Part shown: positions 1 through 64,000 of the stretch, one piece after another
Position numbering within the stretch: position 1 is the stretch's first letter
Layout: every line of letters starts with the position of its first letter
Assembly: GCA_034435155.1 (NCBI GenBank)
Contig: DAOTYG010000324.1
Span: 13,622 to 77,621 of the forward strand
Direction of reading: 5' to 3'
Length of the DNA: 64,000 bases
Source of the DNA: Anaerolineae bacterium
GTDB lineage: Bacteria; Chloroflexota; JAHJIN01
Notes under the pieces: model-generated
Seen by the model: the letters and a program-made list of their open reading frames with translations, nothing else
Databases searched by the model: none
Told to the model about the DNA's origin: nothing
Made by a program: the position numbers and the translations under genes

Positions 1-595
1 TGATCACCGGCCCCACCAAGGACAGGGGCGGGATGATGGCGTTGACACGCGAACCGTCGGGCAGCCGGGCGTCCACGTAGGGCTGCGACTCGTCGCAACG
101 GCGGCCCAGGGGCGAGATGATGCGGTCAATGATGCGCATCACGTGCTCGTCGCTCTCGAAAACCACGTCCGTCTCGTAGAGCCGACCTTTCTGCTCGATG
201 TAGACCTGCCGGGGGCCATTGACCATGATCTCGGTGATGGTCTCGTCCTTGAGGAACGGCTCGATCGGCCCCAGGCCCAGGATCTCGGAGATGATCTCCT
301 CAAAGAGCCGATACCTTTCGGTGCGGCTGAGGGTGAGGTTCTCTTGCTCCAGGATGCTATCAAATAATCCCTGGACCAGCTTACGCACCTGGTCTGTTTG
401 GGTCAGGTCCATCTTGGGGTCCAGTTCTGCCATGAGCCGATTCTGAACCCGCGCTTTCAGGTCAAAGTAGGTATCCCGGGCCGGGGCCAGGACCGGGCGT
501 TTGAAGGCCAGACCAGTCCCCGCACTCCCGCTGGCCGGCGGCGGGGTGGCGCCGACAGGTGGTTTAACGCCTTCGATACGTTTCAGAAGTGACAT
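1..595 (-). CDS. cpaF: CpaF/TadA-family Tad pilus ATPase, second tandem paralog (N-terminal ~198 aa; 3' part lies outside window)
   Basis: Manual translation of minus strand from ATG at 593-595 gives MSLLKRIEGVKPPVGATPPP...DESQPYVDARLPDGSRVNAIIPPLSLVGPVI, ~85% identical to the N-terminus of the downstream cpaF (608..1999). Not in ORF track because it runs off the window edge. Confidence 0.8.
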   Translation of the reverse strand, partial: MSLLKRIEGVKPPVGATPPPASGSAGTGLAFKRPVLAPARDTYFDLKARVQNRLMAELDPKMDLTQTDQVRKLVQGLFDSILEQENLTLSRTERYRLFEEIISEILGLGPIEPFLKDETITEIMVNGPRQVYIEQKGRLYETDVVFESDEHVMRIIDRIISPLGRRCDESQPYVDARLPDGSRVNAIIPPLSLVGPVI

Positions 596-607
596 GGCGA
601 ACCTCCT

Positions 608-1999
608 CTACAGGCGCACGGAGACGCCAAAGATGTCCGGCGGCAGATAGATATTCGTAGCCTCGATGCGCTCGATGAACTTGGGGCGGATGCCGGTGGG
701 TTGCAATCGTCCGATCACCCGGCCGTCCTCAATGCCGGTCTGCTGGAAGCGAAAGAGGTCTTGCAGCACGATGACATCGCCTTCCATGCCCTGGACCTCG
801 GTTACGCTCACCACCTTGCGCGACCCATCACGGAACCGTTCCTCGTGGACGATCAGGTCAATAGCCCGGGAGACCTGTTCGCGGATGGCACGCACCGGCA
901 GGTCATAGCCGGCCATCAGCACCATGGTCTCCAACCGGGCCAGGGTGTCGCGGGGGCTGTTGGAGTGCAGGGTGGTCATGCTGCCGTCATGGCCGGTATT
1001 CATGGCTTGCAGCATGTCCAGGGCCTCTGGCCCCCGGCACTCGCCGACGATGATGCGGTCAGGGCGCATCCGCAGGCTGTTGATCACCAGGTCTCGGATG
1101 GTCACCTCGCCCTTGCCCTCGATGTTGGGGGGGCGGGATTCCAGGGTGACCACGTGTCTCTGGCGGAGTTGCAGTTCGGCGGCGTTCTCGATGGTGATGA
1201 TGCGCTCATCGCCGGGTATAAAGGAGGACAGGATGTTGAGCAGGGTGGTCTTGCCGGAACCACCGCCGCCGGAGACCACGATGTTGAGCCTGGCGATAAC
1301 GCAGGCTTTCAGGAACTCCACCAGCTCGGGCGTCAAGGTGCCGAAGCGGATCAGGTCCTCGATGGTGAGGGGGATCTTGGCGAACTTGCGGATGGTGATC
1401 ACCGGCCCCACCAGGGACAGGGGGGGGATAATGGCGTTGACGCGCGAACCGTCGGGCAGCCGGGCGTCCACGTAGGGCTGCGACTCGTCGCAACGGCGGC
1501 CCAGGGGCGAGACGATGCGGTCAATGATGCGCATCACGTGCTCGTCATTCTCAAAGGTGATATCGGTCTTGTAGACCCGACCTTTCTGCTCGATGTAGAC
1601 CTTGCGGGGGCCGTTGACCATGATCTCGGTGATGGTCTCGTCCTTGAGGAGCGGCTCGATCGGTCCCAGCCCCAGGATCTCGGCCACGATCTGTTCAAAG
1701 AGCCGATACCGTTCGGTGCGGCTGAGGGTGAGGTTCTCCTCTTCCAGGATGGCATCGAATAGCTCCTGGATGGTTTGTCGCACTTTTTCGGTCTGGGACA
1801 GGTCCATAGTCGGGTCCAGTTCTGAGATGAGCCGACTCTGGACCCGGGCTTTCAGGTCAACATAGGTATCCCGGGCCGGGGCCAGGACCGGGCGTTTGAA
1901 GGCCAGACCAGTCCCTCCACTTCCACTGCTGCCGCTGGCCGGTGGCGGGGTCGCACCAGCGGGCGGTTTGACGCTCTCGATGCGTTTTAGAAGTGACAT
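608..1999 (-). CDS. cpaF: CpaF/TadA type II/IV secretion ATPase of Tad (Flp) pilus
   Basis: 463 aa; Walker A VVSGGGGSGKTTLLN, conserved ESRPPNIEG, GECRG, HDGSMTTLHSN motifs of CpaF/VirB11-type ATPases; ATG with AAGGAG RBS. Confidence 0.9.
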   Translation of the reverse strand: MSLLKRIESVKPPAGATPPPASGSSGSGGTGLAFKRPVLAPARDTYVDLKARVQSRLISELDPTMDLSQTEKVRQTIQELFDAILEEENLTLSRTERYRLFEQIVAEILGLGPIEPLLKDETITEIMVNGPRKVYIEQKGRVYKTDITFENDEHVMRIIDRIVSPLGRRCDESQPYVDARLPDGSRVNAIIPPLSLVGPVITIRKFAKIPLTIEDLIRFGTLTPELVEFLKACVIARLNIVVSGGGGSGKTTLLNILSSFIPGDERIITIENAAELQLRQRHVVTLESRPPNIEGKGEVTIRDLVINSLRMRPDRIIVGECRGPEALDMLQAMNTGHDGSMTTLHSNSPRDTLARLETMVLMAGYDLPVRAIREQVSRAIDLIVHEERFRDGSRKVVSVTEVQGMEGDVIVLQDLFRFQQTGIEDGRVIGRLQPTGIRPKFIERIEATNIYLPPDIFGVSVRL

Positions 2000-2032
2000 G
2001 GCAGGTCTCCTTTGAATCTACTCTATCCCGAC

Positions 2033-3310
2033 TTACGAACGGCCGAAGAGTCGAAAACCGGCCTTGACCGGTTCCTCGGCGGGGTGAGGGGCACTTTCCG
2101 GCGTCGTGGTGGGTTCCATCACGAACAGGTAGGCCAATTCCAGGATCGCGCGGGATAGGGCGGTATCCCGATGACTGATCACAAAGGGGACACCGTGGTT
2201 CACTGCATGGGAAGCCAGCCGCCAGTCGGCCGGGATCTGGGCCGTCAGCCGATGCTGAATGCTCATCTCGATATCCCGGGCGCTGATCCCTCCCCGGCTA
2301 TCTACCCGATTCAACACCAGCAGCAGCCGGTCCATGGGGAAACCGACGGATTCCATCACCTCGAAGAATAGCTTGGCGTTCTTGATCGGCGGTATCTCTG
2401 GGCTGATCACCAGGACCAGCCGATCGCACAGGTCCATCAGGGCCAGCGTGATCTCGTGCAGGAAAGGCCAGGTATCCACAAAGATCAGGTCGAACCGTTG
2501 CTGCATGGCGGTGAGGATACGGCGCACGTGATCGGCGGTGATCAACTCGGCCATCTCCGGGCGCAAGGGGGCCAGCAGGACCCGGATGCCGGAAGAATGG
2601 GGCACCATGACATCTTCGACCAGCTCCGGGTCCAGGTCGTCAATCATGGATACCAGGTCCACGATGGTTCGCCCGGATTGCTGGTTCAAGAAGATGCCCA
2701 CATCTCCGAATTGCAGGTTACAATCCACCAGGGCCACTTTTTTGTTCGAGTGCAACCGGGCCCCGATCGCCAGGTTAGTGGCCAGGGTGGTACAGCCCAG
2801 CCCGCCTTGGGGGCTAAAGACGACGATGATCCGGCCCCCGGTCGGCGGGGCCACCGTCACGGTCGGTGCGACCACCTCGGCCGGGCCGGCCGGGGCTGCC
2901 ACGCGCCGTCCCCCACCAACCTGATAGACCCGCCGGATCGTGTGGATCAGGTCATCGCCGCTAAAGGGCTTGATCAAAAAGTCCCGTGCCCCGGCCAGCA
3001 TGGATCGCCGCAAATAGTCTGCCTCGCCCTGCACAGACATCATGATCAATTGCGTCTGGGGCACCTGCGCGGTGATGATCTCGGCCGCCGTGATCCCGTC
3101 CATGTCCGGCATATTGATATCCATCAGGATGATATCCGGCTGGAGTTCCCTGGCAGCCTCGATGGCCTCCTTGCCATTGACGGCTGTACCGACTACCTCG
3201 ATGTCTTTTTCAAAGTAGAGCAGTTTGCCCAGGTTTTCCCGGGTCTCACGGATGTCATCCACGATAAGCACGCGGATGGTCGTGGGCGCCGGGGTAGTAG
3301 AATCGCGCAT
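2033..3310 (-). CDS. cpaE: Response-regulator receiver domain fused to CpaE/MinD-like ATPase (Tad pilus assembly, TadZ/CpaE-like)
   Basis: N-terminal REC domain (RVLIVDD...DIILMDINMPDMDG...) followed by deviant Walker A P-loop GGLGCTTLATNLA typical of CpaE/ParA-fold proteins. Confidence 0.85.
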   Translation of the reverse strand: MRDSTTPAPTTIRVLIVDDIRETRENLGKLLYFEKDIEVVGTAVNGKEAIEAARELQPDIILMDINMPDMDGITAAEIITAQVPQTQLIMMSVQGEADYLRRSMLAGARDFLIKPFSGDDLIHTIRRVYQVGGGRRVAAPAGPAEVVAPTVTVAPPTGGRIIVVFSPQGGLGCTTLATNLAIGARLHSNKKVALVDCNLQFGDVGIFLNQQSGRTIVDLVSMIDDLDPELVEDVMVPHSSGIRVLLAPLRPEMAELITADHVRRILTAMQQRFDLIFVDTWPFLHEITLALMDLCDRLVLVISPEIPPIKNAKLFFEVMESVGFPMDRLLLVLNRVDSRGGISARDIEMSIQHRLTAQIPADWRLASHAVNHGVPFVISHRDTALSRAILELAYLFVMEPTTTPESAPHPAEEPVKAGFRLFGRS

Positions 3311-3331
3311 AGTGCTTTCTCTTTGCGCCCC

Positions 3332-4090
3332 TTACGGTGCGACGACCGGCGGGCGCGGGTATTTGTACAGGTCAATGATATAATCCAGATGCACGGCCTC
3401 GATGGTGCCCAGGTCAACGAGGTTGTGGTCTGTCGCTGGCCGCAAGGCCAGGTCCACCGTGCCGTTTTCGCGGGCCCATTTGAGGATCAGGGCATCTTGC
3501 CGGCTGACCTGAAAGATCATCACCGAAGCCTGGCCTTGCTCGGTTTCGCCACCGGCGGCTACCCAGCGGCCGATGTGCAATACCATGACATCTTGCAGGG
3601 TTAACTGGGTGGTGCGACGCCCGCCAGTCTCACCCTCTTTGGCCGGCACATCTAGAGAGAGCAACAGGTCCACCGTGTCTCCCGGCCGGATGGCCCCGGC
3701 CACGCCACTGATGTCGGCGATGGGAAAGGCTACTGCCACCATGCCTTCTGGCAGCAGATAGGGAATACCATATAGCGTGGCCGTGATAGCCAGCATATGG
3801 CTCAGGATCGGCTCATCCCGATAGATACGCTGGGTGGTGATCTTGCCCACCACTTCGTCCAGACGCCGCAGCGCATCCGGTGGCGCCGACTCGGCCAGGA
3901 AGGGCCGCATAGTAACCCAGGGGGCCTGAATTACAGTGCGCTCCTGGATGTCTTGAACCGCCACCACCAGGTCTACCTTCGCCTCCTCCTTGACTTCTCC
4001 CCGGGGTTGGGCCAGGATGAAGAATACACCAGCAAACACGATCACGCCGAGCAAGATCCCCAGGATGATGAATATACGACCTCGTTTCAT
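3332..4090 (-). CDS. cpaB: CpaB/RcpC Flp pilus assembly protein
   Basis: N-terminal TM anchor, SAF-like region and C-terminal RcpC-like sequence; position upstream of cpaE-cpaF; GGAGG RBS. Confidence 0.8.
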   Translation of the reverse strand: MKRGRIFIILGILLGVIVFAGVFFILAQPRGEVKEEAKVDLVVAVQDIQERTVIQAPWVTMRPFLAESAPPDALRRLDEVVGKITTQRIYRDEPILSHMLAITATLYGIPYLLPEGMVAVAFPIADISGVAGAIRPGDTVDLLLSLDVPAKEGETGGRRTTQLTLQDVMVLHIGRWVAAGGETEQGQASVMIFQVSRQDALILKWARENGTVDLALRPATDHNLVDLGTIEAVHLDYIIDLYKYPRPPVVAP

Positions 4091-4144
4091 GTGTCCTCCT
4101 CAAAATCAGCTCCAACGGCTATCGTTCTGATCACCGACACACAT

Positions 4145-4173
4145 ATTTTACCTCGAAACGGCCAATTTTACAA
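4145..4173 (-). promoter_or_regulatory. Putative sigma-70 promoter (TTGTAA-17-TAAAAT on minus strand) for cpaB-cpaE-cpaF operon
   Basis: Reverse complement of 4145-4173 reads TTGTAAAATTGGCCGTTTCGAGGTAAAAT; ~50 nt upstream of cpaB start. Confidence 0.5.
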
Positions 4174-4369
4174 TAGTACCATAGTCCGATTTGCAGGAGG
4201 TAGAGGGTAACTACAGCCAGGTTGCTCAAAGGCGGTCTGTGACCGCAGTCGTGGACAGAAGCATGGCTGTACGAAACGGAAATCGGAGCACAGGCTGGTA
4301 GTTACGGTAGAGGGGGCATAATAAGAGGGGGTTGCAGCAGCATACTACCGTTACAACCCCCTAAATAAT

Positions 4370-4449
4370 GGACTTTGGACAATCCTGGAGTCGAGCCTTC
4401 AGGCGGGCCATATCTTGACCGGCTAAAGCCTCTACTCCTTGTGGTGTGC
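4370..4449. repeat. MITE-like structured repeat, family GGACTTTGGACAA (truncated copy lacking right TIR)
   Basis: Shares ~85% identity with 4494-4587, 22302-22406 and 36435-36526 elements. Confidence 0.8.
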
Positions 4450-4493
4450 GAATCGTTGTTCAAGGTCCAAGCCGTTACAATCCCCTTAATTAC

Positions 4494-4587
4494 TGGACTT
4501 TGGACAATTCTGGAATCGAGCCTTCAGGTGGGCCATATCTTGACCGGTTCAAGCCTCTTCCTCCTTGTGGCGTGGTTGTCCAAAGTT
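4494..4587. repeat. MITE-like element (~95 bp) with terminal inverted repeats GGACTTTGGACAA / TTGTCCAAAGT and internal AGTAGAGGCTTTAGCCGG hairpin
   Basis: TIRs and internal palindrome read directly. Confidence 0.85.
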
Positions 4588-4653
4588 ATAACCACACCCT
4601 AATATCTGGGGTACTTCAGGGGGGCAACTTTCCATCTACTGGTGCTGGTTTAC

Positions 4654-7600
4654 TTATGGCGTGTAGGACCTCGTGATCAGGGGCAGATAGACACTGAATC
4701 CACCCTGTACTGTCACCACGAAGGGGCCAAAGGTGTTATTCGTATAGCTCCTCTCCGGGATAGTCGGATAGCGATCCGGGTTGACCTGGGCGTAGAGCGT
4801 GTATGTGCCGGTGTTAGTAAAAATATAGGTGAACTGGACGGTCTGGTACGCGCCGGGGGCCAGGCCATATTGCACAGCCGAGCAGCCGACGTTACTGTAT
4901 TCGCCGGCACCGGGGGCATGGGCCGGGTTCACATACAGATCATAGTAGAACGAATAGCAACAGGACGTGGTCACCGGTCCATCGCCCAGGTTGGCCAGGG
5001 TTATGCGAACGGTGGTCGGCTGGTCTTTGGCCGGCTGCGCCGGTACAGTGCTGATCCCGGTCACTGCCAGATCTGGCCGGCGCAGGATATTGGTGTCAGT
5101 GGCAGTATTGTTAGTCTCGTTTTCTGGCTCCGCACAGCCGATAACGACCTGTACGGTCAGGTCCGCCGGCCAGTTCTCTACCAACTGGGCTGGCGCCGGG
5201 TATTCCAGGACCAGAGTCGCCTCGCCGGTGCCACCCACCGGCACCGCTGACACCTCCCGGCGATATTTATGGTTGCCGAGGGCTGTCCAACCGCCGCTTT
5301 TATAGGTGGCGCTGGGATGCAGCGTGGCCGTGATGGCCACCCCGGTGGCGATCTTGTTGCCCTCATTGGCGTACCGGATCGTGTATGTCAGGGTCTGGCA
5401 CAAGGTGGTCGCCGTAACCCCATCGGAAAAATAGATAAAGCGCAGGTCCGGGGCCAGGGTGATCACCTCATTAATGTCCGTGGCGGTGTTGTTGTCCAGG
5501 TTGGTCTCGCCGGTGGCGCGGATGGTCACGGTGTTGGTGATGGGGCCGGGGCTGGCCGTCTCGTTGACCTGCACGGTGATGGTCACGGTGGCGTGCTGGC
5601 CGGCCGGCAGGTCGTTCACGGTGCAGGTGTAGGTCTGGCCGCTCACCAGGTGCCAGCCTGCGCTGCCCTGGAAGGTGGTCTGGGCCGGGATGGTCTCGGT
5701 GAGGACGATGTGCCGGGCCTGGCCGGAGCCGGCGTTGGTGTAGGTGATGGTGTAGGTGAGGATGTCGCCGGCCGAGACGTAGGTCGTGCCGTCGGTCTTG
5801 GTCACTGCCAGGTCTGGGGGCAGGGAGATGATGGGATCCTCGTCCCAGGCGACGTTATCGCCGGGGGCGATGTCCGGCCCGTGGACCTCGTCATAGCTGA
5901 TCTCGACCCGGTTCAGCAGCGTGCCCTCCGCGTCATCGTTGACGCGCAGGGTGAACGTCGTGCTCCCATGACCGCCGTTGCCCGGCAAGATGTCCACTGT
6001 CCGGCTGTAGCGATTGCCGCCCTGGGGTGTCCAGCCGGTACCGATGTACTGGGCCGGCCCGGTAAAGACCTCCGTGAGCACGACGTTGGCGGCGTCTGAG
6101 CGGCCGACGTTGGTGTAAGTGAGCGTATATGTGACGATCTGGCCGGGATGGACCTGATTCAGGCCATTTGACTTGGTTACCTGCAAGTCTACCCAGCAGA
6201 GGAGGGTAGTGTCGTGGGTGGCGTTGTTGTCCTCGCGGGGGTCAGGGCCGTGCGAGCCGTCGTCCCCGATGTAGGCCCAGTTGATCAGCCTATCTGGCGC
6301 GGTAGCAGTGTCGGTGAGGACCCGCACGACAAAGTGAATGGTGTTACTGGCCCCGGGTCCCAGGCTATCAATCGTGGTGGTGTAGGTGCGGCCGTCGGTG
6401 GAGTTGAAAGGCCGGTCGCTGGAGACAAAGATGGTATGAGCGGGGATCACATCGGTGATCACGATGTTCGTCGCTGTCTCATCGCCGCTATTGGCATAAT
6501 AAAGGGTATAGGTGACGAGCTGCCCCAGGGAGACCTCGAGCCGGTCGTCGCTCTTGCTGATACCCAGCTCTGGCGGCGGTGGAGGTGGTGGTCCCCAGGT
6601 GTAATCGAAAACGCCAGAGCCGGCCGTACCGGCGTGCAGCGTCTGCGTCACATAGTCGTCAATGGCCAGGGAATAGACGTACCAGTTCTTCAGTTGGGCG
6701 TTCAATGGATACCACTTGTCTGGGGGAGTGTAACGTTCATCGCCATAGAACAGCACCCCCCCGCCCCCGGTCCCGGCCAGGACGATGGTGGGGGTGATGG
6801 GGTTGACCACCAGGGCATAGACCGGGTTGCCGCCGGCGGACCAGTCTTGCTGCCAGGTATCACTCAAGACTTTGCGGATGTAGATGCCGCCGCCGCTCTC
6901 GCCGACGCCGGCAAAGACCGTGTGCTCGATGTCCACGGCCAGGGCGTTGATGTAGAGAGCCTCGCCGCTCAGGCCGGGGTTGAAGGCCGTCCAGGTCTCG
7001 CCAGCGTCCGTGCTGCGGTAGATGCCATTGTGGTGGGTCCCGGCATAGACGATGGTGGGGGTAAGGGGGTCAATGGCCAGGGCGCGCACGGTATAGTCCG
7101 CGCCGCTGGGCTTGATCCGCTTGTAGACCCAAAGGGCGCCACGGTTGGTGGTCTTGTAGACGCCGCTGCCCGTCCCGGCATAGACGATGGTGGGCGATAC
7201 TGGATCAATGACCAGGGCGTACACATCCAGGGCCTGGGTGGTGGTCAGGCCATTGCTGGCCAGGGTCCAGGTGACGGCATTGGTGGTGGTGTAGATGCCG
7301 TCGTTGGTGCCGGCATAGACCGGGAAGCCGCTGGGGTGGGTAACCGCCAGGGCCCGCACCTCCCGGTCGCCGATGGCCCCGCTGCGGCGTTCCCAGCTTG
7401 CGCCGCCGTCCTGGCTGCGGTATAGGCCGCCGCCCTCGGTGCCGGCATAGACCCGCCAGTCGTAGGCCGGGTTCACGGCGATGGCCCGGACGATGTGGGC
7501 ACTGAGCAGCTTCTCGGGTGGGGTGCCGTTGGCGGTGCTCCAGCTCAGTCCCGCATCCGTAGTGCGGTAGACGCCCCGGCCGGCGGTGCCGGCGTACAGG

Positions 7601-8568
7601 GTGCCGGTCGCGGTGCGGAGCAAGGTGCGAATGCGGCGCGCATTGCTATGAGCCTGGCCGGGTTCCAGGCCCGCGCTGCGCGCGGTCCACGCCGAACCGG
7701 TCCACATGTAGACGCCGTCTTCCGTGCCGGCATAGAGGGTGCTGCCGTCCAGGACCAGGGCGCGCACATCCAGGGCGTCGCCGGCCAGGCCCGCGCTTTT
7801 GGCGGTCCAGGTGGTGGTGATGGCGGTGTTGCACTCGTAGACACCGTAGCCGCCTGTGCCCGCGTATAGGATGCTGCCCTGGGCGATCAGGGCGCGCACA
7901 GAGACCTGGTTGGGCAGTCCATCGCGCATCGCAGCCCAATCGGTGCCGGCCCAGCGGTAGACGCCCCAGTAAGGGGCCACGTTCTCGCAGCCGGCGTAGA
8001 AGGTGCCGTTGGCCACAGCCAGGGCCCGGGTATCGAAAAACGGGGTGCCCATTTTGGTCCAGGAACCGCTGGTGCTCAGAGTATGCGTGTAGACACCTAT
8101 TGGTGTCCCCGCATACAGGATGTTCGCCTCAATGCGCAGGGTGCGCACGGTATTGCTGCCAAGACCCTGACTGCTGATGGGGTACCATTTCCATGGGTGG
8201 TCGGGGTCGGTGTTGTCATACACGCATTTCCACACCCCGCCCTCGTTGGTTCCGGCGTAGACGTTATCAGCACTATCAATGGCCAGGCACAGGACATCCC
8301 GTTTCTCAGTGGAGAACTGGTAATTTTCCAGGGTCCAGAGCAGATTGGAGCCGGAGAAGGTGCCGTGGAATACCCAACCCAGGCGGGTGCCGGCCCAGAG
8401 ATTGCCGGCCGAGTCCACCGCCAGGGCCTGGATCTCGCCGCCCTCCGGGCCGTGCGAGGTATGCCAATACGGCCCGGCATAGACGAGCAGGGCCAGGCTC
8501 AGGAGCAAGAGGATCATCAGGCTCAGCGCGAGCGAGAGCCATAATCCGCGCTGGCGATGGTTGGTCAT
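4654..8568 (-). CDS. Giant (1304 aa) membrane-anchored surface protein: N-terminal signal anchor, ~14 BNR/Asp-box beta-propeller repeats (YAGTxxGVY...SxDxGxSW), poly-Pro linker, ~5 DUF11 repeats, C-terminal CARDB-like domain
   Basis: Periodic LYAGTxxGVY and S-D-G-TW motifs, PPPPPPP linker, repeated DLxVTKS DUF11-like motifs, C-terminal CARDB-like TNTGTYTLYAQVNPD...NNT; ATG at 8566-8568 with GGAGG RBS. Confidence 0.8.
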   Translation of the reverse strand: MTNHRQRGLWLSLALSLMILLLLSLALLVYAGPYWHTSHGPEGGEIQALAVDSAGNLWAGTRLGWVFHGTFSGSNLLWTLENYQFSTEKRDVLCLAIDSADNVYAGTNEGGVWKCVYDNTDPDHPWKWYPISSQGLGSNTVRTLRIEANILYAGTPIGVYTHTLSTSGSWTKMGTPFFDTRALAVANGTFYAGCENVAPYWGVYRWAGTDWAAMRDGLPNQVSVRALIAQGSILYAGTGGYGVYECNTAITTTWTAKSAGLAGDALDVRALVLDGSTLYAGTEDGVYMWTGSAWTARSAGLEPGQAHSNARRIRTLLRTATGTLYAGTAGRGVYRTTDAGLSWSTANGTPPEKLLSAHIVRAIAVNPAYDWRVYAGTEGGGLYRSQDGGASWERRSGAIGDREVRALAVTHPSGFPVYAGTNDGIYTTTNAVTWTLASNGLTTTQALDVYALVIDPVSPTIVYAGTGSGVYKTTNRGALWVYKRIKPSGADYTVRALAIDPLTPTIVYAGTHHNGIYRSTDAGETWTAFNPGLSGEALYINALAVDIEHTVFAGVGESGGGIYIRKVLSDTWQQDWSAGGNPVYALVVNPITPTIVLAGTGGGGVLFYGDERYTPPDKWYPLNAQLKNWYVYSLAIDDYVTQTLHAGTAGSGVFDYTWGPPPPPPPELGISKSDDRLEVSLGQLVTYTLYYANSGDETATNIVITDVIPAHTIFVSSDRPFNSTDGRTYTTTIDSLGPGASNTIHFVVRVLTDTATAPDRLINWAYIGDDGSHGPDPREDNNATHDTTLLCWVDLQVTKSNGLNQVHPGQIVTYTLTYTNVGRSDAANVVLTEVFTGPAQYIGTGWTPQGGNRYSRTVDILPGNGGHGSTTFTLRVNDDAEGTLLNRVEISYDEVHGPDIAPGDNVAWDEDPIISLPPDLAVTKTDGTTYVSAGDILTYTITYTNAGSGQARHIVLTETIPAQTTFQGSAGWHLVSGQTYTCTVNDLPAGQHATVTITVQVNETASPGPITNTVTIRATGETNLDNNTATDINEVITLAPDLRFIYFSDGVTATTLCQTLTYTIRYANEGNKIATGVAITATLHPSATYKSGGWTALGNHKYRREVSAVPVGGTGEATLVLEYPAPAQLVENWPADLTVQVVIGCAEPENETNNTATDTNILRRPDLAVTGISTVPAQPAKDQPTTVRITLANLGDGPVTTSCCYSFYYDLYVNPAHAPGAGEYSNVGCSAVQYGLAPGAYQTVQFTYIFTNTGTYTLYAQVNPDRYPTIPERSYTNNTFGPFVVTVQGGFSVYLPLITRSYTP

Positions 8569-8574
8569 TGGCCT

Positions 8575-9035
8575 TCCTCCTCGTATATTTGCTCGCGCGG
8601 GGTCTGCCCCTTTTGCTCGCGCGGGGTCTGCGACCCCGCGCCCGGCGGCTTCTGTGCTCGCGCGGGGTCTGCGACCCCGCGCCCGGCGGCGGGTGACACA
8701 CCCGCCGCGAGCTGTGCTCGCGCGGGGTCTGCGACCCCGCGCCCGGCGGCTTCTGTGCTCACGCGGGGTCTGCGACCCAAGTGCTCACGCGGGGTCTGCG
8801 ACCCCGCGCCCGGCGGCTTCTGTGCTCACGCGGGGTCTGCGACCCCGCGCCCGGCGGCATCTTGTGCTCACGCGGGGTCTGCGACCCCGCGCCCGGCGGC
8901 TTCTGTGCTCACGCGGGGTCTGCGACCCCACACCCAGCGGCGGGTGACACACCCGCCGCGAGCACAGTTGTTCCCGCCGCGAGCACAGTTGTTCCTGTGC
9001 CATGTGGGGTCTGCGACCCCGCGCCCGGTGGCGGG
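8575..9035. repeat. Tandem array (~9 copies, ~41-bp period) of hairpin repeat TGCTC[GA]CGCGGGGTCTGCGACCCCGCGCCCGGCGGC (10-bp perfect stem GCGCGGGGTC/GACCCCGCGC)
   Basis: Directly visible periodic repeats between the surface-protein start and the TadG-PQQ stop; inter-repeat segments are short (6-25 nt) and recurrent, not unique. Confidence 0.9.
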
Positions 9036-9263
9036 TGACACTCCCTACCGTCGCCGCTGCGAGCACAGTTGTTTGAACCGGCGCGAGAGCAGTTGGCGCG
9101 GCGTCCCCATATAAAGTCGTCGGCGCTGGAACCCAGGCCGACGACTCGCTATGCCTTCTTGGAACCCGAAAACCGGCGCGCTCCACCCTGCCGCAGGTTT
9201 TTGAACCTGGGGCAGGATTAAAACAAGGTGCGACGCACGCTCGTGCGTCGCACCTGGATGCGG

Positions 9264-11210
9264 CTACCAAAGCAGCTTGCTCTCCTGGTTGGCCGGGTTC
9301 AGGTCCACGCCATAGACCAGGTTGTCGCAGCCGCCGAAGTAGACCCAGTTGTTAGCCGCTACCTCCATGTTGGAGTGCAGGTCGGCGTCCAACTGATATT
9401 GCTGATCCGACTGACCGCCGACTTTGGAGATGGCCTCAAAGTAGCCACGCCCCTGGTCGCCATAGACGCTGCCGGAGTGGGTCTGGCAGCCAAAATAGAC
9501 ATAGTCGGTGGCCAGGGCCGGCGAGCAGTGCCAGGCGGCCCGGTTTGGATAGGTGGTATCTGGTTGCTTCATCCCCAGGGTGATGGACCACACCAGGCTG
9601 GCCGAGGTGCCCTGGTCCAACAGCTTGTAGGCGGTGGCCTTTTCGCTGCTAAAGTAGACGTAGCGATTACCGCCCACCTCTTCTATCGCCGGGGTGCAGG
9701 AGAGCGCGTAGTTGGCCGCGTAGCTCCACTTCACCGCCCCCGTCTCTTTGTTGACGGCATATAGCTTGCCGTCCCGGCAGCCGATGTACAGGGTGTCCCC
9801 ATAGATGACCGGCGAGCCATCGAATCCCTCAAAGTTGTTGCTGGAGCTGATCTTGCTGCTCCACTTGACCTGACCGTTGGAATAGAAGGCATAGACCATA
9901 CCGTACGTGGCGCTGCCGCCGCTGCCGCAGCCGTCTTTGGGCTGGCTGCAGGCCATGTAGATGATGTCCGAACGACCACCCAGGCCGTGGTTGATGGCGT
10001 CCTGGTCTGTGCGAGTTTCTACCCAGGGGTTGACGTTGGTCCCGCCGAAGAGCTGGACCCGGCCGCTGGACCAGGACCCGCCAGAGACCGGCGTGCCGTC
10101 ATCCACGTCAAAGGCATACAGGTAACCGCCCCGGGAACCCACATAGACCACTTCGTTGTCACTGGAAAAGGCCGGCCGGGAGTCCACGTAGCTCTCGCCA
10201 TAGACGCCCTTGTGATAGCCCGGGGCCTGGATGTTCTTGGACCAGATCCGCTGCCCGGTGCTGCCGTCCAGGCAGTAAAGGTATCCCTTGCTGGAGGTGC
10301 CCCCATCGCCGGGGACGGTGATGAAATAGATCAGGGTTTTGCCGTTCCGGTTCAGCACCCGCACCTGCCCCTGGACCATGGGCCAGCGGTTGTTTTCGCC
10401 GGTGCTGGTGCTTTCCTCCGTCCACCCGTAGGTCGTGCCGGTCCCGTCTGTGGCCGGGCGGAACCGCCACCAGGCGTGGGTTTTCTTGCTGCCGTCCTGT
10501 TTGCCCAGGGCGTTCAGGCAGTAAAGGTAGCCGTCACGGCAGCCCACGTAGACCACCTCCCGGTTGCCGGCATACGGGTCCACGTAGTAGAACGGCGTGG
10601 CGTGCACGTCACCGCCGTAGGTGCGGAAGGTCCAGGTGACCTTGAAGATGCCCCGATAGCCGGCGGCGGCGGCGGTCACATCCACGTTATGAAATCCCAG
10701 GACACCGGCAAAGAACATCGAGGTGTTGCGCCGGGCATCCACCCGCACGCACATCTCCTTGGCGATGTCCTGGGCCTGAGAGATGGCATCCTGGTAAAAG
10801 ACCGTCACCGAGACCTCATCCCCGCCGATGGTGGTCGTATACCTGTAGTTCGTGCCAGAGCCGCCGTCCCAGTCGGGGTCAAAATCCGTGGTGGAATAGG
10901 ACTGTGGCACCGAGCCGGAATCCAACCCGATGTTGCGGGCGTAGCAGCCCAGGGCCTCCCGGGTGGCGTTCTTGACGGCTTCCCACTTTTCGGCGGCGGT
11001 GTCCACCGGGGCCGGGGTGCGGCGCGCGCCGGCCATCGTCGCCGCGTCCACGATGCCCTGCAGGTCCCGCTTGGTGTAGTACATATAGCCCACATCGGTG
11101 ACCAGCACCAGGAACCCGATCAGGGCCACGATGAGAAAGGCAAAGAGCACCACGTTCTGCCCGGCCTCTCGCTGCGATTGCTTGCACGTCCTCTGTTGTG
11201 GCTTGTTCAT
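9264..11210 (-). CDS. TadG/TadE-like pseudopilin N-terminal domain fused to PQQ-repeat beta-propeller (start revised to ATG 11208-11210)
   Basis: MNKPQQ...VVLFAFLIVALIGFLVLVTDVGYMYYTKRDLQG is a TadE/TadG-type N-terminus; downstream repeated PQQ-like blades (VVYVGCRDGYLYCL, VVYVGSRGGYLYAFD, LYIGCRDGKLYAVNKETGAVKW); AAGGAGGG RBS before the internal ATG. Confidence 0.75.
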   Translation of the reverse strand: MNKPQQRTCKQSQREAGQNVVLFAFLIVALIGFLVLVTDVGYMYYTKRDLQGIVDAATMAGARRTPAPVDTAAEKWEAVKNATREALGCYARNIGLDSGSVPQSYSTTDFDPDWDGGSGTNYRYTTTIGGDEVSVTVFYQDAISQAQDIAKEMCVRVDARRNTSMFFAGVLGFHNVDVTAAAAGYRGIFKVTWTFRTYGGDVHATPFYYVDPYAGNREVVYVGCRDGYLYCLNALGKQDGSKKTHAWWRFRPATDGTGTTYGWTEESTSTGENNRWPMVQGQVRVLNRNGKTLIYFITVPGDGGTSSKGYLYCLDGSTGQRIWSKNIQAPGYHKGVYGESYVDSRPAFSSDNEVVYVGSRGGYLYAFDVDDGTPVSGGSWSSGRVQLFGGTNVNPWVETRTDQDAINHGLGGRSDIIYMACSQPKDGCGSGGSATYGMVYAFYSNGQVKWSSKISSSNNFEGFDGSPVIYGDTLYIGCRDGKLYAVNKETGAVKWSYAANYALSCTPAIEEVGGNRYVYFSSEKATAYKLLDQGTSASLVWSITLGMKQPDTTYPNRAAWHCSPALATDYVYFGCQTHSGSVYGDQGRGYFEAISKVGGQSDQQYQLDADLHSNMEVAANNWVYFGGCDNLVYGVDLNPANQESKLLW

Positions 11211-11435
11211 CTCGATTCCCTCCTTCCGAAAATAACCCCCTCGCTCGCGGCGGTGACCACGTCTACGACCCCCGGCCCAGGCCGGACTGGGTGGCACAAG
11301 CCGTAGGGTATGCCAGCCGCCGTGCGAAGCACGCGGGGTCGCAGACCCCACGCGAGCACACCGGCGTATTTTCGTAAAATCGTGGGGGCCTTTCCAGGCT
11401 GCCCGCAGGCTAGAAAGCCTGCGCTACGCTGCGAC

Positions 11436-11960
11436 CTAGGGGCGCATGATCTCGATCCGCTGCCCCTGCAAGATGATCTCGTCGCCGGTGATCAGGTTGA
11501 TCATCGGCAGAAACACCGGCTGCCGATACGTAACCCGCACGCCGATATAGCCAAAAGTCTGGACCAACGTACACCGGCGGCCGTTCGTGAAATTGTATGG
11601 GCTACCCTGGTTTCCGTCCTTGTCCAGCACATCCTGATAGCTACCGATGCCCCCATCAGCCGTCGTCTCATAGATGGTAATGGCCTGGATGTTCTCCTTG
11701 CCCAGCCAGCCCAGGGCCTTGACGACAGCCTGGTAGATCTCCGTATTGTGATGTCCTGTCCCACTCAGCTTGCAGTATTCCTCCACCACGGCCTGGCGTG
11801 CGCCGGCGGCCGCGGCCTCGGTGAGGGTGATCTGGATCCCAAAGATGATGCCGAACATCATCAAGCCCATGACCATCAGGACGATCATGGGGAGCAGGAT
11901 GGCAAACTCCACCATGCTCTGGCCGTGGGGCCGATGCTGGTGGCGAGCATCATCAGACAT
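11436..11960 (-). CDS. TadE-like Flp pilus assembly protein
   Basis: N-terminus ...GQSMVEFAILLPMIVLMVMGLMMFGIIFG matches TadE (PF07811-like) signature; small size; within Tad cluster. Confidence 0.75.
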   Translation of the reverse strand: MSDDARHQHRPHGQSMVEFAILLPMIVLMVMGLMMFGIIFGIQITLTEAAAAGARQAVVEEYCKLSGTGHHNTEIYQAVVKALGWLGKENIQAITIYETTADGGIGSYQDVLDKDGNQGSPYNFTNGRRCTLVQTFGYIGVRVTYRQPVFLPMINLITGDEIILQGQRIEIMRP

Positions 11961-12077
11961 GGACACTATACCCTTTCCCTGTACCCTCCCGCAGGTTAGA
12001 AAACAACTGCCAACCGAGGTAGCCGGTCATTGGGGCGTAATCTGGTCCCCTCCAACCTGCGGCAGGGTGGGCACCAG

Positions 12078-12622
12078 TTATTCGATCCGCCGGCTTTCCC
12101 GCACCCGGAGCTGGATCGTGTCGCTGGACTTGAACACAAACCCATCGCCCGTGGGTACCGGATACCACACCGGCACGATGACCGGCTGGGCATAGACGAT
12201 CTCCACGCCCAGGCCGGTATTGGATTGCCGCAGGTAATTGGTGAAATTGCCGCTGATCAAGGCCCCGGTGGCCGGGTTGATCTGGTCTTTGATGCTGGAG
12301 ATCGTCCCATCTGCGTTGGGCTGGTAAATGGTGATGGACTGGACCTGGCCCATGCCCAGCCAGCTCATGTTCTGCACAATGGCCTGGTAAATCTCGGTGT
12401 TCTGGTGGTCGTTTACTGGATATTCCGCATAGTTCACCACCGAGCCGGCCCGTGCTCCGGCGGCGGCCGCGTTCGCCAGGGTGACCTGGGCGTTAAAGAT
12501 GAACCCAAAGGCAAAGATGCCCATCACGATCAACAGGACCAGGGGCAGGATCAACGCGAACTCGAGCATCTGCTGCCCGTGTGATTGATGGACACCGTGG
12601 AGGAAGCGCTGGCATCCGCTCA
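12078..12622 (-). CDS. TadE-like Flp pilus assembly protein (second paralog; start at internal ATG 12620-12622)
   Basis: ...GQQMLEFALILPLVLLIVMGIFAFGFIF TadE-like N-terminus; same REP-containing upstream motif as the neighbouring TadE gene. Confidence 0.7.
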
Positions 12623-12640
12623 TTGGCTCTGAATTGTCCT

Positions 12641-12680
12641 TTCCCTGCTGCCTGCCCTGAACCCTCCCGCAGGTTAGAAA
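12641..12680. repeat. REP-like motif CTGCCTGCCCTGAACCCTCCCGCAGGTTAGAAAGGG (family CCCTCCCGCAGG)
   Basis: Same ~35-mer at 26401-26437; related copies at 11975-11998, 24155-24190, 34473-34502, 34649-34682, 53435-53481, 54470-54492, 62458-62475. Confidence 0.85.
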
Positions 12681-13002
12681 GGGACTCCGGGGATTGGGGT
12701 AATGACTAACAACAATCCAATTTGCAGGTATATTATATATCATATTGGTGTAACGAGCAATAGGAAAATAGTACCAGGGGACTGGTCTCTTGAAGCCATT
12801 TTTCAGGCCGGGGCGGGTTTTACTACCGGACACTTTTCAATCACGAATGATGCGAATGGACGAATGGCACGAATTGGTATAAAAAACATTCGTGAGATTT
12901 GCCAGATTCGGGTCATTCGTGATGAAACTTGCGAAAATGTCCAGTAGTGAAGGGCGGGTCAGGAGGTAACCGCACGTCAATGGGGCCTGCCGCGAATGGT
13001 CC

Positions 13003-15771
13003 CTAGTGGCCCAAGGCTTCCAGCAGGCGCGCCGGGGTGGCCGGCAGCCGGGTGATGCGCACGCCAGTAGCGGCGTGGATGGCGTTGGTGATGGCCGGCG
13101 TGGTGGGGATGCTGGTGATCTCGCCCACACCCTTGGCCCCGTAGGGGCCGGCCGCGGCCGGCGATTCGACGATGATGGGCGTGATCTGGGGCCGCTGCTC
13201 GATGGTGGGTATCCTGTAGCGGCCCAACGAATCGTTGCGGACCAGCCCTTCCTCCAGGTCCAGCTCCTCCTGGAGCGCATAGCCCAGCCCCATGAGCACG
13301 CCGCCTTCCAATTGCCCTTCCACGCCCAACGGGTTGATGGCCTTGCCCACGTCGTGGGCGGCGATGACCCGCAACACTCGCACCTGGCCGGTCGCCAGGT
13401 CCACCTCCACCTCGGCGGCCTGGGTGCCATAGCCGTAGGCGAAGTGGGTGTCGCCGGGGGTCTCCACCGGCACGGTGGGCGGCGCGGTGTAGATGGCCTG
13501 ACACCGGGTGGGCCGGCCCTCGCGGTGGGCCAGGGCCACTACTTCCGCCAGGGTCAAGGTCTGATCTCTGACCGCCGACCGCTGACCGCTGCCGACTGAG
13601 GACTGAGGACTGAAGACTGAGGACAGATCAAAGACCAGAGTGTCCGGCGGCGCGCCCAACTCCTCGGCCGCGGCCCCGGCCAACGATTCCCGCAGGCGGA
13701 TGGCGGCCAGGCGCACAGCATTGCCGGTGATGAACGTCTGCCGGGAGGCGGTGGTGGCCCCCCCATCGAGGGTCTGGCCGGTGTCGCCCAGGATGACCTC
13801 CACGTGGTCGTAGGGCACGCCCAATTCCTGAGCCGCGATCTGGGCTAACACGGCTGGCAGGCCCTGGCCCATCTCGGCAGCCCCGGCCCGCACGATGCAG
13901 CGGCCGTCGGCGGTCAATTCCACCTCAGCCCCGGCCGAATCCGGCAGCGGCCCGCCCAGCCCCACGTTTTTGAAGGCGCAGGCCACACCCCAGCCCCGGC
14001 GCTTGCCGGGATCGGCTGGCTGCGAGGGGCCGGCCGCCTTCAGCGCCTTCTCCACCGCCTCGATGGTCTCCAGCAGGCCCACGCTCTCGCGCAGCACCTG
14101 GCCGGTGGCGATGGTGGAGCCGACCCGGACCGCGTTGCGGCGGCGCAGTTCCAGCGGGTCCATCCCCAACCGTTCGGCCAGGATGTCCATCTGCGTCTCG
14201 CAGGCGAAACAGGCCTGGGGCACGCCGAAGCCGCGCAGCGCGCCGGCCGGGGGATTGTTGGTGTACATGGCGTAGGAATCAATGCGCACATTGGGCACTT
14301 CATAGGGGCCGGCGGCATGGGTGGCCGTGCGGGCCATGACGAACTCGCCCAGGGAGGCGTAGGCCCCGGTGTCGCCCAGGATTTCGACCTCCACCGCCAG
14401 CAGTTTGCCCTCGCGCGTGGCCCCGGTCTTGTAGCGGATGGTGGTGGCGTGGCGTTTGGGGTGGTAGCGTAGCGAATCCTGGCGGGTGTAGACGAGTTGC
14501 ACCGGCCGGCCGGTGACCACGGCCGCCAGGGCCGCGTGGATCTGCACGGAGATGTCCTCCTTGCCCCCAAAGGCCCCGCCCACGGCCGGCTGGATGATGC
14601 GCACCTTCTCCTCTGGCAGGGCCAGGCTGGCCGCCACCTGCGCCCGATCCTTGAAGGGGATCTGCGACCCCACGTAGACCGTCACGCCACCGTCGTCGGC
14701 CGGGACGGCCACGGCCGCCTCCGGCTCCAGGAAGGCATGGTCGGTGGCCGGGGTGTGATAGACCTGCTCGATGACCACGTCGGCCTGGGCGAAAGCGGCG
14801 TCCACGTCGCCCCGTTCCACGTGGGTGTGCTTGAGCAGGTTGCCGCCGGGGTGCAACTGAGGCGCGTCCGGCCGGCGGGCCTCCTCTGGCGAGAAGACGG
14901 CCGGCAACGGCTCATAGTCCACAGCGATGAGGGGCAGCGCGGCCTCGGCCTGGGCCGCCGTCTCCGCCACGACGATGGCGAGGGCGTCGCCCCGGTAGCG
15001 GACCACGTCATACGCCAGGACCGGCCAGTCGTTGCGGGCCACGCCGTGGTTCTTGTTGCCCGGCACGTCGGCGGCGGTGAGGACGGCCACGACGCCGGGG
15101 GTGGCCTGGGCCTGGCTCGTGTCAATGCCCCGGATGCGGGCGTGGGGATGGGCGGAGCGCAGCACTTTGGCATGGAGCAACCCCGGAAAACGGTAATCGG
15201 CGGCAAAGAGGGCGGCCCCGGTGGCCTTGGCGACGGCGTCGGGCCGGGGCAACCGTTGGCCCACGACCGCCGATGGCCGACCGCTGACCACGGGTTCTGG
15301 GGCCGGCCGCAGCCCGGCGGCTACCTGGATCGCCTCCACAATCTTAGCGTAGCCGGTGCAGCGGCAGAGGTTCCGCTTGAGGGCCTGTTCGATCTCCTCT
15401 TCCGTGGGGGCGGGATTCTGGTCCAGCAGGGCCTTGGCGGCCATGATCATCCCCGGCGTGCAGAACCCGCACTGGATGGCTCCCTGCTCCACAAAGGCTC
15501 GTTGGAGTGGGTGCAACTCGCCATCCCGGGCCAGCCCTTCAATAGTTTCTACTGTGGCGCCATCGGCGCGTCGGGCCAGGGTCACACAAGATCGCACGGC
15601 CTGGCCGTTCAGGATCACGGTGCAGGCCCCGCAATGCCCCTGGCCGCAGCCGTTCTTGGTCCCGGTGAGACCCAGCTCATCACGCAGGACTTCCAGCAGG
15701 GTGGTGCGCGGGCCGATTTTGACCTGCTGGGGGACGCCGTTGACGGTGAGGCGAATGGTCTGGGTGCTCAT
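13003..15771 (-). CDS. Molybdopterin-dependent aldehyde oxidoreductase / xanthine dehydrogenase family, fused [2Fe-2S] and Mo-cofactor subunits (Mop-like, no FAD subunit)
   Basis: N-terminal 2Fe-2S cysteine motifs (CGQGHCGAC, CGFCTPG, CRCTGY) then the large Mo-binding subunit (GGAFGGKE, GVGE... motifs); 922 aa resembles the D. gigas Mop architecture. Confidence 0.85.
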   Translation of the reverse strand: MSTQTIRLTVNGVPQQVKIGPRTTLLEVLRDELGLTGTKNGCGQGHCGACTVILNGQAVRSCVTLARRADGATVETIEGLARDGELHPLQRAFVEQGAIQCGFCTPGMIMAAKALLDQNPAPTEEEIEQALKRNLCRCTGYAKIVEAIQVAAGLRPAPEPVVSGRPSAVVGQRLPRPDAVAKATGAALFAADYRFPGLLHAKVLRSAHPHARIRGIDTSQAQATPGVVAVLTAADVPGNKNHGVARNDWPVLAYDVVRYRGDALAIVVAETAAQAEAALPLIAVDYEPLPAVFSPEEARRPDAPQLHPGGNLLKHTHVERGDVDAAFAQADVVIEQVYHTPATDHAFLEPEAAVAVPADDGGVTVYVGSQIPFKDRAQVAASLALPEEKVRIIQPAVGGAFGGKEDISVQIHAALAAVVTGRPVQLVYTRQDSLRYHPKRHATTIRYKTGATREGKLLAVEVEILGDTGAYASLGEFVMARTATHAAGPYEVPNVRIDSYAMYTNNPPAGALRGFGVPQACFACETQMDILAERLGMDPLELRRRNAVRVGSTIATGQVLRESVGLLETIEAVEKALKAAGPSQPADPGKRRGWGVACAFKNVGLGGPLPDSAGAEVELTADGRCIVRAGAAEMGQGLPAVLAQIAAQELGVPYDHVEVILGDTGQTLDGGATTASRQTFITGNAVRLAAIRLRESLAGAAAEELGAPPDTLVFDLSSVFSPQSSVGSGQRSAVRDQTLTLAEVVALAHREGRPTRCQAIYTAPPTVPVETPGDTHFAYGYGTQAAEVEVDLATGQVRVLRVIAAHDVGKAINPLGVEGQLEGGVLMGLGYALQEELDLEEGLVRNDSLGRYRIPTIEQRPQITPIIVESPAAAGPYGAKGVGEITSIPTTPAITNAIHAATGVRITRLPATPARLLEALGH
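13563..13620. repeat. In-frame low-complexity short-repeat insertion (GACCGCTGACCGCTGCCGACTGAGGACTGAGGACTGAAGACTGAGGAC) inside the Mo-oxidoreductase CDS
   Basis: Encodes SVFSPQSSVGSGQRSAVRDQ, compositionally unlike the flanking conserved enzyme sequence. Confidence 0.8.
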
Positions 15772-15785
15772 GAGGACTCCTGTGA

Positions 15786-15832
15786 CACGTGTTGCGTGTT
15801 ACGTGTTCCGTGTTTCGTGTTGCGTGTTACGT
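15786..15832. repeat. Heptanucleotide repeat (GTGTTNC)x6
   Basis: Immediately upstream of the Mo-oxidoreductase start codon (minus strand). Confidence 0.9.
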
Positions 15833-15972
15833 GGCCGGGGTGATTATAGCACCGGTGTTGTAGGGTTGTCAAACCGGCCTTGACCCCGACGCAGAAATGT
15901 GGCATGATCGGGTGGGAGAACACGGATGCCGGGAAAACAGCGGATGAGCGGGGACCGGTTGGGAGCTGAACC

Positions 15973-16473
15973 ATGCCTGAGGATTTGTTGATCTACACCG
16001 TGGGGCATAGTGACCATGACATAGCGACGTTGGTGGGTTTGTTGCGTCGGCACGGGATCACGCGGGTGGCCGACGTGCGCAGCCAGCCGTATAGTCGGTG
16101 GACGCCGCAGTTCAACCGGGAGACGCTGGCCCGGGACCTGCGGGAAGCGGGCATTGGCTATCAGTTCATGGGCGACGCGCTGGGCGGCCGGCCGACCGAT
16201 CCGGCCCTGTATGACCCCGGCCAGGATCGGCCCGATTACCGGCGCGTGGCGCAGACGCAGACGTACCAGCAGGGCATTGACCAACTGCTGGCCCTGGCCC
16301 GGACCGGCCGGGTGGCTATCCTGTGCAGCGAGGGCGACCATCGGCAGTGCCACCGGCACCGGCTCATCGCCCAGACTTTGCTAGAACGCGGCGTCCGGGT
16401 GCAACACATCCAGCCGGACGGGACGACAGTTGAAGGGGAATCCATCCCGCAGCAGCTCTCGCTATTCGAGTAG
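15973..16473 (+). CDS. DUF488 family protein
   Basis: Sequence pattern IYTVGHS...; DUF488-like by recollection, low-complexity ends. Confidence 0.7.
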   Translation: MPEDLLIYTVGHSDHDIATLVGLLRRHGITRVADVRSQPYSRWTPQFNRETLARDLREAGIGYQFMGDALGGRPTDPALYDPGQDRPDYRRVAQTQTYQQGIDQLLALARTGRVAILCSEGDHRQCHRHRLIAQTLLERGVRVQHIQPDGTTVEGESIPQQLSLFE

Positions 16474-16483
16474 GAGAGGAAGA

Positions 16484-16924
16484 ATGCCTGCCATTTTCAC
16501 TATCGGCTACAAGGGCAAAGCGCTGGAGTCATTCATTGGTCAGTTGCGCGAGGCCGGCGTGGACGCGGTGATTGACGTGCGGCTGCGCAATACCTCGCAC
16601 CTGGCCGGCTACACCAAGCGGGACGACCTGGCCTTCCTGCTGCGCGAGGGGTTTGGCATCGCCTACGAGCACCGGCCGGAGCTGGCCCCCACCGATGACA
16701 TCCTGGACGCCTACCACGCCGACGAGGACTGGGCAGACTACGAGGCTCGCTTCCTCCCGCTGCTGCGCGAACGGGCCGCCGAGACTGTAGGGTCGGAGGT
16801 GCTGGCCCGGTATCGCGCCCCGTGTCTTCTCTGTGCGGAGCCGACGGCCGAACACTGCCATCGCCGGCTGGTGGCCGAGCATTGGGCGGCGCACACGCCG
16901 GGGTTGATCATCGTTCACTTGTAG
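16484..16924 (+). CDS. DUF488 family protein, tandem paralog (start at internal ATG with GGAGAGGA RBS)
   Basis: MPAIFTIGYKG... parallels the upstream DUF488 gene; C-terminal CxxC...HCHR motif shared by both. Confidence 0.7.
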   Translation: MPAIFTIGYKGKALESFIGQLREAGVDAVIDVRLRNTSHLAGYTKRDDLAFLLREGFGIAYEHRPELAPTDDILDAYHADEDWADYEARFLPLLRERAAETVGSEVLARYRAPCLLCAEPTAEHCHRRLVAEHWAAHTPGLIIVHL

Positions 16925-17017
16925 TGCGGCAGCGGATGAAGAGCGGAAAAGTGGATACGCTATGCTTTCATCTGCTTATACGCTCCCATCCGTTGCGGTC
17001 AGCGAAAGGGATACCCC

Positions 17018-17749
17018 ATGCCCACCCAGGAAGTCCTCATCCTGGCAATGAGCCAGATGCTCAGCGGCATCTGTACGGCCGGCTTCACCCGCGAGCCGGA
17101 TCCCATCACCGGCCTGCGTTGGGTCCGTCCAGTCCGCGAGTTCGGCGCGCTCCTGCCCGGCGACCTCACCGACGCGGCCGGCCGCCTGGTCCAGTGCGGC
17201 GACGTGGTGGAGCTGAACCTGCTGGCCCCGCGTCCAGCCCTGCCCCACGTGGAGGATTGGACGGCCGACTTTGTCCGGCATCGGCCCCGGCTGCTGCGCC
17301 GGTTGGAGGGCGAGAAACGGGCGCGCTTCCTGGCCGGGCACCTGGACCGCGCCCCGGCCGACGTGTTGGTGCGCCAGACCCGCTCGCTCTGCCTGGTGCG
17401 GCCGGAGCAGGTCTGGGCGCGCTTCTCGCTGGACGCCTACTCTGGCAAGTACGAGGCCGGGCTGGGATTCACACTACCAGGCGGCGTCGGCCACCCCCAG
17501 GCGGCCAGCCCGCGCGGTATCTCCGTGACCGATTTGAAGTGGCGAGCGTTGGGCCGGGCCTGGCTGATGGCAGAGACCGGCAGCACGCTCACCCTGGACC
17601 ACGATGCCCTCTGCGAGCGGTTGAGCGCTGAGACCCTTTACCTGACCGTGGGGCTGAGCCGGGCCTGGCAGGGGCAGTATTGGCCGCTCGTCGTCGGCGT
17701 GCACGTCGTCCCGGACTATGAGATGGAGGTAGACCATGCCAACCTCTGA
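17018..17749 (+). CDS. Hypothetical protein, translationally coupled to TPR-RecQ
   Basis: 243-aa ORF with ATG and upstream purine-rich RBS; no recognisable motifs; 14-nt overlap with the downstream helicase start. Confidence 0.55.
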   Translation: MPTQEVLILAMSQMLSGICTAGFTREPDPITGLRWVRPVREFGALLPGDLTDAAGRLVQCGDVVELNLLAPRPALPHVEDWTADFVRHRPRLLRRLEGEKRARFLAGHLDRAPADVLVRQTRSLCLVRPEQVWARFSLDAYSGKYEAGLGFTLPGGVGHPQAASPRGISVTDLKWRALGRAWLMAETGSTLTLDHDALCERLSAETLYLTVGLSRAWQGQYWPLVVGVHVVPDYEMEVDHANL

Positions 17750-20564
17750 CCCCGGCTCCTCCCTCCTCCTCACTCTCGGCCTGTCGCCGCCTAAAGTCCG
17801 CGAACTCTCCAGCCATGACCGCACTCGCCTGCTCAACTTTCTCTTGCGCTGGGAGCATCCCGAGGAGGTCCACGCCTGCCTGGACGCGCTCGCCGCCATC
17901 AGCCCGGACCTGGTCTCGCTGCTGGATTTGCGCGTGCGAGCGTTTCTGGCCCAGGACCGGCCCGCCGACGCCTTGAAAGTGATGCATGACCGCCTGGCCC
18001 GCAAGACCTCCGCCACGGCCCAATCGCTCCTGGCCCACGTCCACCTGGCCCGGGGTGACGCGGACGCTGCCCACCAGATCGCCCGCGCGCTGGTTGAGGG
18101 CCAGCCGGATAGCGTGATGGCCTGGGGTTTGCTGGGCGAGGTGGAGTTGGCGCGCGGGCAGGCCGACGCGGCCCTGATCGCCTATCGCCGGGTGAACGAC
18201 CTGCGCCCCGGCAGCCGATCCTATCTGCTGGGGATGATGGCCGTCTACCAGGCGCGCGGCGATTGGGCCGCCGCCAGCGGCTACGCCGTGCGCCTGCTGC
18301 GCAGCGCAGACGAGCAGGAAGGTCCGCTCTCGGCCACGTACCTGCGCCATCTGCGCGACTATTTCCGGGCCAGTGGCGAGGAGACCCGCGTGGCCGATGT
18401 GGAAGCGGAACTGGCCCGGCGATACGTTGCGGAACTGGCCGAATTGCAGGCCGCACTGCCCGTAGGGGCCGTGCGCCGGGTGCGCCCGGCCACCGCCCCG
18501 GCTGCGCCCACCGGCCCGGTGGCCGAGCCGGCCGAACCCCTGCCTACCTTCGAGCTTATACCCGTCTCCGAAGCCGAGCGGCAGCGCATCGTCGAGGCCG
18601 CCCGGCGGCTCTTCGGCTTCGAGTCGCTCCTGCCGGGCCAGGTGGAGACCATCGCCTGCGTGTTGCGCGGCGAGGACGTGCTGACTATCCTGCCCACCGG
18701 CGGCGGCAAGTCGCTCTGCTATCAGCTCCCGGCGCTCCTGGCCGAAAAAGGCGTCACCCTGGTCATCTCGCCGCTCATCGCCCTGATGAAAGACCAGGTG
18801 GACTCGCTGCCGGCGGGCCTGCGACGGCAGGCTGCCACCATCAACAGCAGCCTGGAAGGCGACGAGTTGAGCCGGCGGCTGGATCAGGCCGCCCAGGGGG
18901 CCTACCGGCTGGTCTACGCGGCCCCGGAGCGATTGCGCCAGCCGCCGTTCCTGCACGCGCTCCGGCGCGCCGGCGTCAACCGGCTGGTGATTGACGAAGC
19001 CCACTGCGTGAGCGTCTGGGGCCACGACTTCCGGCCCGACTACCTTGCCATCGGCCAGGCGCGAGAGGCATTGGGCCACCCGCCGTTGCTCGCGCTCACC
19101 GCCACGGCCCCACCCCGCATCCGGCGTGACATCCTCAATCATCTGGGTGAGATGCGCGTCGTCGCCGGGGACGTGACCCGGCCCAACCTGCGCCTGGAGG
19201 TGTTCTACGCCCGCAACGCCGACGAGAAGCTGCGTCGCCTGGTGGCCTTCTGCCAGTCCGAATCCGGCAGCGGCATCGTCTACGCCGGCACGCGCGACCG
19301 CTGTGAGGAGCTGGCCGCGCTCTTGCGTAAACACGATGTGCTCGCCAACCATTACCACGCCGGCATCCCCGACCGGGCCCGGGTGCAGGACGCCTTCATG
19401 TCCGGCCGGGTGCGCGTCGTCGTGGCGACCGTGGCCTTTGGCCTGGGGATCGACAAGCCCGACATCCGCTTCATCGTCCACTTTGTCCCGCCGCCCTCGC
19501 TGGAGGCGTACTACCAGGAGGCCGGCCGGGCCGGGCGCGACGGCCAGCCGGCCCGCTGCCTGCTGATGTACGCCCGCTCCGACCGAGCCACCCTGACCCG
19601 CCGCGCCCACGAGGACCTGCTGCCGGTGGAGTTCCTGCGCGCCGTCTACGCCGCCGTCAAGAATCGGCTGGGGGGGACCGGCCCTAGCCGGGTGGCCTGC
19701 GCCGATCTGGAGCGCGACACGCAGGCCGACGATACGCGCGTACGCGTGGCCTTGAGCCTGCTGGAGGAGGCCGGCCTGCTGAAACGCGGCCCCGACGTAC
19801 CCCGCGCCGCCGTCGTCTGCCTGACGGTCAGCGATGCATCAGGCGTCCCGCCGGAACTGGCTGCGTTTTGCGAGGCCGCGCGTCTGCGCCCCGGCCAGCC
19901 GCTCACGGTGGACCTGGTGGACGTGGCCCGGCGCGCCGGCCTGGCCCCGGCCGACGTGGAGCGCCAGGCGTTGGAGTGGGCCGACGCCGGCCGGCTGACC
20001 GTCCGCCCGGCCGGGCGCGACCTGCTGCTGGAGCTATTGCCGCCACCCAAAGACGCCGCCGACCGGGTGGCCGGCCTGTTGGAGCGCTACGCCGCCATCC
20101 AGGCCCAGCGCGTGGACGAGATCGCCGCCTACGCCCAGACCGGCCGCTGTCGCCACGGCTACATCAACGCCTACCTGGGCGGCCGGGCCATCGAGCGGTG
20201 CGATAACTGCGACAACTGCGTGGGAGGTTCACCCGCGTCGGCTCCAGACGCGCCCGCACCTGACGAGCGCGAGCAACTGCTGACCATCCTGCGCTGCCTG
20301 GCCGGGCACGGCTGGGGTCGGCGCAACCTGATCCGCATCCTGCGCGGCGATGATGATGCTCCGCCCAGCGCCCGCAGCAACGCCAGCTTCGGCGCGCTGG
20401 CCGGCCGCTCCGAGGCGGCCCTCGGGCAGATGGTGGACCGGCTGGAGCGTGCCGGGTTCCTGCAAGGGCGTACCCTCGACCACGGCGGGGTGGTGCTTGA
20501 GCTGACGCCGGCCGGCCGGGCCGCGCTGCAAGACCCGGCAGCTTTGGATGGGATACAGAGCTGA
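17736..20564 (+). CDS. recQ: ATP-dependent DNA helicase RecQ with ~290-aa N-terminal TPR-repeat extension
   Basis: Helicase motifs LPTGGGKSLCYQLPAL, DEAHCVSVWGHDFRPDY, RecQ Zn-binding/RQC-like region (CRHGYINAYLG...CDNCDNC) and a C-terminal HRDC-like tail; N-terminal TPR-like helical repeats; GGAGG RBS. Confidence 0.85.
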   Translation: MPTSDPGSSLLLTLGLSPPKVRELSSHDRTRLLNFLLRWEHPEEVHACLDALAAISPDLVSLLDLRVRAFLAQDRPADALKVMHDRLARKTSATAQSLLAHVHLARGDADAAHQIARALVEGQPDSVMAWGLLGEVELARGQADAALIAYRRVNDLRPGSRSYLLGMMAVYQARGDWAAASGYAVRLLRSADEQEGPLSATYLRHLRDYFRASGEETRVADVEAELARRYVAELAELQAALPVGAVRRVRPATAPAAPTGPVAEPAEPLPTFELIPVSEAERQRIVEAARRLFGFESLLPGQVETIACVLRGEDVLTILPTGGGKSLCYQLPALLAEKGVTLVISPLIALMKDQVDSLPAGLRRQAATINSSLEGDELSRRLDQAAQGAYRLVYAAPERLRQPPFLHALRRAGVNRLVIDEAHCVSVWGHDFRPDYLAIGQAREALGHPPLLALTATAPPRIRRDILNHLGEMRVVAGDVTRPNLRLEVFYARNADEKLRRLVAFCQSESGSGIVYAGTRDRCEELAALLRKHDVLANHYHAGIPDRARVQDAFMSGRVRVVVATVAFGLGIDKPDIRFIVHFVPPPSLEAYYQEAGRAGRDGQPARCLLMYARSDRATLTRRAHEDLLPVEFLRAVYAAVKNRLGGTGPSRVACADLERDTQADDTRVRVALSLLEEAGLLKRGPDVPRAAVVCLTVSDASGVPPELAAFCEAARLRPGQPLTVDLVDVARRAGLAPADVERQALEWADAGRLTVRPAGRDLLLELLPPPKDAADRVAGLLERYAAIQAQRVDEIAAYAQTGRCRHGYINAYLGGRAIERCDNCDNCVGGSPASAPDAPAPDEREQLLTILRCLAGHGWGRRNLIRILRGDDDAPPSARSNASFGALAGRSEAALGQMVDRLERAGFLQGRTLDHGGVVLELTPAGRAALQDPAALDGIQS

Positions 20565-20584
20565 ACGCTGAATGCTATTTCGGC

Positions 20585-20625
20585 TTGCTATGGCAATCAC
20601 TATGATGTATAATAGATGTACATCA
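20585..20625 (+). promoter_or_regulatory. Promoter TTGCTA-17-TATAAT with downstream palindrome ATGTACAT (putative VapB operator) for vapBC
   Basis: -35 at 20585-20590, -10 at 20608-20613. Confidence 0.6.
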
Positions 20626-20642
20626 CTCACGGAGGTAATAAG

Positions 20643-20924
20643 ATGGCCGCTTTAGCCAAAAAGAAACCGCTCCAGGTCTACCTGCGGCCGGATCAAATCG
20701 AGCCGCTGCGGGCGCTGGCCCAACGGCGGAAAACCTCACTGGCGGAACTCGTGCGCCAGGGGGTAGACCGCATCCTGGTCGAGGTGCCAGTGGAAGAGGA
20801 CCCGTTGTGGGACATCGTGGGTCTGGGAGATTCAGGCCTCGGTGATCTGTCCGTTGAGCATGATCGGTACCTGGCCGAATGGGAGGCGGAGGATAACCAG
20901 ACATGGAAAAAGCCATCTTCATAG
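20643..20924 (+). CDS. vapB: VapB-like antitoxin (ribbon-helix-helix type)
   Basis: Small ORF with GGAGG RBS directly upstream of and overlapping a PIN toxin; lower-GC segment. Confidence 0.65.
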   Translation: MAALAKKKPLQVYLRPDQIEPLRALAQRRKTSLAELVRQGVDRILVEVPVEEDPLWDIVGLGDSGLGDLSVEHDRYLAEWEAEDNQTWKKPSS

Positions 20925-21313
20925 ATAGCGGAGCCTGGGTGGCTTTAGCCGATATTCGCGATCAGTTCCATTCTGATGCCGTCGGCGTGTACTCACAGGT
21001 ACTACAGCAGTGGAAATACCAGGTTACAACTGATCTGGTCATCGCCGAAGCCTACAATATGATTCGCCGCCGCCTGGGGCACACCGCCGGGATCCGGTTT
21101 CTGGAGTCCCTGCGGAAATCGTCACGTTTGATCAAGATATACTGCGATGCCGCCCTGGAAATACAGGCCGAGGCGATCCTCCGTCGTTACTCTGACCAGG
21201 ATTTCAGTTTCGCCGATGCCGTCAGCTTCGCCGTGATGCAGGAGCGCGGGATCACCGAGGCGTTTGCCTTCGACCAGCACTTTCGGACAGCGGGCTTTGC
21301 GCTGCTCCCCTGA
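20903..21313 (+). CDS. vapC: VapC PIN-domain toxin
   Basis: MEKAIFIDSGAWVAL...DLVIAEAYNM...FADAVSFAVM: PIN-domain acidic residues in canonical spacing. Confidence 0.8.
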   Translation: MEKAIFIDSGAWVALADIRDQFHSDAVGVYSQVLQQWKYQVTTDLVIAEAYNMIRRRLGHTAGIRFLESLRKSSRLIKIYCDAALEIQAEAILRRYSDQDFSFADAVSFAVMQERGITEAFAFDQHFRTAGFALLP

Positions 21314-21337
21314 TCCGCCAGTCCGCGCCCATGCGAA

Positions 21338-21378
21338 ACGGGCGAGCCGTCATGGCTCGCCCGTTTGTTTGTGTGTTG
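21338..21378. terminator. Bidirectional intrinsic terminator AAACGGGCGAGCC-gtca-TGGCTCGCCCGTTTGTTTGTGTG
   Basis: 13-bp GC-rich stem, 4-nt loop, T-rich tail on plus strand and A-run on the other; sits between convergent vapC and degV. Confidence 0.8.
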
Positions 21379-21389
21379 GGGCTGGCGGG

Positions 21390-22226
21390 TCAGAGGCGAT
21401 ACCCGATGATGCCGATGATGCCCGGCCCGCCATGCACGGCCAGGGCCGGCACCAAATCCACCAGCCGCACCTCATCACATTGGAACGTGTCTGACAACCG
21501 GGCGGCCAGGTGCTGGGCTTCCTGCGGGGTGCGGGCGTGGATCACGGCCAGGCGGGCCGGCGCAGCGGTGCCCACCTGTTCGGCCATCAATTCCACCAGG
21601 CGGTCCAGGGAGCGGCCACGAGTGCGCACCTTCTCTTTCGCCTCCAGCAGGCCATCCTCGATGACGATGATCGGCCGCAGGTTGAGCATGGACCCCAGGA
21701 CGCCAGAGAGCTTGCCCACCCGTCCGCTCATCTGCAAGTACTTGAGGGTATCCGGGGTAAAGACGACGTGCATCCGGGCCCGGATCTGTTCCAGCCGGGC
21801 CAGGATCTCCTCCCGGCTGTGGCCGGCTTCGGCCATCTGGGCCGCCTCCAGCACCATGAAACCGGTGCCCATGGTGATGGATAGCGTGTCAAAGACCACC
21901 ACGTCGGCCCCAGGGACCATGTCGGCGGCCAGCATTGCCGACTGGTAGGTCCCGCTGTGTTTGGAAGTGATGGTGAGGCACAGGATGGGATCGCTCACCA
22001 GGGGCCGGTAGGCGTCGGCGAACTGGCCGGGGGCCGGCTGGGAGGTGGTGGGCATGATCTCTTCCACCTCGATCTTGTGGTAAAAGAGGTCCCGGTCTAT
22101 GGTGACGCCTTCCAGGAAGGTATTCGTCCCAAAGTGGATGACCAGAGGTACGATCTGGATCCCATAGCGAGCGACGTCCTCATCCGACAGGTTGCACGTG
22201 CTGTCGGCCACGATGCGTACAACCAT
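21390..22226 (-). CDS. DegV family fatty-acid-binding protein
   Basis: IVADSTCNLS...FGT..., typical DegV N-terminal and fold-wide conservation; AAGGGAG RBS. Confidence 0.85.
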   Translation of the reverse strand: MVVRIVADSTCNLSDEDVARYGIQIVPLVIHFGTNTFLEGVTIDRDLFYHKIEVEEIMPTTSQPAPGQFADAYRPLVSDPILCLTITSKHSGTYQSAMLAADMVPGADVVVFDTLSITMGTGFMVLEAAQMAEAGHSREEILARLEQIRARMHVVFTPDTLKYLQMSGRVGKLSGVLGSMLNLRPIIVIEDGLLEAKEKVRTRGRSLDRLVELMAEQVGTAAPARLAVIHARTPQEAQHLAARLSDTFQCDEVRLVDLVPALAVHGGPGIIGIIGYRL

Positions 22227-22301
22227 GATTTTTCTCCCTTTTTTCGGCAGTTACCCCGTTCGGTAGGTATGGACCGGCGACCCGTGCGTCGGTAAGAGGT
22301 T

Positions 22302-22406
22302 GGACTTTGGACAACCACTCGCGCCCCACCAGGAGTAGAGGCTTTAGCCGGTTGTGACCACAAGATATAGGCCGTCTAAAGGCTCTACTCCAGATTTGTC
22401 AAGTCC
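22302..22406. repeat. MITE-like element, GGACTTTGGACAA family
   Basis: GGACTTTGGACAA ... TTGTCAAGTCC termini, internal GAGTAGAGGCTTTAGCCGG / CCGTCTAAAGGCTCTACTC inverted repeat; located between degV start and acpP stop. Confidence 0.85.
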
Positions 22407-22440
22407 GGTAAGAGAGGGGACGGTAATCTGCGCGTTCCTG

Positions 22441-22746
22441 CTAGAGCGTGCGCGCCTCGATGTAACGTACCGCGTCGCCCACGGTGGTGATCTGTTGTAC
22501 CTCCGTATCGCGGATCTCGCCCTCGAATTCTTCTTCCAGCCGCATGACCAATTCCACCAGGTCCAGGGAATCGGCCCGCAGGTCCCGGCGAAAATGGGCA
22601 TCCAGGGTGATCAGGGCCTCGTCAACGCCCAGGACTTCGGCGATGATGGCCCGCAGGCGTTGAAAGATCCGGTCGCGGGCTTCGCCCGCCGAGGTAGCGG
22701 TGGTGCGCATTTTCTGTGATGCCCGATCCAGCGCTGTATTCATCAT
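22441..22746 (-). CDS. acpP: Acyl carrier protein (with N-terminal extension; alternative start ATG 22710)
   Basis: Phosphopantetheine attachment motif DLRADSLDLVELVMRLEEEF; CAGGAG RBS before ATG at 22746. Confidence 0.8.
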   Translation of the reverse strand: MMNTALDRASQKMRTTATSAGEARDRIFQRLRAIIAEVLGVDEALITLDAHFRRDLRADSLDLVELVMRLEEEFEGEIRDTEVQQITTVGDAVRYIEARTL

Positions 22747-22790
22747 CGCGTCTCCTGTTTCGTGTCCCTAGCAGGCTGTCGGAGAGGACG

Positions 22791-22907
22791 GTCATTCTGA
22801 GGAGCGGAGCCGTCGGAGCGACGAAGAATCTCGTTATAGGGTGGCGATTCACGGTCGGAAAACGGGATTCTTCGCTTCACCGCCTGCGGCAGCTCGCTCA
22901 GAATGAC
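22791..22907. repeat. Two inverted ~40-bp units of the GTCATTCTGAG...GAAGAATC repeat family
   Basis: Unit 22791-22830 and its inverted partner 22866-22907 between acpP and fabH. Confidence 0.85.
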
Positions 22908-22977
22908 AAAGCGAGTGACGTTTTGCTTCGACACTTTTCACTCCGACAGCCTGCTGGCGATCTGGCAGCGGGCCAGG

Positions 22978-24090
22978 CTAAGAGGAGCGGGCGGCGGCGA
23001 TCAACGTGCTCACCGTGCTCACCAAGTCACGGGCTTTGGCGGTGGTCAGGCGCGCCTGGCCCAGAACCGTCTGCCAGAATCCGGCCTCCAGCATCTGCGT
23101 CTCCACCTTGCCCCACTGGACCAGGGTGGTGGCCCAGGTCAACCCGGCCCCAAAGCCGTTAAGGACGACTTTGTCGCCATCCTTGATGCGGCCTTGCTGT
23201 ACTGCCTCTACCAGGGCTATGGGGATGGAGGCAGCCGAGGTGTTGCCGTAGCGGTCTATGTTCACGTAGACTTTTTCCATGGGGATGCGCAACATTTTGG
23301 CGGCATACTCGATGATCCGGGCGTTAGCCTGGTGGGGGATGAGCAGGTCAATGTCGTCCATAGTCAGGCCGGCCTTGTAGACCACGCGCCGGGTGACGTC
23401 AACCATAGATTCCACGGCGAAGCGGAAGACCTTTTTGCCTTCCATGTGGATGTAGATGTCGCCGGTCTCGAAGGCTTTGGGGTCTACCCCATAGCGGGTT
23501 CCAAAGGCCGGGATGACCAGCCAGTCCAGGCCGGAGCCATCCGCGCCCATCTCGTAGCTGAGGATGCCGCTGGGGGTGTCGGTGGCCTCCAGCACCACGG
23601 CTCCGGACCCGTCGCCAAAGAGCACGCAGGTGTTGCGGTCCTTCCAGTTGAGGTAGGTGGAGATGATCTCGGTGCCGATGACGACGGCGTTACGGCAGGC
23701 CCCGGTAGCCAGGAACTGGGTGGCGGCCACCAGGCCGTACATGAAGCCGCAGCAGCCGGCCCGGATCTCAAAGGCCGGGCAGCGCACACCCAGGTGATCC
23801 TGGACCAGAAACACCGCGCCGGGCATGAGATAGTCGGGTGTGGTGGTGCCCAGGATCACCAGCTCCACGTCGGTGGGGGCCAGGCCGGCCACAGCCAGGG
23901 CCTGGTCCATGGCCTTGATGGACAGGTCGGAGCAGGCCTCACCTGGCGCGACGATGTGCCGTTCCTTGATGCCGGTGCGGCTGGTGATCCATTCGTCGCT
24001 GGTGTCCACCATCTGCTCCAGGTCATGGTTGGTGAGGACTTTTTCGGGGACATACATACCCCAACCCGTGATCTGCGCGTAACGTGGCAT
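22978..24090 (-). CDS. fabH: 3-oxoacyl-ACP synthase III (FabH) with ~40-aa C-terminal extension
   Basis: Catalytic Cys region CAGF-like (GCCGFMYGL), H/N motifs (IPHQANARI, GNTSAASIP); GGAGG RBS. Confidence 0.9.
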   Translation of the reverse strand: MPRYAQITGWGMYVPEKVLTNHDLEQMVDTSDEWITSRTGIKERHIVAPGEACSDLSIKAMDQALAVAGLAPTDVELVILGTTTPDYLMPGAVFLVQDHLGVRCPAFEIRAGCCGFMYGLVAATQFLATGACRNAVVIGTEIISTYLNWKDRNTCVLFGDGSGAVVLEATDTPSGILSYEMGADGSGLDWLVIPAFGTRYGVDPKAFETGDIYIHMEGKKVFRFAVESMVDVTRRVVYKAGLTMDDIDLLIPHQANARIIEYAAKMLRIPMEKVYVNIDRYGNTSAASIPIALVEAVQQGRIKDGDKVVLNGFGAGLTWATTLVQWGKVETQMLEAGFWQTVLGQARLTTAKARDLVSTVSTLIAAARSS

Positions 24091-24222
24091 ACGAACCTCC
24101 TCGTGTAGATGTCAGCTTCGGTGAGCTGTGGAACAGGGATTTACCTGTACAGACGTAACTGCCCTGAACCCTGCCGCCGGTTAGCAAAGCGCCCCGTAAT
24201 TGCTCACCTGCCCTGTTCAAGT

Positions 24223-24383
24223 GTCATTCTGAGGCGCGAAGCGCCGAAGAATCCCGTTATCGTGGTAAAGAACCACCTGCCAGGAACGAGATTCTTCGCT
24301 CCCTTCGGTCGCTCAGAATGACCGCTTTGGTCAAACGTGACTCTTCGCGCCCCTTCGCTCCGCGAAGGAGCGCTCAGAGTGAC
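24223..24383. repeat. Three units (one direct, two inverted) of the GTCATTCTGAG-[GC-rich hairpin]-GAAGAATC repeat family
   Basis: Units at 24223-24253, 24290-24322, 24339-24383; internal GGCGCGAAGCGCC-type GNA-loop hairpins. Confidence 0.85.
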
Positions 24384-24444
24384 ATCCTTGTCTACAGGGT
24401 GAGCAGATACAGCGTCCCAATCTGCTGGAGGGTGGGCAGATGTT

Positions 24445-24828
24445 CTAAAGCGACACGCTGCTGGGTCCCTGCGACGCTGGTCGCGCTGTCAGCCGGCGTC
24501 GCAGCAGCAGGATGGCCAGGCCCAGGATGGAAAAGGCCGAGGCCAGCGAACCCACGGCCGCCGTCCCTACCAGGATGTTCTTGCGGTTCATCAGAGAGTG
24601 GGCCGGGGTCGCTATCGGCCGGGCTGACCGTGCCAACGCCAACTCTCGTTCCAGCCGTTGCCGGAAGGCGGCGGCTGGTTCCACTGGTCGCAGAGCCTCT
24701 TTGATCTGGTGGGCCAGTTCGGCCAGGGCCGGTTCTTTCTCCCAGTCTCGCACCATCTCCGGCCATTCCAGGTCCGGCACGTGGTCTGCCAGGCGGGTCA
24801 GGACCTCGCCGATGAGATCCAGGGTCAT
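24445..24828 (-). CDS. Putative membrane-tethered anti-sigma factor
   Basis: Immediately downstream of the ECF sigma gene (3-nt gap), C-terminal TM segment ILVGTAAVGSLASAFSILGLAILLL. Confidence 0.55.
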   Translation of the reverse strand: MTLDLIGEVLTRLADHVPDLEWPEMVRDWEKEPALAELAHQIKEALRPVEPAAAFRQRLERELALARSARPIATPAHSLMNRKNILVGTAAVGSLASAFSILGLAILLLRRRLTARPASQGPSSVSL

Positions 24829-24830
24829 CG

Positions 24831-25406
24831 CTACTCTCCTCCTAAAGTGCCTCCCGTCAGTTCTTCGCGCAGCGCGCTCAGGGTGCGATGGATAAGCACC
24901 TTGACCGCTCCCTCGCTGCGACCGGTCAGCTCACCGATCTCGCGGTTAGACAGGCCGTGGCTGAAGCGCAGGATCAAGACTTGCTGGCGTGCGGGTGGCA
25001 GCCGCCGGATGGCGGCGCGTAATGCCTCATACTCCTCCCAGGCCTCAACCCGGGCCTGGGGACCGTTGGCCGGTGTAGCCAGTCCCAGGGCTTCGGTCAG
25101 CCGGATCGCCGGGCGGCGCCGCTGGCTCCGATGCCAGTTGGCCACCAGATTGTGGGCGATCCGATAGAGCCAGGCGGCGAACGGCGCGCCGGTGTAAACG
25201 TAGCCGTCCAGGTTGGCCAGGGCTTGATGGAAGGTCCGGGCGGTCAGGTCTTCGGCGTCGGGCACGCTGCCGGTGCGCTGATAGCAATAGTTGTAGATGC
25301 CGGTCACGTACCGCTGATACAAAACCCCAAAGGCGGCGGCATCGCCGGCCTGGGCCTGCCGGACCAGGGCCAGTTCAGCTTCTGGTGAACAGGGCTGATC
25401 GGTCAT
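24831..25406 (-). CDS. ECF (sigma-70 family) RNA polymerase sigma factor
   Basis: Region 2 (LVRQAQAGDAAAFGVLYQRYV..., YRIAHN) and region 4 (LPPARQQVLILRF..GLSNREIGELTG) motifs; start moved to internal ATG 25404-25406. Confidence 0.85.
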   Translation of the reverse strand: MTDQPCSPEAELALVRQAQAGDAAAFGVLYQRYVTGIYNYCYQRTGSVPDAEDLTARTFHQALANLDGYVYTGAPFAAWLYRIAHNLVANWHRSQRRRPAIRLTEALGLATPANGPQARVEAWEEYEALRAAIRRLPPARQQVLILRFSHGLSNREIGELTGRSEGAVKVLIHRTLSALREELTGGTLGGE

Positions 25407-25444
25407 GGGTATAAACACCGTTGGTCGTAAAAGGTTACAGCCGG

Positions 25445-25477
25445 GTAAAACGTCAAACGAAAAACGTAAAACGTCAG
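25445..25477. promoter_or_regulatory. 11-bp direct repeat GTAAAACGTCA x2 (22-bp spacing) upstream of ECF sigma gene
   Basis: Copies at 25445-25455 and 25467-25477 on the plus strand, ~40-70 nt upstream of the minus-strand sigma start. Confidence 0.5.
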
Positions 25478-25498
25478 GCGTCATTTGCCCCTGACAAC

Positions 25499-26383
25499 TC
25501 ACGGCGACTGCGCATAGAGTAGCACCAGGGTAGTCACAACCCACAGGGCCGCATCGGCCAGCAATGGTTTATCTGTCAGCATGATCCGTTCGGGGATGCC
25601 GTTCTCGGCGCCACGCTCCAGCAAGAGCAGGTAGCGGAAGACAAAGTAGAGCACAAAGGGGATGGTGAGCATCATGCGATGGTCGGTTGGCAGTGATTCT
25701 GCAAAGAACGTGTATAGTCCATAGCTCATCACCACGCTGGCAGTGGTCACAGCGGTCAGGGCTTCCCACAGGCTGGCTGAATACTCGGCGCTGGCCGGCA
25801 CAGGGCCGGCACCCGGGCTACAGGTGAGCCGGTGGCGGACCTGGCCCAGGGCCAGGAACAGGGCCAACGCCGAGGTCACGATATAGAGCCAGGGGGAAAT
25901 GGGCACCGCGATCACCATGGCCCCGGCGACTGTGCGCAATACCAGGCCACTGGCCAATGTCAGCACATCAATGAGCAGGATCTGCTTGAGAACGAGGGGA
26001 TAGAGGACCATAAGGGCCCAATAAAGCAGGGCCAGCAGGCCGAAGGGGATGCTCAGCAGAAATGCCGCCGGCAGGCATACCGCCGTCAACACGAGGGACA
26101 GGGCCAGGGCGAGGGGGACAGCGTGCCCGTCGGGTTGCGCGGTCAGCCCCCGCCGTCGGTCCATCAGGTCGTCCAGGATATAGACGCTGCCGGCCAGGCC
26201 GCATAGCAAGACGAAGGCGGCCCCGGCCTGGGCTAGCAACGCCGGGTATAATAGGCCCCGGGCAAAGATCAGGGGCACCAGCACCACCAAGTTGCTGATC
26301 CAACGCGACACGTGGAGGGCCGCGAACACCTGGCGGGCCGGGGAAGCCGATACTGGTGAATCTGGCCGGGAGGCAAACCGCAT
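25499..26383 (-). CDS. UbiA-family prenyltransferase (decaprenyl-phosphate phosphoribosyltransferase-like)
   Basis: Polytopic membrane protein with Asp-rich motif YILDDLMDRRRG characteristic of UbiA superfamily. Confidence 0.7.
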   Translation of the reverse strand: MRFASRPDSPVSASPARQVFAALHVSRWISNLVVLVPLIFARGLLYPALLAQAGAAFVLLCGLAGSVYILDDLMDRRRGLTAQPDGHAVPLALALSLVLTAVCLPAAFLLSIPFGLLALLYWALMVLYPLVLKQILLIDVLTLASGLVLRTVAGAMVIAVPISPWLYIVTSALALFLALGQVRHRLTCSPGAGPVPASAEYSASLWEALTAVTTASVVMSYGLYTFFAESLPTDHRMMLTIPFVLYFVFRYLLLLERGAENGIPERIMLTDKPLLADAALWVVTTLVLLYAQSP

Positions 26384-26400
26384 AACTGGGATTCTCCGTA

Positions 26401-26505
26401 ACTGCCTACCCTGAACCCTCCCGCAGGTTAGAAAGGGGCTGGCAACCGATGCAGCCGGACCTGGGCGCGCTCTGGTCCAGTCATTGCACCCAAACCTGCG
26501 GGAGG
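26401..26505. repeat. REP-like CCCTCCCGCAGG half-site and its inverted partner CCTGCGGGAGGG, enclosing a 66-nt loop
   Basis: Perfect 12-bp inverted repeats at 26416-26427 and 26494-26505. Confidence 0.85.
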
Positions 26506-26570
26506 GCAGGTAGTTACGATTCTCCTGAAAAAGCGGACCGAGCCGTACTTCGTGGCGGCCGGGCGGCCTG

Positions 26571-27197
26571 TCAGGTCATCTTGACCACGATGTCGCTGAT
26601 GATGTTGGCAGCCTCGTCGCCCCGGTCGGCGGCGTTGCTCAGGTGGCGGTAGACCTCGCGCATCTTGAGCATGTAGACAATATGATGCACATCCTCCGGT
26701 CCATGAAACAGGTCCGCAATGGCCTGGCGGTAGAGGTGTTCAGCCCGGTTCTCCAGTTCCTTAGCCCGCGTGGCATGGATCAGGGCCAGATTGGGCCGCT
26801 CCTGGAGGTGTTGTACGGCCAGATAGATCTCCTCCGCCGCCTTGTTCAGCACGCTGGTGAACTCGCGCAGGTGGTCATCCGGCGTGATCTCCAGGATGTG
26901 CATCTCATAGACCGTCGTATGGGCATAGTCAATAACGTCGTCAATGGCCCGGCTCAGGGCGAACAGGTCTTCCCGGTCAATCGGCGTGACGAAGGTGCGG
27001 TTCAGCTCGTCAATGAGGATGCGCCGTTGCTCATCGGCCTCTTTTTCCAGCCGGCTGACCCGTTTGCCGCAGGCCTCGTTGGCGGCCTGCATGTATTCTT
27101 CCAGCGCAGCCATCCCCTCGGCCGTCAGCCGGGCGTGTTCTGCCAGGATCTTGAGGAAATTGCTCTGGCGCGGTTTGAAAAAGTCTCGCACTCCCAT
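26571..27197 (-). CDS. DUF47 (PhoU-like) phosphate-transport regulator family protein
   Basis: MGVRDFFKPRQSNFLKILAEH... TIGR00153/DUF47-like; adjacent to PiT transporter. ORF-track N-terminal extension is an artefact of the octamer repeat. Confidence 0.8.
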   Translation of the reverse strand: MGVRDFFKPRQSNFLKILAEHARLTAEGMAALEEYMQAANEACGKRVSRLEKEADEQRRILIDELNRTFVTPIDREDLFALSRAIDDVIDYAHTTVYEMHILEITPDDHLREFTSVLNKAAEEIYLAVQHLQERPNLALIHATRAKELENRAEHLYRQAIADLFHGPEDVHHIVYMLKMREVYRHLSNAADRGDEAANIISDIVVKMT

Positions 27198-27210
27198 GGC
27201 TCCCCCAATC

Positions 27211-27362
27211 GAATGGACGAATGGACGAATGGATGAATAGACGAATGGACGAATAGACGAATGGACGAATAGACGAATGGACGAATGGACGAATGGATGA
27301 ATAGACGAATGGACGAATAGACGAATGGACGAATAGACGAATGGACGAATAGACGAATGGAC
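27211..27362. repeat. Octanucleotide microsatellite (GAATRGAC)x19 followed by an inverted GCATTCGTCCATTC hairpin
   Basis: Perfect 8-bp periodicity; the ORF track's DUF47 N-terminal extension (HSSIRPFVYSSIRLFV x n) is its translation. Confidence 0.95.
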
Positions 27363-27408
27363 GAGCAGCTCAACAGTCGCGCATTCGTCCATTCATAGAT
27401 TCGTAAAT

Positions 27409-28419
27409 TCACTGACCCAGGAGGTGAAAAGCCGGTCCAATGACGAGATACAAGGCCGCCGCGATCCCGGCGGCCACCGGGATGGTCACGAACCAGGAAA
27501 GCAGGATGTTGCTGGCCACCCCCCAGCGGACTTTGGACGGTCGCTCGGAAGCGCCCACGCCCATCACGGCGGAGCTGACCACGTGAGTGGTGCTCACCGG
27601 TCCGCCTATCAGGGCGGCGCCGATGATGACCGCAGCAGCCGTGGCCTGGGTGGCAAAGCCGTGGACCGGCCGGACGCGAAAGAGGCTCACTCCCAGGGTG
27701 CGGATGATCCGCTGCCCGCCGGCCGCCGTGCCCAGACCAATGGCCGCCGCACAGGCGAACACCACCCAGAACGGCACCTGGAAATCCGGCAACAGGCGTA
27801 GCGTCACCAGGCTCATGGTGATGATGCCCATCGTCTTCTGGGCGTCGTTAGCGCCGTGGCTCAGGGCCAGGGCGGTGGCGGTGACCACCTGGCCGCGTTT
27901 GAACCAGCGGTTGATGCCCGGCGAGGCCCCCCGGGCCAGGAACAGGATGGCCTTCAGCATCAGGTAGCCGCCCAGGAATCCGATGATGGGCGAGGTGAAC
28001 AGCACCAGCAGCACCTTGCCCAGCCCTTCCAGGTGAATGACCGCCGGCCCCCGGGCCACGAGCACGGCTCCCAGCAAGCCCCCGATAAGGGCATGGGAGG
28101 AACTGGTGGGAATGCCGAACCACCACGTGATCAGATTCCAGACGATGGCCCCCAGCAACGCCGCCAGGACCACGTCAATGGTCACCGTCTGCGGGCTGAC
28201 GATCTCTTTGCCGATGGCCGTCGCCACGGCCACACCCAGGAGGAACGGGCCGACAAAGTTCGCCAAGGCGGCGATGACCAGCGCACCCCGGGCGGGCATG
28301 GCCCGCGAGGCGATCATGGTCGCCACCACATTGGCGCTATCGTGGAAGCCGTTGACGAAATCGAAAAATAGAGCCACCGTGGTCACTGCGGTGGCGATCA
28401 GCAGGGAGGATAACGGCAT
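27409..28419 (-). CDS. pit: Inorganic phosphate transporter, PiT family
   Basis: Signature GFHDSANVVAT..., duplicated PiT motif (GANDAQKTMGII), ~10 TM segments. Confidence 0.9.
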   Translation of the reverse strand: MPLSSLLIATAVTTVALFFDFVNGFHDSANVVATMIASRAMPARGALVIAALANFVGPFLLGVAVATAIGKEIVSPQTVTIDVVLAALLGAIVWNLITWWFGIPTSSSHALIGGLLGAVLVARGPAVIHLEGLGKVLLVLFTSPIIGFLGGYLMLKAILFLARGASPGINRWFKRGQVVTATALALSHGANDAQKTMGIITMSLVTLRLLPDFQVPFWVVFACAAAIGLGTAAGGQRIIRTLGVSLFRVRPVHGFATQATAAAVIIGAALIGGPVSTTHVVSSAVMGVGASERPSKVRWGVASNILLSWFVTIPVAAGIAAALYLVIGPAFHLLGQ

Positions 28420-28422
28420 CTC

Positions 28423-30258
28423 TTACCCGGTGAACTTTATGCTGCGGGTCATCTCCTGGAACACGGGGTGGGCGTTTCCCCAGGCCGATTCGGGCGCCAT
28501 ATACAGGATCACATAGCTCCGGTCGCCATGCTGGATCGTCCATATCTCGCCCCGGACAACCTGCCCGGTCTGACGGCGGAGGCCGAGGAATCGGGCGCCC
28601 ATCGCCTCTTCGCCACCGATCGTGAGTTGATCTTGCTGGAACTCGTTGAGCCGGAGGCGGTCCTCTATGAACCTGGCGCGCAAGGTCGCCAGGTCCAGCA
28701 CACCTTCATGAAGGCGAACGTAGAGGGCATAGCTGAGATGTTCCACACCGCCCGGCCCGACGAACAACACCCCCTCGCTCAAGCGATCTTGCAGCGGCTC
28801 CTCTGTCCAGTCCTCTGGAACGCGCATGGTCAGGCCCCAATCTGGCTGGTTGAAGGGGCGCCAGGACGCAGGGGCCGGCGTGTGCCAGAGGGGAATGAAG
28901 GGGGTAGGGATGAACGGCGTTATGGGCGGTGTCGCCCGTCGCTCGCAGTTACTCAGGGTGCAGATGCCGCACACGCAGCAGGCGGTCACCAGGATAAACG
29001 CCAGGCAGCCGATCAGGAACCACCGCCGGCCTCCCCGCCCTGGCTCGACTTTCTCGTCCTTTTCACCTTTCTCCTGGCGAGCCTTGTGCCTGGCCGCCTT
29101 GTCCTCGATGCGCTCCGCGAACCGTTGGCCGATGGCGTCCCAGTCTTCCTCACCCTCCACGCCGGCCCACCGGGCGGCCCGGCGTTTGGCCTGCTCTTCC
29201 ATCTTTTGGCCGATGGTCTCCCAATCCGCTTCCGGCTCGGTCCCGGCGATGCGGCTCAAGGCTCGCTTGAGGCCGCGTTCAATGCGCTCACCCGGCTCGC
29301 CCGGCAGAGCCGGACTCTCGCCCGGCAGAGCCGGACTCTCGCCCGGCGGCGTTTCGTGCGCCAGGTGAGGCCGGGCGATCTGGGTCTCGGACAGCGGGGC
29401 GGGTGGTGGCGTCGGCAGGTCCTCGCCCGCCACGACCAGCGCCTGGCGCAAAGCCACGGCCAGCTCGCCGGCACTCTGATACCGGTCCGCTGGCGATTTG
29501 GCCAGGGCCTTGAGGATGACCCGCTCCAGTTTCTCGTCCAGGGCCGGGTTGATGGTGCGCGGCAACGGCAGGGGGTCTTTGATGTGCTTGAAGATGACGG
29601 CCACGGGCGTATCGGCGGTATAGGGGAGTTGGCCGGTGAGTAGCTCGTAGAGCACCACGCCCAGGCTATACACGTCGGCCCGGTGGTCCACCGGCAAGCC
29701 CTGGCCCTGTTCCGGGGCCATGTACTCCGGCGTCCCCACGCTCAGCCCGGACCGGGTATACTGGGAGCCTTCCGCCATCTTGGCCAGGCCAAAGTCCGTG
29801 AGGATAACCTGGTTATCGTCCGTGAGCATGATGTTGGCGGGCTTGACATCGCGGTGATAGATGCCCCGGGCATGAGCATAATCCAGGGCCGCGGCCACCC
29901 GTTCCACGATGCGCAAGACCTCCTGATGGGGCAGGAGGGCCTCGGTCTGGCGCAGGCGTTGCTTGAGCGTACCGCCGGCCAGGAACTCCATGGCCATGTA
30001 ATAGATGTCGCCCTCAACGCCAAAGTCGTAGATCTGGACGATGTTGGGATGGCGCAGCCGGGCTACGGCCCGGGCCTCGCGCTGGAATCGGTTGCGGAAA
30101 TCCTCCTCTTCGGCAAAATATGCATGTAGGACCTTGATGGCGACGTAGCGGTCCAGGCTGGGTTGATAAGCCTTATAGACCTCGGCCATGCCCCCCTTGC
30201 CCAGGCGTTCCACCAGGCGATATTGTCCCAGGTTGATCCCTTCCAATGCGCTGCTCAT
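28423..30258 (-). CDS. Serine/threonine protein kinase with C-terminal TM segment and extracytoplasmic domain
   Basis: Hanks kinase motifs GKGGMAEVY, AIK, HRDVKPANIML, DFG, GTPEYMAPE; TM helix WFLIGCLAFILVTACCV; in-frame 21-bp tandem duplication. Confidence 0.9.
   Translation of the reverse strand: MSSALEGINLGQYRLVERLGKGGMAEVYKAYQPSLDRYVAIKVLHAYFAEEEDFRNRFQREARAVARLRHPNIVQIYDFGVEGDIYYMAMEFLAGGTLKQRLRQTEALLPHQEVLRIVERVAAALDYAHARGIYHRDVKPANIMLTDDNQVILTDFGLAKMAEGSQYTRSGLSVGTPEYMAPEQGQGLPVDHRADVYSLGVVLYELLTGQLPYTADTPVAVIFKHIKDPLPLPRTINPALDEKLERVILKALAKSPADRYQSAGELAVALRQALVVAGEDLPTPPPAPLSETQIARPHLAHETPPGESPALPGESPALPGEPGERIERGLKRALSRIAGTEPEADWETIGQKMEEQAKRRAARWAGVEGEEDWDAIGQRFAERIEDKAARHKARQEKGEKDEKVEPGRGGRRWFLIGCLAFILVTACCVCGICTLSNCERRATPPITPFIPTPFIPLWHTPAPASWRPFNQPDWGLTMRVPEDWTEEPLQDRLSEGVLFVGPGGVEHLSYALYVRLHEGVLDLATLRARFIEDRLRLNEFQQDQLTIGGEEAMGARFLGLRRQTGQVVRGEIWTIQHGDRSYVILYMAPESAWGNAHPVFQEMTRSIKFTG
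29295..29340. repeat. In-frame 21-bp tandem duplication (CTCGCCCGGCAGAGCCGGACT x2) in kinase gene
   Basis: Encodes ESPALPG ESPALPG in the linker between kinase and TM segment. Confidence 0.9.
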
Positions 30259-30350
30259 CAGGGTTGCTCCAGGCGGGAGATGTGGGCAGCCGGGCTTGCC
30301 CAGCCGGGGTCATTATACGCCGCCGGGGTGGGAAAATCAAGCGGGGTACT

Positions 30351-30585
30351 TGACATCCGTGCGTAACTCTTGTTAGGGAGGGAACAAGCATCTTCCAGCG
30401 TTGTCAAGGGGGTGACGGCTGGGGCACGCCGAGCGCAAGAGGTGAGAAAGCCTTTCTGGGGGTTTTTGCGGCGGCGAAGCCGCCGCAAAAACCCCTATGA
30501 GGCAGTCTTTCCCCTCCCCGAAGGGACGCGAAGTGGGGCGGAGGGGCGGTGCCCTCGTGCGTCTAATTTACGCACGAATCTCAGG
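30351..30585. repeat. MITE-like element with TIR TGACATCCGTGCG (longer variant with internal insertion), contains a conserved CCCTCCCCGAAGGG...GGGGAGGGG hairpin core
   Basis: Shares the core AAAACCCCTAYGRGGCAKTCTTTCCCTCCCCGAAGGG(M)CGCGAA(R)TGGGG with 51218-51310; right end degenerate. Confidence 0.75.
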
Positions 30586-30589
30586 GGTA

Positions 30590-30910
30590 CTACCGATAGT
30601 CCTCCCTCGGCGGGCTGAAGGCGTCCACCACCACCGTCGGCTCCAGGGTGAACGCGCCGTGGGGTACGTTGGGGGGTGCGTGGTAGCTGTCGCCCGGTCC
30701 CAGCTCGTGGCTCTCCCCGTCAATGGTCAATCGGATCCGCCCGGCGACCACGTACCCCGCCTGCTCGTGAGGATGGGTGTGGCGGGGCACCTCCACGCCG
30801 GCAGCAAAGGTGAACTCGCAGATCATGACGGATGCGCCATCGGCCAGCGTGCGTCGGATCAGGCCCGGCAGCACCTCCACGGGCGTGGCTTCTGCGTGTC
30901 GGTAGATCAT
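30590..30910 (-). CDS. Cupin-domain protein
   Basis: Two-His cupin motifs (PRHTHPHEQAGYV ... GDSYHAPPNVPHG); start at internal ATG 30908-30910. Confidence 0.7.
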   Translation of the reverse strand: MIYRHAEATPVEVLPGLIRRTLADGASVMICEFTFAAGVEVPRHTHPHEQAGYVVAGRIRLTIDGESHELGPGDSYHAPPNVPHGAFTLEPTVVVDAFSPPREDYR

Positions 30911-30996
30911 GGCTTGTGTTCCTCCGATGATTCCTCGGTGGTCACTCCGTTCGGTGGGGATAAACCTGCTGCTTCTACAGCAGGGGAGAAGGGTTT

Positions 30997-31815
30997 TTAG
31001 GGGTCTGGCGACGACTCCGCCGTCGCCAAACCCCGCACCCCCTGGGCAGGGAGCAATTGGCCATAATACACCTGGCAATCGTAGTCAAAGGTCACCCGGC
31101 CGTCCTCTTGATACTCCTCAAAGATGGCTCGCAGCGCCTCCAACATGGGCACATAGTTGGGATGACCCTCCTCTGGCGTGTAGGACGAAGACAGGAGCCG
31201 GCCTTTCACCCCTTCCAGGTCAAAGACCTGGTGGTTGTCAAATGTCGCCTGCCGGTAGCCGGCCGGTGCGAAAAAGGCAGCCAGGCCGGCCTGGTCAACG
31301 TGTTTCTGTTTAACCATCTCATAGTCCACGGCATATTTCCGCACCAACTGCTCGTAGGCGGTCATGAACGGCGTGGCAGCCCGGCGTCGCACGTTCCAGA
31401 TCAATACCACCCAACCGCCGGGCCGGAGGAGGCGGGCGAACTCCCGGCGCGCCGATTCCCGCTCGAACCAGTGGAAGGATTGACCGGCGGTGACGAAATC
31501 CACGCTGGCGTCATCCAGGGGGATGGATTCGGCCCGGGCGGCCAGGCTCACGAACTGAGGATAACCGGCAAGCAATCGCTCGGCGGCCTGACGCATCTCC
31601 TGGTTAGGCTCTACTCCATACACCCGGTTGCCATTTTTCAGGAACAATTCGGTCAACATGCCGGTGCCGGAGCCGACGTCGGCGATGGTCGAGTCGGGCG
31701 TGAGCTGGCACTCTGCCCGGAGCAGGTCAATGATGGCCGGGGGATAGCCGGGCCGATACCGGATATAGTTCTCCACCCGGCTGGAGAAACGCAAGGTGGG
31801 GTCCGATTCTGGCAT
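30997..31815 (-). CDS. Class I SAM-dependent methyltransferase
   Basis: Motif I VADVGSGTGMLT, motif post-I VYGVEPN, motif II FVTAGQSFHW. Confidence 0.8.
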   Translation of the reverse strand: MPESDPTLRFSSRVENYIRYRPGYPPAIIDLLRAECQLTPDSTIADVGSGTGMLTELFLKNGNRVYGVEPNQEMRQAAERLLAGYPQFVSLAARAESIPLDDASVDFVTAGQSFHWFERESARREFARLLRPGGWVVLIWNVRRRAATPFMTAYEQLVRKYAVDYEMVKQKHVDQAGLAAFFAPAGYRQATFDNHQVFDLEGVKGRLLSSSYTPEEGHPNYVPMLEALRAIFEEYQEDGRVTFDYDCQVYYGQLLPAQGVRGLATAESSPDP

Positions 31816-31832
31816 TGCGCATCACTCCATCA

Positions 31833-33818
31833 CTAAAGCAGGGCCTGCAGTGCAGAGGGCCGGGTGACCGGGGGCAGGCAGGTGGCGTCCAGGCAGACAT
31901 AGGCTGTGGTGGCGCCGTTCAAGGGGGCGCGGTCAGCTAACAAGGGCACTGCGGCCGTGGCCCCTACGGCCACTACCCGGTGCGGCTGATAGCCGGCCAG
32001 CGCCACCGCCAGCAGGTCCCGGGTGTCATTCGCCGCCGGGTCACCCACGATGGCGATCTCACGGGGGCGGCTCAGGGCATAATCCAGGGCCAGGAGCCAC
32101 TGCCCCACGCCCAGGGGGGCCTGGGCCAACAGTGGTTCCACCCGGCGCAGGCTCTCACGGGCCAGCCCGGCATAGCGCGGCTCAACGGCCAGCCCGGCCA
32201 GGCGAAGCAGCACGGTGGCGGCCATGGCGTTGCCGGAGGGGACAGCCCCGTCTTGCAGGTTACGAGGCCGGGTGATCAGCGGCTCGTGGTCGTCGCTGGT
32301 GTCAAAAAAGCCGCCCCCCGGGTCACTGAAATGGGCGATCATGGTTGCAGCCAGTTCGGCGGCAGCAGCATACCAGCATGGCTCGAAGGTGGCCTGGTAA
32401 AGTTCCAATAACCCGTAGATGAGGTGGGCGTAATCTTCCAGGAAACCATTTTGCTTTGCCCTCCCGTCCTGCCACGTATGCCACAATCGTCCGTTTTCCT
32501 GGCGCAATTCGCGCCAGAGGAAATCAGCGTTGCTCCGGGCGACCTGGAGGTAATCGTGGCGGTCCAGCACCCGGGCCGCCTCGGCCAGGGCGGCCAGCAT
32601 CAGGCCGTTCCACGAGGTGAGGACCTTGGCATCGCGGCCGGGATGGACCCGTTTCTGGCGGGCTGCGAACAGCTTGTGCCGGGCCTCGGCCAGAACTGCG
32701 CGCTGCTCCATCTCACCGCTGAAGGTCAAGATATTCTGTCCCTCAAAATTGCCCCTCGCGGTGACTCCATAGGCAGCCATGAACGCTGAAGCCTCTGGTC
32801 CCACCACCTGAAGGATCTCGGCCGGGGTCCAGACATAGAACCGCCCCTCCTGACCCTCGCTGTCAGCGTCCTGGGAGGAGTAGAACCCGCCGGCCGGGTT
32901 GGTCATCTCGCGCACGACGTAATCCAGGGTCTCCTCGGCGATGGTGCGGAACAGCTCCCCGCCGGTCACCTGCCAGGCGTGGAGGTATACCGGGGCCAGC
33001 AGGGCCTGATCATACAACATCTTTTCAAAATGGGGCACAGTCCAGTGAGCGTCCACGGCATAGCGATGGAACCCACCGCCCAGTTGGTCGTATATGCCGC
33101 CTCGTGCCATAGCCGTCAGGGTGTGCGTCACCATCTGCAAGGCCCGCTGATCGCCACGGGTGTGATGGTAGCGCAGCAAAAACTCCAGGGTCAGCGGTTG
33201 GGGAAACTTGGGGGCGCCACCCCAACCACCATGTTGAGGGTCAAACTGTTGCCACAGGTGCTGGAAGGCCGCGTCCAACGTCTCGACCCCCTCATGCTCC
33301 TGGCCCGACCCGGCCGTGTCCTGGTGTTGGATGATCTGCGCCAGCCGCATCCCGCTCTCCACCAGCTCTGGTCGCCGGTCGCGCCAGCCCCGGGCTATGG
33401 CTTCCAGCACCTCGGTGAACGACGGCCGGCCATAGCGACGCACGGGAGGAAAATAGGTGCCGCCATAAAAGGGCTGCCCCGTCGGCGTGAGAAACACGGA
33501 CAGGGGCCAGCCGCCGGCGCCAGTGAGGACCTGCACAGCGGTCATGTAGATGTGATCCAGGTCCGGCCGTTCCTCCCGGTCCACCTTGATGCTGACAAAG
33601 TGCTGGTTGAGGATCGCTGCCACACGCTCGTCCTCAAAGGACTCGTGGGCCATGACGTGACACCAGTGACAGGCCGAGTAGCCGATGGAAAGAAAGATGG
33701 GCCTGTCCTCGGTACGCGCCCTGGCCAGGGCCTCCTCACCCCAGGGATACCAGTCCACAGGTTGGTAGGCGTGCTGAAGCAAGTAAGGGCTGGTCTCCTT
33801 GATCAAACGGTTGGGCAT
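31833..33818 (-). CDS. Thioredoxin-domain protein, DUF255/YyaL family
   Basis: N-terminal DUF255 with CxxC-like SACHWCHVM motif, C-terminal alpha/alpha-toroid-like region as in YyaL. Confidence 0.85.
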
Positions 33819-33944
33819 AGGCTTATCCCTTAAGAGATCAGGTATCGTAACTGCCTGTTCTTCCCCAGGTTGGGGGGGGCGAACAGGGTAGATTTGTGAA
33901 GTTAATATACACTATGCTGTACCTACCGTCAACCGGTGATTATC

Positions 33945-33975
33945 TGACATCCGTGCATAACTTCTGTCAGGGGGT
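33945..33975. repeat. Solo left-end copy of the TGACATCCGTGCATAACTTCTGTCAGGG motif
   Basis: Identical 29-mer to the left ends of the 30351 and 51175 elements; ~125 nt upstream of a minus-strand gene start. Confidence 0.75.
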
Positions 33976-34472
33976 GGAAGCCTCACAAGAAGAAATGGGG
34001 CCGAGCCACCGCCATCTATGAGGCCGTGCTCGGCACGCTCAAAGGGTACAAGGTGGCTGGTGGGGGGTATACGCCGCGCGGCGGCGGGGCCGGCTGGACG
34101 CCGGTGTCGCCCCCGGCATGGTTGCCCCCTCAGTCAAGCCCGCCATGCTGCGCTTTTGTCCCTGCTGCTGCGATTCCGTATTCGTCTCATCAGATTGGCT
34201 GCCGTTTTCGGCCTGCTGGCCGCCCACCCGGCCGCGGCCCAGCAGGTAAACGTTGATGTGCGTACCGTCAATATCAGCAATGAGCTGCCCGGCTATCTCA
34301 TTGACCACCTTTACGCCCGACTCGGAGACGTAAGCTTCTTCATCCTACATCTACACCGGGACCGACTCGTTTGCCGGCATTAACTATCACTACAAATGCT
34401 TTGCCATCGCCTGGCGGGGGGAGCGCTTCTTTCTCTTTCTGACCGTGGTGGTGCGCAATCGGTAAACGCCAG

Positions 34473-34502
34473 CCCTCCCGCAGGCCACACCCTGCGGGAG
34501 GG
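34473..34502. repeat. Perfect hairpin CCCTCCCGCAGG-ccacac-CCTGCGGGAGGG (REP family)
   Basis: 12-bp perfect stem, 6-nt loop. Confidence 0.9.
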
Positions 34503-34814
34503 ACGCCATCACAAGGAAAGGAGACGGCAAGACCAGGAGCATCGAGCGGACGAGCTGTAAGGTGACCAGGTTATCGTGAGCCGGTTCCGCTAAACGCGGA
34601 TTCGTAGGGTGTACCCCCCAATCCATGCCAGCGCGCCGGTCACAGTAAGCCCCTCTCGCAGGTCAATCCCCTGCGGAGGGGCTTGGTGGTTCTGGCGAGC
34701 CGAGATCACGCCCGGCATGAGCCTTTATGTACTCCCCGGCGGTCTGCCAGGCCCCCACGCCCAACGGCGGGGGCACTCCCGGTGGTCGCCGCCGCGAGCA
34801 TGGCCCGTGCAGGC

Positions 34815-35306
34815 TCATCTCTGCCGGTAGACCGTCCACCGGGTACCAAGTACCCGATCCTCCCAGATCATCGTGTTCTCATCCAGCACGGTGTAAAAGA
34901 CGGTCCAGCTCGTCGGTCGTGACAACCGCTGCCCTTTGTATTCTTTCGGCTCATAGTCCTGCACTGCAAAGTGGATGAACCCCTCGCCCACCTCATAGAG
35001 ACCGACTTCCCAGGTCATCAGGTCGCCCCAGACGACCTGGTAGGAATAGCCGCCATTGGGCTGCAAGATCATCTGGGTGTACATCGGCCCATAGTCGGTT
35101 GCGATCCGGCTCTCCCAAATACCCACCACATTTATCGCGGTTGGCGGTTGTGGCTGAGGCGGTTGTGGCTGAGGCGGTTGTGGCTGAGCAGTCGGCGTTG
35201 GGGAAGGCTTAGAGAACCACCCGGTGGGCAGACAACCGAGGATAGACAGGCTCGCCAAAAGGCAAACCACAAGCATCCATTTCTCGCGCTGTACGTGAGC
35301 AAACAT
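34815..35306 (-). CDS. Hypothetical lipoprotein with PQ-repeat linker
   Basis: Signal peptide with lipobox SILGC, (PQ)n linker, GGAGG RBS. Confidence 0.6.
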   Translation of the reverse strand: MFAHVQREKWMLVVCLLASLSILGCLPTGWFSKPSPTPTAQPQPPQPQPPQPQPPTAINVVGIWESRIATDYGPMYTQMILQPNGGYSYQVVWGDLMTWEVGLYEVGEGFIHFAVQDYEPKEYKGQRLSRPTSWTVFYTVLDENTMIWEDRVLGTRWTVYRQR

Positions 35307-35310
35307 CTCT

Positions 35311-35450
35311 GGTCCTCCTGAGGTGAGGTGACGGTCACCTCCCAGGTGACCTCAATAGTTTACCACAAAACGACGATTCATGCAAAAGGAGGCCGATTTC
35401 AGCGGCGTACGCTCTGACGGTGAGGTGACGGTCACCTCCCAGGTGACCGT
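35311..35450. promoter_or_regulatory. Two copies of a palindromic site GAGGTGACGGTCACCTC(CCAGGTGACC) spaced ~107 bp in a divergent intergenic region
   Basis: Near-perfect 17-bp palindromes at 35317-35333 and 35424-35440. Confidence 0.6.
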
Positions 35451-35493
35451 CACCTGACCTGACCGACCGAAGTCGAACCGCAGAGCCGCCGAA

Positions 35494-35522
35494 TTGTCAC
35501 CGAAGAGGATGTGTAGTATAAT
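35494..35522 (+). promoter_or_regulatory. Consensus sigma-70 promoter TTGTCA-17-TATAAT for gene 35553..36389
   Basis: -35 at 35494-35499, -10 at 35517-35522, 17-nt spacer, ~30 nt upstream of the RBS. Confidence 0.65.
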
Positions 35523-35552
35523 TGCCGTGGTTTCTGTAGCCGGAGGAAATCT

Positions 35553-36389
35553 ATGATCGGGCACGAGACGGATGACCTGACCCAACGCGGCGTGGCCGCC
35601 GCCCAGGATGGCGAGCGAGCCGAGGCGTATCAGCTTCTCTCCCAGGCCGTCCAGGCCAACCCCGGCGATGCCCGGGCCTGGCTGTGGCTGTTCGCGGTGG
35701 CGGACACGGACGAGGAGCGGCGCGCGTGTCTGGAGCGGGTGCTGGAGATCGAGCCGGAGAACGCCGGCGCCCGGCGCGAGCTGGAGCGGCTCCAGACGGC
35801 CGGGCCGTCACCACTTGCCGTAGCCCCGTCCCTCCCCACCGGCCACGCCGACAGGCGGAAGATCGTCGGCCCCCTGGTGATCGGGGCCGGGTTGGTCGTG
35901 GCAGTCGTGGCCGTGTTGGGGGTGGCCGGGGCCTGCATGGTATATGTGCTTGGTAGAACTGGGGTCAGACCGCCCGGCATCGTGTCCCGGCCTGTGGCTT
36001 CCCGGCCCTATCCCACGCCGACGCCCGTCGTGCCCTACGTGGCGTTGCTGTCGGCGCGAGGCCACAGCTCAGCGTCCGATGGTTGCGTCGTGGAGGGGGA
36101 GGTTAGTAACCTCACCGGGTCGCCCCTGGAGCTAGACGTTGTCGCCTGCTTCTGTGCGGCCAAAGAGGATACCCGCACCTTTGATGGCGAATCCCGGCTT
36201 GACCGCGTTCCCTTGCCGCCGGGGCAGGTCTCCCGGTTCCGGGTGGTGATACCCTACAACCCGCAGTTGAGGTACGCCCAGGTGCGCTTCAAGTTGACGA
36301 GTGGACAGGGCCTTTATGCCCGGGATGATACCCAGCAAGGCGGCCCGGTGGATTGGTGGGTGCCCCAGGCGTTCATCAAGCTGGAATGA
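35553..36389 (+). CDS. Hypothetical single-pass membrane protein with N-terminal TPR-like helical region
   Basis: ATG with GGAGGAAA RBS and a perfect upstream sigma-70 promoter; TM helix IVGPLVIGAGLVVAVVAVLGVAGA. Confidence 0.6.
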   Translation: MIGHETDDLTQRGVAAAQDGERAEAYQLLSQAVQANPGDARAWLWLFAVADTDEERRACLERVLEIEPENAGARRELERLQTAGPSPLAVAPSLPTGHADRRKIVGPLVIGAGLVVAVVAVLGVAGACMVYVLGRTGVRPPGIVSRPVASRPYPTPTPVVPYVALLSARGHSSASDGCVVEGEVSNLTGSPLELDVVACFCAAKEDTRTFDGESRLDRVPLPPGQVSRFRVVIPYNPQLRYAQVRFKLTSGQGLYARDDTQQGGPVDWWVPQAFIKLE

Positions 36390-36434
36390 TACGCTGCGCC
36401 GGGTCAAGCACCTGAACGCTTGGTGTGAATTATT

Positions 36435-36526
36435 GGACTTTGGACCACACCACAAGGAGGAGTAGAGGCTTTAGCCGGTCGTGCCCACAAGACCTGCAGG
36501 CTCGACTCCAGAATTGTCCAAAGTCC
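36435..36526. repeat. MITE-like element, GGACTTTGGACAA family
   Basis: GGACTTTGGACC ... TTGTCCAAAGTCC termini; located 60 nt upstream of the giant membrane protein gene. Confidence 0.85.
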
Positions 36527-36584
36527 AGTATAGTAGGTTTGAAAGCCCTCGCCCCCAGGTGAGGAAAGCGGAGAGGAGCGGCCT

Positions 36585-39500
36585 ATGCGCTGTCCCCAGT
36601 GCGGTCACGAGAACCTGCACCCCCCGGCCCCCTGCCCGGACTGCGGTTTCACCGGCGACGCAGCCCAATTGGAGGAGCTGGCCCACATCGCCTACCTGCT
36701 GGCCGAATCGGACACGTGGGGGGACCTGCCGCCGGATGCGGTCAGGCGACTGCGCGACCGGTATACGCAGCAGCGCAACGAGCTGGAGGTGGCATTGGGC
36801 CTGCGCCAGCGGCCCCTCACGCCAGACGAGGTCCGCCCGGCCTGGCAGGAGGTCCGCTACCTGGAAGTGCTGCTGGCCCGGCTGCCCTCTTGGACACAGA
36901 AGGGGTGGGTGCGCCCGGAGGTCGCAGACACGCTCATCGCCGGGGCGCAGAAACGCCGCCAGGAACTACAAGCCCGCCTGACCGCAACGCCTCGCGCCCT
37001 GGCGTTGGAGCCGGCCCCCGACGCCGTGGCCCAGCTCCGCTACCTGCGCCGGGCGTTGAAGGACCTGTACGACCGGGGCGATCTGGCCGACGAGGCCGCC
37101 TACGCCGCCGCCGTCGCGGAGTTAGACGCCGAGATCGAGGCAGTGGAAGTGAAGCTGGGCCGGCGACCTGGCCCGGCCCCCAAACCGGCCGCCGTGGAAG
37201 CCGCCCGGCCGGCTCCTGCCCCTGCCCCCCGCAGGCCCCGCCAGCCGATCACCGGGGAGCGCGTCCTGCAAGCCATCCTCTCGGAACGCACTTTGCGGGC
37301 CATGCTGTTCCTGGGCGTGTTCCTGCTCTTCGCCGCCGGGCTGATCCTGGTGGTCTTTAACTGGGACCGTTTCCCGCCACTGGCGCAGTTGCTCTTCCTG
37401 GCCGCCTTCACCTTCTCCTTCTTCGCCCTGGGCTGGTACGTGCGCATGAAGATGCGCCTGCGCAACTCTGGCCTGGCCCTCACGGCCATCGGCGCGCTGC
37501 TCATCCCGCTGGACTTTTATGCGATCTACCTGAGCGGGCATCTGGAATCCTACGTTACGCCGGCGCAGTTCTGGCTCATCGCCTCGGCCTTCTGCCTGCT
37601 GGTCTACACGGCCACGACCTACGCGGTGGAGGCCGAGTTCTTCGGCTACCTGGTGGCGGCGGCGGCCGGAAGCCTGCTCTGCGCGGCGATGCGGGTGGCC
37701 GGTCTCTCGCCAGACTGGTATCCCGGCGCGCTGGGTCTGCTGGCCCTGCTCGTCGCGCCCCTGGCCCAATGGACGAAGAGCGCGGGCCGCTGGCGGGTGT
37801 TCCACCTTCCCCTGTGGTATTCCGCGCTCCTGGCGGTGACAGCTATCTTGCCGGTGGGCCTGGGCCTGTACGCGGTGGGGCTGGCCGGGGGTGACGAGTT
37901 CCGGGCCTCGCTGGCCCTGGCTTGGTGGCTGGGCGGCGCGGTCTACACCCTGGGCGCGCGGCGATTCCGCTCGCGGACGCTGGGTGTGGGCGCAGCCCTC
38001 GCGCTGCCGGCCGCTGTCTACCTGACCCAGTCGCCTCTCTTTGACCGCTGGCAGGTGCCGCTGGCCTGGCACGCCCTGGGCTGGGCGCTCCTGGCCTCGC
38101 TCTACCTGGTCGCCGGCCGGAGGCTGCAATCCCGCAACAGCCGCCACGCGCGCACTCTCCTCGTGGCAAGCCCAACGTTGGCGATGGTATCCGCCCCCTG
38201 GTCGTTTATCAGCTTCACCCGCGCCCTGGACGCGGCGACGGCGACCTATGCCGTGTTGACCCTGGCGGCGATCCTGGCGGCGGCGTTGTGGCAGCGGCCA
38301 CGCGCGCTCCTGGTCGCCAGCTTCTGCGCGCTGGTCTCACTGACGGCCGGCATGTGGGCGCGCGACCTGGCCTTCGCCCACCTCAGCCTGGGCTGGGCGC
38401 TGCTGGCCGTGGCGCATCTGGCGTTGGCGGTGGGTCTCCAGAAGCGGCCGGCCTACGCCGCGCCGGTCTACCTGGCCGGGTTCATCGTCGCCGCGCTGGC
38501 CCTGGTCCCGCCGCTGGTGACGCTGAACCGGGCCGTGCTGATCTACGCCCTGGGCAACTGGATCGCCCTGGCCGGCTGGACGGCCTGGCTGGTCGGGACC
38601 GGTCGGCACGCCGGCCTCAACGCGATCCTGCGGGGCCGCACAGTCAGCCTGCCGCACTGGGCCGCCGCCCTGCCCATCCCGGCCTGGCTCTGGCTGGTCT
38701 GGATGCACAACTGGCCCTACCGGCGGTTCGATCCGGCCTGGCTGGGGATAGGATTCGCGCTGTTGGCGTGGGGTTTGGTTTTCCTGGGTCGCAGGTTGCA
38801 AAGCAAATCGGCAAATGGGCAAATTTGCAAATTCGTTGATTTGCCGATTTGCTGGCCGTGGTACGTGGTTGGCTACATCACCAGCGCGCTGGCGCCCCTC
38901 GCCGGGCTGTGGTATTTCAATGGCGAACGGCTGCTGGTGGCCTCGGTCTTGGCGCTTATCTCCGCGCTCTACTTTGTCTCGGCGTGGATGTTCCGACGGC
39001 GGGTGTGGCTGGCGCCGGCCGGGCTGACGCTGCCGGTGGCCTGGCTGTTTGTCCTGTCCGAACGCGGGATGCCGGTCGCCGTCACCGGCGCGCTGCTGGC
39101 CCTCGCGCCGACGGCCTACCTGCTGGCCGGGTTGCTGCTGGTGCGCGTCCGGCGCGTGGAAAGGGATTTTCTGCTGCCGCTGAACTGCGTGGCCCACGGA
39201 CTGGCCGCGCTGGCCCTGCTGTGGAGCCTGGCCCCGCTGGGGATCAGCCTGCTCCAGCACGGCGAATGGGCCGATACCGACCGCCTCTGGGCTGCCGGGT
39301 GTCAACTGCTCCTGGCGGCGGTCTATGGGCTGGTGGCCTGGGACTTGCGCCGCGAGCGGTGGGGTCACGTGGCGGCCTGGTTGAGCGTGGCGGCCGGCGG
39401 GATCGTCGCCACAGCCTTCAGCGAGGGGCATGGCTCGTCGGCGGCCAAGGCGGCTCTGCTGGCCGTGGCCTACGTGCTGGCGGAGCGTGTGCTGTATGCC

Positions 39501-42326
39501 CTGCGCAATCGGTGGACGCATGGTTCTGCGGCCTGGCCCCTATATCGCCGGCCGCTGCTGGTGGCCGGGTGGGCCGTGTCGGGTGGAGCCATCGGGCTGG
39601 CCCTGTTCCGCAACCTGGTGTTGCTGGGGGCCGGGCGCGAGCAGCAAATCTGGGCCGTTGTCGGGTTGGGGATCATCGTGGGGTTATACGCGCTGGCGGC
39701 CCGGCTGTTCCGCCGCGCCGTCTTCGCCTGGCTGGCGGCCGCGCTCGTGGCGGCCCCGTGGACGATCCTAACCCACCTGGGGTGGTTCGTCTGGCCGGCG
39801 GAGCCGCGCCTGCCGACCTACGCGCTGGCCTGGCTCATCCTGGCCTACCTCTTGCTGGCCGTGGGACTGTGGCTGGAATGGCGCGGCGCGCGCGCCTGCG
39901 GCTTTGCGCCCCGTGTGGTGGCCCACGTCCTCGTCCCGTTCAGCCTCCTCTGGTGCGTGGCCGACGTCCCTATCGCCTACGTCGCCTGGGGGCTGGGCGT
40001 GGCCTTCTATGTGGCCTCGGCCGTGGCGGACCATCTGCGGATGCCCGGCCGGCCGCTGGCCTCGCGCTTTATCTACCCGGCGGCGATGTTGACCCCGGCC
40101 TGGGCGGTCTACCTGCTGGCCCAGTTCGCGCCGACGGCGACGCACCTGAACTACGGCTGGCTGCTGCTGGCCTGTGGGCCGACGGGCCTGGCGGTCGGGA
40201 TTCTCTTGCGCCGCGCGCCTGCTGGCGGGCAGGCCGATGCGCTGCCCCCCTACCTGGCGGCCTATGGCAGCGCGCTGGTGGGGACCATGCTGGTGGCCCA
40301 CGACCGGCCCTGGCTCATCGCCGCGCTCCTGTTCGACGCCGGGCTGTGCGTCTTCTCCGCCTGGCTGCACCGGAAGCCGCTGTGGGGCTACCCGGCGGCG
40401 GCCTTCCCGGTCGGCGCGCTGTGGCTGGCGCTGGCCCACTTCAATATAGCCCCCAATCGCCACGGCTGGGCGCTCATCGCCCTGGGCGCGGCCTACCTGG
40501 TGCTGGCCCACACGCTGCGCTCGTTTGAGTTGCGCCACTACGCCGCGCCGTTGATCGCCGTGGCCTACGTGGCCGTGTCCCTGGGACTGCCGCCCTCCAG
40601 TCGTGACCTGGACGGCGCGCTCGTGGGGTATGCGTTTGCCGCAACGATCTACGCACTCTCGGCGGCCTGGCTGCGGCAGCCGCTGTTGCTGACGCCGGCC
40701 CTGGCGCTCTCGGCGGTCCCCTACGCCGTGGTGTTGTATCGCCTGCCCATCCCGACCGCCGACTATGGCCTGTGGCTCTGGCCGGGCATCGCCGTGGCCC
40801 TGGTCATCGCCCACGTGCTGGATTCCAGCCTGGGTGCGCCGCGCGATTTTCCCTGGTCGCAGCCGGCCCGCTGGCTGCCCACCCTCGCCGAACGCTGGCT
40901 GACCTGGCCGGGCTTGCCGTTCTACGTGGCCGCCTTCCTGGGGGCTATCGTCTCCGTGGGGCTGTCGTGGCGGTGGGGCACGGCCCTGCACGTGTCCGCG
41001 ACCCTGGGGTTGACGGCAGCGGCCTGTGGCCTGGCGGCGTATCGCTTCCGCCTGCGCGTCTGGTTGTTGGCGGCCGGGGCGTCGGCCCAACTGGCCGCGC
41101 TCATGCTGATCTACTACCTCACAGGTGTGTGGCGGCCGGCCGACTATGCGCTGGCCTTCCTGCCGGTCACGGTCGCCACCGCACTCCTGGCGTTGGTCAT
41201 CGAGCGACGGTTGGGCGAGGTATCGCCGCTGGCCGGTTGGCTGAGTCCCCTGGTCGGCTGGTCGCGCCCGCTCTATGCCCTGCTGGTGGTGGACTTGCTC
41301 GTGGGCCAGGTGGCGGCCCTGGGCGATGGCGGGCCGGGCGGCGCGGTCTCGCTGGGCCACGCCCTGCTGCTGGCGGTGTTCGCCTCGGCCTGGGCATTGC
41401 CGGCCCTGGCCTACGCGGCGGCCGGCTGGACGTTGCTGCCGCTGCTCCAGTGGCTGGACCGCTATCAGGTCTCCCAGACCGACCGGCCGGTCTGGCTGGC
41501 GTTCCTGGCCGTCGGCGGGATCGCTGGCTATGGGCTGACCTTCGCGCGCCGGGAGCGAGAAGCCCTGCCCATCTGGCTTGGCGTCTGGGAGAAGCCGCTG
41601 AGCCGGGTTGGGCTGGCCTTCGCGTCGTTGGCGTTGCTCTGGGCCGTGCTGGTTGGCGGATGGGATGTGCTTGGGCTGACGATCCGCGCCCTGTTCGAGC
41701 AGCCGGTGGCGTCGGCCCAGTCGCCGGCCGTGGGGATGACCATCGCCGTGCTGGCCCTGGCCGGGCTGGTCTACCTGGCGGCGGCGCTGGTGGAGCGGTG
41801 GGAGTGGCTGGGTTACGGCGCGGTGGCGCTGCTGTTGGCCGCCTATGGCCTGTGGGCGTTGCTGTTCCTGGGCCAGCGTGAGGCGCAGTGGTACGCGGTG
41901 CCGGCCGGCGTCTACCTGCTGGGCGTGGGCTACGGGGAGTGGCGGGTCGGGCGGCGGGCGTTGGCCCGCTGGGTGGACTGGACCGCGCTGGTCGTGCTGT
42001 TCGGCTCCGTCTTCCTGCAATCGCTGTTCCCGGATCGCTGGCTGTATACGCTGCTGATGGTGGGCGAGGGGCTGGCGGTGCTCGTGTGGGGCAGCGCGCG
42101 GCGGCTGCGGCGGTTCCTGTATGCCGGCGTCGCCGGGGTGGTGCTGGCCGTCGTCGGGCAGATGCTCAGCCAGACCTTGCGGTCGGTCAGCGGGTTGGGC
42201 ACCGCGCTGGTGCTGGGCGTCGTGGGCCTGGCGATCCTGTTGTTCGCGCTCCTGGTGGAGTGGCGGCTGGAGGCGGTGAAGCGGCTGTCGAGGGAACTGC
42301 GGGAGCGGCTGGAGGGGTGGGAGTGA
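36585..42326 (+). CDS. Giant (1913 aa) polytopic integral membrane protein with N-terminal zinc ribbon and ~200-aa cytoplasmic helical region followed by ~45 predicted TM helices
   Basis: ATG with GGAGAGGAG RBS; CPQCGH...CPDCGF zinc ribbon; uninterrupted hydrophobic helix periodicity to the C-terminus; alternative-frame ORFs in this interval are Arg/Pro/Gly-rich GC artefacts. Confidence 0.75.
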   Translation: MRCPQCGHENLHPPAPCPDCGFTGDAAQLEELAHIAYLLAESDTWGDLPPDAVRRLRDRYTQQRNELEVALGLRQRPLTPDEVRPAWQEVRYLEVLLARLPSWTQKGWVRPEVADTLIAGAQKRRQELQARLTATPRALALEPAPDAVAQLRYLRRALKDLYDRGDLADEAAYAAAVAELDAEIEAVEVKLGRRPGPAPKPAAVEAARPAPAPAPRRPRQPITGERVLQAILSERTLRAMLFLGVFLLFAAGLILVVFNWDRFPPLAQLLFLAAFTFSFFALGWYVRMKMRLRNSGLALTAIGALLIPLDFYAIYLSGHLESYVTPAQFWLIASAFCLLVYTATTYAVEAEFFGYLVAAAAGSLLCAAMRVAGLSPDWYPGALGLLALLVAPLAQWTKSAGRWRVFHLPLWYSALLAVTAILPVGLGLYAVGLAGGDEFRASLALAWWLGGAVYTLGARRFRSRTLGVGAALALPAAVYLTQSPLFDRWQVPLAWHALGWALLASLYLVAGRRLQSRNSRHARTLLVASPTLAMVSAPWSFISFTRALDAATATYAVLTLAAILAAALWQRPRALLVASFCALVSLTAGMWARDLAFAHLSLGWALLAVAHLALAVGLQKRPAYAAPVYLAGFIVAALALVPPLVTLNRAVLIYALGNWIALAGWTAWLVGTGRHAGLNAILRGRTVSLPHWAAALPIPAWLWLVWMHNWPYRRFDPAWLGIGFALLAWGLVFLGRRLQSKSANGQICKFVDLPICWPWYVVGYITSALAPLAGLWYFNGERLLVASVLALISALYFVSAWMFRRRVWLAPAGLTLPVAWLFVLSERGMPVAVTGALLALAPTAYLLAGLLLVRVRRVERDFLLPLNCVAHGLAALALLWSLAPLGISLLQHGEWADTDRLWAAGCQLLLAAVYGLVAWDLRRERWGHVAAWLSVAAGGIVATAFSEGHGSSAAKAALLAVAYVLAERVLYALRNRWTHGSAAWPLYRRPLLVAGWAVSGGAIGLALFRNLVLLGAGREQQIWAVVGLGIIVGLYALAARLFRRAVFAWLAAALVAAPWTILTHLGWFVWPAEPRLPTYALAWLILAYLLLAVGLWLEWRGARACGFAPRVVAHVLVPFSLLWCVADVPIAYVAWGLGVAFYVASAVADHLRMPGRPLASRFIYPAAMLTPAWAVYLLAQFAPTATHLNYGWLLLACGPTGLAVGILLRRAPAGGQADALPPYLAAYGSALVGTMLVAHDRPWLIAALLFDAGLCVFSAWLHRKPLWGYPAAAFPVGALWLALAHFNIAPNRHGWALIALGAAYLVLAHTLRSFELRHYAAPLIAVAYVAVSLGLPPSSRDLDGALVGYAFAATIYALSAAWLRQPLLLTPALALSAVPYAVVLYRLPIPTADYGLWLWPGIAVALVIAHVLDSSLGAPRDFPWSQPARWLPTLAERWLTWPGLPFYVAAFLGAIVSVGLSWRWGTALHVSATLGLTAAACGLAAYRFRLRVWLLAAGASAQLAALMLIYYLTGVWRPADYALAFLPVTVATALLALVIERRLGEVSPLAGWLSPLVGWSRPLYALLVVDLLVGQVAALGDGGPGGAVSLGHALLLAVFASAWALPALAYAAAGWTLLPLLQWLDRYQVSQTDRPVWLAFLAVGGIAGYGLTFARREREALPIWLGVWEKPLSRVGLAFASLALLWAVLVGGWDVLGLTIRALFEQPVASAQSPAVGMTIAVLALAGLVYLAAALVERWEWLGYGAVALLLAAYGLWALLFLGQREAQWYAVPAGVYLLGVGYGEWRVGRRALARWVDWTALVVLFGSVFLQSLFPDRWLYTLLMVGEGLAVLVWGSARRLRRFLYAGVAGVVLAVVGQMLSQTLRSVSGLGTALVLGVVGLAILLFALLVEWRLEAVKRLSRELRERLEGWE
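38803..38852. repeat. Palindromic heptamer-family tract GCAAATCGGCAAAT...ATTTGCCGATTTGC inside the giant membrane protein CDS (in frame)
   Basis: AT-richer 50-nt palindrome embedded in a 70% GC CDS; same GATTTGC/GCAAATC heptamer family as the intergenic tracts. Confidence 0.85.
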
Positions 42327-42329
42327 GCG

Positions 42330-42411
42330 GATTGGCAAATGGCAGATTGCAAATGGCAAATTGCAGATTGCAGATTGCAAATTGCAGATTGCAGATTGCA
42401 GATTGCAAATT
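42330..42411. repeat. Heptanucleotide tandem repeat (GATTGCA/AATGGCA)x11
   Basis: 7-bp periodicity between giant membrane gene stop and four-helix-bundle start. Confidence 0.95.
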
Positions 42412-42426
42412 ATGGAAGGAGGGGCT

Positions 42427-42828
42427 ATGACGTATGAGGAGTGGGAGCGGCAGGTGGCGGGGGAGATCAAGGCGGATGCGTTGTGGCAGATGGATGTGTA
42501 TCGGCTGGCGTTGTATCTCTACGACCTGGCCTGGGATGATTGCGAGACGCTAATGAGGGATGCGCGGGGCAGGGCGATAGTGGAGCAACTTATCCGCAGC
42601 GCTGGATCGGTGGCGGCCAACATAGAGGAAGGGTTTGGCCGGGGTTTTGGCAAGGGATACGCCTACTTTCTGCGCATCTCTCTCGGCTCGGCCCGCGAGA
42701 CCCGGGGCTGGTACTATCGAAGCCGCCGTTTGTTGCCCCCGGCCGTGATCAAGCATCGCCTGGACCTGCTGAGCCAGATCGTCGCGATCCTCGTCACGGC
42801 CGCGCACCAACAGAGACAGCGCAAGTAG
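42427..42828 (+). CDS. Four-helix-bundle protein (TIGR02436 / 23S rRNA intervening-sequence protein family, Avd-like)
   Basis: Motifs SVAANIEEGFGRG, YFLRISLGSARETRGWYY typical of PF05635; start at ATG 42427 with GGAAGGAGGGG RBS, since the ORF-track N-terminus is repeat-derived. Confidence 0.75.
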   Translation: MTYEEWERQVAGEIKADALWQMDVYRLALYLYDLAWDDCETLMRDARGRAIVEQLIRSAGSVAANIEEGFGRGFGKGYAYFLRISLGSARETRGWYYRSRRLLPPAVIKHRLDLLSQIVAILVTAAHQQRQRK

Positions 42829-42920
42829 CAGATTGCGGATTGCAGATTGCAGATTGCAGATTGCGGATTGCAGATTGCAATTCGCAATTTGCAATTTGCA
42901 ATTCGCAATTCGCAATTTGC
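42828..42920. repeat. Heptanucleotide repeats (GCAGATT)x7 then (GCAATTY)x6 forming a long imperfect palindrome
   Basis: 7-bp periodicity; second half is a near reverse complement of the first half. Confidence 0.95.
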
Positions 42921-42936
42921 CAGGAGCTAGAATCCC

Positions 42937-44202
42937 ATGAACAAGTATCTGAAGTGGCTCGTGACCCTGAGTGGCCTGGCCCTGATGCTGCTGGGCGTGC
43001 CGATGCTGCTGGGGGTCTGCGTGCTGATGCTGGCGTTGGCCGGAGGCGCGGGCGAGCTTGACGCGCTGTCTTTCAGCCTGAGCATGGCCCTTTTCCTGAC
43101 CATGACCTTCGGCTGCGGCGGGGTGGCCTTTTACCACGGGATGTGCGCGCTGATCGGCCGGCCCTCCGGGTCGCTGCGGTTGCCGCCGGCCTGGGCGCTG
43201 GGCGGGAGTTTCGTCCTGGCGCTGGTCGCGGGCCTGCTGATGCACGAGGCCGTGTGCGTTGCGCCGCTGATATTTCCACTGCTCTTCCTCCTGGCGGTGG
43301 CGTTGCCGCCGGTGACGGGGGTGGCAGTGATGGTGGACCGGCACCCCGGCGCGCTCACCTGGCGCCGGGCGCTGGTGGCCTTCTGCGCCGGGGCCACGGT
43401 CTCGACGAGCCTGGCGATCGTGTTGAACACCCTGCTGCCGGGCCTGCTGCTCGCCCTGGTGTGGGGCCTGGCCGACCAGGTGTTGCCGGCCCTGGAGAAG
43501 CTGCTGGACGCGCTGGCCGGGGGCCGGGTGGCCGACGCGCTGACCTCGCGGGGCTTCCTGTTCGCGCTGGTGGAGCTGGCGATCATCGCGCCGTTTGGGG
43601 AGGAGTTCTTGAAGCCGATGGTGGTGTTGCCGCTGCTCAAGCGGCTGGGGCGGCGCGATGCGTTGCTCTTGGGGGCCTGCGCCGGGGCCGGGTTCGCGGC
43701 CCTGGAGGATGCGCTGTACGCCGGCTTCGGGTTGCCGGTCTGGGCCGGCATCCTGTTGCTGCGGGCGATGGGCGCGCCCCTGCACTCGCTGGGGGCCGGG
43801 CTGACGACGATGGGCTGGTGGGAGGTGTTCCAGCGCCGGCCAGACGCCGGCCGGCATTGGCTGGAACGCTACGGGCTGGCCGTGGGCATCCATGCCCTGT
43901 GGAACGGCGGCTCGTGGCTGGTGATCGCGCTGATCCTGGCCGGTTTCTTCGGGCCGGTGCCGGAGATAAGTCTCCTGGGCTTGCCGGAGGTGGGCCTTCT
44001 GCTGGCGCTGCTGGCCGTGGAGGGCGCGGCCATCTGGATCGGGGCGCGGGCGCTGTCCCGACGACTCCTCCCGGCCGGGGAAGCCCGGCCCGCGCACGAG
44101 GGAATGCCTGTCGAGCGGGCACTGGCGATCTGGGCCGTCGTCTGCCTGGCCGTGCTGGTGCCGGTGGGTTTGACGATCTTGCGGTCGTGGTGGATTCTGT
44201 AG
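42937..44202 (+). CDS. PrsW-like intramembrane metalloprotease family membrane protein
   Basis: Multi-TM protein with PrsW signature order: GEEFLKP (EExxK), AALEDALY (FxxxE), HALWNG (HxxxN). Confidence 0.65.
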   Translation: MNKYLKWLVTLSGLALMLLGVPMLLGVCVLMLALAGGAGELDALSFSLSMALFLTMTFGCGGVAFYHGMCALIGRPSGSLRLPPAWALGGSFVLALVAGLLMHEAVCVAPLIFPLLFLLAVALPPVTGVAVMVDRHPGALTWRRALVAFCAGATVSTSLAIVLNTLLPGLLLALVWGLADQVLPALEKLLDALAGGRVADALTSRGFLFALVELAIIAPFGEEFLKPMVVLPLLKRLGRRDALLLGACAGAGFAALEDALYAGFGLPVWAGILLLRAMGAPLHSLGAGLTTMGWWEVFQRRPDAGRHWLERYGLAVGIHALWNGGSWLVIALILAGFFGPVPEISLLGLPEVGLLLALLAVEGAAIWIGARALSRRLLPAGEARPAHEGMPVERALAIWAVVCLAVLVPVGLTILRSWWIL

Positions 44203-44231
44203 ACCGCTGACGGCCGACGAAGGAGTGCCCT

Positions 44232-44795
44232 ATGCAACGCCTCTCACATCTATTGAACAAGCCCAACCTGTGGATCGTGATCCTGCTGCTGGCGGCGAAC
44301 GGCGCGGCGTGGATATTTGCATTGACTCCCCAGATGACGCGCGTGGTGGAGCCGCGCCTGGAGCCGGACCTGGCCGACCTGCGCCAGAAGCTCATCGAGG
44401 GCGGTCACTCCGGCGAGCGGTTCACCATCGTCATCACCAACCAGGAGGCGGAGGAGACCATCGCCTGGTATCTGCAAGGCCACCCCAACGTCCCCTTTGC
44501 CAATCCCCGCGTGCAGATTCATCCGGGCTACGTGGAGGCGTGGGGCGAGGCGCGGCTGGCCGGGCTGCGCATTGACCTGCACGGCCGGGCGCGCGTTGAG
44601 CTGCGGGATGAGAAGCCGGTCGTCATCGTCGAGGAGCTGGGCCTGGCCGGGCTCGTGGTGCCGGACGCCGTCCGACAGCGCATCCAGCAGGAGCTGGACG
44701 CCCAGTTCGACCTGAGCGACCAGCAGTTGCCGGTGATCCTCAGCCGTTTTGAGTTGCAAGAGGGCCAGGCGGTCATCGAGGGGACGATCCGCTAG
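44232..44795 (+). CDS. Hypothetical membrane-anchored protein
   Basis: ATG with AAGGAG RBS, single N-terminal TM helix, no recognisable domain. Confidence 0.55.
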   Translation: MQRLSHLLNKPNLWIVILLLAANGAAWIFALTPQMTRVVEPRLEPDLADLRQKLIEGGHSGERFTIVITNQEAEETIAWYLQGHPNVPFANPRVQIHPGYVEAWGEARLAGLRIDLHGRARVELRDEKPVVIVEELGLAGLVVPDAVRQRIQQELDAQFDLSDQQLPVILSRFELQEGQAVIEGTIR

Positions 44796-44819
44796 CGGAA
44801 GCGGCTGGCCTGGTTGCCC

Positions 44820-46460
44820 CTACTGCCCCCGAAAGGCCCGCGAGAGGGCCACCTGCTGGCGATAGCGCGCCACCTGCCGTTCCACTTCGGCCTCATCCCA
44901 ACCCAGCAGCCGGGCCATCCGGTTCGCCACGGCCCGGGCGATGCCCAATCCCTGCTCTGCCTCCTCGTAAAAGACCTGCGTCCGGCGGATCAGTACGTCG
45001 TCCAGGGTCAACGCCATCTCGTGTTGCACGGCATACGGCACCTCGGCCCAGAGGTACGGCCGGCCGGGGACGAGCCGCTCACCCAGCGAGGCCTCGGCCT
45101 GGACAAAGGCCAGGACGGTGTCTGCGCCGGGGCCGTAGAAGCGCGCCAGGTGCGCCAGGACATCGCGCTCCACCTGGGGGTAACGCCCGGTCAGGTCGGC
45201 CAGCTCTGCCGCCGGGTCCCGCGTGGCGCCGGAGAAGGGCAGCCGCGCCGTCTGGCAACCCCGCTTCGCCCGGATGCCGTGCTCGCGGGCGAGCTTCTGC
45301 ACGGCCCGGTCCACCGTCTCCTCCGCCATCTGGCGATAGGTGGTGAGCTTGCCCCCGGCGATGGTGAGCAGCCCGGCGTCGCTCTCCACGAGCCGGTGGG
45401 CGCGGGAGACCTGGTAGGCCGATTTGCCTTCCTGCCGCACCAGGGGCCGCACCCCGGCGTAGGTGCTGAGCACGTCGTCGCGCGTCAGATGGACGCCAAA
45501 GACCTCGTTGGCCGCCGCCAATAGCTCGTCCACTTCTTCTGCCGTAGCACAGACCTGATCCAGATCACCTTCGTGCTGGGGGTCTGTCGTGCCCAGGATG
45601 CAGGTGTTGTCCCATTCCAGGGCAAAGCGGGCGCGGTCGCGGCCGGTGAAGGTGACGGCGGCCCGGATGTCCAGCCTGGTGCGGGGGATCACGACGTGGC
45701 TGCCGCGACTGGGGACCATCAGCGGTGGCGCCGTCGGGTCATCCATCTGCCGGATGCGGTCCGACCAGACGCCGGTGGCGTTGACGATGACCCGGGCGCG
45801 GACGGTGAATCGCTCCCCGGCGATGCGGTCCCACACCTCAGCCCCGGCGACCCGGCCGTGCTCCTTCACCAGGCCCAGCACCTCCGCGTGGTTGGCGACG
45901 AGCGCGCCGTGCTCGTGGGCCGACTGGACGACCGCCAGGGTGAGCCGGGCGTCATTGGCCCGGCAATCGTAATAGACTGCGCCCCCCACCAGGTCTGTCG
46001 GGCGGATCATCGGCTCGGCGGCAACCACCTGCTCTGGGCGCAACAGGCGATGGCGCTGATACATCCTGAACCGGGCCAGGATGTCGTAGAGCCACAGCCC
46101 CAGCCGGGCCACCAGCAGGCCGCGTTTGGCGCGCCGGTAGACCGGCGCGGTGAACGGCGTGGGCCAGACCAGGCGCGGGGCCAGCCGCCAGAGCCGGTCG
46201 CGCTCGCGGCATGACTCGGCCACCACACCGAACTGCCCCTGGGCCACGTAGCGCAGCCCGCCATGCACCATGCGCGAGGTCTTGGAGCTGGTGCCGGAGG
46301 CAAAGTCGCCCTTCTCCACCAGCGCCACGGTCAGGCCCCGGAGAGCCGCGTCCCGGGCCACCCCGGCCCCCGTGATCCCCCCGCCGATGACGAGCACGTC
46401 GAATACCTCACGCTTCATGCGCTCGATGTTCGCGTTTCTTGTAACTGGTGAGAACTCCAT
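44820..46460 (-). CDS. glpD: FAD-dependent glycerol-3-phosphate dehydrogenase
   Basis: FAD-binding DVLVIGGGITGAGVARDAALRG, GlpD-family conservation throughout, C-terminal helical domain; ATG at 46460 after GGAGG. Confidence 0.85.
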   Translation of the reverse strand: MEFSPVTRNANIERMKREVFDVLVIGGGITGAGVARDAALRGLTVALVEKGDFASGTSSKTSRMVHGGLRYVAQGQFGVVAESCRERDRLWRLAPRLVWPTPFTAPVYRRAKRGLLVARLGLWLYDILARFRMYQRHRLLRPEQVVAAEPMIRPTDLVGGAVYYDCRANDARLTLAVVQSAHEHGALVANHAEVLGLVKEHGRVAGAEVWDRIAGERFTVRARVIVNATGVWSDRIRQMDDPTAPPLMVPSRGSHVVIPRTRLDIRAAVTFTGRDRARFALEWDNTCILGTTDPQHEGDLDQVCATAEEVDELLAAANEVFGVHLTRDDVLSTYAGVRPLVRQEGKSAYQVSRAHRLVESDAGLLTIAGGKLTTYRQMAEETVDRAVQKLAREHGIRAKRGCQTARLPFSGATRDPAAELADLTGRYPQVERDVLAHLARFYGPGADTVLAFVQAEASLGERLVPGRPYLWAEVPYAVQHEMALTLDDVLIRRTQVFYEEAEQGLGIARAVANRMARLLGWDEAEVERQVARYRQQVALSRAFRGQ

Positions 46461-46472
46461 CACACCTCCATT

Positions 46473-46555
46473 TCGGAATGCGGAATGCGGATTTCGGAAT
46501 GCGGAATGCGGAATGGGGGGCCATACGCCGCATTCCGCATTCTATATTCTACATT
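46473..46555. repeat. (CGGAATG)x6 heptamer tract plus inverted GCATTCCGCATTC arm forming a hairpin
   Basis: Between AGPS-like gene stop and glpD start. Confidence 0.9.
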
Positions 46556-46561
46556 CCTAAT

Positions 46562-48259
46562 TCATAAATCCAGGGCCAATATGCCGCCGGGGTTCATGAT
46601 GTTGTGCGGGTCGAAGTGCCGCTTGAGGGCGCGGAACACCTCAAGCTGGTTCGTGCCGATCTGACCCTCCAGCCAGGGGGCGGTGCTCCGGCCGATGCCG
46701 TGATGGTGGCTCATGGTGGCCCCGGTCGCCTGGATCGCGTCCAGGATGCTGGCCTGGTAGGCCAGGTACTCGTCCAGGCCCTCCATGCGGGCGATGAAGA
46801 TGAAGTACAGGTTCGCGCCCTGGGGGTAAAAGTGCGAGGCGTGGGTCATGCAGATGGTGCGGGGCCGGGCGTGGCAGACCTGGCGCACGCCGGCCCAGAC
46901 CCGGTGCAAATTCGCCCAGCTCACGCCACATTCCAGCGTATCCAATATGATCCCGAAATCGCCCAGGTCTTCGCGCATGTACGGGTCACGGAAGCGGCCG
47001 TGTTCCCAGCGTTTGGTCACATAGCCGGTGGTGTAGAGCGCGCCGTACCGTTTGCAGATGGCCTTGATCTTGCGTTTCACCAGCCGTCCATAGTCCGCGT
47101 CGCCGTCGGTGTGGCCCAGGAGCAGGCAGCGCTCCATCGGCCGGTAGCCCAGCCGGGTGAGGAGCGTGTCCGCCAGGGGCACGTCCTCCACGCCGTAGAG
47201 CTTGAAGGCCACGTCAGTCTCCTCCGGGTCCGACAGCCGGAACACCGACGGGAAGCCGAACTCCCCCTGCATGACCTCACGGCACGCCTCCACTGCTGAC
47301 TCCCAGTCTCGAAAGACAAAGCTGAACCGCTGGCGGGCCTCCGGCCGGTAGCGATATACCTTGAGCGTGACCTCTACCAGCACGCCGAAGGTCCCCTCAG
47401 AGCCGAGCATGATTTGATCGATATCCGGCCCCGTGGCCTTGGCCGGCACGTCCACCGTCACGATGTCGCCCACCGGGGTGACGTATTTCTGGGACAGGAT
47501 CAGGTGCTCGATCTTGCCGTAGTAGGTGGAGTTCTGCCCGGCTCCCCGCGTGACCACCCAGCCCCCCACCGACGAATACTCGAACGACTGGGGAAAGTGG
47601 CCGCAGGTGTAGCGGTGCGGCGCGCCGAAGCGTTCCGGGGCCTGGTTCAACGCCTCCTCCAGGGCCGGGCCATAGATGCCCGGCTCCACGGTCACGGTCT
47701 GGTTCACCGGATCCAGGCGCAGGATGCGGCGCATGTGGGTGCTCATCTTCAACGAGATGCCGCCGCGCACGCACTCTGCGCCCCGGGTTACGCCGGAGCC
47801 GGCCCCAAAAGGCACGATGGGGATGCGCCGCTCGTCGCAAAAGCGCACCAGTTGGCGCACGTCGTCGGCATGGCGGGGATGGACCACGGCATCTGGCGGG
47901 TTCTCGATGACCCCGGCCCGCAGACGCAGCACGTCCACCATCGTCTTGCCGTAGCAGACGGCCGCGCGCGACCCATCGTCCGTGGATACGTTCTCCGGCC
48001 CCACGATGGCGGCCAGCCCGGCCAGCGTCTCCGCCGACAGGCGGCACGGTTGCTCTACACGCACCGGCGTCTCACCGGTGTTCGTGCGAACCCGGAAGTC
48101 GTCATCGGTCATGCCGAAGACCTGCTTCATGTGCTCGTACAGCCGCCGGTTGGGGTGCTTGAACTCCGTGGGGCTGCCCCATTTGAGGAGCGCGCGGTAT
48201 GAGCCAGGTGGCGGAGGGGATTCGGTCCAGGGGGGAGTGAAACGGTCTCGTTTGGGCAT
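46562..48259 (-). CDS. FAD-linked oxidase, alkyldihydroxyacetonephosphate synthase-like (start at internal ATG 48257-48259)
   Basis: FAD-binding PCMH-type domain (PIVPFGAGSGVTRGA) and AGPS-like C-terminal part (HHHGIGRS); N-terminal 45 aa also exist as a duplicated fragment at 49354..49476. Confidence 0.85.
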   Translation of the reverse strand: MPKRDRFTPPWTESPPPPGSYRALLKWGSPTEFKHPNRRLYEHMKQVFGMTDDDFRVRTNTGETPVRVEQPCRLSAETLAGLAAIVGPENVSTDDGSRAAVCYGKTMVDVLRLRAGVIENPPDAVVHPRHADDVRQLVRFCDERRIPIVPFGAGSGVTRGAECVRGGISLKMSTHMRRILRLDPVNQTVTVEPGIYGPALEEALNQAPERFGAPHRYTCGHFPQSFEYSSVGGWVVTRGAGQNSTYYGKIEHLILSQKYVTPVGDIVTVDVPAKATGPDIDQIMLGSEGTFGVLVEVTLKVYRYRPEARQRFSFVFRDWESAVEACREVMQGEFGFPSVFRLSDPEETDVAFKLYGVEDVPLADTLLTRLGYRPMERCLLLGHTDGDADYGRLVKRKIKAICKRYGALYTTGYVTKRWEHGRFRDPYMREDLGDFGIILDTLECGVSWANLHRVWAGVRQVCHARPRTICMTHASHFYPQGANLYFIFIARMEGLDEYLAYQASILDAIQATGATMSHHHGIGRSTAPWLEGQIGTNQLEVFRALKRHFDPHNIMNPGGILALDL

Positions 48260-48289
48260 GTTGTTCTCTCTCGTAAATAGCGCTCCGGC

Positions 48290-48440
48290 CACTGCTCGCG
48301 GCGGGTCTGCCAGGCCCACCCAGTCCGGCCTGGGCCGGGGGCCTGACTGGTTGACCCGCCGCCGGCGCGGGGTGGCACACCCCGCGCGAGCATGGTCGCG
48401 CAGCATATTTTCGTTCTACGGGGTGCGCCCCGCGCGTGTG
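48290..48440. repeat. Inverted-orientation copies of the composite hairpin REP seen at 62466-62805
   Basis: Reverse complement of 62528-62610 matches 48299-48385 with few mismatches. Confidence 0.8.
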
Positions 48441-48461
48441 AGTCTCCTCCTCAAATCGCGG

Positions 48462-48490
48462 TTGACACACAGCCTACAGCGTGCTACAAT
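48462..48490 (+). promoter_or_regulatory. Near-consensus promoter TTGACA-17-TACAAT firing rightwards into the 3' region of, and antisense to, the DUF3800 gene
   Basis: -35 at 48462-48467, -10 at 48485-48490; no plus-strand protein-like ORF downstream. Confidence 0.5.
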
Positions 48491-48714
48491 ATATCCGAAC
48501 CGGGTGACCCGGGACCTCTCGGCACTCTGCCGGGAGCTGAACCGGGTTGTGCGGCCCCAGGGCCGGCCCCGGCGAAAAAACGGACCACTGGCTGCTGTGC
48601 ACGGCAGCCAGGCGGCCAACGTTTCCCCTCGGCGAACAAGTGCCCGGCTGTAGGGCGCGAGCCAGGTGGTTGAATGTCCCGTCAGGGACCACAACCTGGA
48701 TAGCCGAGGCGGTT

Positions 48715-49338
48715 TTATTTGGTGGCCTCATAGTGATAGACCCATAAGTGCCTGCCCAGACCCCGCAGGTAATCTGTACCTCCATTCTCGCGCGTTACCA
48801 TTGCCCCGGCCAGCATGTCCGCCACCTGCAAGCCATCCCAACGGCGCGCTGGCTCCCCGCGTACCTTGGGAGTCTGCTTCAACCCACGGGCTAACAGCAC
48901 CGGGGAAGTGACCACCCGCAGGTTGCGTATCAACGGACTGTTTTTCACCTCACTGTCTACAAGAATTCGTTTGACTGTCAGCAAATCCAGGGGAGCGCGA
49001 GCCAGCAATTGCGCCAGGAAGAGACCGTAAAAAGACGGGGTGTGCATCCTGGCAAACTCCACGGATAAGCGGCGTTTGTCCACCATCAGCAAAGCCCCCT
49101 CCCAGGCAAAGTGTGGTAGGGTGGCGAAGAACGCGGTTCGCACCACCTGAGAGTTGCGAGCGAAATGGAACTCGAACGCCTGCGGCAACCCCAGTTGTGC
49201 TCTCAGCCGGATGAGTCCTTGTCGCAACCCGGCATAGTCTGTGCTGGATACCAGGCTCAGAACGAGGTGAGACGAAGATCCGAGAGCAAATTTGAAACCA
49301 GTGTCACCTGACCAGTCAACAAAGCCATAGGCTCGCAC
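48715..49338 (-). CDS. DUF3800-like protein (GTG start)
   Basis: N-terminus MRAYGFVDWSGDTG resembles the DUF3800 (YxDESG) start; lower local GC; 15 nt downstream of the AGPS N-terminal fragment. Confidence 0.55.
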   Translation of the reverse strand: MRAYGFVDWSGDTGFKFALGSSSHLVLSLVSSTDYAGLRQGLIRLRAQLGLPQAFEFHFARNSQVVRTAFFATLPHFAWEGALLMVDKRRLSVEFARMHTPSFYGLFLAQLLARAPLDLLTVKRILVDSEVKNSPLIRNLRVVTSPVLLARGLKQTPKVRGEPARRWDGLQVADMLAGAMVTRENGGTDYLRGLGRHLWVYHYEATK

Positions 49339-49353
49339 TTGCTTCCCTCACTC

Positions 49354-49476
49354 CTACAGCCGGCGGTTGGGGTGCTTGAACTCCGTGGGGCTGCCCCATT
49401 TGAGGAGCGCGCGGTACGAGCCAGGTGGCGGGGGAGACTCGGTCCAGGGAGGGGTGAAACGGTCTTTTTCGGCCAT
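49354..49476 (-). pseudogene. Remnant of a second AGPS-like oxidase: 40-codon N-terminal fragment ending in TAG
   Basis: Translates to MAEKDRFTPPWTESPPPPGSYRALLKWGSPTEFKHPNRRL*, ~90% identical to residues 1-40 of the intact gene at 48259. Confidence 0.65.
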
Positions 49477-49621
49477 GCCTTCGTTCGCTCCATCAAGGCT
49501 ATCCATGTACGGCACGTATTATATCCGATCCTGCCCGGCCTTGCCAGAGTACCCGGCCCGATGTATACTCTGGTTGCTCGTAGCTGACCAGTTTCCAGCA
49601 ACTAGCTTCCAGTTGGAGGTG

Positions 49622-50458
49622 ATGATGGACCTGACGATGCGCCTGGAGCAGATGGCCCGGCCAGCCGGCGATATTCGCCTGCTGTCCCTGGCGGACACCC
49701 ACGCTCTGGCCCGCGAGTGCGGCACATCGGTGCGTGAGGTGGAGATGGCGGCGTTGACGATGCGTATCCTGCCGGCCCGCTATGTCCGCAATCTGGGCAC
49801 GGTGGGCTGGGACGGCCAACTGCGCCTGTTGCAGGCCACGGTAGCAGTGGTGGGCTGTGGGGGGCTGGGTGGCTGGATTATCGAGGGGCTGGCCCGGATG
49901 GGCGTGGGGCACCTGATCCTGGTGGATTGCGATGCCTTCGAGGAGAACAACCTGAACCGGCAACTTCTGTGCACGGAGGAGACGCTGGGCCGGAGCAAGG
50001 CCCTGGCAGCCCGGGACCGGGTGGCCCTGGTGAACAGCGCGGTACAGGTGACGGCCCATCCGGTCCTGGCAACGGCGGAAAACCTGCCGACTCTGCTGGC
50101 CGGCGCCGAGATCGTGGCGGATGCCCTGGATACCATCCCCCTGCGCCTGACGCTCCAGGAAGCGTCGGCGGCGCTGGGCATCCCCATGGTGCATGGGGCC
50201 ATCGCCGGGTACGTGGGGCAGGTCACCACGGTGTTCCCCGGCGACACGGGCCTGCGGGCCATCTATGGCGCCGGGGCCGTGCCGGAGCGCGGCATCGAGA
50301 GCCGGTGGGGCAACCCGGCTGCCACTCCCATGATGGTGGCCGCCTGGCAGGTGCAGGAGGTCATCAAGTTCCTGACGGGACGCGGGGAGTTGCTGCGCCA
50401 TCGCTTGCTCTACCTGGACGCGGAATCCGGCCAAGTGGAGGTCTTTGCCCTGGCGTGA
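49622..50458 (+). CDS. ThiF/MoeB/HesA-family E1-like adenylyltransferase with ~60-aa N-terminal extension
   Basis: Rossmann motif VAVVGCGGLGGWIIEGLARMGVGHLILVDCD; GGAGGTG RBS before ATG 49622. Confidence 0.8.
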   Translation: MMDLTMRLEQMARPAGDIRLLSLADTHALARECGTSVREVEMAALTMRILPARYVRNLGTVGWDGQLRLLQATVAVVGCGGLGGWIIEGLARMGVGHLILVDCDAFEENNLNRQLLCTEETLGRSKALAARDRVALVNSAVQVTAHPVLATAENLPTLLAGAEIVADALDTIPLRLTLQEASAALGIPMVHGAIAGYVGQVTTVFPGDTGLRAIYGAGAVPERGIESRWGNPAATPMMVAAWQVQEVIKFLTGRGELLRHRLLYLDAESGQVEVFALA

Positions 50459-50510
50459 TCTCGGGGCGGTCGGCGGTCGTTGGTTGGCGGTCGTTAGTCG
50501 GCGGTCGGGT

Positions 50511-51101
50511 TTATGTCGCCAGGCGTTCGCCGCATTGGGGGCACTGAGCCGTGCCGGCCGCCAGCAGTCGGCCACACGAGGGGCACCGCACCGGCTGCAC
50601 ATCGCCCAGGGGCGCGCCGCAGGCCACGCAACGCCCCTCACCGATCTGGTTGCCGGTGCGACAATACGGGCAGGTGACCATGGTCGGCTCCGGCGGCAAG
50701 GCCGGGCGCGTGCCCACGGTCTTGACGTATTGCTCCACTGCGGTCCAGATCTGTTGGGGCAGGTTCAGGTCCTGCACATTGCGTGCCACGTCGTCCACCC
50801 GGTGAACCAGGGACCAGGGGTTGATGAGCGCGCCCAGGCCGGTCTGCACCAGATCGGCGGCCACCTCCAACCACTGGGGTTCGCCCATGTCCACCTTCAC
50901 CCCCTCCTCAGTGGGTGCGATGGTCACGGTAATGGCGGTATCCGGCTCCCCTCGGATCCGCCTGTTGGTGCTGATCTGCACCACCGCTTGCGTCCCGCGT
51001 CCGACCTTGTGCGCCCGGTAATCGCCGCGATTGAACTGCGTCACCAGGGCTTCGGCCAGGTCCCCCGGCGTGATGTTCCCCCGAAACTTGCGTTCGGCCA
51101 T
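50511..51101 (-). CDS. Hypothetical protein with C-terminal double zinc-ribbon
   Basis: CPYC...C.AC and CPSCG...CPQCG motifs at the C-terminus; MITE-like element in its upstream region. Confidence 0.6.
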   Translation of the reverse strand: MAERKFRGNITPGDLAEALVTQFNRGDYRAHKVGRGTQAVVQISTNRRIRGEPDTAITVTIAPTEEGVKVDMGEPQWLEVAADLVQTGLGALINPWSLVHRVDDVARNVQDLNLPQQIWTAVEQYVKTVGTRPALPPEPTMVTCPYCRTGNQIGEGRCVACGAPLGDVQPVRCPSCGRLLAAGTAQCPQCGERLAT

Positions 51102-51174
51102 GTGCTTACCTCACCTTCATTTCTGGCCGCTCAAGTGTAGCACATTCGTTCCCCGCTGTCAAAGGTTCCCCAAC

Positions 51175-51312
51175 TGACATCCATGCACAACTTCTGTCAG
51201 GGAAGGGACAAGGAGGGAGAAAACCCCTACGGGGCATTCTTTCCCTCCCCGAAGGGCCGCGAAATGGGGAGTGGGGCAGTGCTCTCATGCGTTTAATCAC
51301 GCACGGATGTCA
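51175..51312. repeat. MITE-like element (138 bp) with 13-15 bp terminal inverted repeats TGACATCCATGCAC / CACGCACGGATGTCA
   Basis: TIRs read directly; internal core homologous to 30470-30570. Confidence 0.85.
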
Positions 51313-51323
51313 ATGGCTGGCCC

Positions 51324-51365
51324 TTGACAAATGAGTGAATACTCAGTATAATGAGCGAGCACTCA
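51324..51365 (+). promoter_or_regulatory. Consensus sigma-70 promoter TTGACA-17-TATAAT overlapped by palindromes TGAGTgaatACTCA and ATGAGcgagcaCTCAT (putative TetR operators)
   Basis: -35 at 51324-51329, -10 at 51347-51352; palindromes flank and overlap the -10; 25 nt upstream of the GIY-YIG-TetR RBS. Confidence 0.7.
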
Positions 51366-51389
51366 TAAAGGAGACGAGAGGAGCAGCCG

Positions 51390-52259
51390 ATGATCGAACC
51401 GGCGTTGGCGAGCCAGATGGCCTCGTTGCCCGCGCAGCCCGGCGTCTACCTGTTGAAGGACCCGGCCGGCCAGGTGGTCTATGTGGGACACGCGGATAAC
51501 CTGCGCCGGCGCGTGGCCCTTCACCTTTATGGTCTGGACCGAACCGACGACCTGCGCATCGAGTTCCAGGCCACAGCTACCGAGGGCGAGGCTCTGACCC
51601 TGGCCCGAGACCTCATTCGCCAGCACCGGCCCCGGTACAAAGACCTGGGCAAGATGCGGCGTCTGGCCGAGCGTCGTGCCCAGATCATTGAGGCCGCTGC
51701 GCGCGTCTTTGCCCAGAAGGGCTTTCACCAGGCCACCACCAAAGAGATCGCCCAGGAGGCTGGCATTGCCGAGGGCACTATCTATCTCTACTTTGCGAGC
51801 AAGGAAGACTTGCTGGTGGCCGTGCTTACCCAGCCTACCGTCTCGCTATTCCTGGAGATCGCCAGAGATGCGGAGAGCCTGGGCGATGATGATGCGACCA
51901 TCCTGAGTCAGGCCCTGCGGGCGGCCCTGGCGATGGGGCAGCAGTACGCGGATTACCTGCGCCTGTTCCTGGGCGCCATCCAGTCTGTGGATGACGACGT
52001 GCGCCAGCAGGTGTACCTGCGTCTGGAGGAGCAGATCGGGCCGGCCTTCCAGGGTTATGTGCAGCAGCGCATCGCCGCAGGCGCGTTCCGAGACCTGGAT
52101 GCCCGGGTGGTGACAGAAGCGTTGGTGGGTATGTGTCTCATCTTTATCATCACCCAGGAGCTATTGCAGGCCCGGCGTGTGCGTCCCCTGGATTTCGACG
52201 CCGTGGTGCCGGTGCTGGTGGAGCTGTTCTTGCATGGGATGGCGAAACGTGAACCGTGA
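51390..52259 (+). CDS. GIY-YIG (UvrC N-terminal-like) nuclease domain fused to TetR-family transcriptional regulator
   Basis: PGVYLLKDPAGQVVYVGHADNLRRRV ... LIRQHRPRYKD closely parallels the UvrC N-terminus; then TetR HTH RRAQIIEAAARVFAQKGFHQATTKEIAQEAGIAEGTIYLYFASKEDLL and a ligand-binding helical domain. Confidence 0.8.
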   Translation: MIEPALASQMASLPAQPGVYLLKDPAGQVVYVGHADNLRRRVALHLYGLDRTDDLRIEFQATATEGEALTLARDLIRQHRPRYKDLGKMRRLAERRAQIIEAAARVFAQKGFHQATTKEIAQEAGIAEGTIYLYFASKEDLLVAVLTQPTVSLFLEIARDAESLGDDDATILSQALRAALAMGQQYADYLRLFLGAIQSVDDDVRQQVYLRLEEQIGPAFQGYVQQRIAAGAFRDLDARVVTEALVGMCLIFIITQELLQARRVRPLDFDAVVPVLVELFLHGMAKREP

Positions 52260-52280
52260 CACGTGATAACTTGGAGGTAA

Positions 52281-53405
52281 ATGATCATGGAAGAATACGA
52301 CGTGGTCGTGGTGGGGGGTGGGATCGCCGGCTCCGTGGCGGCCCGACTCGCCGCCCGGCAGGGGTTTCGCACCCTGCTCATCGAAAAGAAAAAGACGCCC
52401 CGGAACAAATCCTGCTCCGGCATCCAGTTCCCCTATTTTGAAAAGCTCATCGGGGCCAGGATACCCCCGGACAGGCTCTGCCGGAACGAGCTATATCAGG
52501 TCGAGATCGTCACACCCAGCGGGCGCGCGCTCCATGGCCGGATGAAGATGCTCAACTTTTGGCGTTCCACCCTCGATAGCTGGCTCAACAGCCTGGCTGC
52601 GGAGGCCGGGGCCAACTTTCAAGATCAGACTCGCCTGCTGGACTTTCACCAGGAGGATGCTGGCGTGACTCTGCGTCTCCAGACTGACCAGGAGCGACTG
52701 GTTCGGGCACGCTATCTGATCGCCGCCGATGGCCTGTACTCCCGGATCCGCAAACAACTGCGCCCCGCCGATTTTGGCTCCCGGGCCAGCGGCGGCACGG
52801 TCAACTATTACTGCGTGGGCGAGACCACGCTGAACCCGCACACGCTCTACATGGTCTATAACCGGGACTTTTGCCCGCAGATGTTTGCCTGGGCCTACCT
52901 GAAGGATGACCAATGGGTCATCGGCACGGCGGCGGACCGTTGCCCCCGCGAGTATGCCGACCGCTTTTTCGCCTATATTCAGGCGCGGTATGGGTTTCGG
53001 GGCGAGATCGTGCGCAAGGAAGGGTTCTCGTCGCCCCTTACCGGTGGCGTCTTTTTGGGTTCAGGACGGGTGCTGCTCGTGGGCGACGCGGCCAATCTGG
53101 TAGACGCGCGCCGGGGCCTGGGCATGGACAACGCGGCCCTCAGTGCCCGCCTGGTCGTGCAGGCTCTCGTCGCCGCCGAGGGCGATGGTCGCCCTGCCGC
53201 AGAACAGTATCAGCGTTTGATGCGGGGCCTGGTGCGCAAGCTGGAGGCCAACCGGGATAGACAGGCCCGGCAGTTTGCCTCCAACGACCGGCTGGAAGCT
53301 GGCCTGAACCCCGGCAGCCTGCTCAAGGGCGGAGTGCTGATGAAGCTGGCCGGCTGGGCCAACGCCGTGTTGCCCCCGGAGCGGATCATCACCCTGCCGC
53401 TCTAA
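52281..53405 (+). CDS. FAD-dependent oxidoreductase, geranylgeranyl-reductase-like
   Basis: YDVVVVGGGIAGSVAARLAA dinucleotide-binding motif, GDAAN motif (LLVGDAANLVD). Confidence 0.8.
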   Translation: MIMEEYDVVVVGGGIAGSVAARLAARQGFRTLLIEKKKTPRNKSCSGIQFPYFEKLIGARIPPDRLCRNELYQVEIVTPSGRALHGRMKMLNFWRSTLDSWLNSLAAEAGANFQDQTRLLDFHQEDAGVTLRLQTDQERLVRARYLIAADGLYSRIRKQLRPADFGSRASGGTVNYYCVGETTLNPHTLYMVYNRDFCPQMFAWAYLKDDQWVIGTAADRCPREYADRFFAYIQARYGFRGEIVRKEGFSSPLTGGVFLGSGRVLLVGDAANLVDARRGLGMDNAALSARLVVQALVAAEGDGRPAAEQYQRLMRGLVRKLEANRDRQARQFASNDRLEAGLNPGSLLKGGVLMKLAGWANAVLPPERIITLPL

Positions 53406-53434
53406 AGCATTCGTGATCGGGGGACGTTCCTACC

Positions 53435-53481
53435 CTCCCGCAGGTTTGGGCACACCAGCCCCGTTCTAACCTGCGGGGGGG
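53435..53481. repeat. REP-family hairpin CCCTCCCGCAGG ... CCTGCGGGGGGG upstream of SDR gene
   Basis: Inverted repeat pair read directly. Confidence 0.8.
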
Positions 53482-53508
53482 CCAGTGTACTAAGGGGAGG
53501 AAAGGACA

Positions 53509-54465
53509 ATGAGAATCTTGTTGACCGGTGCTTTCGGCAATATTGGCACCAGCACGTTGGGAGAGCTTGTCAGGCATGGGCATCGCGTGCGCTGCTTTGA
53601 TTTGCAGACCCGGCGGAATGAGGAGATGGCGAGCCGCCTGGTCGGTCAGATCGAGACCATGTGGGGCGATCTGCGGCGCCCGGATGACGTGACCGCGGCC
53701 GTGCGCGATCAGGACGCCGTGGTGCATATGGCCTTTGTGCTCCCCCGGCTATCCTCCATCGGCGTGGCCAGTGAGGAACGCCCGGATTGGGCGCGGGAGA
53801 TCAACGTGGGCGGGACCCGGAACCTGTTGGAGGCCATGCGTGCCCTGCCGCAGCCACCCCGGCTCATCTTCATCTCCTCCGTCCACGTCTACGGCCGGAC
53901 CCAGGATCAGCCGCCGCCCCGTACCGTCCATGACCCGCTCCGGCCGGTGGAGCACTATGCCCAGCACAAAGTCGAGTGTGAAGAGCTGGTCAGGGCCTCC
54001 GGCCTGGACTGGATGATCTTGCGGCTGGCAGCAGCGTTGCCGGTGCGCCTGATCCTCGACCCGGGGATGTTCGATGTGCCCCTCAGCAATCGTATCGAGT
54101 ACGTGCACACCCGCGACGTGGGGCTGGCCATCGCCAATGCCCTGGACTGCCCGGCCGCGTGGGGCAAGACCCTGCTCATCGGTGGCGGGCCTCGCTGCCA
54201 GTTCTACTACCGCGATCTGGTGGCACGAGTGCTCTCTGCCACCGGCGTGGGCATGTTGCCGGATCGCGCCTTTGCCACCACCCCCTACGGCGTGGACTGG
54301 CTGGACACCACAGAGAGCCAGCGGTTGCTGCGCTACCAACAGCGTACCCTGGAGGACTATATCCGCGACACCCGGGCGGCATTGGGGTATCGGCTGCACC
54401 TGATCAAGACCTTTCGACCCACGGTGCGTCGTTGGCTCCTCACCAAGTCGCCATATTTTGGATAA
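53509..54465 (+). CDS. NAD-dependent epimerase/dehydratase (extended SDR) family protein
   Basis: ILLTGAFGNIGTS Rossmann motif, YxxxK (YAQHK) active site. Confidence 0.85.
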   Translation: MRILLTGAFGNIGTSTLGELVRHGHRVRCFDLQTRRNEEMASRLVGQIETMWGDLRRPDDVTAAVRDQDAVVHMAFVLPRLSSIGVASEERPDWAREINVGGTRNLLEAMRALPQPPRLIFISSVHVYGRTQDQPPPRTVHDPLRPVEHYAQHKVECEELVRASGLDWMILRLAAALPVRLILDPGMFDVPLSNRIEYVHTRDVGLAIANALDCPAAWGKTLLIGGGPRCQFYYRDLVARVLSATGVGMLPDRAFATTPYGVDWLDTTESQRLLRYQQRTLEDYIRDTRAALGYRLHLIKTFRPTVRRWLLTKSPYFG

Positions 54466-54590
54466 GCAGTGACTGCCTGCCCTCCCGCAGGTTGGGGTAC
54501 AATGGGCCAGACCAGAAGGTATTGCCCCTCTAACCTATTACAAACTCCTTGCAAACCCCCCGCTTTTGGTATAGAATAAGACCGGCTATT

Positions 54591-54766
54591 GCGGAATGGG
54601 GAATGCGGAATGCGGAGTGCGGAATGGGGAATGGAGAATGCGGATTTCGGAATCTGATTACGCAGTCTGCCATTTGCCATTTGCCATGTGCCATTTGCAA
54701 TTTGCAATCTGCAATTTGCAATCTGCAATCTGCAATCCACAATCCGCAATCTGCCATCCGCAATCC
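54591..54766. repeat. Heptanucleotide repeats (GGAATGS)x~9 then (TGCCATT/TGCAATC)x14 upstream of pdxS
   Basis: Two adjacent 7-bp-period tracts. Confidence 0.95.
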
Positions 54767-54785
54767 AGGTCAAGGAGGATCTGAG

Positions 54786-55673
54786 ATGGAAAAGGAAACT
54801 GGAACCTGGACGGTAAAAGTGGGCCTGGCCCAGATGCTCAAGGGCGGCGTGATCATGGACGTGGTGACGCCGGAGCACGCGAAGATCGCCGAGGAGGCCG
54901 GGGCCTGCGCGGTGATGGCCCTGGAGCGTGTCCCGGCCGACATCCGTGCCCAGGGCGGCGTGGCCCGCATGAGCGACCCGGAATTGATCTTGCGCATCAT
55001 GGACGCCGTGACCATCCCGGTGATGGCCAAGTGCCGCATCGGGCACTTTGTGGAGGCGCAAGTGCTGGAGGCCCTGGGCGTGGACTATATTGACGAGAGC
55101 GAGGTCCTCACGCCGGCCGACGAGGAGCACCACATTGACAAACACCAGTTCAAAGTGCCTTTCGTCTGCGGCTGCCGCAACCTGGGCGAGGCGTTGCGGC
55201 GCATCGGCGAGGGGGCGGCCATGATCCGCACCAAGGGCGAGGCTGGCACCGGCAACGTGGTGGAGGCTGTGCGCCATGCCCGGGCCGTGCTGGGCGAGAT
55301 CCGGCGCCTCCAGAACATGGCCCCGGAAGAGCTGATGCACGCCGCCAAAGAGATGGGCGCGCCCTACGAGCTGGTGGTGCAGACGGCGAAACTGGGCCGC
55401 CTGCCGGTGGTGAACTTTGCCGCCGGCGGCATCGCCACGCCCGCCGACGCCGCCCTGATGATGCAGTTGGGCATGGATGGCGTCTTTGTCGGCTCTGGCA
55501 TCTTCAAGTCCAGCGACCCGGCCCGGCGGGCCAAGGCCATCGTGGAGGCCACCACCCACTTCCGCGACCCGGCCATCATCGCCGAGGTCTCCAGGGGCCT
55601 GGGCGAGGCCATGCCCGGCCTGGAGATCGCCAGCATCCCGGTGACCGAGCTGCTGGCCGGGCGCGGCTGGTGA
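54786..55673 (+). CDS. pdxS: Pyridoxal 5'-phosphate synthase lyase subunit PdxS
   Basis: Near-canonical PdxS sequence ([19 protein letters not shown]..., [31 protein letters not shown]); AAGGAGG RBS. Confidence 0.95.
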
Positions 55674-56130
55674 GCGAGTACGCCCTGCGACCAGCGACCA
55701 TCGCGGACCTGGCCGAGGTGGTGCGCCTGCGCCGGCGCATGTTCGAGAGCATAGGGGTGACGGACATCGCCGCTCTGGACCGGTCCGATGCAGCCTGTAT
55801 GACCTACTTCGCCCAGGCGATCCCGTCGGGCGAGTACCAGGGCTGGGTCGTGGAAACGCTGGATGGCCACGTGGTCGCCAGCGCGGGTTGTGTCATAGAC
55901 CAGCACCCGCCAGGCCCTGGCAATCCCACGGGGCGCATCGGCTATATCATGAACCTGCCCTTTGGGGTGGAGCCAGAGCACCGGCGGCGCGGCGCATCAT
56001 GACCGCCGTCCTGGAGCACCTGCGCGCCGATGGGATATGTGTGTTTGCCCTCCACGCCACGGAGCTGGGCCGGCCACTGTACGAGAGCCTGGGCTTTGTC
56101 GCGTCCAACGAGCTGCGGCTGCGGTGTTGA
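55670..56130 (+). pseudogene. GNAT-family N-acetyltransferase interrupted by a +1 frameshift near 55985-55995
   Basis: Frame A ends ...EPEHRRRGAS*; continuing in the next frame gives the GNAT motif-A region RRRGIMTAVLEHL...; an extra base in the CGGCGGCGCGGCGCA run would explain it. GTG start overlaps the pdxS stop (GTGA). Confidence 0.6.
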
Positions 56131-56139
56131 GGGTGACCA

Positions 56140-56448
56140 ATGGACATTAGCGACATCAAGGTCCGCATACGCGACAACCAGTATGTGTATACCCTTCATG
56201 CAGATATTGAGCGCAAAGCAGAGGGACTGACCATCGCTCAGGTAGAAGAAGCCCTCCTGAGCAGTGAAATACTCGAACAGTATCCTGATACTGGGCGTGG
56301 GGCAAGCTGTTTGGTAGTTGGTTTTGCCAAGGATATACCGATCCATGTGGTCTGCGGCTGGCGTGGCGACAGAATCGCATTGATTACCATCTACATCCCT
56401 TGCCCTCCCAAGTTCGTTGATCCCTGGACACGAGGAGAAAGACCATGA
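56140..56448 (+). CDS. DUF4258-like putative toxin
   Basis: Small ORF overlapping (ATGA) a zinc-finger antitoxin-like gene; low-GC relative to surroundings. Confidence 0.6.
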   Translation: MDISDIKVRIRDNQYVYTLHADIERKAEGLTIAQVEEALLSSEILEQYPDTGRGASCLVVGFAKDIPIHVVCGWRGDRIALITIYIPCPPKFVDPWTRGERP

Positions 56449-56693
56449 ACAAGGTTCGTTGCAATTTCTGCGGTAGTGATCGGTATGAAGAGCGGCGGAT
56501 CGAGTATCTCTATAGTCACCAGGGTGAGTATCTGCTCGTTCCCAACACGCCGGTTGAAGTATGTCTGGATTGCGGGATGGTATACTATGATGCCGTGGTC
56601 CTCAAGAACATCGAACAGCGGTTTTTTGCCATTTATCGGCATGAGCAAGAGCCGGATCGTTATGTGCGAATGCCAGAAGCGGTCTATGCTTGA
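56445..56693 (+). CDS. YgiT-type zinc-finger protein (MqsA-N-like putative antitoxin)
   Basis: CNFCGS...CLDCG zinc ribbon spacing as in TIGR03831-type proteins. Confidence 0.6.
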   Translation: MNKVRCNFCGSDRYEERRIEYLYSHQGEYLLVPNTPVEVCLDCGMVYYDAVVLKNIEQRFFAIYRHEQEPDRYVRMPEAVYA

Positions 56694-56925
56694 TTCCTTG
56701 CCCCTCAGCCGAGACTTTTGCGTCCAACGAGCTGCGGCTGCGAGAATAGGGAGGCATACCGATGAGTGCCATGAGAGCGATCCGTTTGCGCGGTCGGGTC
56801 AGCCGCGACCGGGGTTTGGAGGTTTTGGAACCCCCTGAACTGCCAGGCGGCTAGTCACATACAACCCCGCCGATTTTCAGAGGTACGGCGAGATCATTCT
56901 GGAGGCGAGGCCAACGTAGGATTCG

Positions 56926-57510
56926 ATGACCCGCATCGGCGTACTTGCCCTGCAAGGGGCCTTTATCGAACACGAGCAGATGCTGCGCCGGCTGGGCGCG
57001 GAGGCGGTGGAGGTGCGCCTGCCAGCCCACCTGACCGGCCTGCACGGCCTGATCATGCCCGGCGGCGAGAGCACCACCATCGGCAAGCTGGCCGTGACCT
57101 ATGGCCTGCTGGAGCCGCTGCAACGCCTGGCCCGCACGGGGTTCCCGATCTGGGGCACCTGCGCCGGCCTGATCCTCCTGGCTCGCCAGGCAACAGACGG
57201 CGCGCCCGGCCAGCCCCTCGTCGGGGCCATGGACATCACTGTGCGTCGCAATGCCTTCGGCCGGCAGGTGGATAGCTTTGAGGCGGACCTGGACGTGCCG
57301 GCCTTTGGCCCGCCGCCGTTCCGCGCCGTCTTTATCCGCGCCCCCCTCATCGAGCGCGTGGGGCCAGGCGTGGACGTGCTGGCCCGCCTGCCGGACACCG
57401 GCGGGATCGTGGCCGTCCGACAAGGCCATTTGCTGGCTACCGCCTTCCACCCGGAGCTGACGGACGACGCGCGCTTTCACGCCTGTTTCCTGACCATGTG
57501 CCAGCAGTAG
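56926..57510 (+). CDS. pdxT: Pyridoxal 5'-phosphate synthase glutaminase subunit PdxT
   Basis: Class I glutamine amidotransferase triad context (GTCAG, HPE), [17 protein letters not shown]-terminus typical of PdxT. Confidence 0.9.
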
Positions 57511-57528
57511 GATCCAGGTGCAGAGACC

Positions 57529-58533
57529 ATGACGAATCTCACCATCCGCCCGCTGCTGCCCGGCGACCTGCTGACGGGCCGGGGTCAGCCCAGACGCGAG
57601 CTGTTCCTGAGCACCGACGGCCTGTCGGCGCCGGCGCGCCGGCCCCCCTGGGCCGGGTTTCTACCCTGGGGGGTGGCCGGCTATGGCCTGCTCGGCGAGA
57701 GCGACACCCATGGGCCGGCCCTGATCTACGCCCGCCCCCGGCCCCGCCGCGACAAGTGGGACGTGGTCTACCTGGCCGGCCCCGCCGATGCGAGCGACGA
57801 TACCATCACCGCTCTCTGGCAAGCGCTGCTGGAACGGTTGTGCCAGGAGGCCGGCCGCCAGGGCGTCTTGCGCGTCTTTGCCCGCCTGGATGAGCAGGAC
57901 GAGATGGTGGACCCCTTGCGCCGGGCCGGATTCGTGCTCTATAGCCGCGACCTGCTCTGGCAACGCGCGCCGGGCCCGGCGGCCGCGCCCCCCAGCGAGC
58001 CGCCGTCGGGCACCCTACGCCCGCAACGTGGGGCCGATGCCTGGGGCCTGCATAGCCTGTACCGGGCGTTGGCCCCGGCCATCGTTCAGCAATCCGAGGG
58101 GTTGACCAGCCGGGACTGGCGACCTACGGGCCGGCGTTGGTTGGGCAACGGGCCACGGGCCTATGTGCTCATCGTGGCCGGCGAGATCAAGGGCTGTTTC
58201 CGCGTGACCGAAGGGACAGCCGAAGCCCGGCTATGGCTCCTGGCCCATCCCGAAGCCCGCCCGGCCCTGAGCGCGTTGCTGCCGGGCTTCGGGTTGGACC
58301 CGCTGCGCACCTTGACCGTCCTGGTGCCCGAATACGGCAGTTGGGTGACCGGCCTGCTGGAAGGGGCCGGGTTCCAGCACGTGGGCGCGCAGGCCCTCTT
58401 GGTCCGGCATACCGTCGCCTGGGCGCGCGCCCCGGAGCCGCGCCGCCGGCCGGTCATCAAAGAGGTCCTGGAGCCGGCTCCCACCACCCCGGCGGCCCCG
58501 GCGACGGCCCCAGCGGGGGGAGAACAGACGTGA
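57529..58533 (+). CDS. Hypothetical protein, possibly GNAT-fold
   Basis: ORF with ATG; weak GNAT-like N-terminal region; low-complexity Pro/Ala-rich C-terminus. Confidence 0.45.
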   Translation: MTNLTIRPLLPGDLLTGRGQPRRELFLSTDGLSAPARRPPWAGFLPWGVAGYGLLGESDTHGPALIYARPRPRRDKWDVVYLAGPADASDDTITALWQALLERLCQEAGRQGVLRVFARLDEQDEMVDPLRRAGFVLYSRDLLWQRAPGPAAAPPSEPPSGTLRPQRGADAWGLHSLYRALAPAIVQQSEGLTSRDWRPTGRRWLGNGPRAYVLIVAGEIKGCFRVTEGTAEARLWLLAHPEARPALSALLPGFGLDPLRTLTVLVPEYGSWVTGLLEGAGFQHVGAQALLVRHTVAWARAPEPRRRPVIKEVLEPAPTTPAAPATAPAGGEQT

Positions 58534-58949
58534 ACGAGCTGGCCCTGGCCGACGTGTGCCACCGTCATGGGGTCTCCCTGGTCGTGCTCTTTGGTTCCCA
58601 GGCCACGGGCATGGCACGACCGGATAGCGACCTGGACCTGGGTATCCTGGTGGACGAGTACCCGGTGGAACCGGCGCGGGAGCTGGCCTTGATCCGGGAC
58701 CTGGTATACGCCCTGCGCCGGGCCGACCTCGATGTGATTATCCTGAACCAGGCCAATCCGTCGTTGTGCTACCAGGCGGCGCGTGATGGCCGGCCCCTCT
58801 ACGAGCGCGAGCCGGGCACCTTCGACCGCTTTCGGTTCCGGGCCTGGAAACGCTTCATTGATACGGCGCGCTTCCGACGATTACAAGGCCCGTTCATCGA
58901 GGCATTCCTGAGAGGAGAGGTCTACCGTGCTCGACAGGTTGGCTCTTGA
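58530..58949 (+). CDS. Nucleotidyltransferase (MNT-type antitoxin of HepT/MNT pair), GTG start overlapping upstream stop
   Basis: LVVLFGSQATGMARPDSDLDLGILV is the minimal-NTase GS...D.D motif; GGGGGAGAA RBS. Confidence 0.75.
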   Translation: MNELALADVCHRHGVSLVVLFGSQATGMARPDSDLDLGILVDEYPVEPARELALIRDLVYALRRADLDVIILNQANPSLCYQAARDGRPLYEREPGTFDRFRFRAWKRFIDTARFRRLQGPFIEAFLRGEVYRARQVGS

Positions 58950-59181
58950 AGAGAAACTGACCCTAGACTACTCATCGTTTATCGCTCTGGGCAAGGCGGG
59001 CGTGCTGTCGCCGGACTTTGCCGAGTCCCTGGCCCCCACCACGGCGATCCGCAACCGCCTGGTCCACGAGTACGATACCATTGATGAGCGACTCGTCTAT
59101 GCCAGCGTGCAGCCGATCCGGGCAGAATTCACCCGTTACATGGAACAGATCCATCGCTATCTACAAGGACAGGTAACTTGA
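58927..59181 (+). CDS. hepT: HepT-like (DUF86) toxin
   Basis: Rx4HxY motif [13 protein letters not shown]; overlaps MNT gene by 23 nt. Confidence 0.8.
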
Positions 59182-60749
59182 ACGAATTTGTTGCGAACGG
59201 CCCGTTCAAGCGTATCACCGACGACCTGGATGCCCTGCTGGAAGTCTTGCCGCCGCGCATCCGCGCGCCCCTGGAAGCCGATGAGGAGCGCGACAACCTG
59301 CTGGAAGTGGTGCTGGACCTGGGCCGGCTGCCAGAAGCCCGCTTCCTGGACCGGGAAGTGATCCTTTCCGATCAAGACGTGACGGCCGAGGACCTGGACT
59401 ATGTGGTGAGCCGCATCGGCGAGTTCAACGCCGACAACCGGGCCGGCATCGAGCGGACCCTGCACCGCATCAGCGCCATCCGCAACCGGCAGGGGCGCAT
59501 CATCGGGCTGACCTGCCGCGTGGGCCGGGCTGTCTACGGCACAATAGACATCATCCGCGACATCGTGGAGAGCGGCCGCAGCATTTTATTGCTGGGCAAG
59601 CCCGGCGTCGGCAAGACCACCATGCTGCGCGAGACGGCCCGGGTCCTGGCCGAACGCAAGCGGGTGGTCATCGTGGATACCTCCAACGAGATCGCCGGTG
59701 ACGGCGACATCCCGCACCCGGCCATCGGCCGGGCCAGACGGATGCAAGTGGTGACGCCGGCCCTTCAGCACGCGGTGATGATCGAGGCGGTGGAGAACCA
59801 CATGCCGGAGGTCATCGTCATTGACGAGATCGGTACTGAGTTGGAGGCCGCCGCCGCCCGCACCATCGCCGAGCGCGGCGTGCAACTGGTGGGCACCGCC
59901 CACGGTAACAGCCTGGAGAACGTCATGCTCAATCCCACCCTGGCGGATCTGGTGGGGGGCATCCAGGCCGTCACTTTGAGCGATGAGGTGGCCCGGCAGC
60001 GCGGCACCCAGAAGACCGTGCTGGAACGCAAGGCCCCACCCACTTTCGACGTGGTGGTGGAGATCATAGACTGGGACCGGCTGGCCGTGCACCACAACGT
60101 GGCCGAGGCCGTGGACAACATCCTGCGCGGCCGGCCCATCGCCGCCGAACTGCGCTATCGGGATGAGGAGACCGGCCAGGTTATCAGTGGCCCGGCCGCC
60201 CTGGCCCCGGCTGCCGCCGAGACTCCCCGTCTGGCCCGGGAGGCCCAGCCCGCCGGTCCCATGCCCCGCGTGCCGATCTATACCTTTGGCGTGAGCCAGA
60301 ACCTGCTGGAGCAGGCCGCCCATGACCTGGAAGTGCCCATCAAAATAGTGAGAACATTAGAACAGGCCGATGTGGTGCTGACTTCGCGGGCCTACTATCG
60401 CAAGCGGCCCAAGACCATCCGCGTGGCGGAAGCCCAGGGCATTGCCGTCTATGTGCTGCGCAGCAACACCCAACTGCAAATGGAGCACTTTTTGACGGAT
60501 TATTTTGGCCTGGCAGCCCGACCGGACCCGGTAACCCTGGCCTTGCAGGAGGCGGAAGAGGCCATCACCCAGGTCCTGGCCGGTTCGCGCCCTATCGAAC
60601 TGTCCCCGCAGAACGCCTATATCCGGCGTCTTCAGCACCAGTTGGCCGAGCGGTATAGTGTGAGCAGTCGCAGCCGGGGCAAAGAGCCGCACCGCCGGGT
60701 TCAGATCTTTGCCAGCGATGATGAACGAACCGATAAGCGTGACCGGTGA
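59178..60749 (+). CDS. R3H-domain / SpoIIIAA-like AAA ATPase (Ycf45-like)
   Basis: Walker [17 protein letters not shown], Walker [11 protein letters not shown]-terminal R3H-like region; TTG start overlapping hepT stop. Confidence 0.8.
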
Positions 60750-61473
60750 GCGAGGCCCGGCCCGCCATCGTCTGCTATGGCGCACCGTCGCCCGGGGCGC
60801 GTTACTGCTGATCTATGCCAACCTGGCGGACCTGCTGGTTGTGGGGGGCGGCTTTGACCGCGCCCTGTACGACCTGGCTGCCCTGGTATTGCTCATCGTC
60901 CTGGGCGGTTGGTTCATCCTCTGCCGCCGGCATGAGTTGCCGGGCCTGGGGGTGCAGCGGCGGGGACTGGTAAACAGCGCGCTGTGGGGCGTGCTGCTGG
61001 GACTGGGGCTGGCGACCGGACCACTGCTCTTTTTCGTCTTTCCATTTCTCCTGGCCGACCCGGTGCGCTACCCGGCCATCACCGGGATGTCCCAGGCCCG
61101 GCTCTGGTGGGAGCTGCTGGTTCGCGTGCCCATCGTGACGGTGTTGCTCCAGGAGTTCCTTTTCCGGGGGCTGTTGCAACGGGATTTCACGCGGGCCCTG
61201 GGTCTCTGGCGCGGCATCCTGAGCACCAATCTCATCTTCTGCGGCTGGCACCTGGTTATCGCCTGGGATGCCGTGAGCCAGCAATCTGTCGCGCTGCCCC
61301 TGTTGCCACCGGGGGCCTGCTATCTCCTGGGTTACGTCGGCGCGCTGCTGGTGGTGCTGCTCGGCGGCACGCTCCTGAGCCTGTTGCGGTGGCGCACCGA
61401 CAACCTGGCCGGCCCCATCGCGGCGCACTGGCTGGTGGTGGCCCTGATGACGGTAATGCTCTACGCGCTATAG
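60718..61473 (+). CDS. CPBP (CAAX protease/Abi) family intramembrane metalloprotease
   Basis: EExxxR motif (QEFLFRGLL), FxxxH (FCGWHL), HxxxN/D (AAHWLVV) in TM context; start codon uncertain (TTG at 60709 or ATG 60718). Confidence 0.7.
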
Positions 61474-61481
61474 GGGGTGTT

Positions 61482-62132
61482 GTGGGCCTGTTCATCACGT
61501 TCGAGGGGCCAGAGGGTTGTGGCAAGACTACCCAGGCCCAGGTGTTGTTTCATCGGCTACAGGCGAAAGGTTACCCGGTGGTCTTGCTCCGGGAACCCGG
61601 CGGCACGGCCCTGGGGGAACGCATCCGGGAGATCCTCCTGCACGCGGCCGATGTGCCGCTTTCGCCCCGGGCCGAAGCGTTGCTCTTTGCCGCGTCCCGC
61701 GCCCAGTTCGTGGTCGAAGCCATTCGACCGCATCTGGCCGCCGACAGGGTGGTGATCTGTGACCGCTACGCCGATTCGACCCTGGCCTATCAGGGCTATG
61801 GTCGGGGGCTGGACCTGGCAGCATTGCAGGTGGTGTTGGACTTTGCCACGGGGGGGCTGGTCCCTGACCTGACGTTTCTGTTGGACCTGCCCACGGAAGA
61901 GGGGTTGCGCCGCAAACGGCAGGGCGCGTTGCTGGCCGGCCTGCCGGACTGGGACCGCTTTGAACAGGAGGAGCTGGCCTTTCACCATCAGGTGCGGGAA
62001 GGCTACCGGCAGATGGCCGCCGCTGGCGGGCGCTGGGTGATCTTGGATGCCACCCAGTCCCTGGCGGCGGTGGAACGGCAAATCTGGCAACAAGTATGCC
62101 AGAGGCTGCCAGTTAAGGGGGCATCTCGATGA
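61482..62132 (+). CDS. tmk: Thymidylate kinase
   Basis: GLFITFEGPEGCGKTTQ P-loop, DRY motif (CDRYADSTLAYQG); GTG start after AGGGGG RBS. Confidence 0.9.
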   Translation: MGLFITFEGPEGCGKTTQAQVLFHRLQAKGYPVVLLREPGGTALGERIREILLHAADVPLSPRAEALLFAASRAQFVVEAIRPHLAADRVVICDRYADSTLAYQGYGRGLDLAALQVVLDFATGGLVPDLTFLLDLPTEEGLRRKRQGALLAGLPDWDRFEQEELAFHHQVREGYRQMAAAGGRWVILDATQSLAAVERQIWQQVCQRLPVKGASR

Positions 62133-62458
62133 AACTGATCCTGGCTATCGTGCAAGAGGATGATGCCAATAACTTGCTGGATGAACTGATGACGGCCGGC
62201 TACCGGGCCACGCTCATCAGCACCACCGGCGGGTTCCTGCGCGAAGGCAATGCTACCGTGCTTGTGGGGGTGGAAGATGGAGAGTTGCCTGGGGTGATGC
62301 GGATCATTCAGGCCACCTGCTCGGCGCGCAAGCAATATGTCACACCCCTGCCGCCGATCCTGGAACCGGGCGAGTTCTATGTGCCGCAGCCGGTGGAGGT
62401 GCAGGTGGGTGGGGCTACGGTATTCGTCCTGGGCGTGGAAGACTTTCGTCGCCTGTAA
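62129..62458 (+). CDS. darA: PII-like c-di-AMP receptor DarA/PstA (DUF970)
   Basis: MKLILAIVQEDDANNLLDELMTAGYRATLISTTGGFLREGNATVLVGVED matches DUF970; conserved tmk-darA synteny; ATGA overlap with tmk stop. Confidence 0.8.
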   Translation: MKLILAIVQEDDANNLLDELMTAGYRATLISTTGGFLREGNATVLVGVEDGELPGVMRIIQATCSARKQYVTPLPPILEPGEFYVPQPVEVQVGGATVFVLGVEDFRRL

Positions 62459-62465
62459 TTACCCT

Positions 62466-62805
62466 CCCGCAAGTCAAAGATTCCTGCTCGCGCGGGGTCT
62501 GCGACCCCGCGCCGGCGGCTATCTTGTGCTCGCGCAGGGTGTGCCACCCCGCGCTGGTGGGCGGCGGGTCACCCAGTCAGGCCTGGGCCTGGCAGACCCG
62601 CCGCGAGCGAGGGTCTTATGCTCGCGCGGGGTCTGCGACCCCGCGCTGGTGAGTGGCGGGTCACCCAGTCAGGCCTGGGCCTGGCAGACCCGCCGCGAGC
62701 GAGGGGCACACCCTCTTATGCTCGCGCGGGGTCTGCGACCCCGCGCTGGTGAGTGGCGGGTCACCCAGTCAGGCCTGGGCCTGGCAGACCCGCCGCGAGC
62801 AGTGG
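62466..62805. repeat. Tandem array (3.5 copies, ~95-bp composite unit) of the same GCGCGGGGTCTGCGACCCCGCGC hairpin plus a second GGCGGGTCACCCAGTCAGGCCTGGGCCTGGCAGACCCGCC hairpin
   Basis: Near-identical 95-bp units between darA and the CBS gene. Confidence 0.9.
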
Positions 62806-62812
62806 AGACGAT

Positions 62813-63298
62813 GTGCGCAAGATCAGTGATTTCATGAGCCGGGGCGTGGTCTCGGCCCCGCCGGGCACACCGTTGACCGAGGCTCTGGCCCGGATGCTGG
62901 ACCAGGAGGTGGGCAGCATCGTTGTGGTGGCTGGTCCCCGGCAACCCCTGGGCCTCCTGACCAGGGAACTGGCGATCAGGGTGGCCCTTGAACACCGGGG
63001 AGCCGCCGGCCTCAACCTGGGCGAACTGGAGCTGGCCCCGGTCCAGGTGGTGCCGCCGGAGGCCGACGTGCGGGAAGGGGTGGAGTTGATCCTGTCACCG
63101 CACCGGCCGCGTCACGTGGTGGTGGTGGGCGAAGCCGGCATCGAGGGGGTATTCACCCCGGCCAACGCTTTCGAGGCTGTGGTCACCGGCGCTCTGCCCG
63201 AGGTGCCCCCGGCAACGCCCGGCAGACAACCGGGCAATGCCCAGACCAGACTCACCGGCGAGACAACCGGTATCCCTCGCCGGGTTCTGCCCGCGTAA
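62813..63298 (+). CDS. CBS-domain protein (GTG start after repeat array)
   Basis: ISDFMSRGVVSAPPGTPLTEAL...IVVV CBS-pair pattern. Confidence 0.6.
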   Translation: MRKISDFMSRGVVSAPPGTPLTEALARMLDQEVGSIVVVAGPRQPLGLLTRELAIRVALEHRGAAGLNLGELELAPVQVVPPEADVREGVELILSPHRPRHVVVVGEAGIEGVFTPANAFEAVVTGALPEVPPATPGRQPGNAQTRLTGETTGIPRRVLPA

Positions 63299-63375
63299 CT
63301 GCCGGCCTCAAACCGCCAGGTTAATCGGACGCGGACGCGGAGCGTGCAGATAGAAGCTGATTTAGGAGGGATGTA

Positions 63376-64000
63376 TGCCTATCAAAACCTTTGCTGAGAT
63401 CATCGAGGCGGCCAAAGCACGTGGCCCCCGACGTGTTGCCATCGCCGCCGCTCACGAGTACGAGTCCCTGTGGGCGGCCCGCCACGCCCAGGACATCGGC
63501 ATCGCCCGGTGTACCCTGATCGGCGACGTGTTCAAGATTCAAGAACTGGCCCGCCAGCACAACATAGACATCAGCGACATGGAGATCATCCACGAGCCGA
63601 CCATCGAAGGGGCCGGGCGCAAGGCGGTGGAACTGGCGAACGCCGGCAAGGCCGACATGGTCATGAAAGGCAAGATGGAGACCGCCGAGATCCTGGTCCC
63701 GGCCCTGGATAAAGAGCACGGCCTGCGCACCGGCAAAGCCCTCACCTACATCGCTGTCTTTGAGGTGCCGGGCCTGGACCGGCTCATCTTCGTCAGCGAC
63801 CCCGGCGTCATCATTGCCCCCACCATGTACCAGAAGGTGGAGATCGTCCAGAACGCCATTGACGTGGCCCAGGCCCTGGGGATCGAGCAGCCGAAGGTGG
63901 CGATCCTCACCGCTCTGGAGAACGTCAACCCCAAGATGCCGGCCACGGTGGACGCTGCCAGCCTGAGCAAGATGGCCGAGCGCGGCCAGATCAAGGGCGG
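63376..64000 (+). CDS. Phosphate acetyl/butyryltransferase (Pta/Ptb family), 5' portion; continues beyond window
   Basis: MPIKTFAEIIEAAKARGPRRVAIAAAHE... typical Ptb/Pta N-terminus; AGGAGGG RBS; runs off the window edge so absent from ORF track. Confidence 0.8.

Follow-up and report, generated by a model that had tools for sequence, protein, structure and literature searches.

Comparison with close relatives shows that the window, the 64-kb stretch of DNA analysed here, carries a cassette of ~0.9 kb inserted in the 5′ end of a single-copy oxidase gene. As delimited by the alignments, the cassette consists of a promoter-less gene for a DUF3800 protein and a convergent gene for a small RNA (sRNA) of ~150 nt with its own predicted strong sigma-70 promoter; on the left it begins with the DUF3800 start codon, and on the right it extends to the −35 box of the sRNA promoter or slightly past it. 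Since the insertion, the ribosome-binding site (RBS) and codons 1–46 of the oxidase gene are present twice, with the upstream copy still behind the native promoter and the downstream copy maintaining an intact oxidase. We consider an insertion combined with one-sided recombination and a protein-RNA module to be the best explanation of the locus overall, with a probability of about 0.5. The pairing of a DUF3800 gene with a structured RNA is already known since 2017. What the DUF3800-RNA problem gains here is an anatomy, comprising the protein gene, the convergent sRNA, the sRNA promoter and exact edges, together with close relatives that supply occupied and empty alleles, recurrent gene-end duplication, evidence of recent movement and decay in which the RNA is kept. 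Testable models can be drawn from the locus, in which the sRNA restrains a nuclease or assists a homing element; should no more than the conservative reading prove true, the locus would still be a clear case of a small accessory cassette that entered a housekeeping gene without destroying it.

The cassette and its insertion site

The target gene (46562–48259, minus strand) encodes an AGPS-like FAD-linked oxidase of 565 aa that matches PF01565 and PF02913. In the window, the cassette is flanked immediately by ThiF and, at its other end, by the oxidase followed by a DAO/GlpD-like gene. In the relatives L097, L098 and L099, the promoter block GGATCGGATATAATA is conserved next to ThiF and a single oxidase gene (orthologues with 87–93% identity) lies directly behind it, with no DUF3800 gene. 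The relative L088 has the window arrangement, including a 40-aa fragment ORF called at its positions 4863–4985, and L019 has the same arrangement in truncated form. A sequence-only reading of this DNA had found the first 40 codons of the oxidase gene twice, once as a fragment ending in TAG, and had taken the fragment for the remnant of a second, decayed AGPS-like paralog. The repetition is borne out by alignment, with an 87% match between 48120–48260 and 49337–49477 across 141 nt and a core of 90.6% across 127 nt by blastn. As weaker homology extends beyond the TAG of the upstream copy to the DUF3800 GTG, the duplicated segment comprises the RBS and about 46 codons. The upstream repeat, DR1 (49337–49492, minus strand), contains an RBS, an ATG at 49476, 40 codons, the TAG at 49354–49356 and then codons 41–46, which are degraded and now provide stop codons and a Shine-Dalgarno sequence. 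The downstream repeat, DR2 (48120–48275, minus strand), holds the intact gene's RBS together with its codons 1–46, still joined to the gene body, and it is due to the duplication of these codons that the oxidase gene survived the insertion. The paralog, by contrast, has to be given up: since the empty-site relatives possess one oxidase and no other oxidase copy was found in the 64-kb window, the fragment is the displaced original 5′ end of the gene and now probably the leader ORF for DUF3800. A second DUF3800 gene was likewise not found in the window. A general repeat habit of the genome was considered and rejected, as a window-wide scan for local direct repeats returned only tandem CpaF paralogs.

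The native oxidase promoter, CTGGCA-18-TATAAT (49518–49547, minus strand; 10 of 12 positions in a promoter scan), is now located upstream of the leader fragment and the DUF3800 gene. At the junction, the stop codon is followed by a GAGG Shine-Dalgarno sequence and then by the GTG at 49338, which starts the DUF3800 ORF 15 nt past the TAG, as had been read before. Judged from this layout, the promoter in front of the fragment most plausibly drives DUF3800, and the fragment would serve as a leader ORF; the earlier proposal of an upstream promoter and leader is supported, but the promoter is the oxidase's own and not that of a paralog. Between the RNA gene and the ATG of the intact oxidase, the scan called no minus-strand promoter for the latter, and a minus-strand TATATT that overlaps the −10 region of the sRNA promoter is without a −35 box. 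The default assumption is that the intact oxidase is transcribed by read-through from the native promoter.

Homology among the relatives spans the DUF3800 start codon to ~140 nt beyond the stop codon, and the L027 and L003 modules lose their similarity right before TTGACT. Terminal inverted repeats were not found at the cassette, nor were a short target duplication of fixed length or a transposase, the other hallmarks of insertion sequences. Modules that are 93–97% identical sit in unrelated flanks, which is evidence for their apparent movement between contexts. A separate argument, that a cassette far more conserved than its flanks indicates recent transfer, was not relied on: the cassette is 98.7–99.3% and the flanks 95–97% identical, some flank windows are equally high and the excess is only modest. 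The REP hairpins described earlier next to the intact gene are confirmed, forming a 178-bp block (48269–48446) whose units recur at 8590–9036, 11269–11358 and 62485–62805; the block, which is restricted to the window lineage and absent from L088 and L019, is a secondary insertion. These two relatives also possess a 23S_rRNA_IVP gene, another accessory insertion, which is associated with inverted and not direct repeats.

The structured RNA and the DUF3800 protein

The sRNA (48575–48722, plus strand) is a divergent representative of the DUF3800-IX motif, as judged by Rfam match, covariation and fold. It is composed of a 5′ hairpin and a three-way core of P1, P2 and P3, the last with an inner hairpin, and its predicted terminator is formed by P1 and a U-run and overlaps the DUF3800 stop codon. 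The Rfam covariance search proposed for this segment returned a match to RF02968 at 48623–48717 on the plus strand (31.6 bits, E = 3.6e-4, full model 1–67 with a 27-nt insertion), which is below the gathering score of 36.8 bits; sister RNAs score 28.3–30.5 bits, and the RF02968 threshold misses a whole Chloroflexi subfamily of the DUF3800-IX RNA. Matches above the threshold (37–64 bits) are found in L005, L021, L030, L038, L047, L049, L051 and L061 and in the second module of L014, and in the window as in these nine cases the RNA is convergent with the DUF3800 gene and abuts its stop codon. In an alignment of 23 sequences (A3), compensatory changes are present in 20 of 30 pairs and 97.7% of cells are paired, a level reached in 0 of 500 shuffles, with slid controls at 49% or less. 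P1, P2 and P3 are each maintained by compensatory changes, the minimum free energy fold agrees with the consensus (z = −2.9), and the strand of the sRNA is fixed by U-G pairs.

The near-consensus promoter pointed out at 48462 also stands: TTGACA-17-TACAAT (48462–48490, plus strand; promoter scan) agrees with the consensus at 11 of 12 positions and has a TG extension, three promoter-like sites were found with 0.3 expected, and of the 22 related loci examined, nearly all have an equivalent TTGACA-17/18-TAnAAT promoter immediately before the RNA. Homology of the sRNA in relatives stops sharply at 48575, and the sequence between the promoter and this conserved 5′ end is a GC-rich insert of ~75 nt (48497–48574, plus strand), which was recognised by comparison with other loci, is limited to the window lineage (window, L088 and L019), occurs only once in the window and would lengthen the sRNA at its 5′ end. 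The earlier expectation of a transcript antisense to some 200 nt of the DUF3800 3′ end is correct in that there is a plus-strand RNA gene, but this gene is intergenic and convergent, and it overlaps the ORF only at the stop codon. Among the readings offered for it, an independent sRNA gene agrees with the result, the RNA being multi-helix, structured and of the known DUF3800-IX class; a simple cis-antisense RNA does not, given this architecture and an overlap with the mRNA only at the terminator.

The DUF3800 gene (48715–49338, minus strand) has a GTG start and encodes a protein of 207 aa with an RNase HII-like fold. An HMM check of the assignment gave a divided answer: the match to the PF12686 profile (18.9 bits, E = 0.0027, profile positions 3–146 of 149) falls short of the Pfam gathering cut-off of 21 bits, but family membership is supported by homologues with PF12686, conserved motifs and the RNase H2-like fold. 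In all, 39 homologues were found, many with PF12686, and precomputed matches to this profile are available for 11 of the 33 near-full-length homologues (45–98% identity). The window protein contains the motifs D8-W-S-G-D12 near its N terminus and Q171-V-A-D174, of the QxxD type. In the DESGD-type motif, Asp, Ser and Gly are invariant, and Trp replaces Glu in 31 of 34 family members, and since the canonical DE motif is DW, catalysis is uncertain in the window's subfamily; an invariant E56 is present elsewhere in the protein. The PIWI domain of Argonaute and the RuvC domains of Cas9/IscB are more distant structural neighbours. PADLOC and NCBIfam searches with the protein gave no match, and phage carriage of DUF3800 was set aside after 2.9 million viral contigs yielded one distant relative.

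Gene-end repeats and routes of insertion

Flanking repeats of a host-gene end are present at 11 of 46 DUF3800 loci and at 0 of 36 shifted controls. The repeated segment is the 5′ end of a GlpD-like gene (L014) or of a secreted-protein gene (L030), or the 3′ end of atpA (L036), MoxR (L049) or small genes (L003, L051 and L026), with L021, in which an internal segment of a pta-like gene is repeated, as an exception. Repeat lengths range from 50 bp, as in L072, to 210 bp, and identity never exceeds 96% where the repeats directly bracket the cassette. The differences between repeat copies are 10 synonymous to 2 nonsynonymous for atpA, 11 to 4 for pta and 14 to 7 for MoxR; pooled, they are 111 and 116 (49% synonymous versus ~40–45% under neutral decay). 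From these counts the copies were probably born diverged, a marginal call, and a three-taxon comparison of the window repeats, with a long fragment branch and a short intact-copy branch, is compatible with an old identical duplication. Recombination at the repeat junction is ongoing: in L088, a 7-site variant is common to both repeat copies, and L088 and L019, which are 99.5% identical overall, have 15 of their 49 differences within 273 nt (oxidase nt 28–300). An in-frame fusion of DUF3800 with the host fragment was rejected as a mechanistic signature, being true in the window and L014 and not in L030. A duplicated gene end is also produced by prophage e14 and phage 21, which duplicate the 3′ end of icd.

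We think it rather probable that the duplication stems from one-sided 'anchor' recombination with an allelic oxidase 5′ end, and not from a staggered cut of the transposase type. The cassette would bring along the homologous 5′ end of an oxidase allele, which would recombine with the resident gene, and the other cassette end would be joined illegitimately at codon 46. Such an event would represent homology-facilitated illegitimate recombination or one-sided double-strand-break repair, and the repeats would since have exchanged sequence via gene conversion. When homing is one-sided, the junctions formed are illegitimate and located at microhomology, and free-standing nuclease genes are frequently cassettes that lack a promoter (PMC2988022); for Rhs/T6SS effector-immunity arrays, displaced orphan gene ends and an anchor model of HFIR have been described (PMC5361080). 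In these arrays, an incoming homologous gene end replaces the resident one, the displaced end persists as a fragment and successive events result in fragment arrays, as in L049, L030 and L001; in contrast, the cargo here is ~0.9 kb without an integrase, and 5′ and 3′ gene ends are both used.

Alternatively, the module could spread by RNA-assisted homing, in which DUF3800, with the sRNA as cofactor or guide, would nick or cut the conserved neighbour gene in cassette-free genomes ~75–210 bp from the cassette site. Repair would then copy the cassette from a donor and, with homology only in the target gene, would end by end-joining and leave a gene-end duplication. The placement of cassettes at the ends of conserved genes that are preserved, the enrichment of repeats around them and the L088/L019 recombination tract, which abuts the cassette, would fit such a process, as would the many copies that are 5′-truncated on the arm-distal side, as if repair synthesis aborts, the HNH and Uma2 nuclease genes that are found elsewhere as cargo between copies of a single host-gene end, and the structural neighbours PIWI and RuvC. 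Genes for free-standing homing nucleases also lack promoters, and the enzymes cleave some distance away and leave one-sided, illegitimate products (PMC2988022). For instance, the seg and mob genes of T4-like phages are free-standing homing cassettes in which a promoter-less nuclease gene is wedged into or between conserved genes and uses an upstream host promoter, host gene function is preserved, flanks are co-converted and one-sided homology leads to illegitimate junctions (PMC2988022). However, the window protein does not have a known homing-nuclease fold (GIY-YIG, HNH, LAGLIDADG or PD-(D/E)XK), and cassettes of the window type carry an RNA gene, have many targets and are represented by only one distant relative in viral contigs. 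Homing is also made unlikely by the Trp in place of the catalytic Glu of the DE motif, by modules of 60–70% identity that occupy many different targets, unlike site-specific homing nucleases, and by the truncated modules of L026 and L027 in two further contexts, to which their own protein could have brought them only if the modules were truncated on or after arrival. In addition, there is no consistent complementarity between sRNA and repeats or junctions. When the sRNA was compared with the flanking repeats of its own and other loci, RNA-guided targeting was rejected as chance: the window sRNA has a 12-mer match, CCACCTGGCTCG, and an 11-mer match at the DR1 junction, CCGGCTGTAGG, and only the window exceeds the background of 7–10 nt across loci, but both matches are interrupted in L088 and missing in seven other loci.

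A Campbell-type integration, in which a small circle with the DUF3800 gene, the sRNA gene and one homology arm would undergo a single crossover with the resident gene, excise again by recombination between the repeats and move between related genomes, seems very unlikely to us. One circle would account for every layout, whether the arm is a 5′ or 3′ end, co-oriented or convergent, as well as for the tandem arrays of L001 with repeat copies between units and for conversion or exchange between repeats. The ends of the L027 contig are a 165-bp repeat with 99.4% identity, which would also suit a circle; this pair encloses a larger, composite stretch and could be an artefact of assembly. On the other hand, the model leaves the first capture of each new arm unexplained, no circular junction was observed, no recombinase is encoded, and related cassettes at the same GlpD site in L101 and L015 are without a repeat. 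The latter cassettes also speak against a transposition with unusually long target-site duplication, in which cuts 75–210 bp apart would be filled in and the identical copies would then diverge. Direct bracketing of the cassette by the repeats in every case, the branch lengths of the window repeats and a pooled synonymous fraction only modestly above the expectation for neutral decay are in line with such an event, but it is most improbable in view of the variable repeat lengths, the lack of terminal inverted repeats or conserved ends, the strong skew of several pairs to synonymous differences, a repeat edge that hugs the RBS or start codon in 3 of 3 5′-end cases and the lack of any directly bracketing pair above 96% identity, the L027 pair being composite. 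Hardly credible, finally, is a decayed paralog combined with a type I toxin-antitoxin-like cis-antisense RNA that pairs with the DUF3800 3′ end: the genes are convergent and, as no evident terminator precedes the RNA gene on the DUF3800 strand, a DUF3800 mRNA extended by read-through would be complementary to the sRNA over its full length, but one oxidase lies behind the same promoter in the empty-site relatives, the annotated ORF overlap is the stop codon only, pure antisense pairing does not require compensatory conservation of helices, and DUF3800 is a soluble protein with a nuclease fold and not a small membrane toxin.

Known systems and possible function

Main-text passages of the 2017 report on DUF3800 RNAs describe 11 unrelated structures with one presumed shared function (Weinberg et al., PMC5737381), for which the authors say they have no hypothesis, and contain no mention of a discrete cassette, empty sites or gene-end repeats; a literature search found no later functional work on these RNAs. 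The window RNA shares with DUF3800-IX (RF02968) the P1-P2-P3 core, the GAA junction, the terminal U-run and the position beside a DUF3800 gene, and differs from it by a 27-nt P3 expansion (GGUUGAAUG, a hairpin and CCAUAAC), an extra 5′ hairpin and the lineage-specific 75-nt insert after the promoter. From type 2 RNases H (RNase HII, HIII and H2A), to which it is 10–14% identical, the window protein is set apart by the change of DE to DW, by E56 at another position and by a dedicated RNA partner gene; a 'catalytic rearrangement' has been reported (PMC10910872).

Type III toxin-antitoxin systems (ToxIN-like) combine a protein nuclease with a highly expressed RNA. As in these systems, orphan RNA genes outlive the decay of the protein gene, and the modules are accessory, scattered and adjoin defence genes; in contrast, the window sRNA is one multi-helix molecule encoded convergently to the protein gene, not an array of tandem repeats upstream on the same strand; it shows no processing repeats, and no direct-repeat family was found in the sRNA region of the window. 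A type I arrangement does not apply either, with a 207-aa soluble alpha/beta fold, an overlap limited to the stop codon and terminator, and structural conservation of the RNA. Hence, the suggestion of a type I/III-like arrangement fails by the formal definitions of both types, and the looser logic of an RNA that restrains a protein is possible. Retrons of type VII consist of a reverse transcriptase, an ncRNA and a DUF3800 protein or domain, which is the predicted nuclease component (PMC7736814). Here, too, a nuclease-like DUF3800 protein is tied genetically to a structured non-coding nucleic acid, which in both systems plausibly holds the effector in check. However, retron DUF3800 proteins lack the Q of QxxD that the window protein has, and no reverse transcriptase lies in or near the window cassette, nor does an msr/msd ncRNA adjoin it; its neighbours are ThiF, the oxidase and the DAO/GlpD-like gene, and PADLOC gave no match. 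In L088 the gene order is identical, with DZR, TetR and other non-RT genes in addition.

Tentatively, and short of calling it probable, we hypothesize that the pair is a selfish or defence-type module in which the sRNA binds and restrains or licenses the putative RNase H-like nuclease. The abundant sRNA would bind the nuclease, which would be made at a low level through coupling to the host gene, with a logic as in type III toxin-antitoxin systems or the msDNA-effector pairs of retrons. With its invariant loops and multi-helix core, the RNA could also be a cofactor, scaffold or guide and not an inhibitor. It is quite unlikely, in our view, that DUF3800 proteins and their dedicated sRNAs (11 orphan motif classes) represent an unrecognised kind of mobile element, in which the RNase HII-like nuclease, licensed, scaffolded or targeted by the sRNA, would drive the 0.9-kb cassette into conserved gene ends, capturing the host promoter and ribosomes and keeping the host gene through the duplication of 50–210 bp. 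In at least five independent cases, the protein gene is 5′-truncated or deleted and the RNA and its promoter are intact, and no intact protein gene without the RNA was found among the DUF3800 loci examined. This retention of the RNA could reflect a 5′-truncating insertion mechanism or a detection bias, the latter because protein motifs were used to find the loci. Elsewhere, DUF3800 modules have BrxC, AbiEii and a PDC-M05 MNT/HEPN pair among their neighbours, and the neighbours of the window cassette are metabolic and not defence genes.

Displacement of the oxidase 5′ end

Three minus-strand genes encoding a GlpD/DAO-like protein (44820-46463), an AGPS-like FAD-linked oxidase (46562-48259; PF01565 and PF02913) and a 207-aa DUF3800 ORF (48715-49338; GTG start, TAA stop) lie divergently from a plus-strand ThiF-family gene (49625-50458). 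The spacer between the oxidase stop and the GlpD-like start (~46470-46545) holds about five GGAATGC heptamers and then an inverted partner, gcattccgcattc, and these could form a long hairpin. As the sequence-only reading had stated, oxidase codons 1-40 are present twice; 48120-48260 matches 49337-49477 (141 nt, 87%; blastn core of 127 nt at 90.6%), the upstream copy or fragment running from an ATG at 49476 to a TAG at 49354-49356. Past this TAG, weaker yet clear oxidase homology reaches the GTG of the 207-aa ORF (CTG TAG GAG TGA GGG AAG CAA GTG, versus CTG TAC GAG CAC ATG AAG CAG GTC in the intact oxidase), and on the upstream side the repeat takes in the ribosome-binding site (RBS), to about -15. 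The related locus L088, which has the same arrangement at 95-97% identity to the window and a called 40-aa fragment ORF, carries a repeat of 138 nt by blastn, terminating at the DUF3800 start codon. L019 has the cassette at the same site, without the fragment and without the first ~101 DUF3800 codons.

The fragment had been read as the remnant of a second, decayed oxidase gene, an interpretation that comparison with relatives overturns. In the empty-site loci L097, L098 and L099, the ThiF-oxidase-GlpD order is kept without a DUF3800 gene (oxidase protein identity to the window 93% for L097 and 87% for the other two), and a conserved promoter block, ...CTCTGGCAA..GGATCGGATATAATA..., runs directly into a single oxidase gene. 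The window counterpart of this block (49547-49518, 10/12 positions) now lies ahead of the fragment, and no further oxidase or DUF3800 sequence is found elsewhere in the 64-kb window. Because the same promoter precedes a single oxidase in the relatives and the window holds no second one, the fragment is, judged by comparative sequence, the 5′ end that the single oxidase gene originally had, since displaced, and what was taken for a second oxidase is the scar of an insertion.

The REP hairpins reported ahead of the intact oxidase are indeed present: REP-like units make up 48269-48446 and recur at three other window sites (8590-9036, 11269-11358 and 62485-62805) as arrays of GC-rich hairpin units of about 35-40 nt. 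This 178-bp block, which separates the oxidase start codon from the sRNA promoter, is confined to the window lineage, being absent in L088 and L019. These two loci share a second accessory insertion, a ~560-bp insert encoding a PF05635 '23S rRNA-intervening sequence' four-helix protein (L088 9915-10476; L019 about 10648-11215), at exactly the position of an empty site in the window (44218-44221); inverted repeats of 30 nt flank it (L088 9920-9949 / 10466-10495), an end type unlike that of the DUF3800 cassette. A 607-nt direct repeat, 86% identical, at window 1-598 and 1396-2002 represents the 5′ portions of two CpaF/TadA-like secretion ATPase genes in tandem, of which one is complete (608-1999, minus strand) and the other runs past the window edge.

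The DUF3800 protein and its convergent RNA

An HMM check had been proposed for the DUF3800 assignment. The 207-aa ORF itself matches PF12686 at 18.9 bits, slightly below the 21-bit cut-off, but several of its 39 relatives from a search of a large protein collection carry the domain. Nearly all relatives come from Chloroflexi/Anaerolineae metagenome bins, and they are typically exactly 207 aa long. D8, S10, G11, E56, D87, D128, Q171 and a C-terminal Q-x-x-D motif are invariant in the alignment; the N-terminal motif is D-W-S-G-D in the window subfamily and D-E-S-G-D in typical DUF3800. One homologue, P0013 (L104 3501-4229), is probably degenerating, as its C-terminal motif is scrambled and 29 residues are inserted; close to it, a small PDDEXK_3 gene (L104 645-980) sits between two Fer4/heterodisulfide-reductase-like genes.

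Among related loci, nucleotide homology extends ~140 nt beyond the DUF3800 stop and ends sharply at the equivalent of window 48575. The suggested covariance-model search, an Rfam scan of 47800-50000, matched DUF3800-IX (RF02968) at 48623-48717 on the plus strand over all 67 model positions, although at 31.6 bits (E=3.6e-4) the score is below the 36.8 gathering score. An alignment of 23 such regions gives a 5′ hairpin and a three-way core (long-range P1, P2, and P3 with an inner hairpin), with a U-run after P1, and the window RNA alone gives the same fold (z = -2.9). Both sides change in 20/30 pairs and 97.7% of cells are paired, a level matched by 0/500 shuffles, while slid controls reach at most 49%; frequent U-G pairs place the RNA on the window plus strand. 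Among the earlier guesses, an sRNA gene is thus borne out by the Rfam match and the covariation, whereas a cis-antisense regulator is not, this being a structured RNA of a known class. DUF3800-IX RNAs above threshold (37-64 bits) occupy the same convergent, abutting position beside more distant DUF3800 genes (L005, L021, L030, L038, L047, L049, L051, L061 and a second L014 module). Since the window's sister RNAs score only 28-31 bits, the Chloroflexi subfamily is, by sequence, a divergent DUF3800-IX variant below the Rfam threshold.

The predicted plus-strand promoter, TTGACA-17-TACAAT (48462-48490), holds up well, with 11/12 positions and a TG extension. A canonical TTGACA-17/18-TAnAAT lies directly upstream of the conserved RNA 5′ end, AACAAAAAAACGG, in nearly all 22 related loci; in the window, L088 and L019, a ~75-nt GC-rich insert separates the equivalent promoter from the RNA. 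The RNA gene and DUF3800 converge, the RNA terminator extending over the TAA stop of DUF3800. The left edge of the cassette is the DUF3800 start codon, since host homology extends right up to it, and the right edge lies at, or slightly past, the -35 box of the sRNA promoter: the L027 and L003 modules, 93% identical, diverge directly upstream of TTGACT, and in L014, L015 and L101 the next gene's ATG is 5 nt from the -35 box. Terminal inverted repeats were looked for in the cassette and none is present.

In the window, DUF3800 lacks its own promoter; TAG and TGA close the leader ORF, and GAGG precedes the GTG. Expression behind a leader peptide, as first proposed, is most plausible, but from the native oxidase promoter and not that of a paralog. 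The same stop/Shine-Dalgarno/start design recurs in L014 (GlpD-like fragment ORF, TGA, 6 nt, ATG), L101 and L015 (FtsH stop codon, 6 nt, ATG), L030 (21-codon leader, TAA, 10 nt, ATG) and the second L014 module (GTG overlapping the TGA of the GlpD-like gene). Host-promoter capture is common, but not universal, as L009 and L089 have promoter-like sequences upstream of DUF3800. A promoter scan identified none between the RNA gene and the intact oxidase ATG, and read-through from the native promoter is our default assumption for oxidase transcription.

A possible protein-RNA module

The pairing of DUF3800 proteins with RNAs is already known: 11 associated RNA motifs have been described, for which the authors state that no functional hypothesis was apparent (Weinberg et al., PMC5737381), and our literature search found no later functional work on them. 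The cassette may be an accessory module of protein and RNA, the RNA restraining or licensing a predicted nuclease. Several features argue for this. The RNA has a strong, conserved promoter whereas protein expression is parasitic, and the convergent genes overlap at their 3′ ends. RNA and promoter are intact beside a 5′-truncated or internally deleted protein gene in at least five independent lineages (L019; L016/18/20; L003/28/32; L027; L026), and no intact protein gene without the RNA occurs among the loci examined. Modules 93-97% identical sit in unrelated contexts, neighbours at other loci include BrxC, AbiEii and a PDC-M05 MNT/HEPN pair, and type VII retrons have DUF3800 as their associated, predicted nuclease (PMC7736814). 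Against this reading, the RNA may act as a cofactor or scaffold, as its invariant loops could indicate, a mechanism and not selection may lie behind the bias towards truncation, and in the window the cassette has metabolic genes as neighbours.

A homing nuclease assisted by the RNA is the main rival. Simple RNA-target complementarity was tested and none was consistent across loci. The 12-mer CGAGCCAGGTGG of P3 is shared with the fragment (48658-48669 / 49417-49428) and the 11-mer CCGGCTGTAGG of the P2 loop matches the fragment/DUF3800 junction (48642-48652 / 49351-49361); as targeting sequences both were rejected as chance, being broken in L088 and lacking a counterpart in seven other loci.

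Flanking repeats and their possible origin

Direct repeats of at least 40 bp bracket the DUF3800 gene in 11/46 loci with enough flanking sequence, versus 0/36 shifted control windows from the same loci; the window, L088 and L026 are additional to the 11. They are mostly host-gene ends, and the host gene varies: the 5′ end of a GlpD-like gene in L014 and of a secreted-protein gene in L030, the 3′ ends of atpA in L036, of MoxR in L049 (three copies) and of upstream co-oriented genes in L003, L051 and L026, and, exceptionally, an internal segment of a pta-like gene in L021; L072 has a repeat of 50 bp. Lengths are 50-210 bp, directly cassette-bracketing pairs are 82-96% identical, and one intact gene copy remains in each end-of-gene case. 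L001 is a tandem array, L101 and L015 share with L014 the GlpD site of the cassette but have no repeat, and the L089-L096 loci have no bracketing repeat either.

Pooled differences between repeat copies are 111 synonymous to 116 nonsynonymous (49% synonymous, against roughly 40-45% expected had one of two initially identical copies decayed neutrally), with strong skews towards synonymous changes in atpA (10:2), pta (11:4) and MoxR (14:7); this excess suggests that the copies were already different functional alleles at joining. The repeat starts at the RBS or start codon in 3/3 5′-end cases (-15, -5, about +13), which fits a donor with the cassette immediately upstream of the gene. L088 and L019 are 99.5% identical overall, with 15/49 differences in 273 nt beside the cassette (oxidase nt 28-300; L088 5924-6196). 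A 7-site variant common to both L088 repeat copies, and absent from the window and L019, indicates gene conversion between them; the other sites of the tract match window-like alleles. The junction region is, on these patterns, recombinationally active. Taken together, the synonymous excess, the repeat edge and the active junction fit one-sided recombination, in which incoming DNA carrying the cassette and a homologous gene end would recombine with the resident gene while the opposite end would be joined illegitimately. Homology-facilitated illegitimate recombination works one-sidedly (PMC5361080), as does homing in T4 (PMC2988022). For the window repeat, an old identical duplication with subsequent decay of one copy is also compatible with a three-taxon comparison, which gives the long fragment branch and short intact-copy branch that decay would produce. 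A transposase-type long target duplication would be expected to leave an element with defined ends and some repeat pairs free of differences, but no cassette-bracketing pair exceeds 96% identity and terminal repeats are absent.

What appears new is the exact anatomy of the cassette, the existence of both occupied and empty alleles, the recurring duplication of gene ends, the tract of recombination and a pattern of decay that spares the RNA; together they open a long-orphaned class of RNA to experiment.

L049 and L030 are nested, with copies of the same gene end also bracketing other cargo: MoxR 3′ ends separate the cassette from a Uma2/PF05685 gene (L049 500-3735), and secreted-protein 5′ ends separate it from HNH and 146-aa ORF cargo (L030 3690-6460). 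The same mode of entry may serve further small nuclease genes. At L014 8380-9071, a second, frameshifted DUF3800 gene of the canonical DESGD type is followed by a DUF3800-IX RNA (9003-9071, minus; 38.6 bits, above threshold), so that the GlpD-like gene has cassettes at both ends. The 2,696-bp L027 metagenome contig begins and ends in a 165-bp repeat (1-165 and 2532-2696; copies 99.4% identical) that lies in an RlaP-like nucleotidyltransferase gene, and this may reflect a genuine long repeat, a circle or an effect of assembly; between the copies lie an AbiEii gene, a truncated DUF3800 gene and its sRNA gene, and a gene for an RRM protein.

Follow-up and report, generated by a model that had tools for sequence, protein, structure and literature searches.

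The window analysed here, a stretch of DNA of 64 kb, encodes a protein of 289 aa in which a UvrC-type GIY-YIG domain (residues 1–86) is followed by a complete FadR-like TetR regulator. We propose, with a probability of roughly 0.6, that this protein is an autoregulated FadR-like TetR repressor whose N-terminal, UvrC-derived GIY-YIG domain is degenerate and acts non-catalytically. The fusion, which is translated from a conserved start codon, is real. As judged from aligned residues, the GIY-YIG domain is catalytically degenerate in the lineage of the window protein, where the metal-anchoring Glu and the Asn of the UvrC lineage are replaced, and the nuclease of the window protein probably no longer cuts DNA.

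Few groups of bacterial transcription factors are as uniform as the TetR regulators, which have one helix-turn-helix and one ligand domain, and to our knowledge their fusions to unrelated domains are rare. Under the proposed reading, a DNA-repair nuclease module was joined to helix 1 of a repressor of the FadR-like kind and stayed under selection, while its catalytic residues disappeared on several independent occasions. The protein would thus illustrate, in a compact and natural form, how a nuclease domain can be put to non-catalytic use within a repressor.

Architecture of the protein and residues of the active site

The first-pass annotation, made from the sequence alone, had described a UvrC-like GIY-YIG domain fused to a full TetR regulator. 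This description is borne out by Pfam, NCBIfam, PDB sequence matches, and the fold predicted by AlphaFold and compared in Foldseek, which agree on the two-domain architecture. In Pfam both expected models match above their cutoffs, GIY-YIG (PF01541) at residues 17–80 with 25.0 bits (cutoff 22.6) and TetR_N (PF00440) at residues 99–145 with 71.4 bits (cutoff 24). The start first quoted, 51324, corresponds to the −35 box of the promoter; the gene itself starts at 51390. The features of the locus are listed in the table.

Table. Features of the fusion gene, its control region and the downstream genes (positions in the window)
Feature	Position	Strand	Basis
Sigma-70-type promoter: −35 TTGACA (51324–51329), 17-nt spacer, −10 TATAAT (51347–51352)	51324..51352	+	12/12 consensus positions
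Putative operator O1, AATGAGTGAATACTCAG, core palindrome TGAGTgaatACTCA (51332–51345), inside the promoter spacer	51330..51346	.	sequence
Putative operator O2, AATGAGCGAGCACTCAT, palindrome ATGAGcgagcaCTCAT, core TGAG-N6-CTCA (51352–51365)	51350..51366	.	sequence
Ribosome-binding region (AAAGGAGA ... AGGAG), 5–6 nt before ATG	51368..51384	+	read from sequence
CDS, GIY-YIG–TetR fusion, 289 aa	51390..52259	+	ORF, Pfam/NCBIfam matches
UvrC-type GIY-YIG domain, residues 1–86	51390..51647	+	Pfam PF01541, 1yd6, Foldseek, catalytic-position table
Basic linker (KDLGKMRRLAERR), then TetR helix-turn-helix DNA-binding domain (residues ~95–145)	51648..51824	+	PF00440, AlphaFold
TetR ligand-binding and dimerisation domain, all-helical, FadR-like	51825..52256	+	TetR_C_24, NCBIfam, Foldseek
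Geranylgeranyl-reductase-family (GGR) FAD flavoprotein	52281..53405	+	TIGR02032 GG-red-SF 150 bits (cutoff 158.8), FAD_binding_3
Extended SDR (NAD-dependent epimerase/dehydratase / 3-beta-HSD type)	53509..54465	+	PF01370 87.7 bits

The N-terminal domain of Bacillus caldotenax UvrC (1yd6) matches the fusion protein in the PDB sequence search with an E-value of 1.4e-12, and the matches of the NCBIfam UvrC models are confined to residues 7–86 and lie far below the cutoffs of those models. The GIY-YIG domain is modelled confidently as folded, and the best Foldseek matches for residues 1–90 of the AlphaFold model are the UvrC N-domains 1yd6 and 1ycz (TM 0.6–0.69). The model is helical over residues 83–284. 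According to its secondary structure, the basic linker is part of one long helix (residues 83–110) that is continuous with TetR helix 1; the geometry between the domains is that of a monomer model built from a shallow alignment, with a pLDDT of 81.

Bona fide UvrC N-termini present 35–47% identity to the N-domain of the fusion. Both share the same beta-beta-alpha-(alpha)-beta-alpha fold, the GVY and YVG motifs, and the Arg of the arginine helix. UvrC, on the other hand, is a protein of about 600 aa with Cys-rich, UvrB-binding (UVR), RNase-H-like and (HhH)2 domains, whereas the fusion has 289 aa and continues as TetR after residue 90. Recruitment of such a module by another protein has a precedent in Arabidopsis GRXS16 (PDB 2lwf), in which a UvrC-like GIY-YIG domain is the N-terminal module of a glutaredoxin. 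That protein differs in that it comes from a eukaryote, resides in the plastid, has a redox domain as its partner and is not a transcription factor, and its match to the N-domain is marginal (E 0.25 in both the sequence and the fold searches).

The alignment to the UvrC proteins of Thermotoga maritima and B. caldotenax places Y19, Y29 and R39 opposite Y20 (GVY20), Y31 (VY31VG) and R41, while K32, Y43, E76 and N88 of T. maritima UvrC correspond to H34, H45, Ala72 and Lys84. The claim that the catalytic Tyr, Arg and Glu are all present holds for both tyrosines and for R41, the invariant Arg of the 'arginine helix', but it does not hold for the Glu of the 'glutamate helix', whose position is occupied by Ala72 (codon 51603–51605); the UvrC Asn is also replaced, by Lys84. 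Absence of catalytic residues on alignment had been named at the outset as what would refute the interpretation, and for the metal-anchoring Glu of the window protein this absence is what was found. In a stretch of high confidence that aligns without gaps (EALTLARDLI vs EAFILEANLI), Ala72 stands where the 1yd6 chain has E74 and T. maritima UvrC has E76. GIY-YIG nucleases have a single catalytic metal, which is anchored by this Glu, and an invariant Arg (PMC3045582); in T. maritima UvrC the catalytic residue that binds the metal is E76, and a His in place of Y43 is among the normal variants of UvrC (PMC10085695). In comparison with UvrC, the window protein also presents a deletion of five residues between the arginine helix and strand 3, which is shared by the P0001 protein.

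In the second part of the protein, the complete helix-turn-helix and ligand-binding domains announced by the first-pass annotation were both found. In addition to PF00440, TetR_C_24 matches with 26.6 bits (cutoff 26.4), the model is all-helical in this region, and more than 500 TetR structures match at E ≤ 1e-3 in Foldseek. The best matches in the PDB (3whb, 5gp9, 6o6o and 6en8) are FadR of B. subtilis and B. halodurans, FasR of M. tuberculosis and FadR of S. acidocaldarius. Bacillus FadR (YsiA) is also the top match in NCBIfam (NF053878), with 70.8 bits, far under the curated equivalog cutoff of 200. The TetR part is most like the acyl-CoA-sensing FadR/FasR regulators; it is FadR-like and no FadR orthologue. 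The identity to FadR is only about 23%, and no characterised FadR has a GIY-YIG domain such as the one of 86 residues found here. The neighbours also differ: here they are an SDR and a flavoprotein of the GGR family, in relatives ABC-2 transporter genes, and no beta-oxidation gene is adjacent. Given this score and these neighbours, the ligand class is uncertain.

Promoter, operators and downstream genes

The consensus promoter and the two overlapping palindromes reported at first are present. O2 overlaps the −10 box at its last base as well as the transcription start, which is predicted near 51359, and it begins exactly 20 bp after O1, such that the two putative operators form a direct repeat of AATGAG..ACTCA with 20-bp spacing. 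The pattern TGAG-N6-CTCA occurs in three copies in the 64 kb, against 0.54 expected, and two of them are in the promoter of the fusion gene. The search for RNA families with Rfam found none anywhere in the window.

The same layout is found before the orthologues of six lineages, with protein identities as low as 35%. A TTGACA-17-(T/G)ATAAT promoter is found upstream of the orthologues in loci L002, L001, L176, L006, L175 and L090, and the position of O2 is conserved in the same loci. The site corresponding to O1 in L006 reads CGAGTgcaaACTCG, with a compensatory change from T..A to C..G, and a third phased site is found in L006 and L175. The ATGATCGAACC start is kept in all aligned loci. The inference of autoregulation, drawn at first from the palindromes of the window, holds and is strengthened by this conservation.

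The control region is also comparable with that of Bacillus FadR. Compared by eye with the B. halodurans fadR operator GATGAATGAATACTCATTCAT, O1 shares 15 of the 21 positions, and a 10-bp core (TGAATACTCA) is identical. FadR binds as a dimer of dimers (PMC5397183), which the phased and adjacent inverted repeats of the fusion genes (two to three sites, 19–21 bp) fit. As in FadR-type systems, the operators lie within the promoter of the regulator itself.

The two genes downstream are, as first annotated, a geranylgeranyl-reductase-family flavoprotein and an SDR. The flavoprotein gene is separated from the fusion gene by 21 bp; it follows the fusion gene in L001, L002–5 and L176 and is absent in L006–8. 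The SDR gene follows, directly or behind the flavoprotein, in L002–8 and L176, and other family members have ABC-2 permease or adaptor genes next downstream. The flavoprotein gene is probably co-transcribed with the fusion gene, and the SDR gene is probably the last of the operon. The proposal that both genes are targets of the regulator can be kept as co-transcribed targets, which are plausible since the gap is of 21 bp and the window has no other operator, but the partners are not conserved across the family.

In the mechanism that we propose, dimers would occupy the phased operators from a single face of the DNA, in the manner of the Bacillus FadR dimer of dimers, and RNA polymerase would be occluded. 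The repressor would be released when its C-terminal pocket takes up a hydrophobic ligand (acyl-CoA, fatty-acid or isoprenoid-like), which would derepress the regulator gene together with the flavoprotein and SDR genes transcribed with it. The GIY-YIG domain would be placed beside the DNA that flanks each half-site by the long basic helix, which runs on into TetR helix 1. Its role there would most plausibly be an extra non-specific contact with DNA or a bridge between neighbouring dimers, with no nuclease activity. The bridging is speculative, since the isolated UvrC N-domain is monomeric (PMC10085695).

The fusion family

The fusion had been called unusual, and it is in fact very rare, with three clusters (defined at 50% identity) among 1.84 billion representatives. 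The lineage is narrow and probably belongs to the Chloroflexota. PF00440 was matched in 12 of 12 members. In the open-access literature, no description was found of a GIY-YIG/TetR fusion or of DUF7508.

The tyrosines of GIY and YIG, Y20 and Y31, do not vary within the family, whose other catalytic positions differ among four subclades. The five sequences of the window clade present Y, Y, R, Ala and Lys; P0005–8, which are 66–80% identical, present Y, Y, R, Glu and Lys/Asp; P0010 and P0117 present Y, Y, Gln/His, Glu and Asn; and P0118 presents Y, Y, Ala, Ala and Asn. The set Tyr-Tyr-Arg-Glu is kept in one subclade, and Arg and/or Glu were lost in the other three. The Glu- and Ala-containing orthologues share operators, which allows a comparison of what a GIY-YIG fold that does not cut is doing.

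In a Rosetta-stone test, the surroundings (±6 kb) of 80 plain TetR relatives contained no separate GIY-YIG ORF and hence gave no hint of the two genes in unfused form. When genome contigs were searched with the fusion alignment, the matches listed were plain TetRs only, with 24–40% identity and mostly from Chloroflexota MAGs, a list in which even the lineage of the window itself is missing and which thus cannot support an absence of the fusion from genomes. Among the metagenome-contig matches listed, the best 80 relatives of the N-domain have no TetR part, and most of these ORFs have the length of UvrC, about 600–650 aa. The plain TetR of L173, located before a flavoprotein orthologue of 77%, was considered as an unfused orthologue and rejected, as it belongs to a different subfamily. 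Five representatives of ~270 aa with two matched stretches (P0152, P0178, P0185, P0186 and P0210) are tandem TetR_N proteins and not GIY-YIG fusions.

Alternative readings of the N-terminal domain

The repeated loss of catalytic residues could also reflect decay, in which case a 5′ fragment of uvrC would have been fused by accident to tetR and the N-domain would be a functionless passenger. The five-residue deletion of the window and P0001 proteins and the marginal Pfam score of the N-domain would agree with this reading, which is nevertheless rather unlikely. The dN/dS of the GIY-YIG domain ranges from 0.15 (window versus L001) to 0.31, which indicates purifying selection and is similar to that of the ligand-binding domain (the TetR part as a whole presents 0.09–0.23, and the helix-turn-helix region 0.03–0.11). 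Over 10 sequences, 17 positions do not vary in the N-domain, among them both Tyr and the hydrophobic core, in members that share as little as 35–42% identity overall. The domain is also kept by all full-length members of the three clusters and is confidently modelled as folded. Since Arg and/or Glu were lost in three of the four subclades under purifying selection, the function selected there cannot be catalysis, which accords with the non-catalytic role that we favour. In P0005–8, which retain Tyr-Tyr-Arg-Glu, catalysis may be ancestral and still in use.

The first-pass annotation had suggested a site-specific nicking repressor or a damage-coupled regulator. Such a protein would dock on its palindromes through the TetR part, and the GIY-YIG domain would either cut a single strand close by or have damaged DNA as its substrate, so that DNA chemistry is linked to regulation. 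The order of the modules matches that of the homing endonucleases I-TevI and I-BmoI, in which GIY-YIG comes first and is tethered by a linker to a C-terminal site-specific DNA-binding domain (PMC3664794). The window protein keeps both Tyr and the Arg, and in L001 the gene immediately upstream codes for an Fpg/Nei glycosylase. The idea rested on an intact active site, however, and so it fails for the window protein, in which the sole metal-anchoring Glu and the Asn are lost; a nicking repressor is unlikely there from the residues present. The homing endonucleases are intron, intein or free-standing mobile proteins with a NUMOD or HTH tail, whereas here the context is a chromosomal operon conserved across lineages, and no mobile-element, intron or defence context was seen. 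The DNA-binding module is a TetR domain, which would be dimeric and ligand-controlled, the active site is incomplete, and the fold match of the N-domain to I-TevI is weak (1ln0, E about 1.3). The only operators of the window are in the promoter of the gene itself, where nicking would damage the chromosome of the cell itself. For the coupling to damage, the Fpg neighbour is found in one lineage only.

Also unlikely is a narrower form of this idea, a ligand-gated and operator-guided nickase in the Glu-keeping P0005–P0008, and conceivably in the window protein by a variant mechanism. A milder version would make the dead domain a pseudo-nuclease 'reader' of DNA distortion or damage beside the operator, modulating repression. 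If the Glu orthologues do nick, the family would represent a natural, ligand-controlled and sequence-targeted nickase that turns a small-molecule signal into a programmed promoter nick, and a native counterpart of the engineered Tev-fusion nucleases.

It is scarcely credible that the true regulator starts at Met88 (MRRLAERR...), with the upstream 87 codons untranslated or derived from a chimeric contig, for although one database entry, P0009 (197 aa), has the equivalent Met as its first residue, its gene starts at contig base 17 and is cut by the contig end, while in the window a consensus promoter and a ribosome-binding site directly precede the ATG at 51390, the long ORF, start codon and promoter are kept in six lineages from different samples and assemblers, and the N-domain is under purifying selection at the codon level. 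The same truncation led us to reject P0009 as a close relative devoid of the GIY-YIG domain. The identical protein is found on six independent metagenome/NCBI contigs, and at least 10 independent contigs (JGI, ENA, NCBI and Logan) carry an identical or near-identical protein; these many contigs, together with the conserved start codon, ribosome-binding site and promoter, show that the fusion is not an artefact.

Architecture, rarity and origin of the fusion protein

The product of the fusion gene is best interpreted as a TetR/FadR-like repressor carrying a rare, repurposed pseudo-nuclease domain. In Pfam, it matches GIY-YIG (residues 17–80, 25.0 bits against a cutoff of 22.6), TetR_N (99–145, 71.4 bits) and TetR_C_24 (172–249, 26.6 bits against 26.4), besides a sub-threshold match to the GIY-YIG-like DUF7508. 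NCBIfam models of UvrC and Cho-like proteins match residues 7–86 (E 1e-9 to 1e-16), and the best match of the remainder is Bacillus FadR, at a score far under the model cutoff. Among PDB sequences, the crystallised UvrC N-domains 1yd6 (E 1.4e-12) and 1ycz (E 5e-5) match the first 98 residues. Modelled whole in AlphaFold (pLDDT 81), the protein presents the GIY-YIG order of elements (beta 18–23, beta 29–33, alpha 35–46, beta 56–61, alpha 65–79) and a single long helix (83–110) continuous with TetR helix 1. The nine best PDB hits in Foldseek for a model of residues 1–90 alone are the UvrC domains 1yd6/1ycz (TM 0.6–0.69); those for the full model are the acyl-CoA-sensing TetR regulators B. subtilis FadR, B. 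halodurans FadR, M. tuberculosis FasR and S. acidocaldarius FadR. Since these matches and models agree, the UvrC-like GIY-YIG/TetR fusion proposed in the first-pass annotation is real.

It was also rightly called unusual. In a HMMER search with a family profile, 1.84 billion representatives, standing for ~15 billion proteins clustered at 50% identity, yielded three clusters of full-length fusions (P0008, P0117 and P0118), and all remaining top hits are plain or tandem TetRs; a 90% identity database holds ~10 fusion clusters, mostly with 1–3 members each. No published description of such a fusion was found in the open-access literature. The closest plain TetRs among the matches listed in a contig profile scan (~40% identity) are from Anaerolineae, Ardenticatenales and Caldilineaceae MAGs, and no unfused GIY-YIG gene lies within ±6 kb of 80 plain TetR relatives. 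Among the matches listed in a metagenome-contig scan, the closest N-domain relatives (36–47% identity) have no TetR part, and N-domain relatives are mostly in ORFs of UvrC length (~600–650 aa), which suggests that the domain came from a 5′ fragment of uvrC.

Promoter, operators and neighbouring genes

The consensus promoter and the two overlapping operator-like palindromes of the earlier description are present (see table). Each of the two AATGAG-N6-ACTCA copies, whose starts lie 20 bp apart, contains TGAG-N6-CTCA; the 64-kb window has three such palindromes where 0.54 would be expected, two of them in this promoter. Conservation at orthologous loci on other contigs, down to 35% protein identity, is stronger evidence for the predicted operators than this count. 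The same promoter and sites are found in L002 (98% protein identity), L176 (90%) and L001 (88%), the latter with ~170 bp inserted between operators and RBS; in L006 (76%), O1 reads CGAGTgcaaACTCG, its two ends having changed in a compensatory way, and a third site lies 20 bp further; L175 (67%) likewise has three, with a phasing of 20 and 19 bp; and the low-GC L090 (35%) has TGAGCgattGCTCA directly past the -10 box. Compared by eye, O1 and the crystallised operator of B. halodurans FadR, GATGAATGAATACTCATTCAT, agree at 15/21 positions and have an identical core, TGAATACTCA; that FadR occupies a pair of overlapping inverted repeats in the form of a dimer of dimers (PMC5397183). Because the operators overlap the promoter in a conserved layout and O1 resembles the FadR operator, we infer with good support that the protein would repress its own gene by RNA polymerase occlusion, in line with the autoregulation suggested before.

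Features of the fusion-gene region and of the rest of the window (positions in the window unless locus L001 is named)
Feature	Position	Strand	Remark
Promoter TTGACA-17-TATAAT	51324–51352	+	consensus match 12/12
Operator O1	from 51330		in promoter spacer
Operator O2	from 51350		last base of -10 box, across expected start site
GIY-YIG-TetR fusion CDS	51390–52259	+	ORF, 289 aa
Inverted repeat TGTCAAtggc / gcccTTGACA	51308–51329		overlaps -35 box
Flavoprotein	52281–53405		
Heptanucleotide tandem arrays, adjacent	54590–54765		(TGCGGAA) x ~9, (GCAATCT) x ~15
Period-14 tandem repeat	50468–50507		GGTCGGCGGTCGTT x 2.9
Long ORF	36585–42326		1913 aa
14-mer pair	35324–35434		TGAGGTGACGGTCA
14-mer pair	62650–62763		TGAGTGGCGGGTCA
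Insert in L001	5800–5975		inverted-repeat-rich, e.g. CCCCAGAATTGGGG
Fpg/Nei DNA glycosylase gene in L001	4783–5697		directly upstream of fusion gene

A small mobile element or a REP-like one may account for the L001 insert, giving the gene a long 5′ leader. The inverted repeat at the -35 box, whose arrangement L175 shares (GATGTCAATG...CCCTTGACA), might act as a divergent -35 of the zinc-ribbon gene upstream, or as a further site for binding.

The two downstream genes of the first-pass annotation are a geranylgeranyl-reductase-family flavoprotein gene, beginning 21 bp after the fusion gene, and then an extended SDR/epimerase gene. This trio is also found in L001, L002–5 and L176; in L006–8 only the SDR gene follows, then a membrane-fusion-like gene; and L009 and L090 have ABC-2 permease neighbours. 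These are lipid or transport genes, typical for TetR/FadR-type control, and a DNA-repair theme is absent from the partners; the Fpg/Nei gene is peculiar to the L001 lineage, being conserved neither in the window nor in the other compared loci. The closest named relative of the flavoprotein is from a Chloroflexi MAG; the host is thus likely to belong to the Chloroflexota. Because a 77% orthologue in another Chloroflexi MAG sits behind an unrelated plain TetR, regulation of the flavoprotein gene would not need the GIY-YIG domain. The flavoprotein is also 58–63% identical to proteins of Bathyarchaeia, Brockarchaeota, Methanomethyliales and Crenarchaeota MAGs, unusually high across domains, a hint that a lipid-saturating enzyme was transferred between archaea and bacteria.

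Active site, selection and proposed function

The N-domain was aligned with UvrC of T. maritima and B. caldotenax, gap-free and with high confidence over the last helix. TmUvrC Y19, Y29 and R39 correspond to Y20, Y31 and R41; K32 to H34; Y43 to H45, a normal variant among UvrC (PMC10085695); E76 to Ala72; and N88 to Lys84. GIY-YIG nucleases have an invariant Arg and a Glu to which their single catalytic metal is anchored (PMC3045582); TmUvrC E76 is the catalytic metal-binding residue (PMC10085695). The first-pass claim of a complete Tyr/Arg/Glu set is thus wrong for the window protein, which lacks the Glu, and its nuclease function finds no support in the alignment.

Among relatives from protein databases, P0001–4 share the Tyr, Tyr, Arg, Ala of the window protein; P0005–8 have Tyr, Tyr, Arg, Glu, with Asn changed to Lys or Asp; P0010 and P0117 have Tyr, Tyr, Gln/His, Glu, Asn; and P0118 has Tyr, Tyr, Ala, Ala, Asn. 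This pattern is explained most simply if the ancestor was active and three of the four subclades later lost Arg and/or Glu, probably independently of one another. An operator-guided nickase may therefore exist in P0005–8, which keep all four residues; for the window protein it is unlikely, being disfavoured by its own sequence.

That the N-domain is a neutral remnant is argued against by Nei-Gojobori dN/dS of residues 1–86 (0.15 for the window against L001, 0.31 against L006, 0.20 for L001 against L006; TetR part 0.09–0.23, HTH 0.03–0.11) and by 17 positions of the N-domain, the two Tyr and the hydrophobic core among them, that are invariant in members only 35–42% identical overall. The domain is thus not decaying and, because Arg and/or Glu were lost under such constraint, catalysis would not be its selected trait in most lineages. 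An annotation artefact is excluded, since start and promoter are conserved, the N-domain is under codon-level selection and the relative P0009 is merely truncated.

We propose that the fusion protein is a FadR-like repressor that controls its own expression and that of a small lipid-related operon: it would bind the phased TGAG-N6-CTCA sites that overlap the consensus promoter of its gene, and be released by a hydrophobic ligand. The UvrC-derived domain, kept rigidly beside the DNA by a basic extension of TetR helix 1, would work non-catalytically; for extra DNA contact or bridging between dimers as this role, we allow about one chance in three.

Other features of the window

The spacer that separates the SDR gene from pdxS contains the heptanucleotide arrays; its length is ~300 bp in L002 and ~328 bp in L005, near-identical contigs, which suggests that repeat number varies. 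In Pfam, nothing matches the 1913-aa ORF at E<=1e-5. The period-14 repeat, between convergent ThiF-like and zinc-ribbon genes, was also scored as a long hairpin in the terminator scan. The identical 14-mer pairs are 97–100 bp apart, which indicates ~100-bp tandem duplications at both places.

Follow-up and report, generated by a model that had tools for sequence, protein, structure and literature searches.

The window, i.e. the whole 64-kb stretch of DNA analysed here, contains a vitamin B6 (pdx) operon in which pdxS and pdxT are separated by a GNAT gene, a small putative toxin-antitoxin (TA) gene pair, and a further unit missed by the original prediction. The features of the locus are as follows:

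54786–55673, + strand: pdxS, lyase subunit of PLP synthase, the first gene of the operon (Pfam SOR_SNZ, 375 bits)
55670–56130, + strand: GNAT acetyltransferase pseudogene, frame shifted by a 10-nt deletion near 55985; its end (GFVASNELRLRC, then stop) is of the RW-stop type
56101–56123, + strand: left copy of the 23-bp repeat, an exact match, inside the full-length GNAT gene
56140–56448, + strand: gene for a putative DUF4258 toxin of the BECR / RelE-ParE superfamily (PF14076, 54.2 bits, cutoff 25, profile positions 1–70 of 71)
56445–56693, + strand: gene for a putative YgiT/MqsA-type zinc-ribbon antitoxin (TIGR03831, 44.4 bits, cutoff 20.2)
56694–56716, + strand: spacer after the antitoxin gene, with the presumed illegitimate junction; at its start (CCTTGCCCC..CCGAG) it is similar to the sequence separating antitoxin and pdxT in the related loci L099 and L102
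56717–56749, + strand: stump (~33 nt) of a second GNAT allele, in frame F-ASNELRLRE and stop, aligning to the GNAT 3' end of the related locus L014
56720–56742, + strand: right copy of the 23-bp repeat, an exact match, inside the stump
56763–56855, + strand: vapB' remnant, made up of the initial 30 codons of a VapB-type antitoxin and a stop that an internal deletion created
56851–56919, + strand: 'vapC remnant, comprising the final 22 codons and the stop of a PIN-domain VapC toxin
56926–57510, + strand: pdxT, glutaminase subunit (Pfam SNO, 195 bits), with an ATG start as in L014

A promoter-like site is predicted upstream of pdxS (54549–54577), and no terminator was predicted on the + strand before pdxT. 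The pdxS and GNAT genes overlap, and GNAT is found between pdxS and pdxT in eight lineages of this Chloroflexota clade (seven beside the window), its orthologs being 67–91% identical and always in this position. pdxS-GNAT-pdxT is a conserved operon of the clade, and GNAT is a conserved member of it rather than a part of the insertion; the statement that pdxS and pdxT are normally adjacent is true of a slightly more distant relative, in which pdxT directly follows pdxS, but not of the clade itself. The pdxT gene of the window starts with ATG; in L099 and L102 the start is GTG, after another spacer. The GNAT gene of the window is split into a piece at 55670–56002 and a second frame ending at 56130, and the cause is the loss of 10 nt (CGGCCTGGCC) relative to all five other orthologous loci aligned. 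The gene also shows mosaicism: an indel, CCCTTTGGG, is common to the window and L011 and is lacking in L007, the closest relative, while a breakpoint scan against L007 revealed only a short mosaic patch, because L007 lacks the 3' third of GNAT.

The stop codon of the putative toxin gene and the start codon of the putative antitoxin gene, which are adjacent and co-oriented, overlap by 4 nt (ATGA). The DUF4258 family has been listed among the TA toxins with the BECR fold, its activity being entered as unknown (PMC11980606), and our searches for a solved structure or a characterised member found none. The predicted antitoxin (82 aa) has two CxxC pairs (CNFCG and CLDCG) and no HTH domain; it also shows weaker matches to MqsA/YokU, and the full-length MqsA model stays below its cutoff because the HTH half is absent. 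The toxin is 83% identical (aa) to the copy at the same locus in L011 and 66–78% identical to those of 80 metagenome loci; the antitoxin gene follows the toxin gene in all of these 80 that extend far enough, and none of them adjoins pdxS, GNAT or pdxT. Judged by family membership and conserved pairing, the two genes form a putative type II TA module. No match to the toxin was found in phage or plasmid collections, and no relevant RNA families or terminators were found in the region. Both genes are intact, and since no promoter of their own is predicted and no terminator lies nearby, they are probably transcribed as part of the pdx operon.

The sequence between the two repeat copies (56124–56719, 596 bp) carries only these two genes. 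Its terminal sequences are GTGTTGAGGGTGACCA... and ...CAGCCGAGACTTTT, and no conserved terminal sequences common to it and the other loci could be found. The homology between the cassettes of the window and L011 begins at the toxin ATG and stops at the antitoxin stop; at the nucleotide level the two are 75–85% identical, inside the range of the flanks (74–90%), and a copy not linked to this locus (L019) is roughly as close to the window as the L011 copy is. The divergence of the cassettes is not decisive between a vertical and a horizontal history. Across the family, long flanking direct repeats are enriched at DUF4258/YgiT cassettes, with 8 of 45 locus clusters having them as compared to 2 of 162 control sites. 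One cassette (L036) splits the T-box leader of serS, and the leader is duplicated; at another (L032) a promoter and gene start are duplicated, and at a third (L023) a gene end.

The repeat, GCGTCCAACGAGCTGCGGCTGCG, is an exact 23-mer with two copies in the window, 619 nt apart and 100% identical (23/23). It had been placed at 56103–56125 and 56722–56744, i.e. 2 nt too high; its identification as a duplicated GNAT 3' end was right, as the left copy ends the GNAT frame (GFVASNELRLRC, stop at 56128–56130) and the right copy also reads as GNAT. We likewise confirmed that the repeats bracket a segment of lower GC content (0.49–0.54 over 56100–56700 vs 0.67–0.73 in pdxS, GNAT and pdxT; the gene pair itself has 51% GC within DNA of 68% GC), that this segment encodes an overlapping DUF4258/YgiT pair with both families above their cutoffs, and that the GNAT gene is frameshifted. 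Zero exact 23-mer repeats are expected by chance, and none was found in 100 dinucleotide shuffles. The suggested search for the 23-mer elsewhere revealed no further copy in the 64-kb window even at ≤3 mismatches. In 577 kb of related loci searched at ≤4 mismatches, it occurs only at GNAT 3' ends, once per locus. It has no dyad symmetry. A REP or other dispersed repeat was rejected on these grounds (two copies in 64 kb, both of coding type, no dyad), as was an integron cassette with attC, the repeat being coding sequence without dyad symmetry. No inverted-repeat pair brackets the cassette ends (56124/56719), and we found no integrase or transposase in ~20 kb around the site. A 981-bp segment that spans the frameshift and the two repeat copies recurs unchanged in four of the fetched contigs, which come from four samples (ENA, two JGI, Logan), so the structure is not an assembly artefact.

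Both copies of the repeat run on into a natural GNAT end, and the two ends differ. After the left copy the window reads GTGTTGAG and L099 and L100 read GTGGTGAG, identical at 7 of 8 positions; this end is translated as RC-stop, of the RW-stop type, as in L099, L100 and L014. The right copy ends in RE-stop, matching L012, L013 and L101. In nucleotides, GTGKTGAG comes after the 23-mer in one group (window-left, L099, L100) and AGARTGA/AGAATAG in the other (window-right, L012, L013, L101). The 23 identical bases are thus probably a stretch common to both GNAT alleles, before the last two codons diverge. Beyond the left edge of the repeat the two sequences agree at only ~9 of the next 13 bases, allowing a 2-nt gap, and the longest alignable repeat is ~36 bp at most, with the gap and 4 mismatches.

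The right copy belongs to a unit that the original prediction had not recognised, namely a GNAT stump followed by a deleted vapBC module. With the DUF4258 pair on its left and the vapBC remnant on its right, the stump (56717–56749) lacks all upstream GNAT sequence. Its joint with the preceding spacer can be placed no more finely than at about 56707–56720, where there is a possible, ambiguous CCGAG/CTTT microhomology. The deleted vapBC module spans 56763–56919, and its intact counterpart is found between GNAT and pdxT in L014. At the level of translations, the vapB' remnant (MSAMRAIRLRGRVSRDRGLEVLEPPELPGG, then stop) was compared to the VapB of L014 (MTTIKAVRLRGRVAPEGELEILDAPPELPAGE..), with the DNA also aligned, and the 'vapC remnant (LVTYNPADFQRYGEIILEARPT, then stop) agrees with the VapC end of L014 (LVTYNPDDFQRYREITLETRPT, then stop) at 18 of 22 positions. 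Its stop lies 6 nt before the pdxT ATG, as in L014. The VapC of L014, which matches TIGR00028 and Pfam PIN, is the best match to the 'vapC remnant among 120 database homologs, and no closer intact vapBC donor was found among them. L014 is distant from the window (62% aa identity in pdxT).

Comparison of relatives reveals that the GNAT-pdxT junction is a variable slot occupied by different small modules in different lineages:

L012 and L013: slot empty
L014: intact vapBC, with one GNAT end
L011: DUF4258/YgiT pair directly after GNAT
L099: antitoxin gene only, then pdxT
L102: decayed DUF4258/YgiT pair
L007: orphan ORF, with a truncated GNAT

L007 differs from the window in its slot content even though its flanks are 95–97% identical. 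The cassette follows GNAT directly in L011 and L099, with no second GNAT end, and in L102 it occupies the same slot with no duplication; in both L099 and L102 the antitoxin gene is followed by a spacer of 21–25 nt and then by GTG-pdxT. In the comparison with cassette-free genomes that had been proposed, the slot is empty in L012 and L013; no precise empty site was found in close relatives, L007 and L102 having yet other arrangements. Exact look-ups of the toxin, antitoxin and pdxT retrieved only members of the same population, and a scan of genome contigs with the lineage-specific 334-aa neighbor as query yielded a single distant MAG.

We propose, with a probability of about 0.6, that the repeat is a recombination scar left by the stacking of two alternative slot alleles and not a target-site duplication. 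One allele would be a GNAT gene ending in RW-stop or RC-stop with the DUF4258/YgiT pair, the other a GNAT gene ending in RE-stop with vapBC; both parental architectures do exist in relatives, GNAT followed by the DUF4258 pair in L011, L099 and L102 and GNAT-vapBC-pdxT in L014. DNA from a related strain would have undergone homologous recombination on one side, within pdxT or within pdxS/GNAT, while an illegitimate joint on the other would have linked the spacer after the antitoxin gene to a point in the other strain's GNAT, ~30 nt ahead of the stop. A process of this type, homologous at one end only, corresponds to homology-facilitated illegitimate recombination (HFIR), also called 'displacement'. 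Its product would be a full GNAT gene, the TA pair, a ~33-nt GNAT stump, vapBC and pdxT, and afterwards vapBC would have lost its middle by deletion and GNAT would have gained the 10-nt frameshift. The one-ended mechanism and its direction are what we infer from the anatomy, the allele classes, the slot occupants and the missing mobility genes, all of which are directly observed.

Several observations argue for this stacking of alleles: the two different natural GNAT ends after the repeat copies; the continuity of the right copy with a vapB'/'vapC remnant alignable to L014; the order GNAT-cassette without a second GNAT end in L011 and, in decayed form, in L099 and L102; and the hypervariability of the slot, the lack of mobility genes and the mosaicism of GNAT. 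A precedent exists in the loci of T6SS effector-immunity pairs, Rhs and CDI, where the old 3' end and its partner gene are pushed downstream of a new module, which has been ascribed to HFIR (PMC5361080). Against it, no close relative with the exact parental arrangements was found, so the event is reconstructed rather than observed. Neither pdxT nor the gene downstream shows a recombination tract, the window-specific SNPs being evenly spread, and the direction of the event is for this reason only a leaning: we lean toward the stump and vapBC as the later arrival, given that L102 and L099 have a common antitoxin-spacer-GTG-pdxT junction. Two further findings speak against the stacking. The 23/23 identity gives way to unrelated sequence at both edges of the repeat, at the left edge more abruptly than expected from mere allelic divergence, and direct repeats flank members of the cassette family above chance in unrelated loci. 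The latter could reflect a mechanism of duplicative insertion specific to the cassette.

Such an insertion, duplicating a long stretch of the target, is the strongest alternative, though an unlikely one. The cassette (56124–56719) would have entered a GNAT(..RE-stop)-vapBC-pdxT locus 7 nt before the GNAT stop, and 23 bp would have been copied on insertion, e.g. through nicks staggered over a wide distance and subsequent fill-in, a route proposed for restriction-modification (RM) complexes. For these, long target duplications are documented, some with repeats reaching into the 3' end of a gene (PMC2853133); the repeats defining that class exceed 30 bp, and the class itself may arise by the same one-ended recombination. 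Excision of 56124–56742 would restore a natural-looking gene end (GFVASNELRLRE, then stop) followed by vapB, similar to L014, and the cassette-free junction in the window, with one repeat copy and then vapB, would read GGCTTTGTCGCGTCCAACGAGCTGCGGCTGCGAGAATAGGGAGGCATACC; the supposed insert, however, begins with GNAT sequence, as its first 8 nt (GTGTTGAG) match natural GNAT ends of the RW-stop type at 7 of 8 positions. The perfect identity of the two copies agrees with a duplication, as do the repeats of 23–98 nt in the 8 of 45 cassette locus clusters, among them the duplicated serS leader and the duplicated promoter and gene start. On the other hand, L011, L099 and L102 carry the cassette in the same slot without any duplication, and the cassette has no conserved termini in common with other loci. 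The same arrangement without the direct repeat, as seen in L011 and L099, is what the original prediction had named as evidence against itself; of its proposed footprint of site-specific or duplicative insertion, we retain the recombination footprint and regard the insertion as not supported. As a broader conjecture, which we hold only tentatively, DUF4258/YgiT cassettes, and conceivably TA modules on chromosomes at large, might spread by recurrent duplicative integration copying 20–100 nt of the target, with the window, L036, L032 and L023 as instances. If this mode were true, it would be the TA counterpart of the long target duplication of RM complexes, and the copied stretch would keep a gene end, promoter or riboswitch leader in working order despite the interruption.

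It is still less probable that a circularised fragment from a related strain, comprising the last 25–30 nt of GNAT and the TA pair, was integrated in the Campbell manner by a single RecA-dependent crossover within the 23 bases. A crossover with a circle produces homology-insert-homology, with donor sequence after the left copy and resident sequence after the right, exactly as seen, but immediately upstream of the right copy, where donor GNAT sequence should be found, hardly any of it can be made out. In E. coli, RecA-dependent exchange becomes efficient from a length of about 23–27 bp, so that 23 bp is about minimal; this route needs that very short homology and a circular intermediate of ~620 bp, for which there is no evidence, and its final product is the same as in the one-ended linear model.

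Site-specific integration, with the 23-mer as an att core, an integrase acting in trans and the cassette as a miniature integrative element, is very improbable and largely refuted. attL/attR sites typically take the form of direct repeats at a gene 3' end, the left one supplying a substitute gene end, yet there is no integrase in ~20 kb around the site, the 23-mer has neither dyad symmetry nor other copies, the cassette-bearing relatives L011 and L099 lack a second core, the repeats flanking cassettes elsewhere (35–98 nt) are unrelated in sequence, and the toxin is absent from phage and plasmid collections. A transposon-type target-site duplication was rejected, as there are no terminal inverted repeats and no transposase, and the DNA inside the left repeat is the GNAT end. 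Finally, a chance match, a REP-type repeat or an assembly artefact, which might be considered in a genome rich in REP-like and heptamer repeats, is refuted by the absence of such repeats in 100 shuffles, the occurrence of just two copies in 64 kb, both GNAT coding sequence, and the identity of four contigs.

The event is most likely of a known kind and not the work of a new kind of mobile element. Under the stacking of alleles, the locus is a natural example of TA module turnover in a chromosome without mobility genes: a fixed slot in a housekeeping operon holds nothing, vapBC, DUF4258/YgiT, decayed versions of these or orphan ORFs, and one lineage stacks two of them. The repeat itself would have no function; at most it could let RecA delete the cassette on rare occasions. 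Should the enrichment of flanking repeats around this family hold, it would join this locus, the module displacements of T6SS, Rhs and CDI loci and the long duplications around RM systems into a single general way for addictive gene pairs to enter genomes with the disrupted host function preserved. For annotation, the practical consequence is that a TA pair flanked by short direct repeats is not, on that ground alone, evidence of a transposon-like element.

Among known systems, islands with attL/attR in gene 3' ends resemble the locus in the duplicated 3' end, both copies of which keep an in-frame stop, and differ from it by the integrase, which is missing here, by size (the insert is only 0.6 kb) and by the second core, which is absent from relatives with the same insert. 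The gene pair itself is similar to the described pairs of DUF4258 (PF14076) with MqsA/YgiT-type partners (PMC11980606) in its scores above the curated cutoffs, the toxin-first order, the overlap of the genes and the conserved pairing; unlike MqsA, the antitoxin here is an 82-aa zinc ribbon only, without the DNA-binding HTH half, and has no predicted promoter of its own. With RM gene complexes inserted with long target duplication (Nobusato 2000; Furuta 2010, PMC2853133) the cassette has in common a compact, addictive pair of genes with atypical GC content, flanking direct repeats, the lack of mobility genes, a size below the 20 kb used by Furuta 2010 (596 bp) and enrichment of repeats for the module class; the RM repeats are single-copy in relatives and can overlap a gene 3' end. 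The differences are the repeat of 23 bp instead of >30 bp, the gene sequence of the other allele after the left copy, the relatives with the cassette at the same site but without the repeat, and the want of a precise empty site. The closest parallel is HFIR, or displacement of C-termini and modules, in T6SS effector-immunity arrays, Rhs and CDI (Kirchberger 2017, PMC5361080, citing de Vries & Wackernagel 2002, Prudhomme 2002 and Jackson 2009). The modules here are type II TA pairs in a vitamin B6 operon and not the tips of secreted toxins, the orphaned piece is only ~33 nt long, and the anchor may be downstream (pdxT). In those systems, as here, the homology is provided by a conserved gene upstream while the variable downstream module is swapped, and the new module is followed by the orphaned 3' end of the upstream gene and the old module, without mobility genes. 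The GNAT stump would thus record a junction of the kind proposed for displacement in T6SS, Rhs and CDI loci, and possibly for the 'long target duplications' of RM complexes.

The 23-bp direct repeat around the DUF4258 toxin gene and its YgiT/MqsA-type zinc-ribbon antitoxin gene is best explained, with a probability of roughly 0.6, as a recombination scar left when two alternative occupants of the same slot, the GNAT-pdxT junction of a pdxS-GNAT-pdxT operon, became stacked. The components of the locus are as follows (window positions):

54786-55673, pdxS
55670-56130, GNAT gene, overlapping pdxS and split into two frames
56101-56123, left copy of the 23-mer
56140-56448, DUF4258 ORF (Pfam DUF4258, 54 bits, cutoff 25)
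56445-56693, YgiT-type zinc finger ORF (TIGR03831, 44 bits, cutoff 20)
56717-56749, orphaned GNAT 3' end (the stump)
56720-56742, right copy of the 23-mer
56763-56919, decayed vapBC: an internal deletion joins the first 30 vapB codons to the final 22 codons of vapC (PIN domain)
56926-57510, pdxT

The two ORFs of the pair overlap by ATGA, and the zinc-ribbon ORF also gives sub-threshold matches to MqsA/YokU. DUF4258 is a TA toxin family of the BECR-fold RelE/ParE superfamily, whose activity is listed as unknown and which also occurs fused to MqsA (PMC11980606). A sequence comparison with solved structures gave no match for the toxin, and neither did searches of phage and plasmid collections. 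Predictions give no terminator on the + strand from pdxS to pdxT and a single promoter-like site, upstream of pdxS; the pair thus probably shares the transcript of the pdx operon.

The 23-mer, GCGTCCAACGAGCTGCGGCTGCG, is present in exactly two copies in the window; no third copy was found there with up to 3 mismatches allowed, and the repeat occurred in none of 100 dinucleotide-preserving shuffles. The structure is real, since 981 bp including the frameshift and both copies are identical in four fetched contigs from four samples. The original prediction was right about the direct repeat (its positions are 2 nt lower than first given), about the lower-GC segment with an overlapping gene pair (GC 0.49-0.54 between the copies vs 0.67-0.73 in the flanking genes) and about the GNAT frameshift, which alignment with five orthologous loci attributes to a 10-nt deletion (CGGCCTGGCC) near 55985.

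To the right of the cassette the original prediction had seen the repeat, but had missed the stump, a 30-codon ORF and a vapC remnant. Translation of the 230 nt between the antitoxin gene and pdxT in three frames places the right copy in frame with F-ASNELRLRE-stop, a GNAT C-terminus with no gene ahead of it. The stump is followed by the 30-codon ORF (MSAMRAIRLRGRVSRDRGLEVLEPPELPGG-stop, 56763-56855) and by LVTYNPADFQRYGEIILEARPT-stop (56851-56919), which ends 6 nt ahead of the pdxT ATG. The related locus L014 encodes a VapB of 80 aa (MTTIKAVRLRGRVAPEGELEILDAPPELPAGE...) and a PIN/VapC protein of 149 aa (...LVTYNPDDFQRYREITLETRPT-stop) between GNAT and pdxT, and the vapC stop joins the pdxT ATG there as it does in the window. 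At the DNA level, window positions 56707-56854 align to the GNAT end, intergenic spacer and first third of vapB of L014, and positions ~56847-56940 to its vapC end and pdxT start; among 120 database VapC homologues, the L014 protein is the best match of the remnant. Taken together, the alignments, the junction and the VapC match argue that the right copy belongs to a unit stump-vapB'-'vapC-pdxT, a decayed form of the L014 architecture.

What lies at the GNAT-pdxT junction differs from lineage to lineage among the related loci:

L012 and L013, slot empty
L014, vapBC
L011, DUF4258 and zinc-ribbon pair followed by an unknown ORF that is split
L099, only the zinc-ribbon gene, immediately ahead of pdxT
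L102-L104, decayed DUF4258 remnant, REP-like insert and antitoxin 3' half, directly before pdxT
L007, orphan 131-aa ORF in place of the last third of GNAT

The flanks of L007 are 95-97% identical to the window, and pdxT of L102-L104 differs from that of the window at only 5 aa. According to the original prediction, the repeat looked like the footprint of a site-specific or duplicative insertion of the cassette, a reading to be given up if relatives had the arrangement without the repeat. In L011 the cassette stands directly after GNAT without a second GNAT end (best upstream-versus-downstream match 12 nt), and neither L099 nor L102 has a stump.

A scan of 577 kb of fetched loci for the 23-mer, allowing up to 4 mismatches, placed it exclusively at 3' ends of GNAT, with a single copy per locus outside the window lineage. 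The 23-mer is followed either by GTGKTGAG, giving RW-stop or RC-stop (left copy in the window, L099, L100; L014 GNAT likewise ends in RW-stop), or by AGARTGA/AGAATAG, giving RE-stop (right copy in the window, L012, L013, L101; L011 GNAT likewise ends in RE-stop), and the repeat ends where these two allele types diverge. Of the 8 bases that follow the left copy on its inner side, 7 agree with L099 and L100; this match and the two classes of ends indicate that these bases are RW-type GNAT sequence and not the end of an inserted element. Cassette homology between the window and L011 runs from the toxin ATG to the antitoxin stop; the other 80 loci share no terminal sequences with these cassettes, the cassette ends lack a bracketing inverted repeat, and no integrase or transposase was found within ~10 kb on each side. 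A site-specific or target-duplication footprint is not supported, as both the relatives and the GNAT sequence inside the left repeat speak against it.

GNAT orthologues (67-91% identity) all lie between pdxS and pdxT in uncultivated Chloroflexota, where GNAT overlaps pdxS, and in a slightly more distant relative (L105-L107, pdxS 93% aa) pdxT comes straight after pdxS without GNAT. GNAT is thus a long-standing member of the operon that is specific to this clade and does not belong to the recent event; its insertion defines a sub-clade. Within this species-level group the gene appears to be in decay, given the 10-nt deletion and the independent truncation in L007, the closest relative. The deletion falls between short CGGC repeats and inactivates the gene; in L007, GNAT is cut off after codon ~122 with another replacement. 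An indel (CCCTTTGGG) common to the window and L011 and absent in L007 makes GNAT a mosaic, and hence exchange among these lineages does occur.

Under the stacking explanation, GNAT(RW-stop)-DUF4258 pair and GNAT(RE-stop)-vapBC would have been joined in tandem, homologously on one side and illegitimately on the other. The illegitimate joint would lie at ~56707-56720, passing from the short spacer behind the antitoxin to a point in the other GNAT allele ~30 nt ahead of its stop; later the middle of vapBC would have been lost and GNAT frameshifted, with the DUF4258 pair still intact. Between the antitoxin and pdxT, L099 and L102 have spacers similar to the first part of the window spacer after the antitoxin. 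In both loci the junction reads antitoxin-spacer-GTG-pdxT; in the window it is of the L014 type, vapC-stop-ATG-pdxT, and we therefore lean towards arrival of the stump and vapBC segment with pdxT as its anchor. Because no tract is visible in the window-specific SNPs of pdxT and the next gene, the direction may have been the reverse: a cassette that came in anchored in GNAT would push the old GNAT end downstream and give the same product.

Genuine duplicative insertion of the cassette, the main rival, appears unlikely. The direct repeats around the cassette family as a whole are consistent either with such a mode or with frequent one-ended recombination. Stretches of 400 nt upstream and 400 nt downstream of the pair were compared in 67 loci (the window, L011 and L019-L098), grouped into 45 clusters at 90% identity. 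Direct match scores of 33 bits or more occur in 8 of the 45 clusters, versus 2 of 162 control pseudo-sites in the same contigs (Fisher p = 9e-5); 5 clusters are left without low-complexity, REP-like and weak cases (p = 0.006). An inverted-strand match reaching 30 bits is limited to 1 cluster. The direct repeats are 23-98 nt long, and their causes look heterogeneous. In L036 and L038 the pair lies inside a serS T-box leader; the T-box on the downstream side is complete (RF00230, 108 bits), and upstream there is a partial copy (98 nt, 92% identical, model positions 11-101), the repeat copies of L036 being at 3795-3892 and 4586-4683. In L032 the duplicated segment (~85 nt, ~1605-1690 and ~2300-2390) takes in a promoter-like TTGACC-17-TAGAAT, the 5' UTR and the first codons of the gene downstream. 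L029 has the same downstream copy and, directly behind a duplicated toxin start, an extra insertion of ~225 nt. L023 has a second copy of the 3' end of a small upstream gene (35 nt, 97%; 773-807 and 1431-1465); several related loci (L022, L037 and L049 with L023) carry this gene (..LVVIPEQEDERELRSQFRDAAEVVFAKLWDNE..) on the downstream side of the pair, and L023 and L037 on the upstream side too, which points to stacked modules in L023. The cassette flanks of this subfamily are conserved (5' GCAGYCGYCGCACTGTTGAAGT, 3' spacer of ~44 nt). Cassette GC is ~0.35-0.59, usually lower than that of its own flanks.

Two genes past pdxT, a nucleotidyltransferase (MNT)/HepT-like (HEPN) pair (58530-59181) is also variable: L007 has no MNT gene (58582-58981 unmatched), and the HepT-like ORF has 84 aa in the window vs 141 aa in L011-L013. 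Tracts of 7-8-nt tandem repeats (GGAATGC and TTGCAAT types) are found at 54590-54770, 27210-27350 (CGAATGGA), 42356-42905 and 46470-46500, one of them directly in front of pdxS; L043 and L044 have comparable tracts on either side of their TA pair. Clusters of GC-rich, palindromic REP-like units (e.g. TGCTCGCGCGGGGTCTGCGACCCCGCGC, GGCGGGTCACCCAGTCAGGCCTGGGCC) lie at 8590-9006 and 62485-62755, and a unit of the same type breaks up the decayed pair in L102 (~350-470). The motif ACCCTCCCGCAGGTTAGAAA is intergenic at 11983, 12661 (bracketing a segment of 45-51% GC) and 26415, and partial at 53431 and 54479, the last upstream of pdxS and adjoining a TACAAT. Exact direct repeats (1-520 vs 1396-1915, up to 70 nt, spacing 1395 nt; 48147 vs 49364, 53 nt, spacing 1217 nt) suggest tandem paralogous genes or duplications.

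The locus resembles insertions of RM complexes with long target duplication, in which the repeats range from 46 bp upward, to several hundred bp in some, and can overlap a gene 3' end, by an unknown mechanism (PMC2853133); its repeat, however, falls short of the 30-bp criterion of that class, and no precise empty site was found among the relatives fetched. The outcome matches homology-facilitated illegitimate recombination, or displacement, as modelled for T6SS effector-immunity, Rhs and CDI systems, where the orphaned 3' end and the old partner gene end up downstream of a newly arrived module (PMC5361080). The locus would be a new example of this known type of event, and a clean natural record of TA-module turnover.
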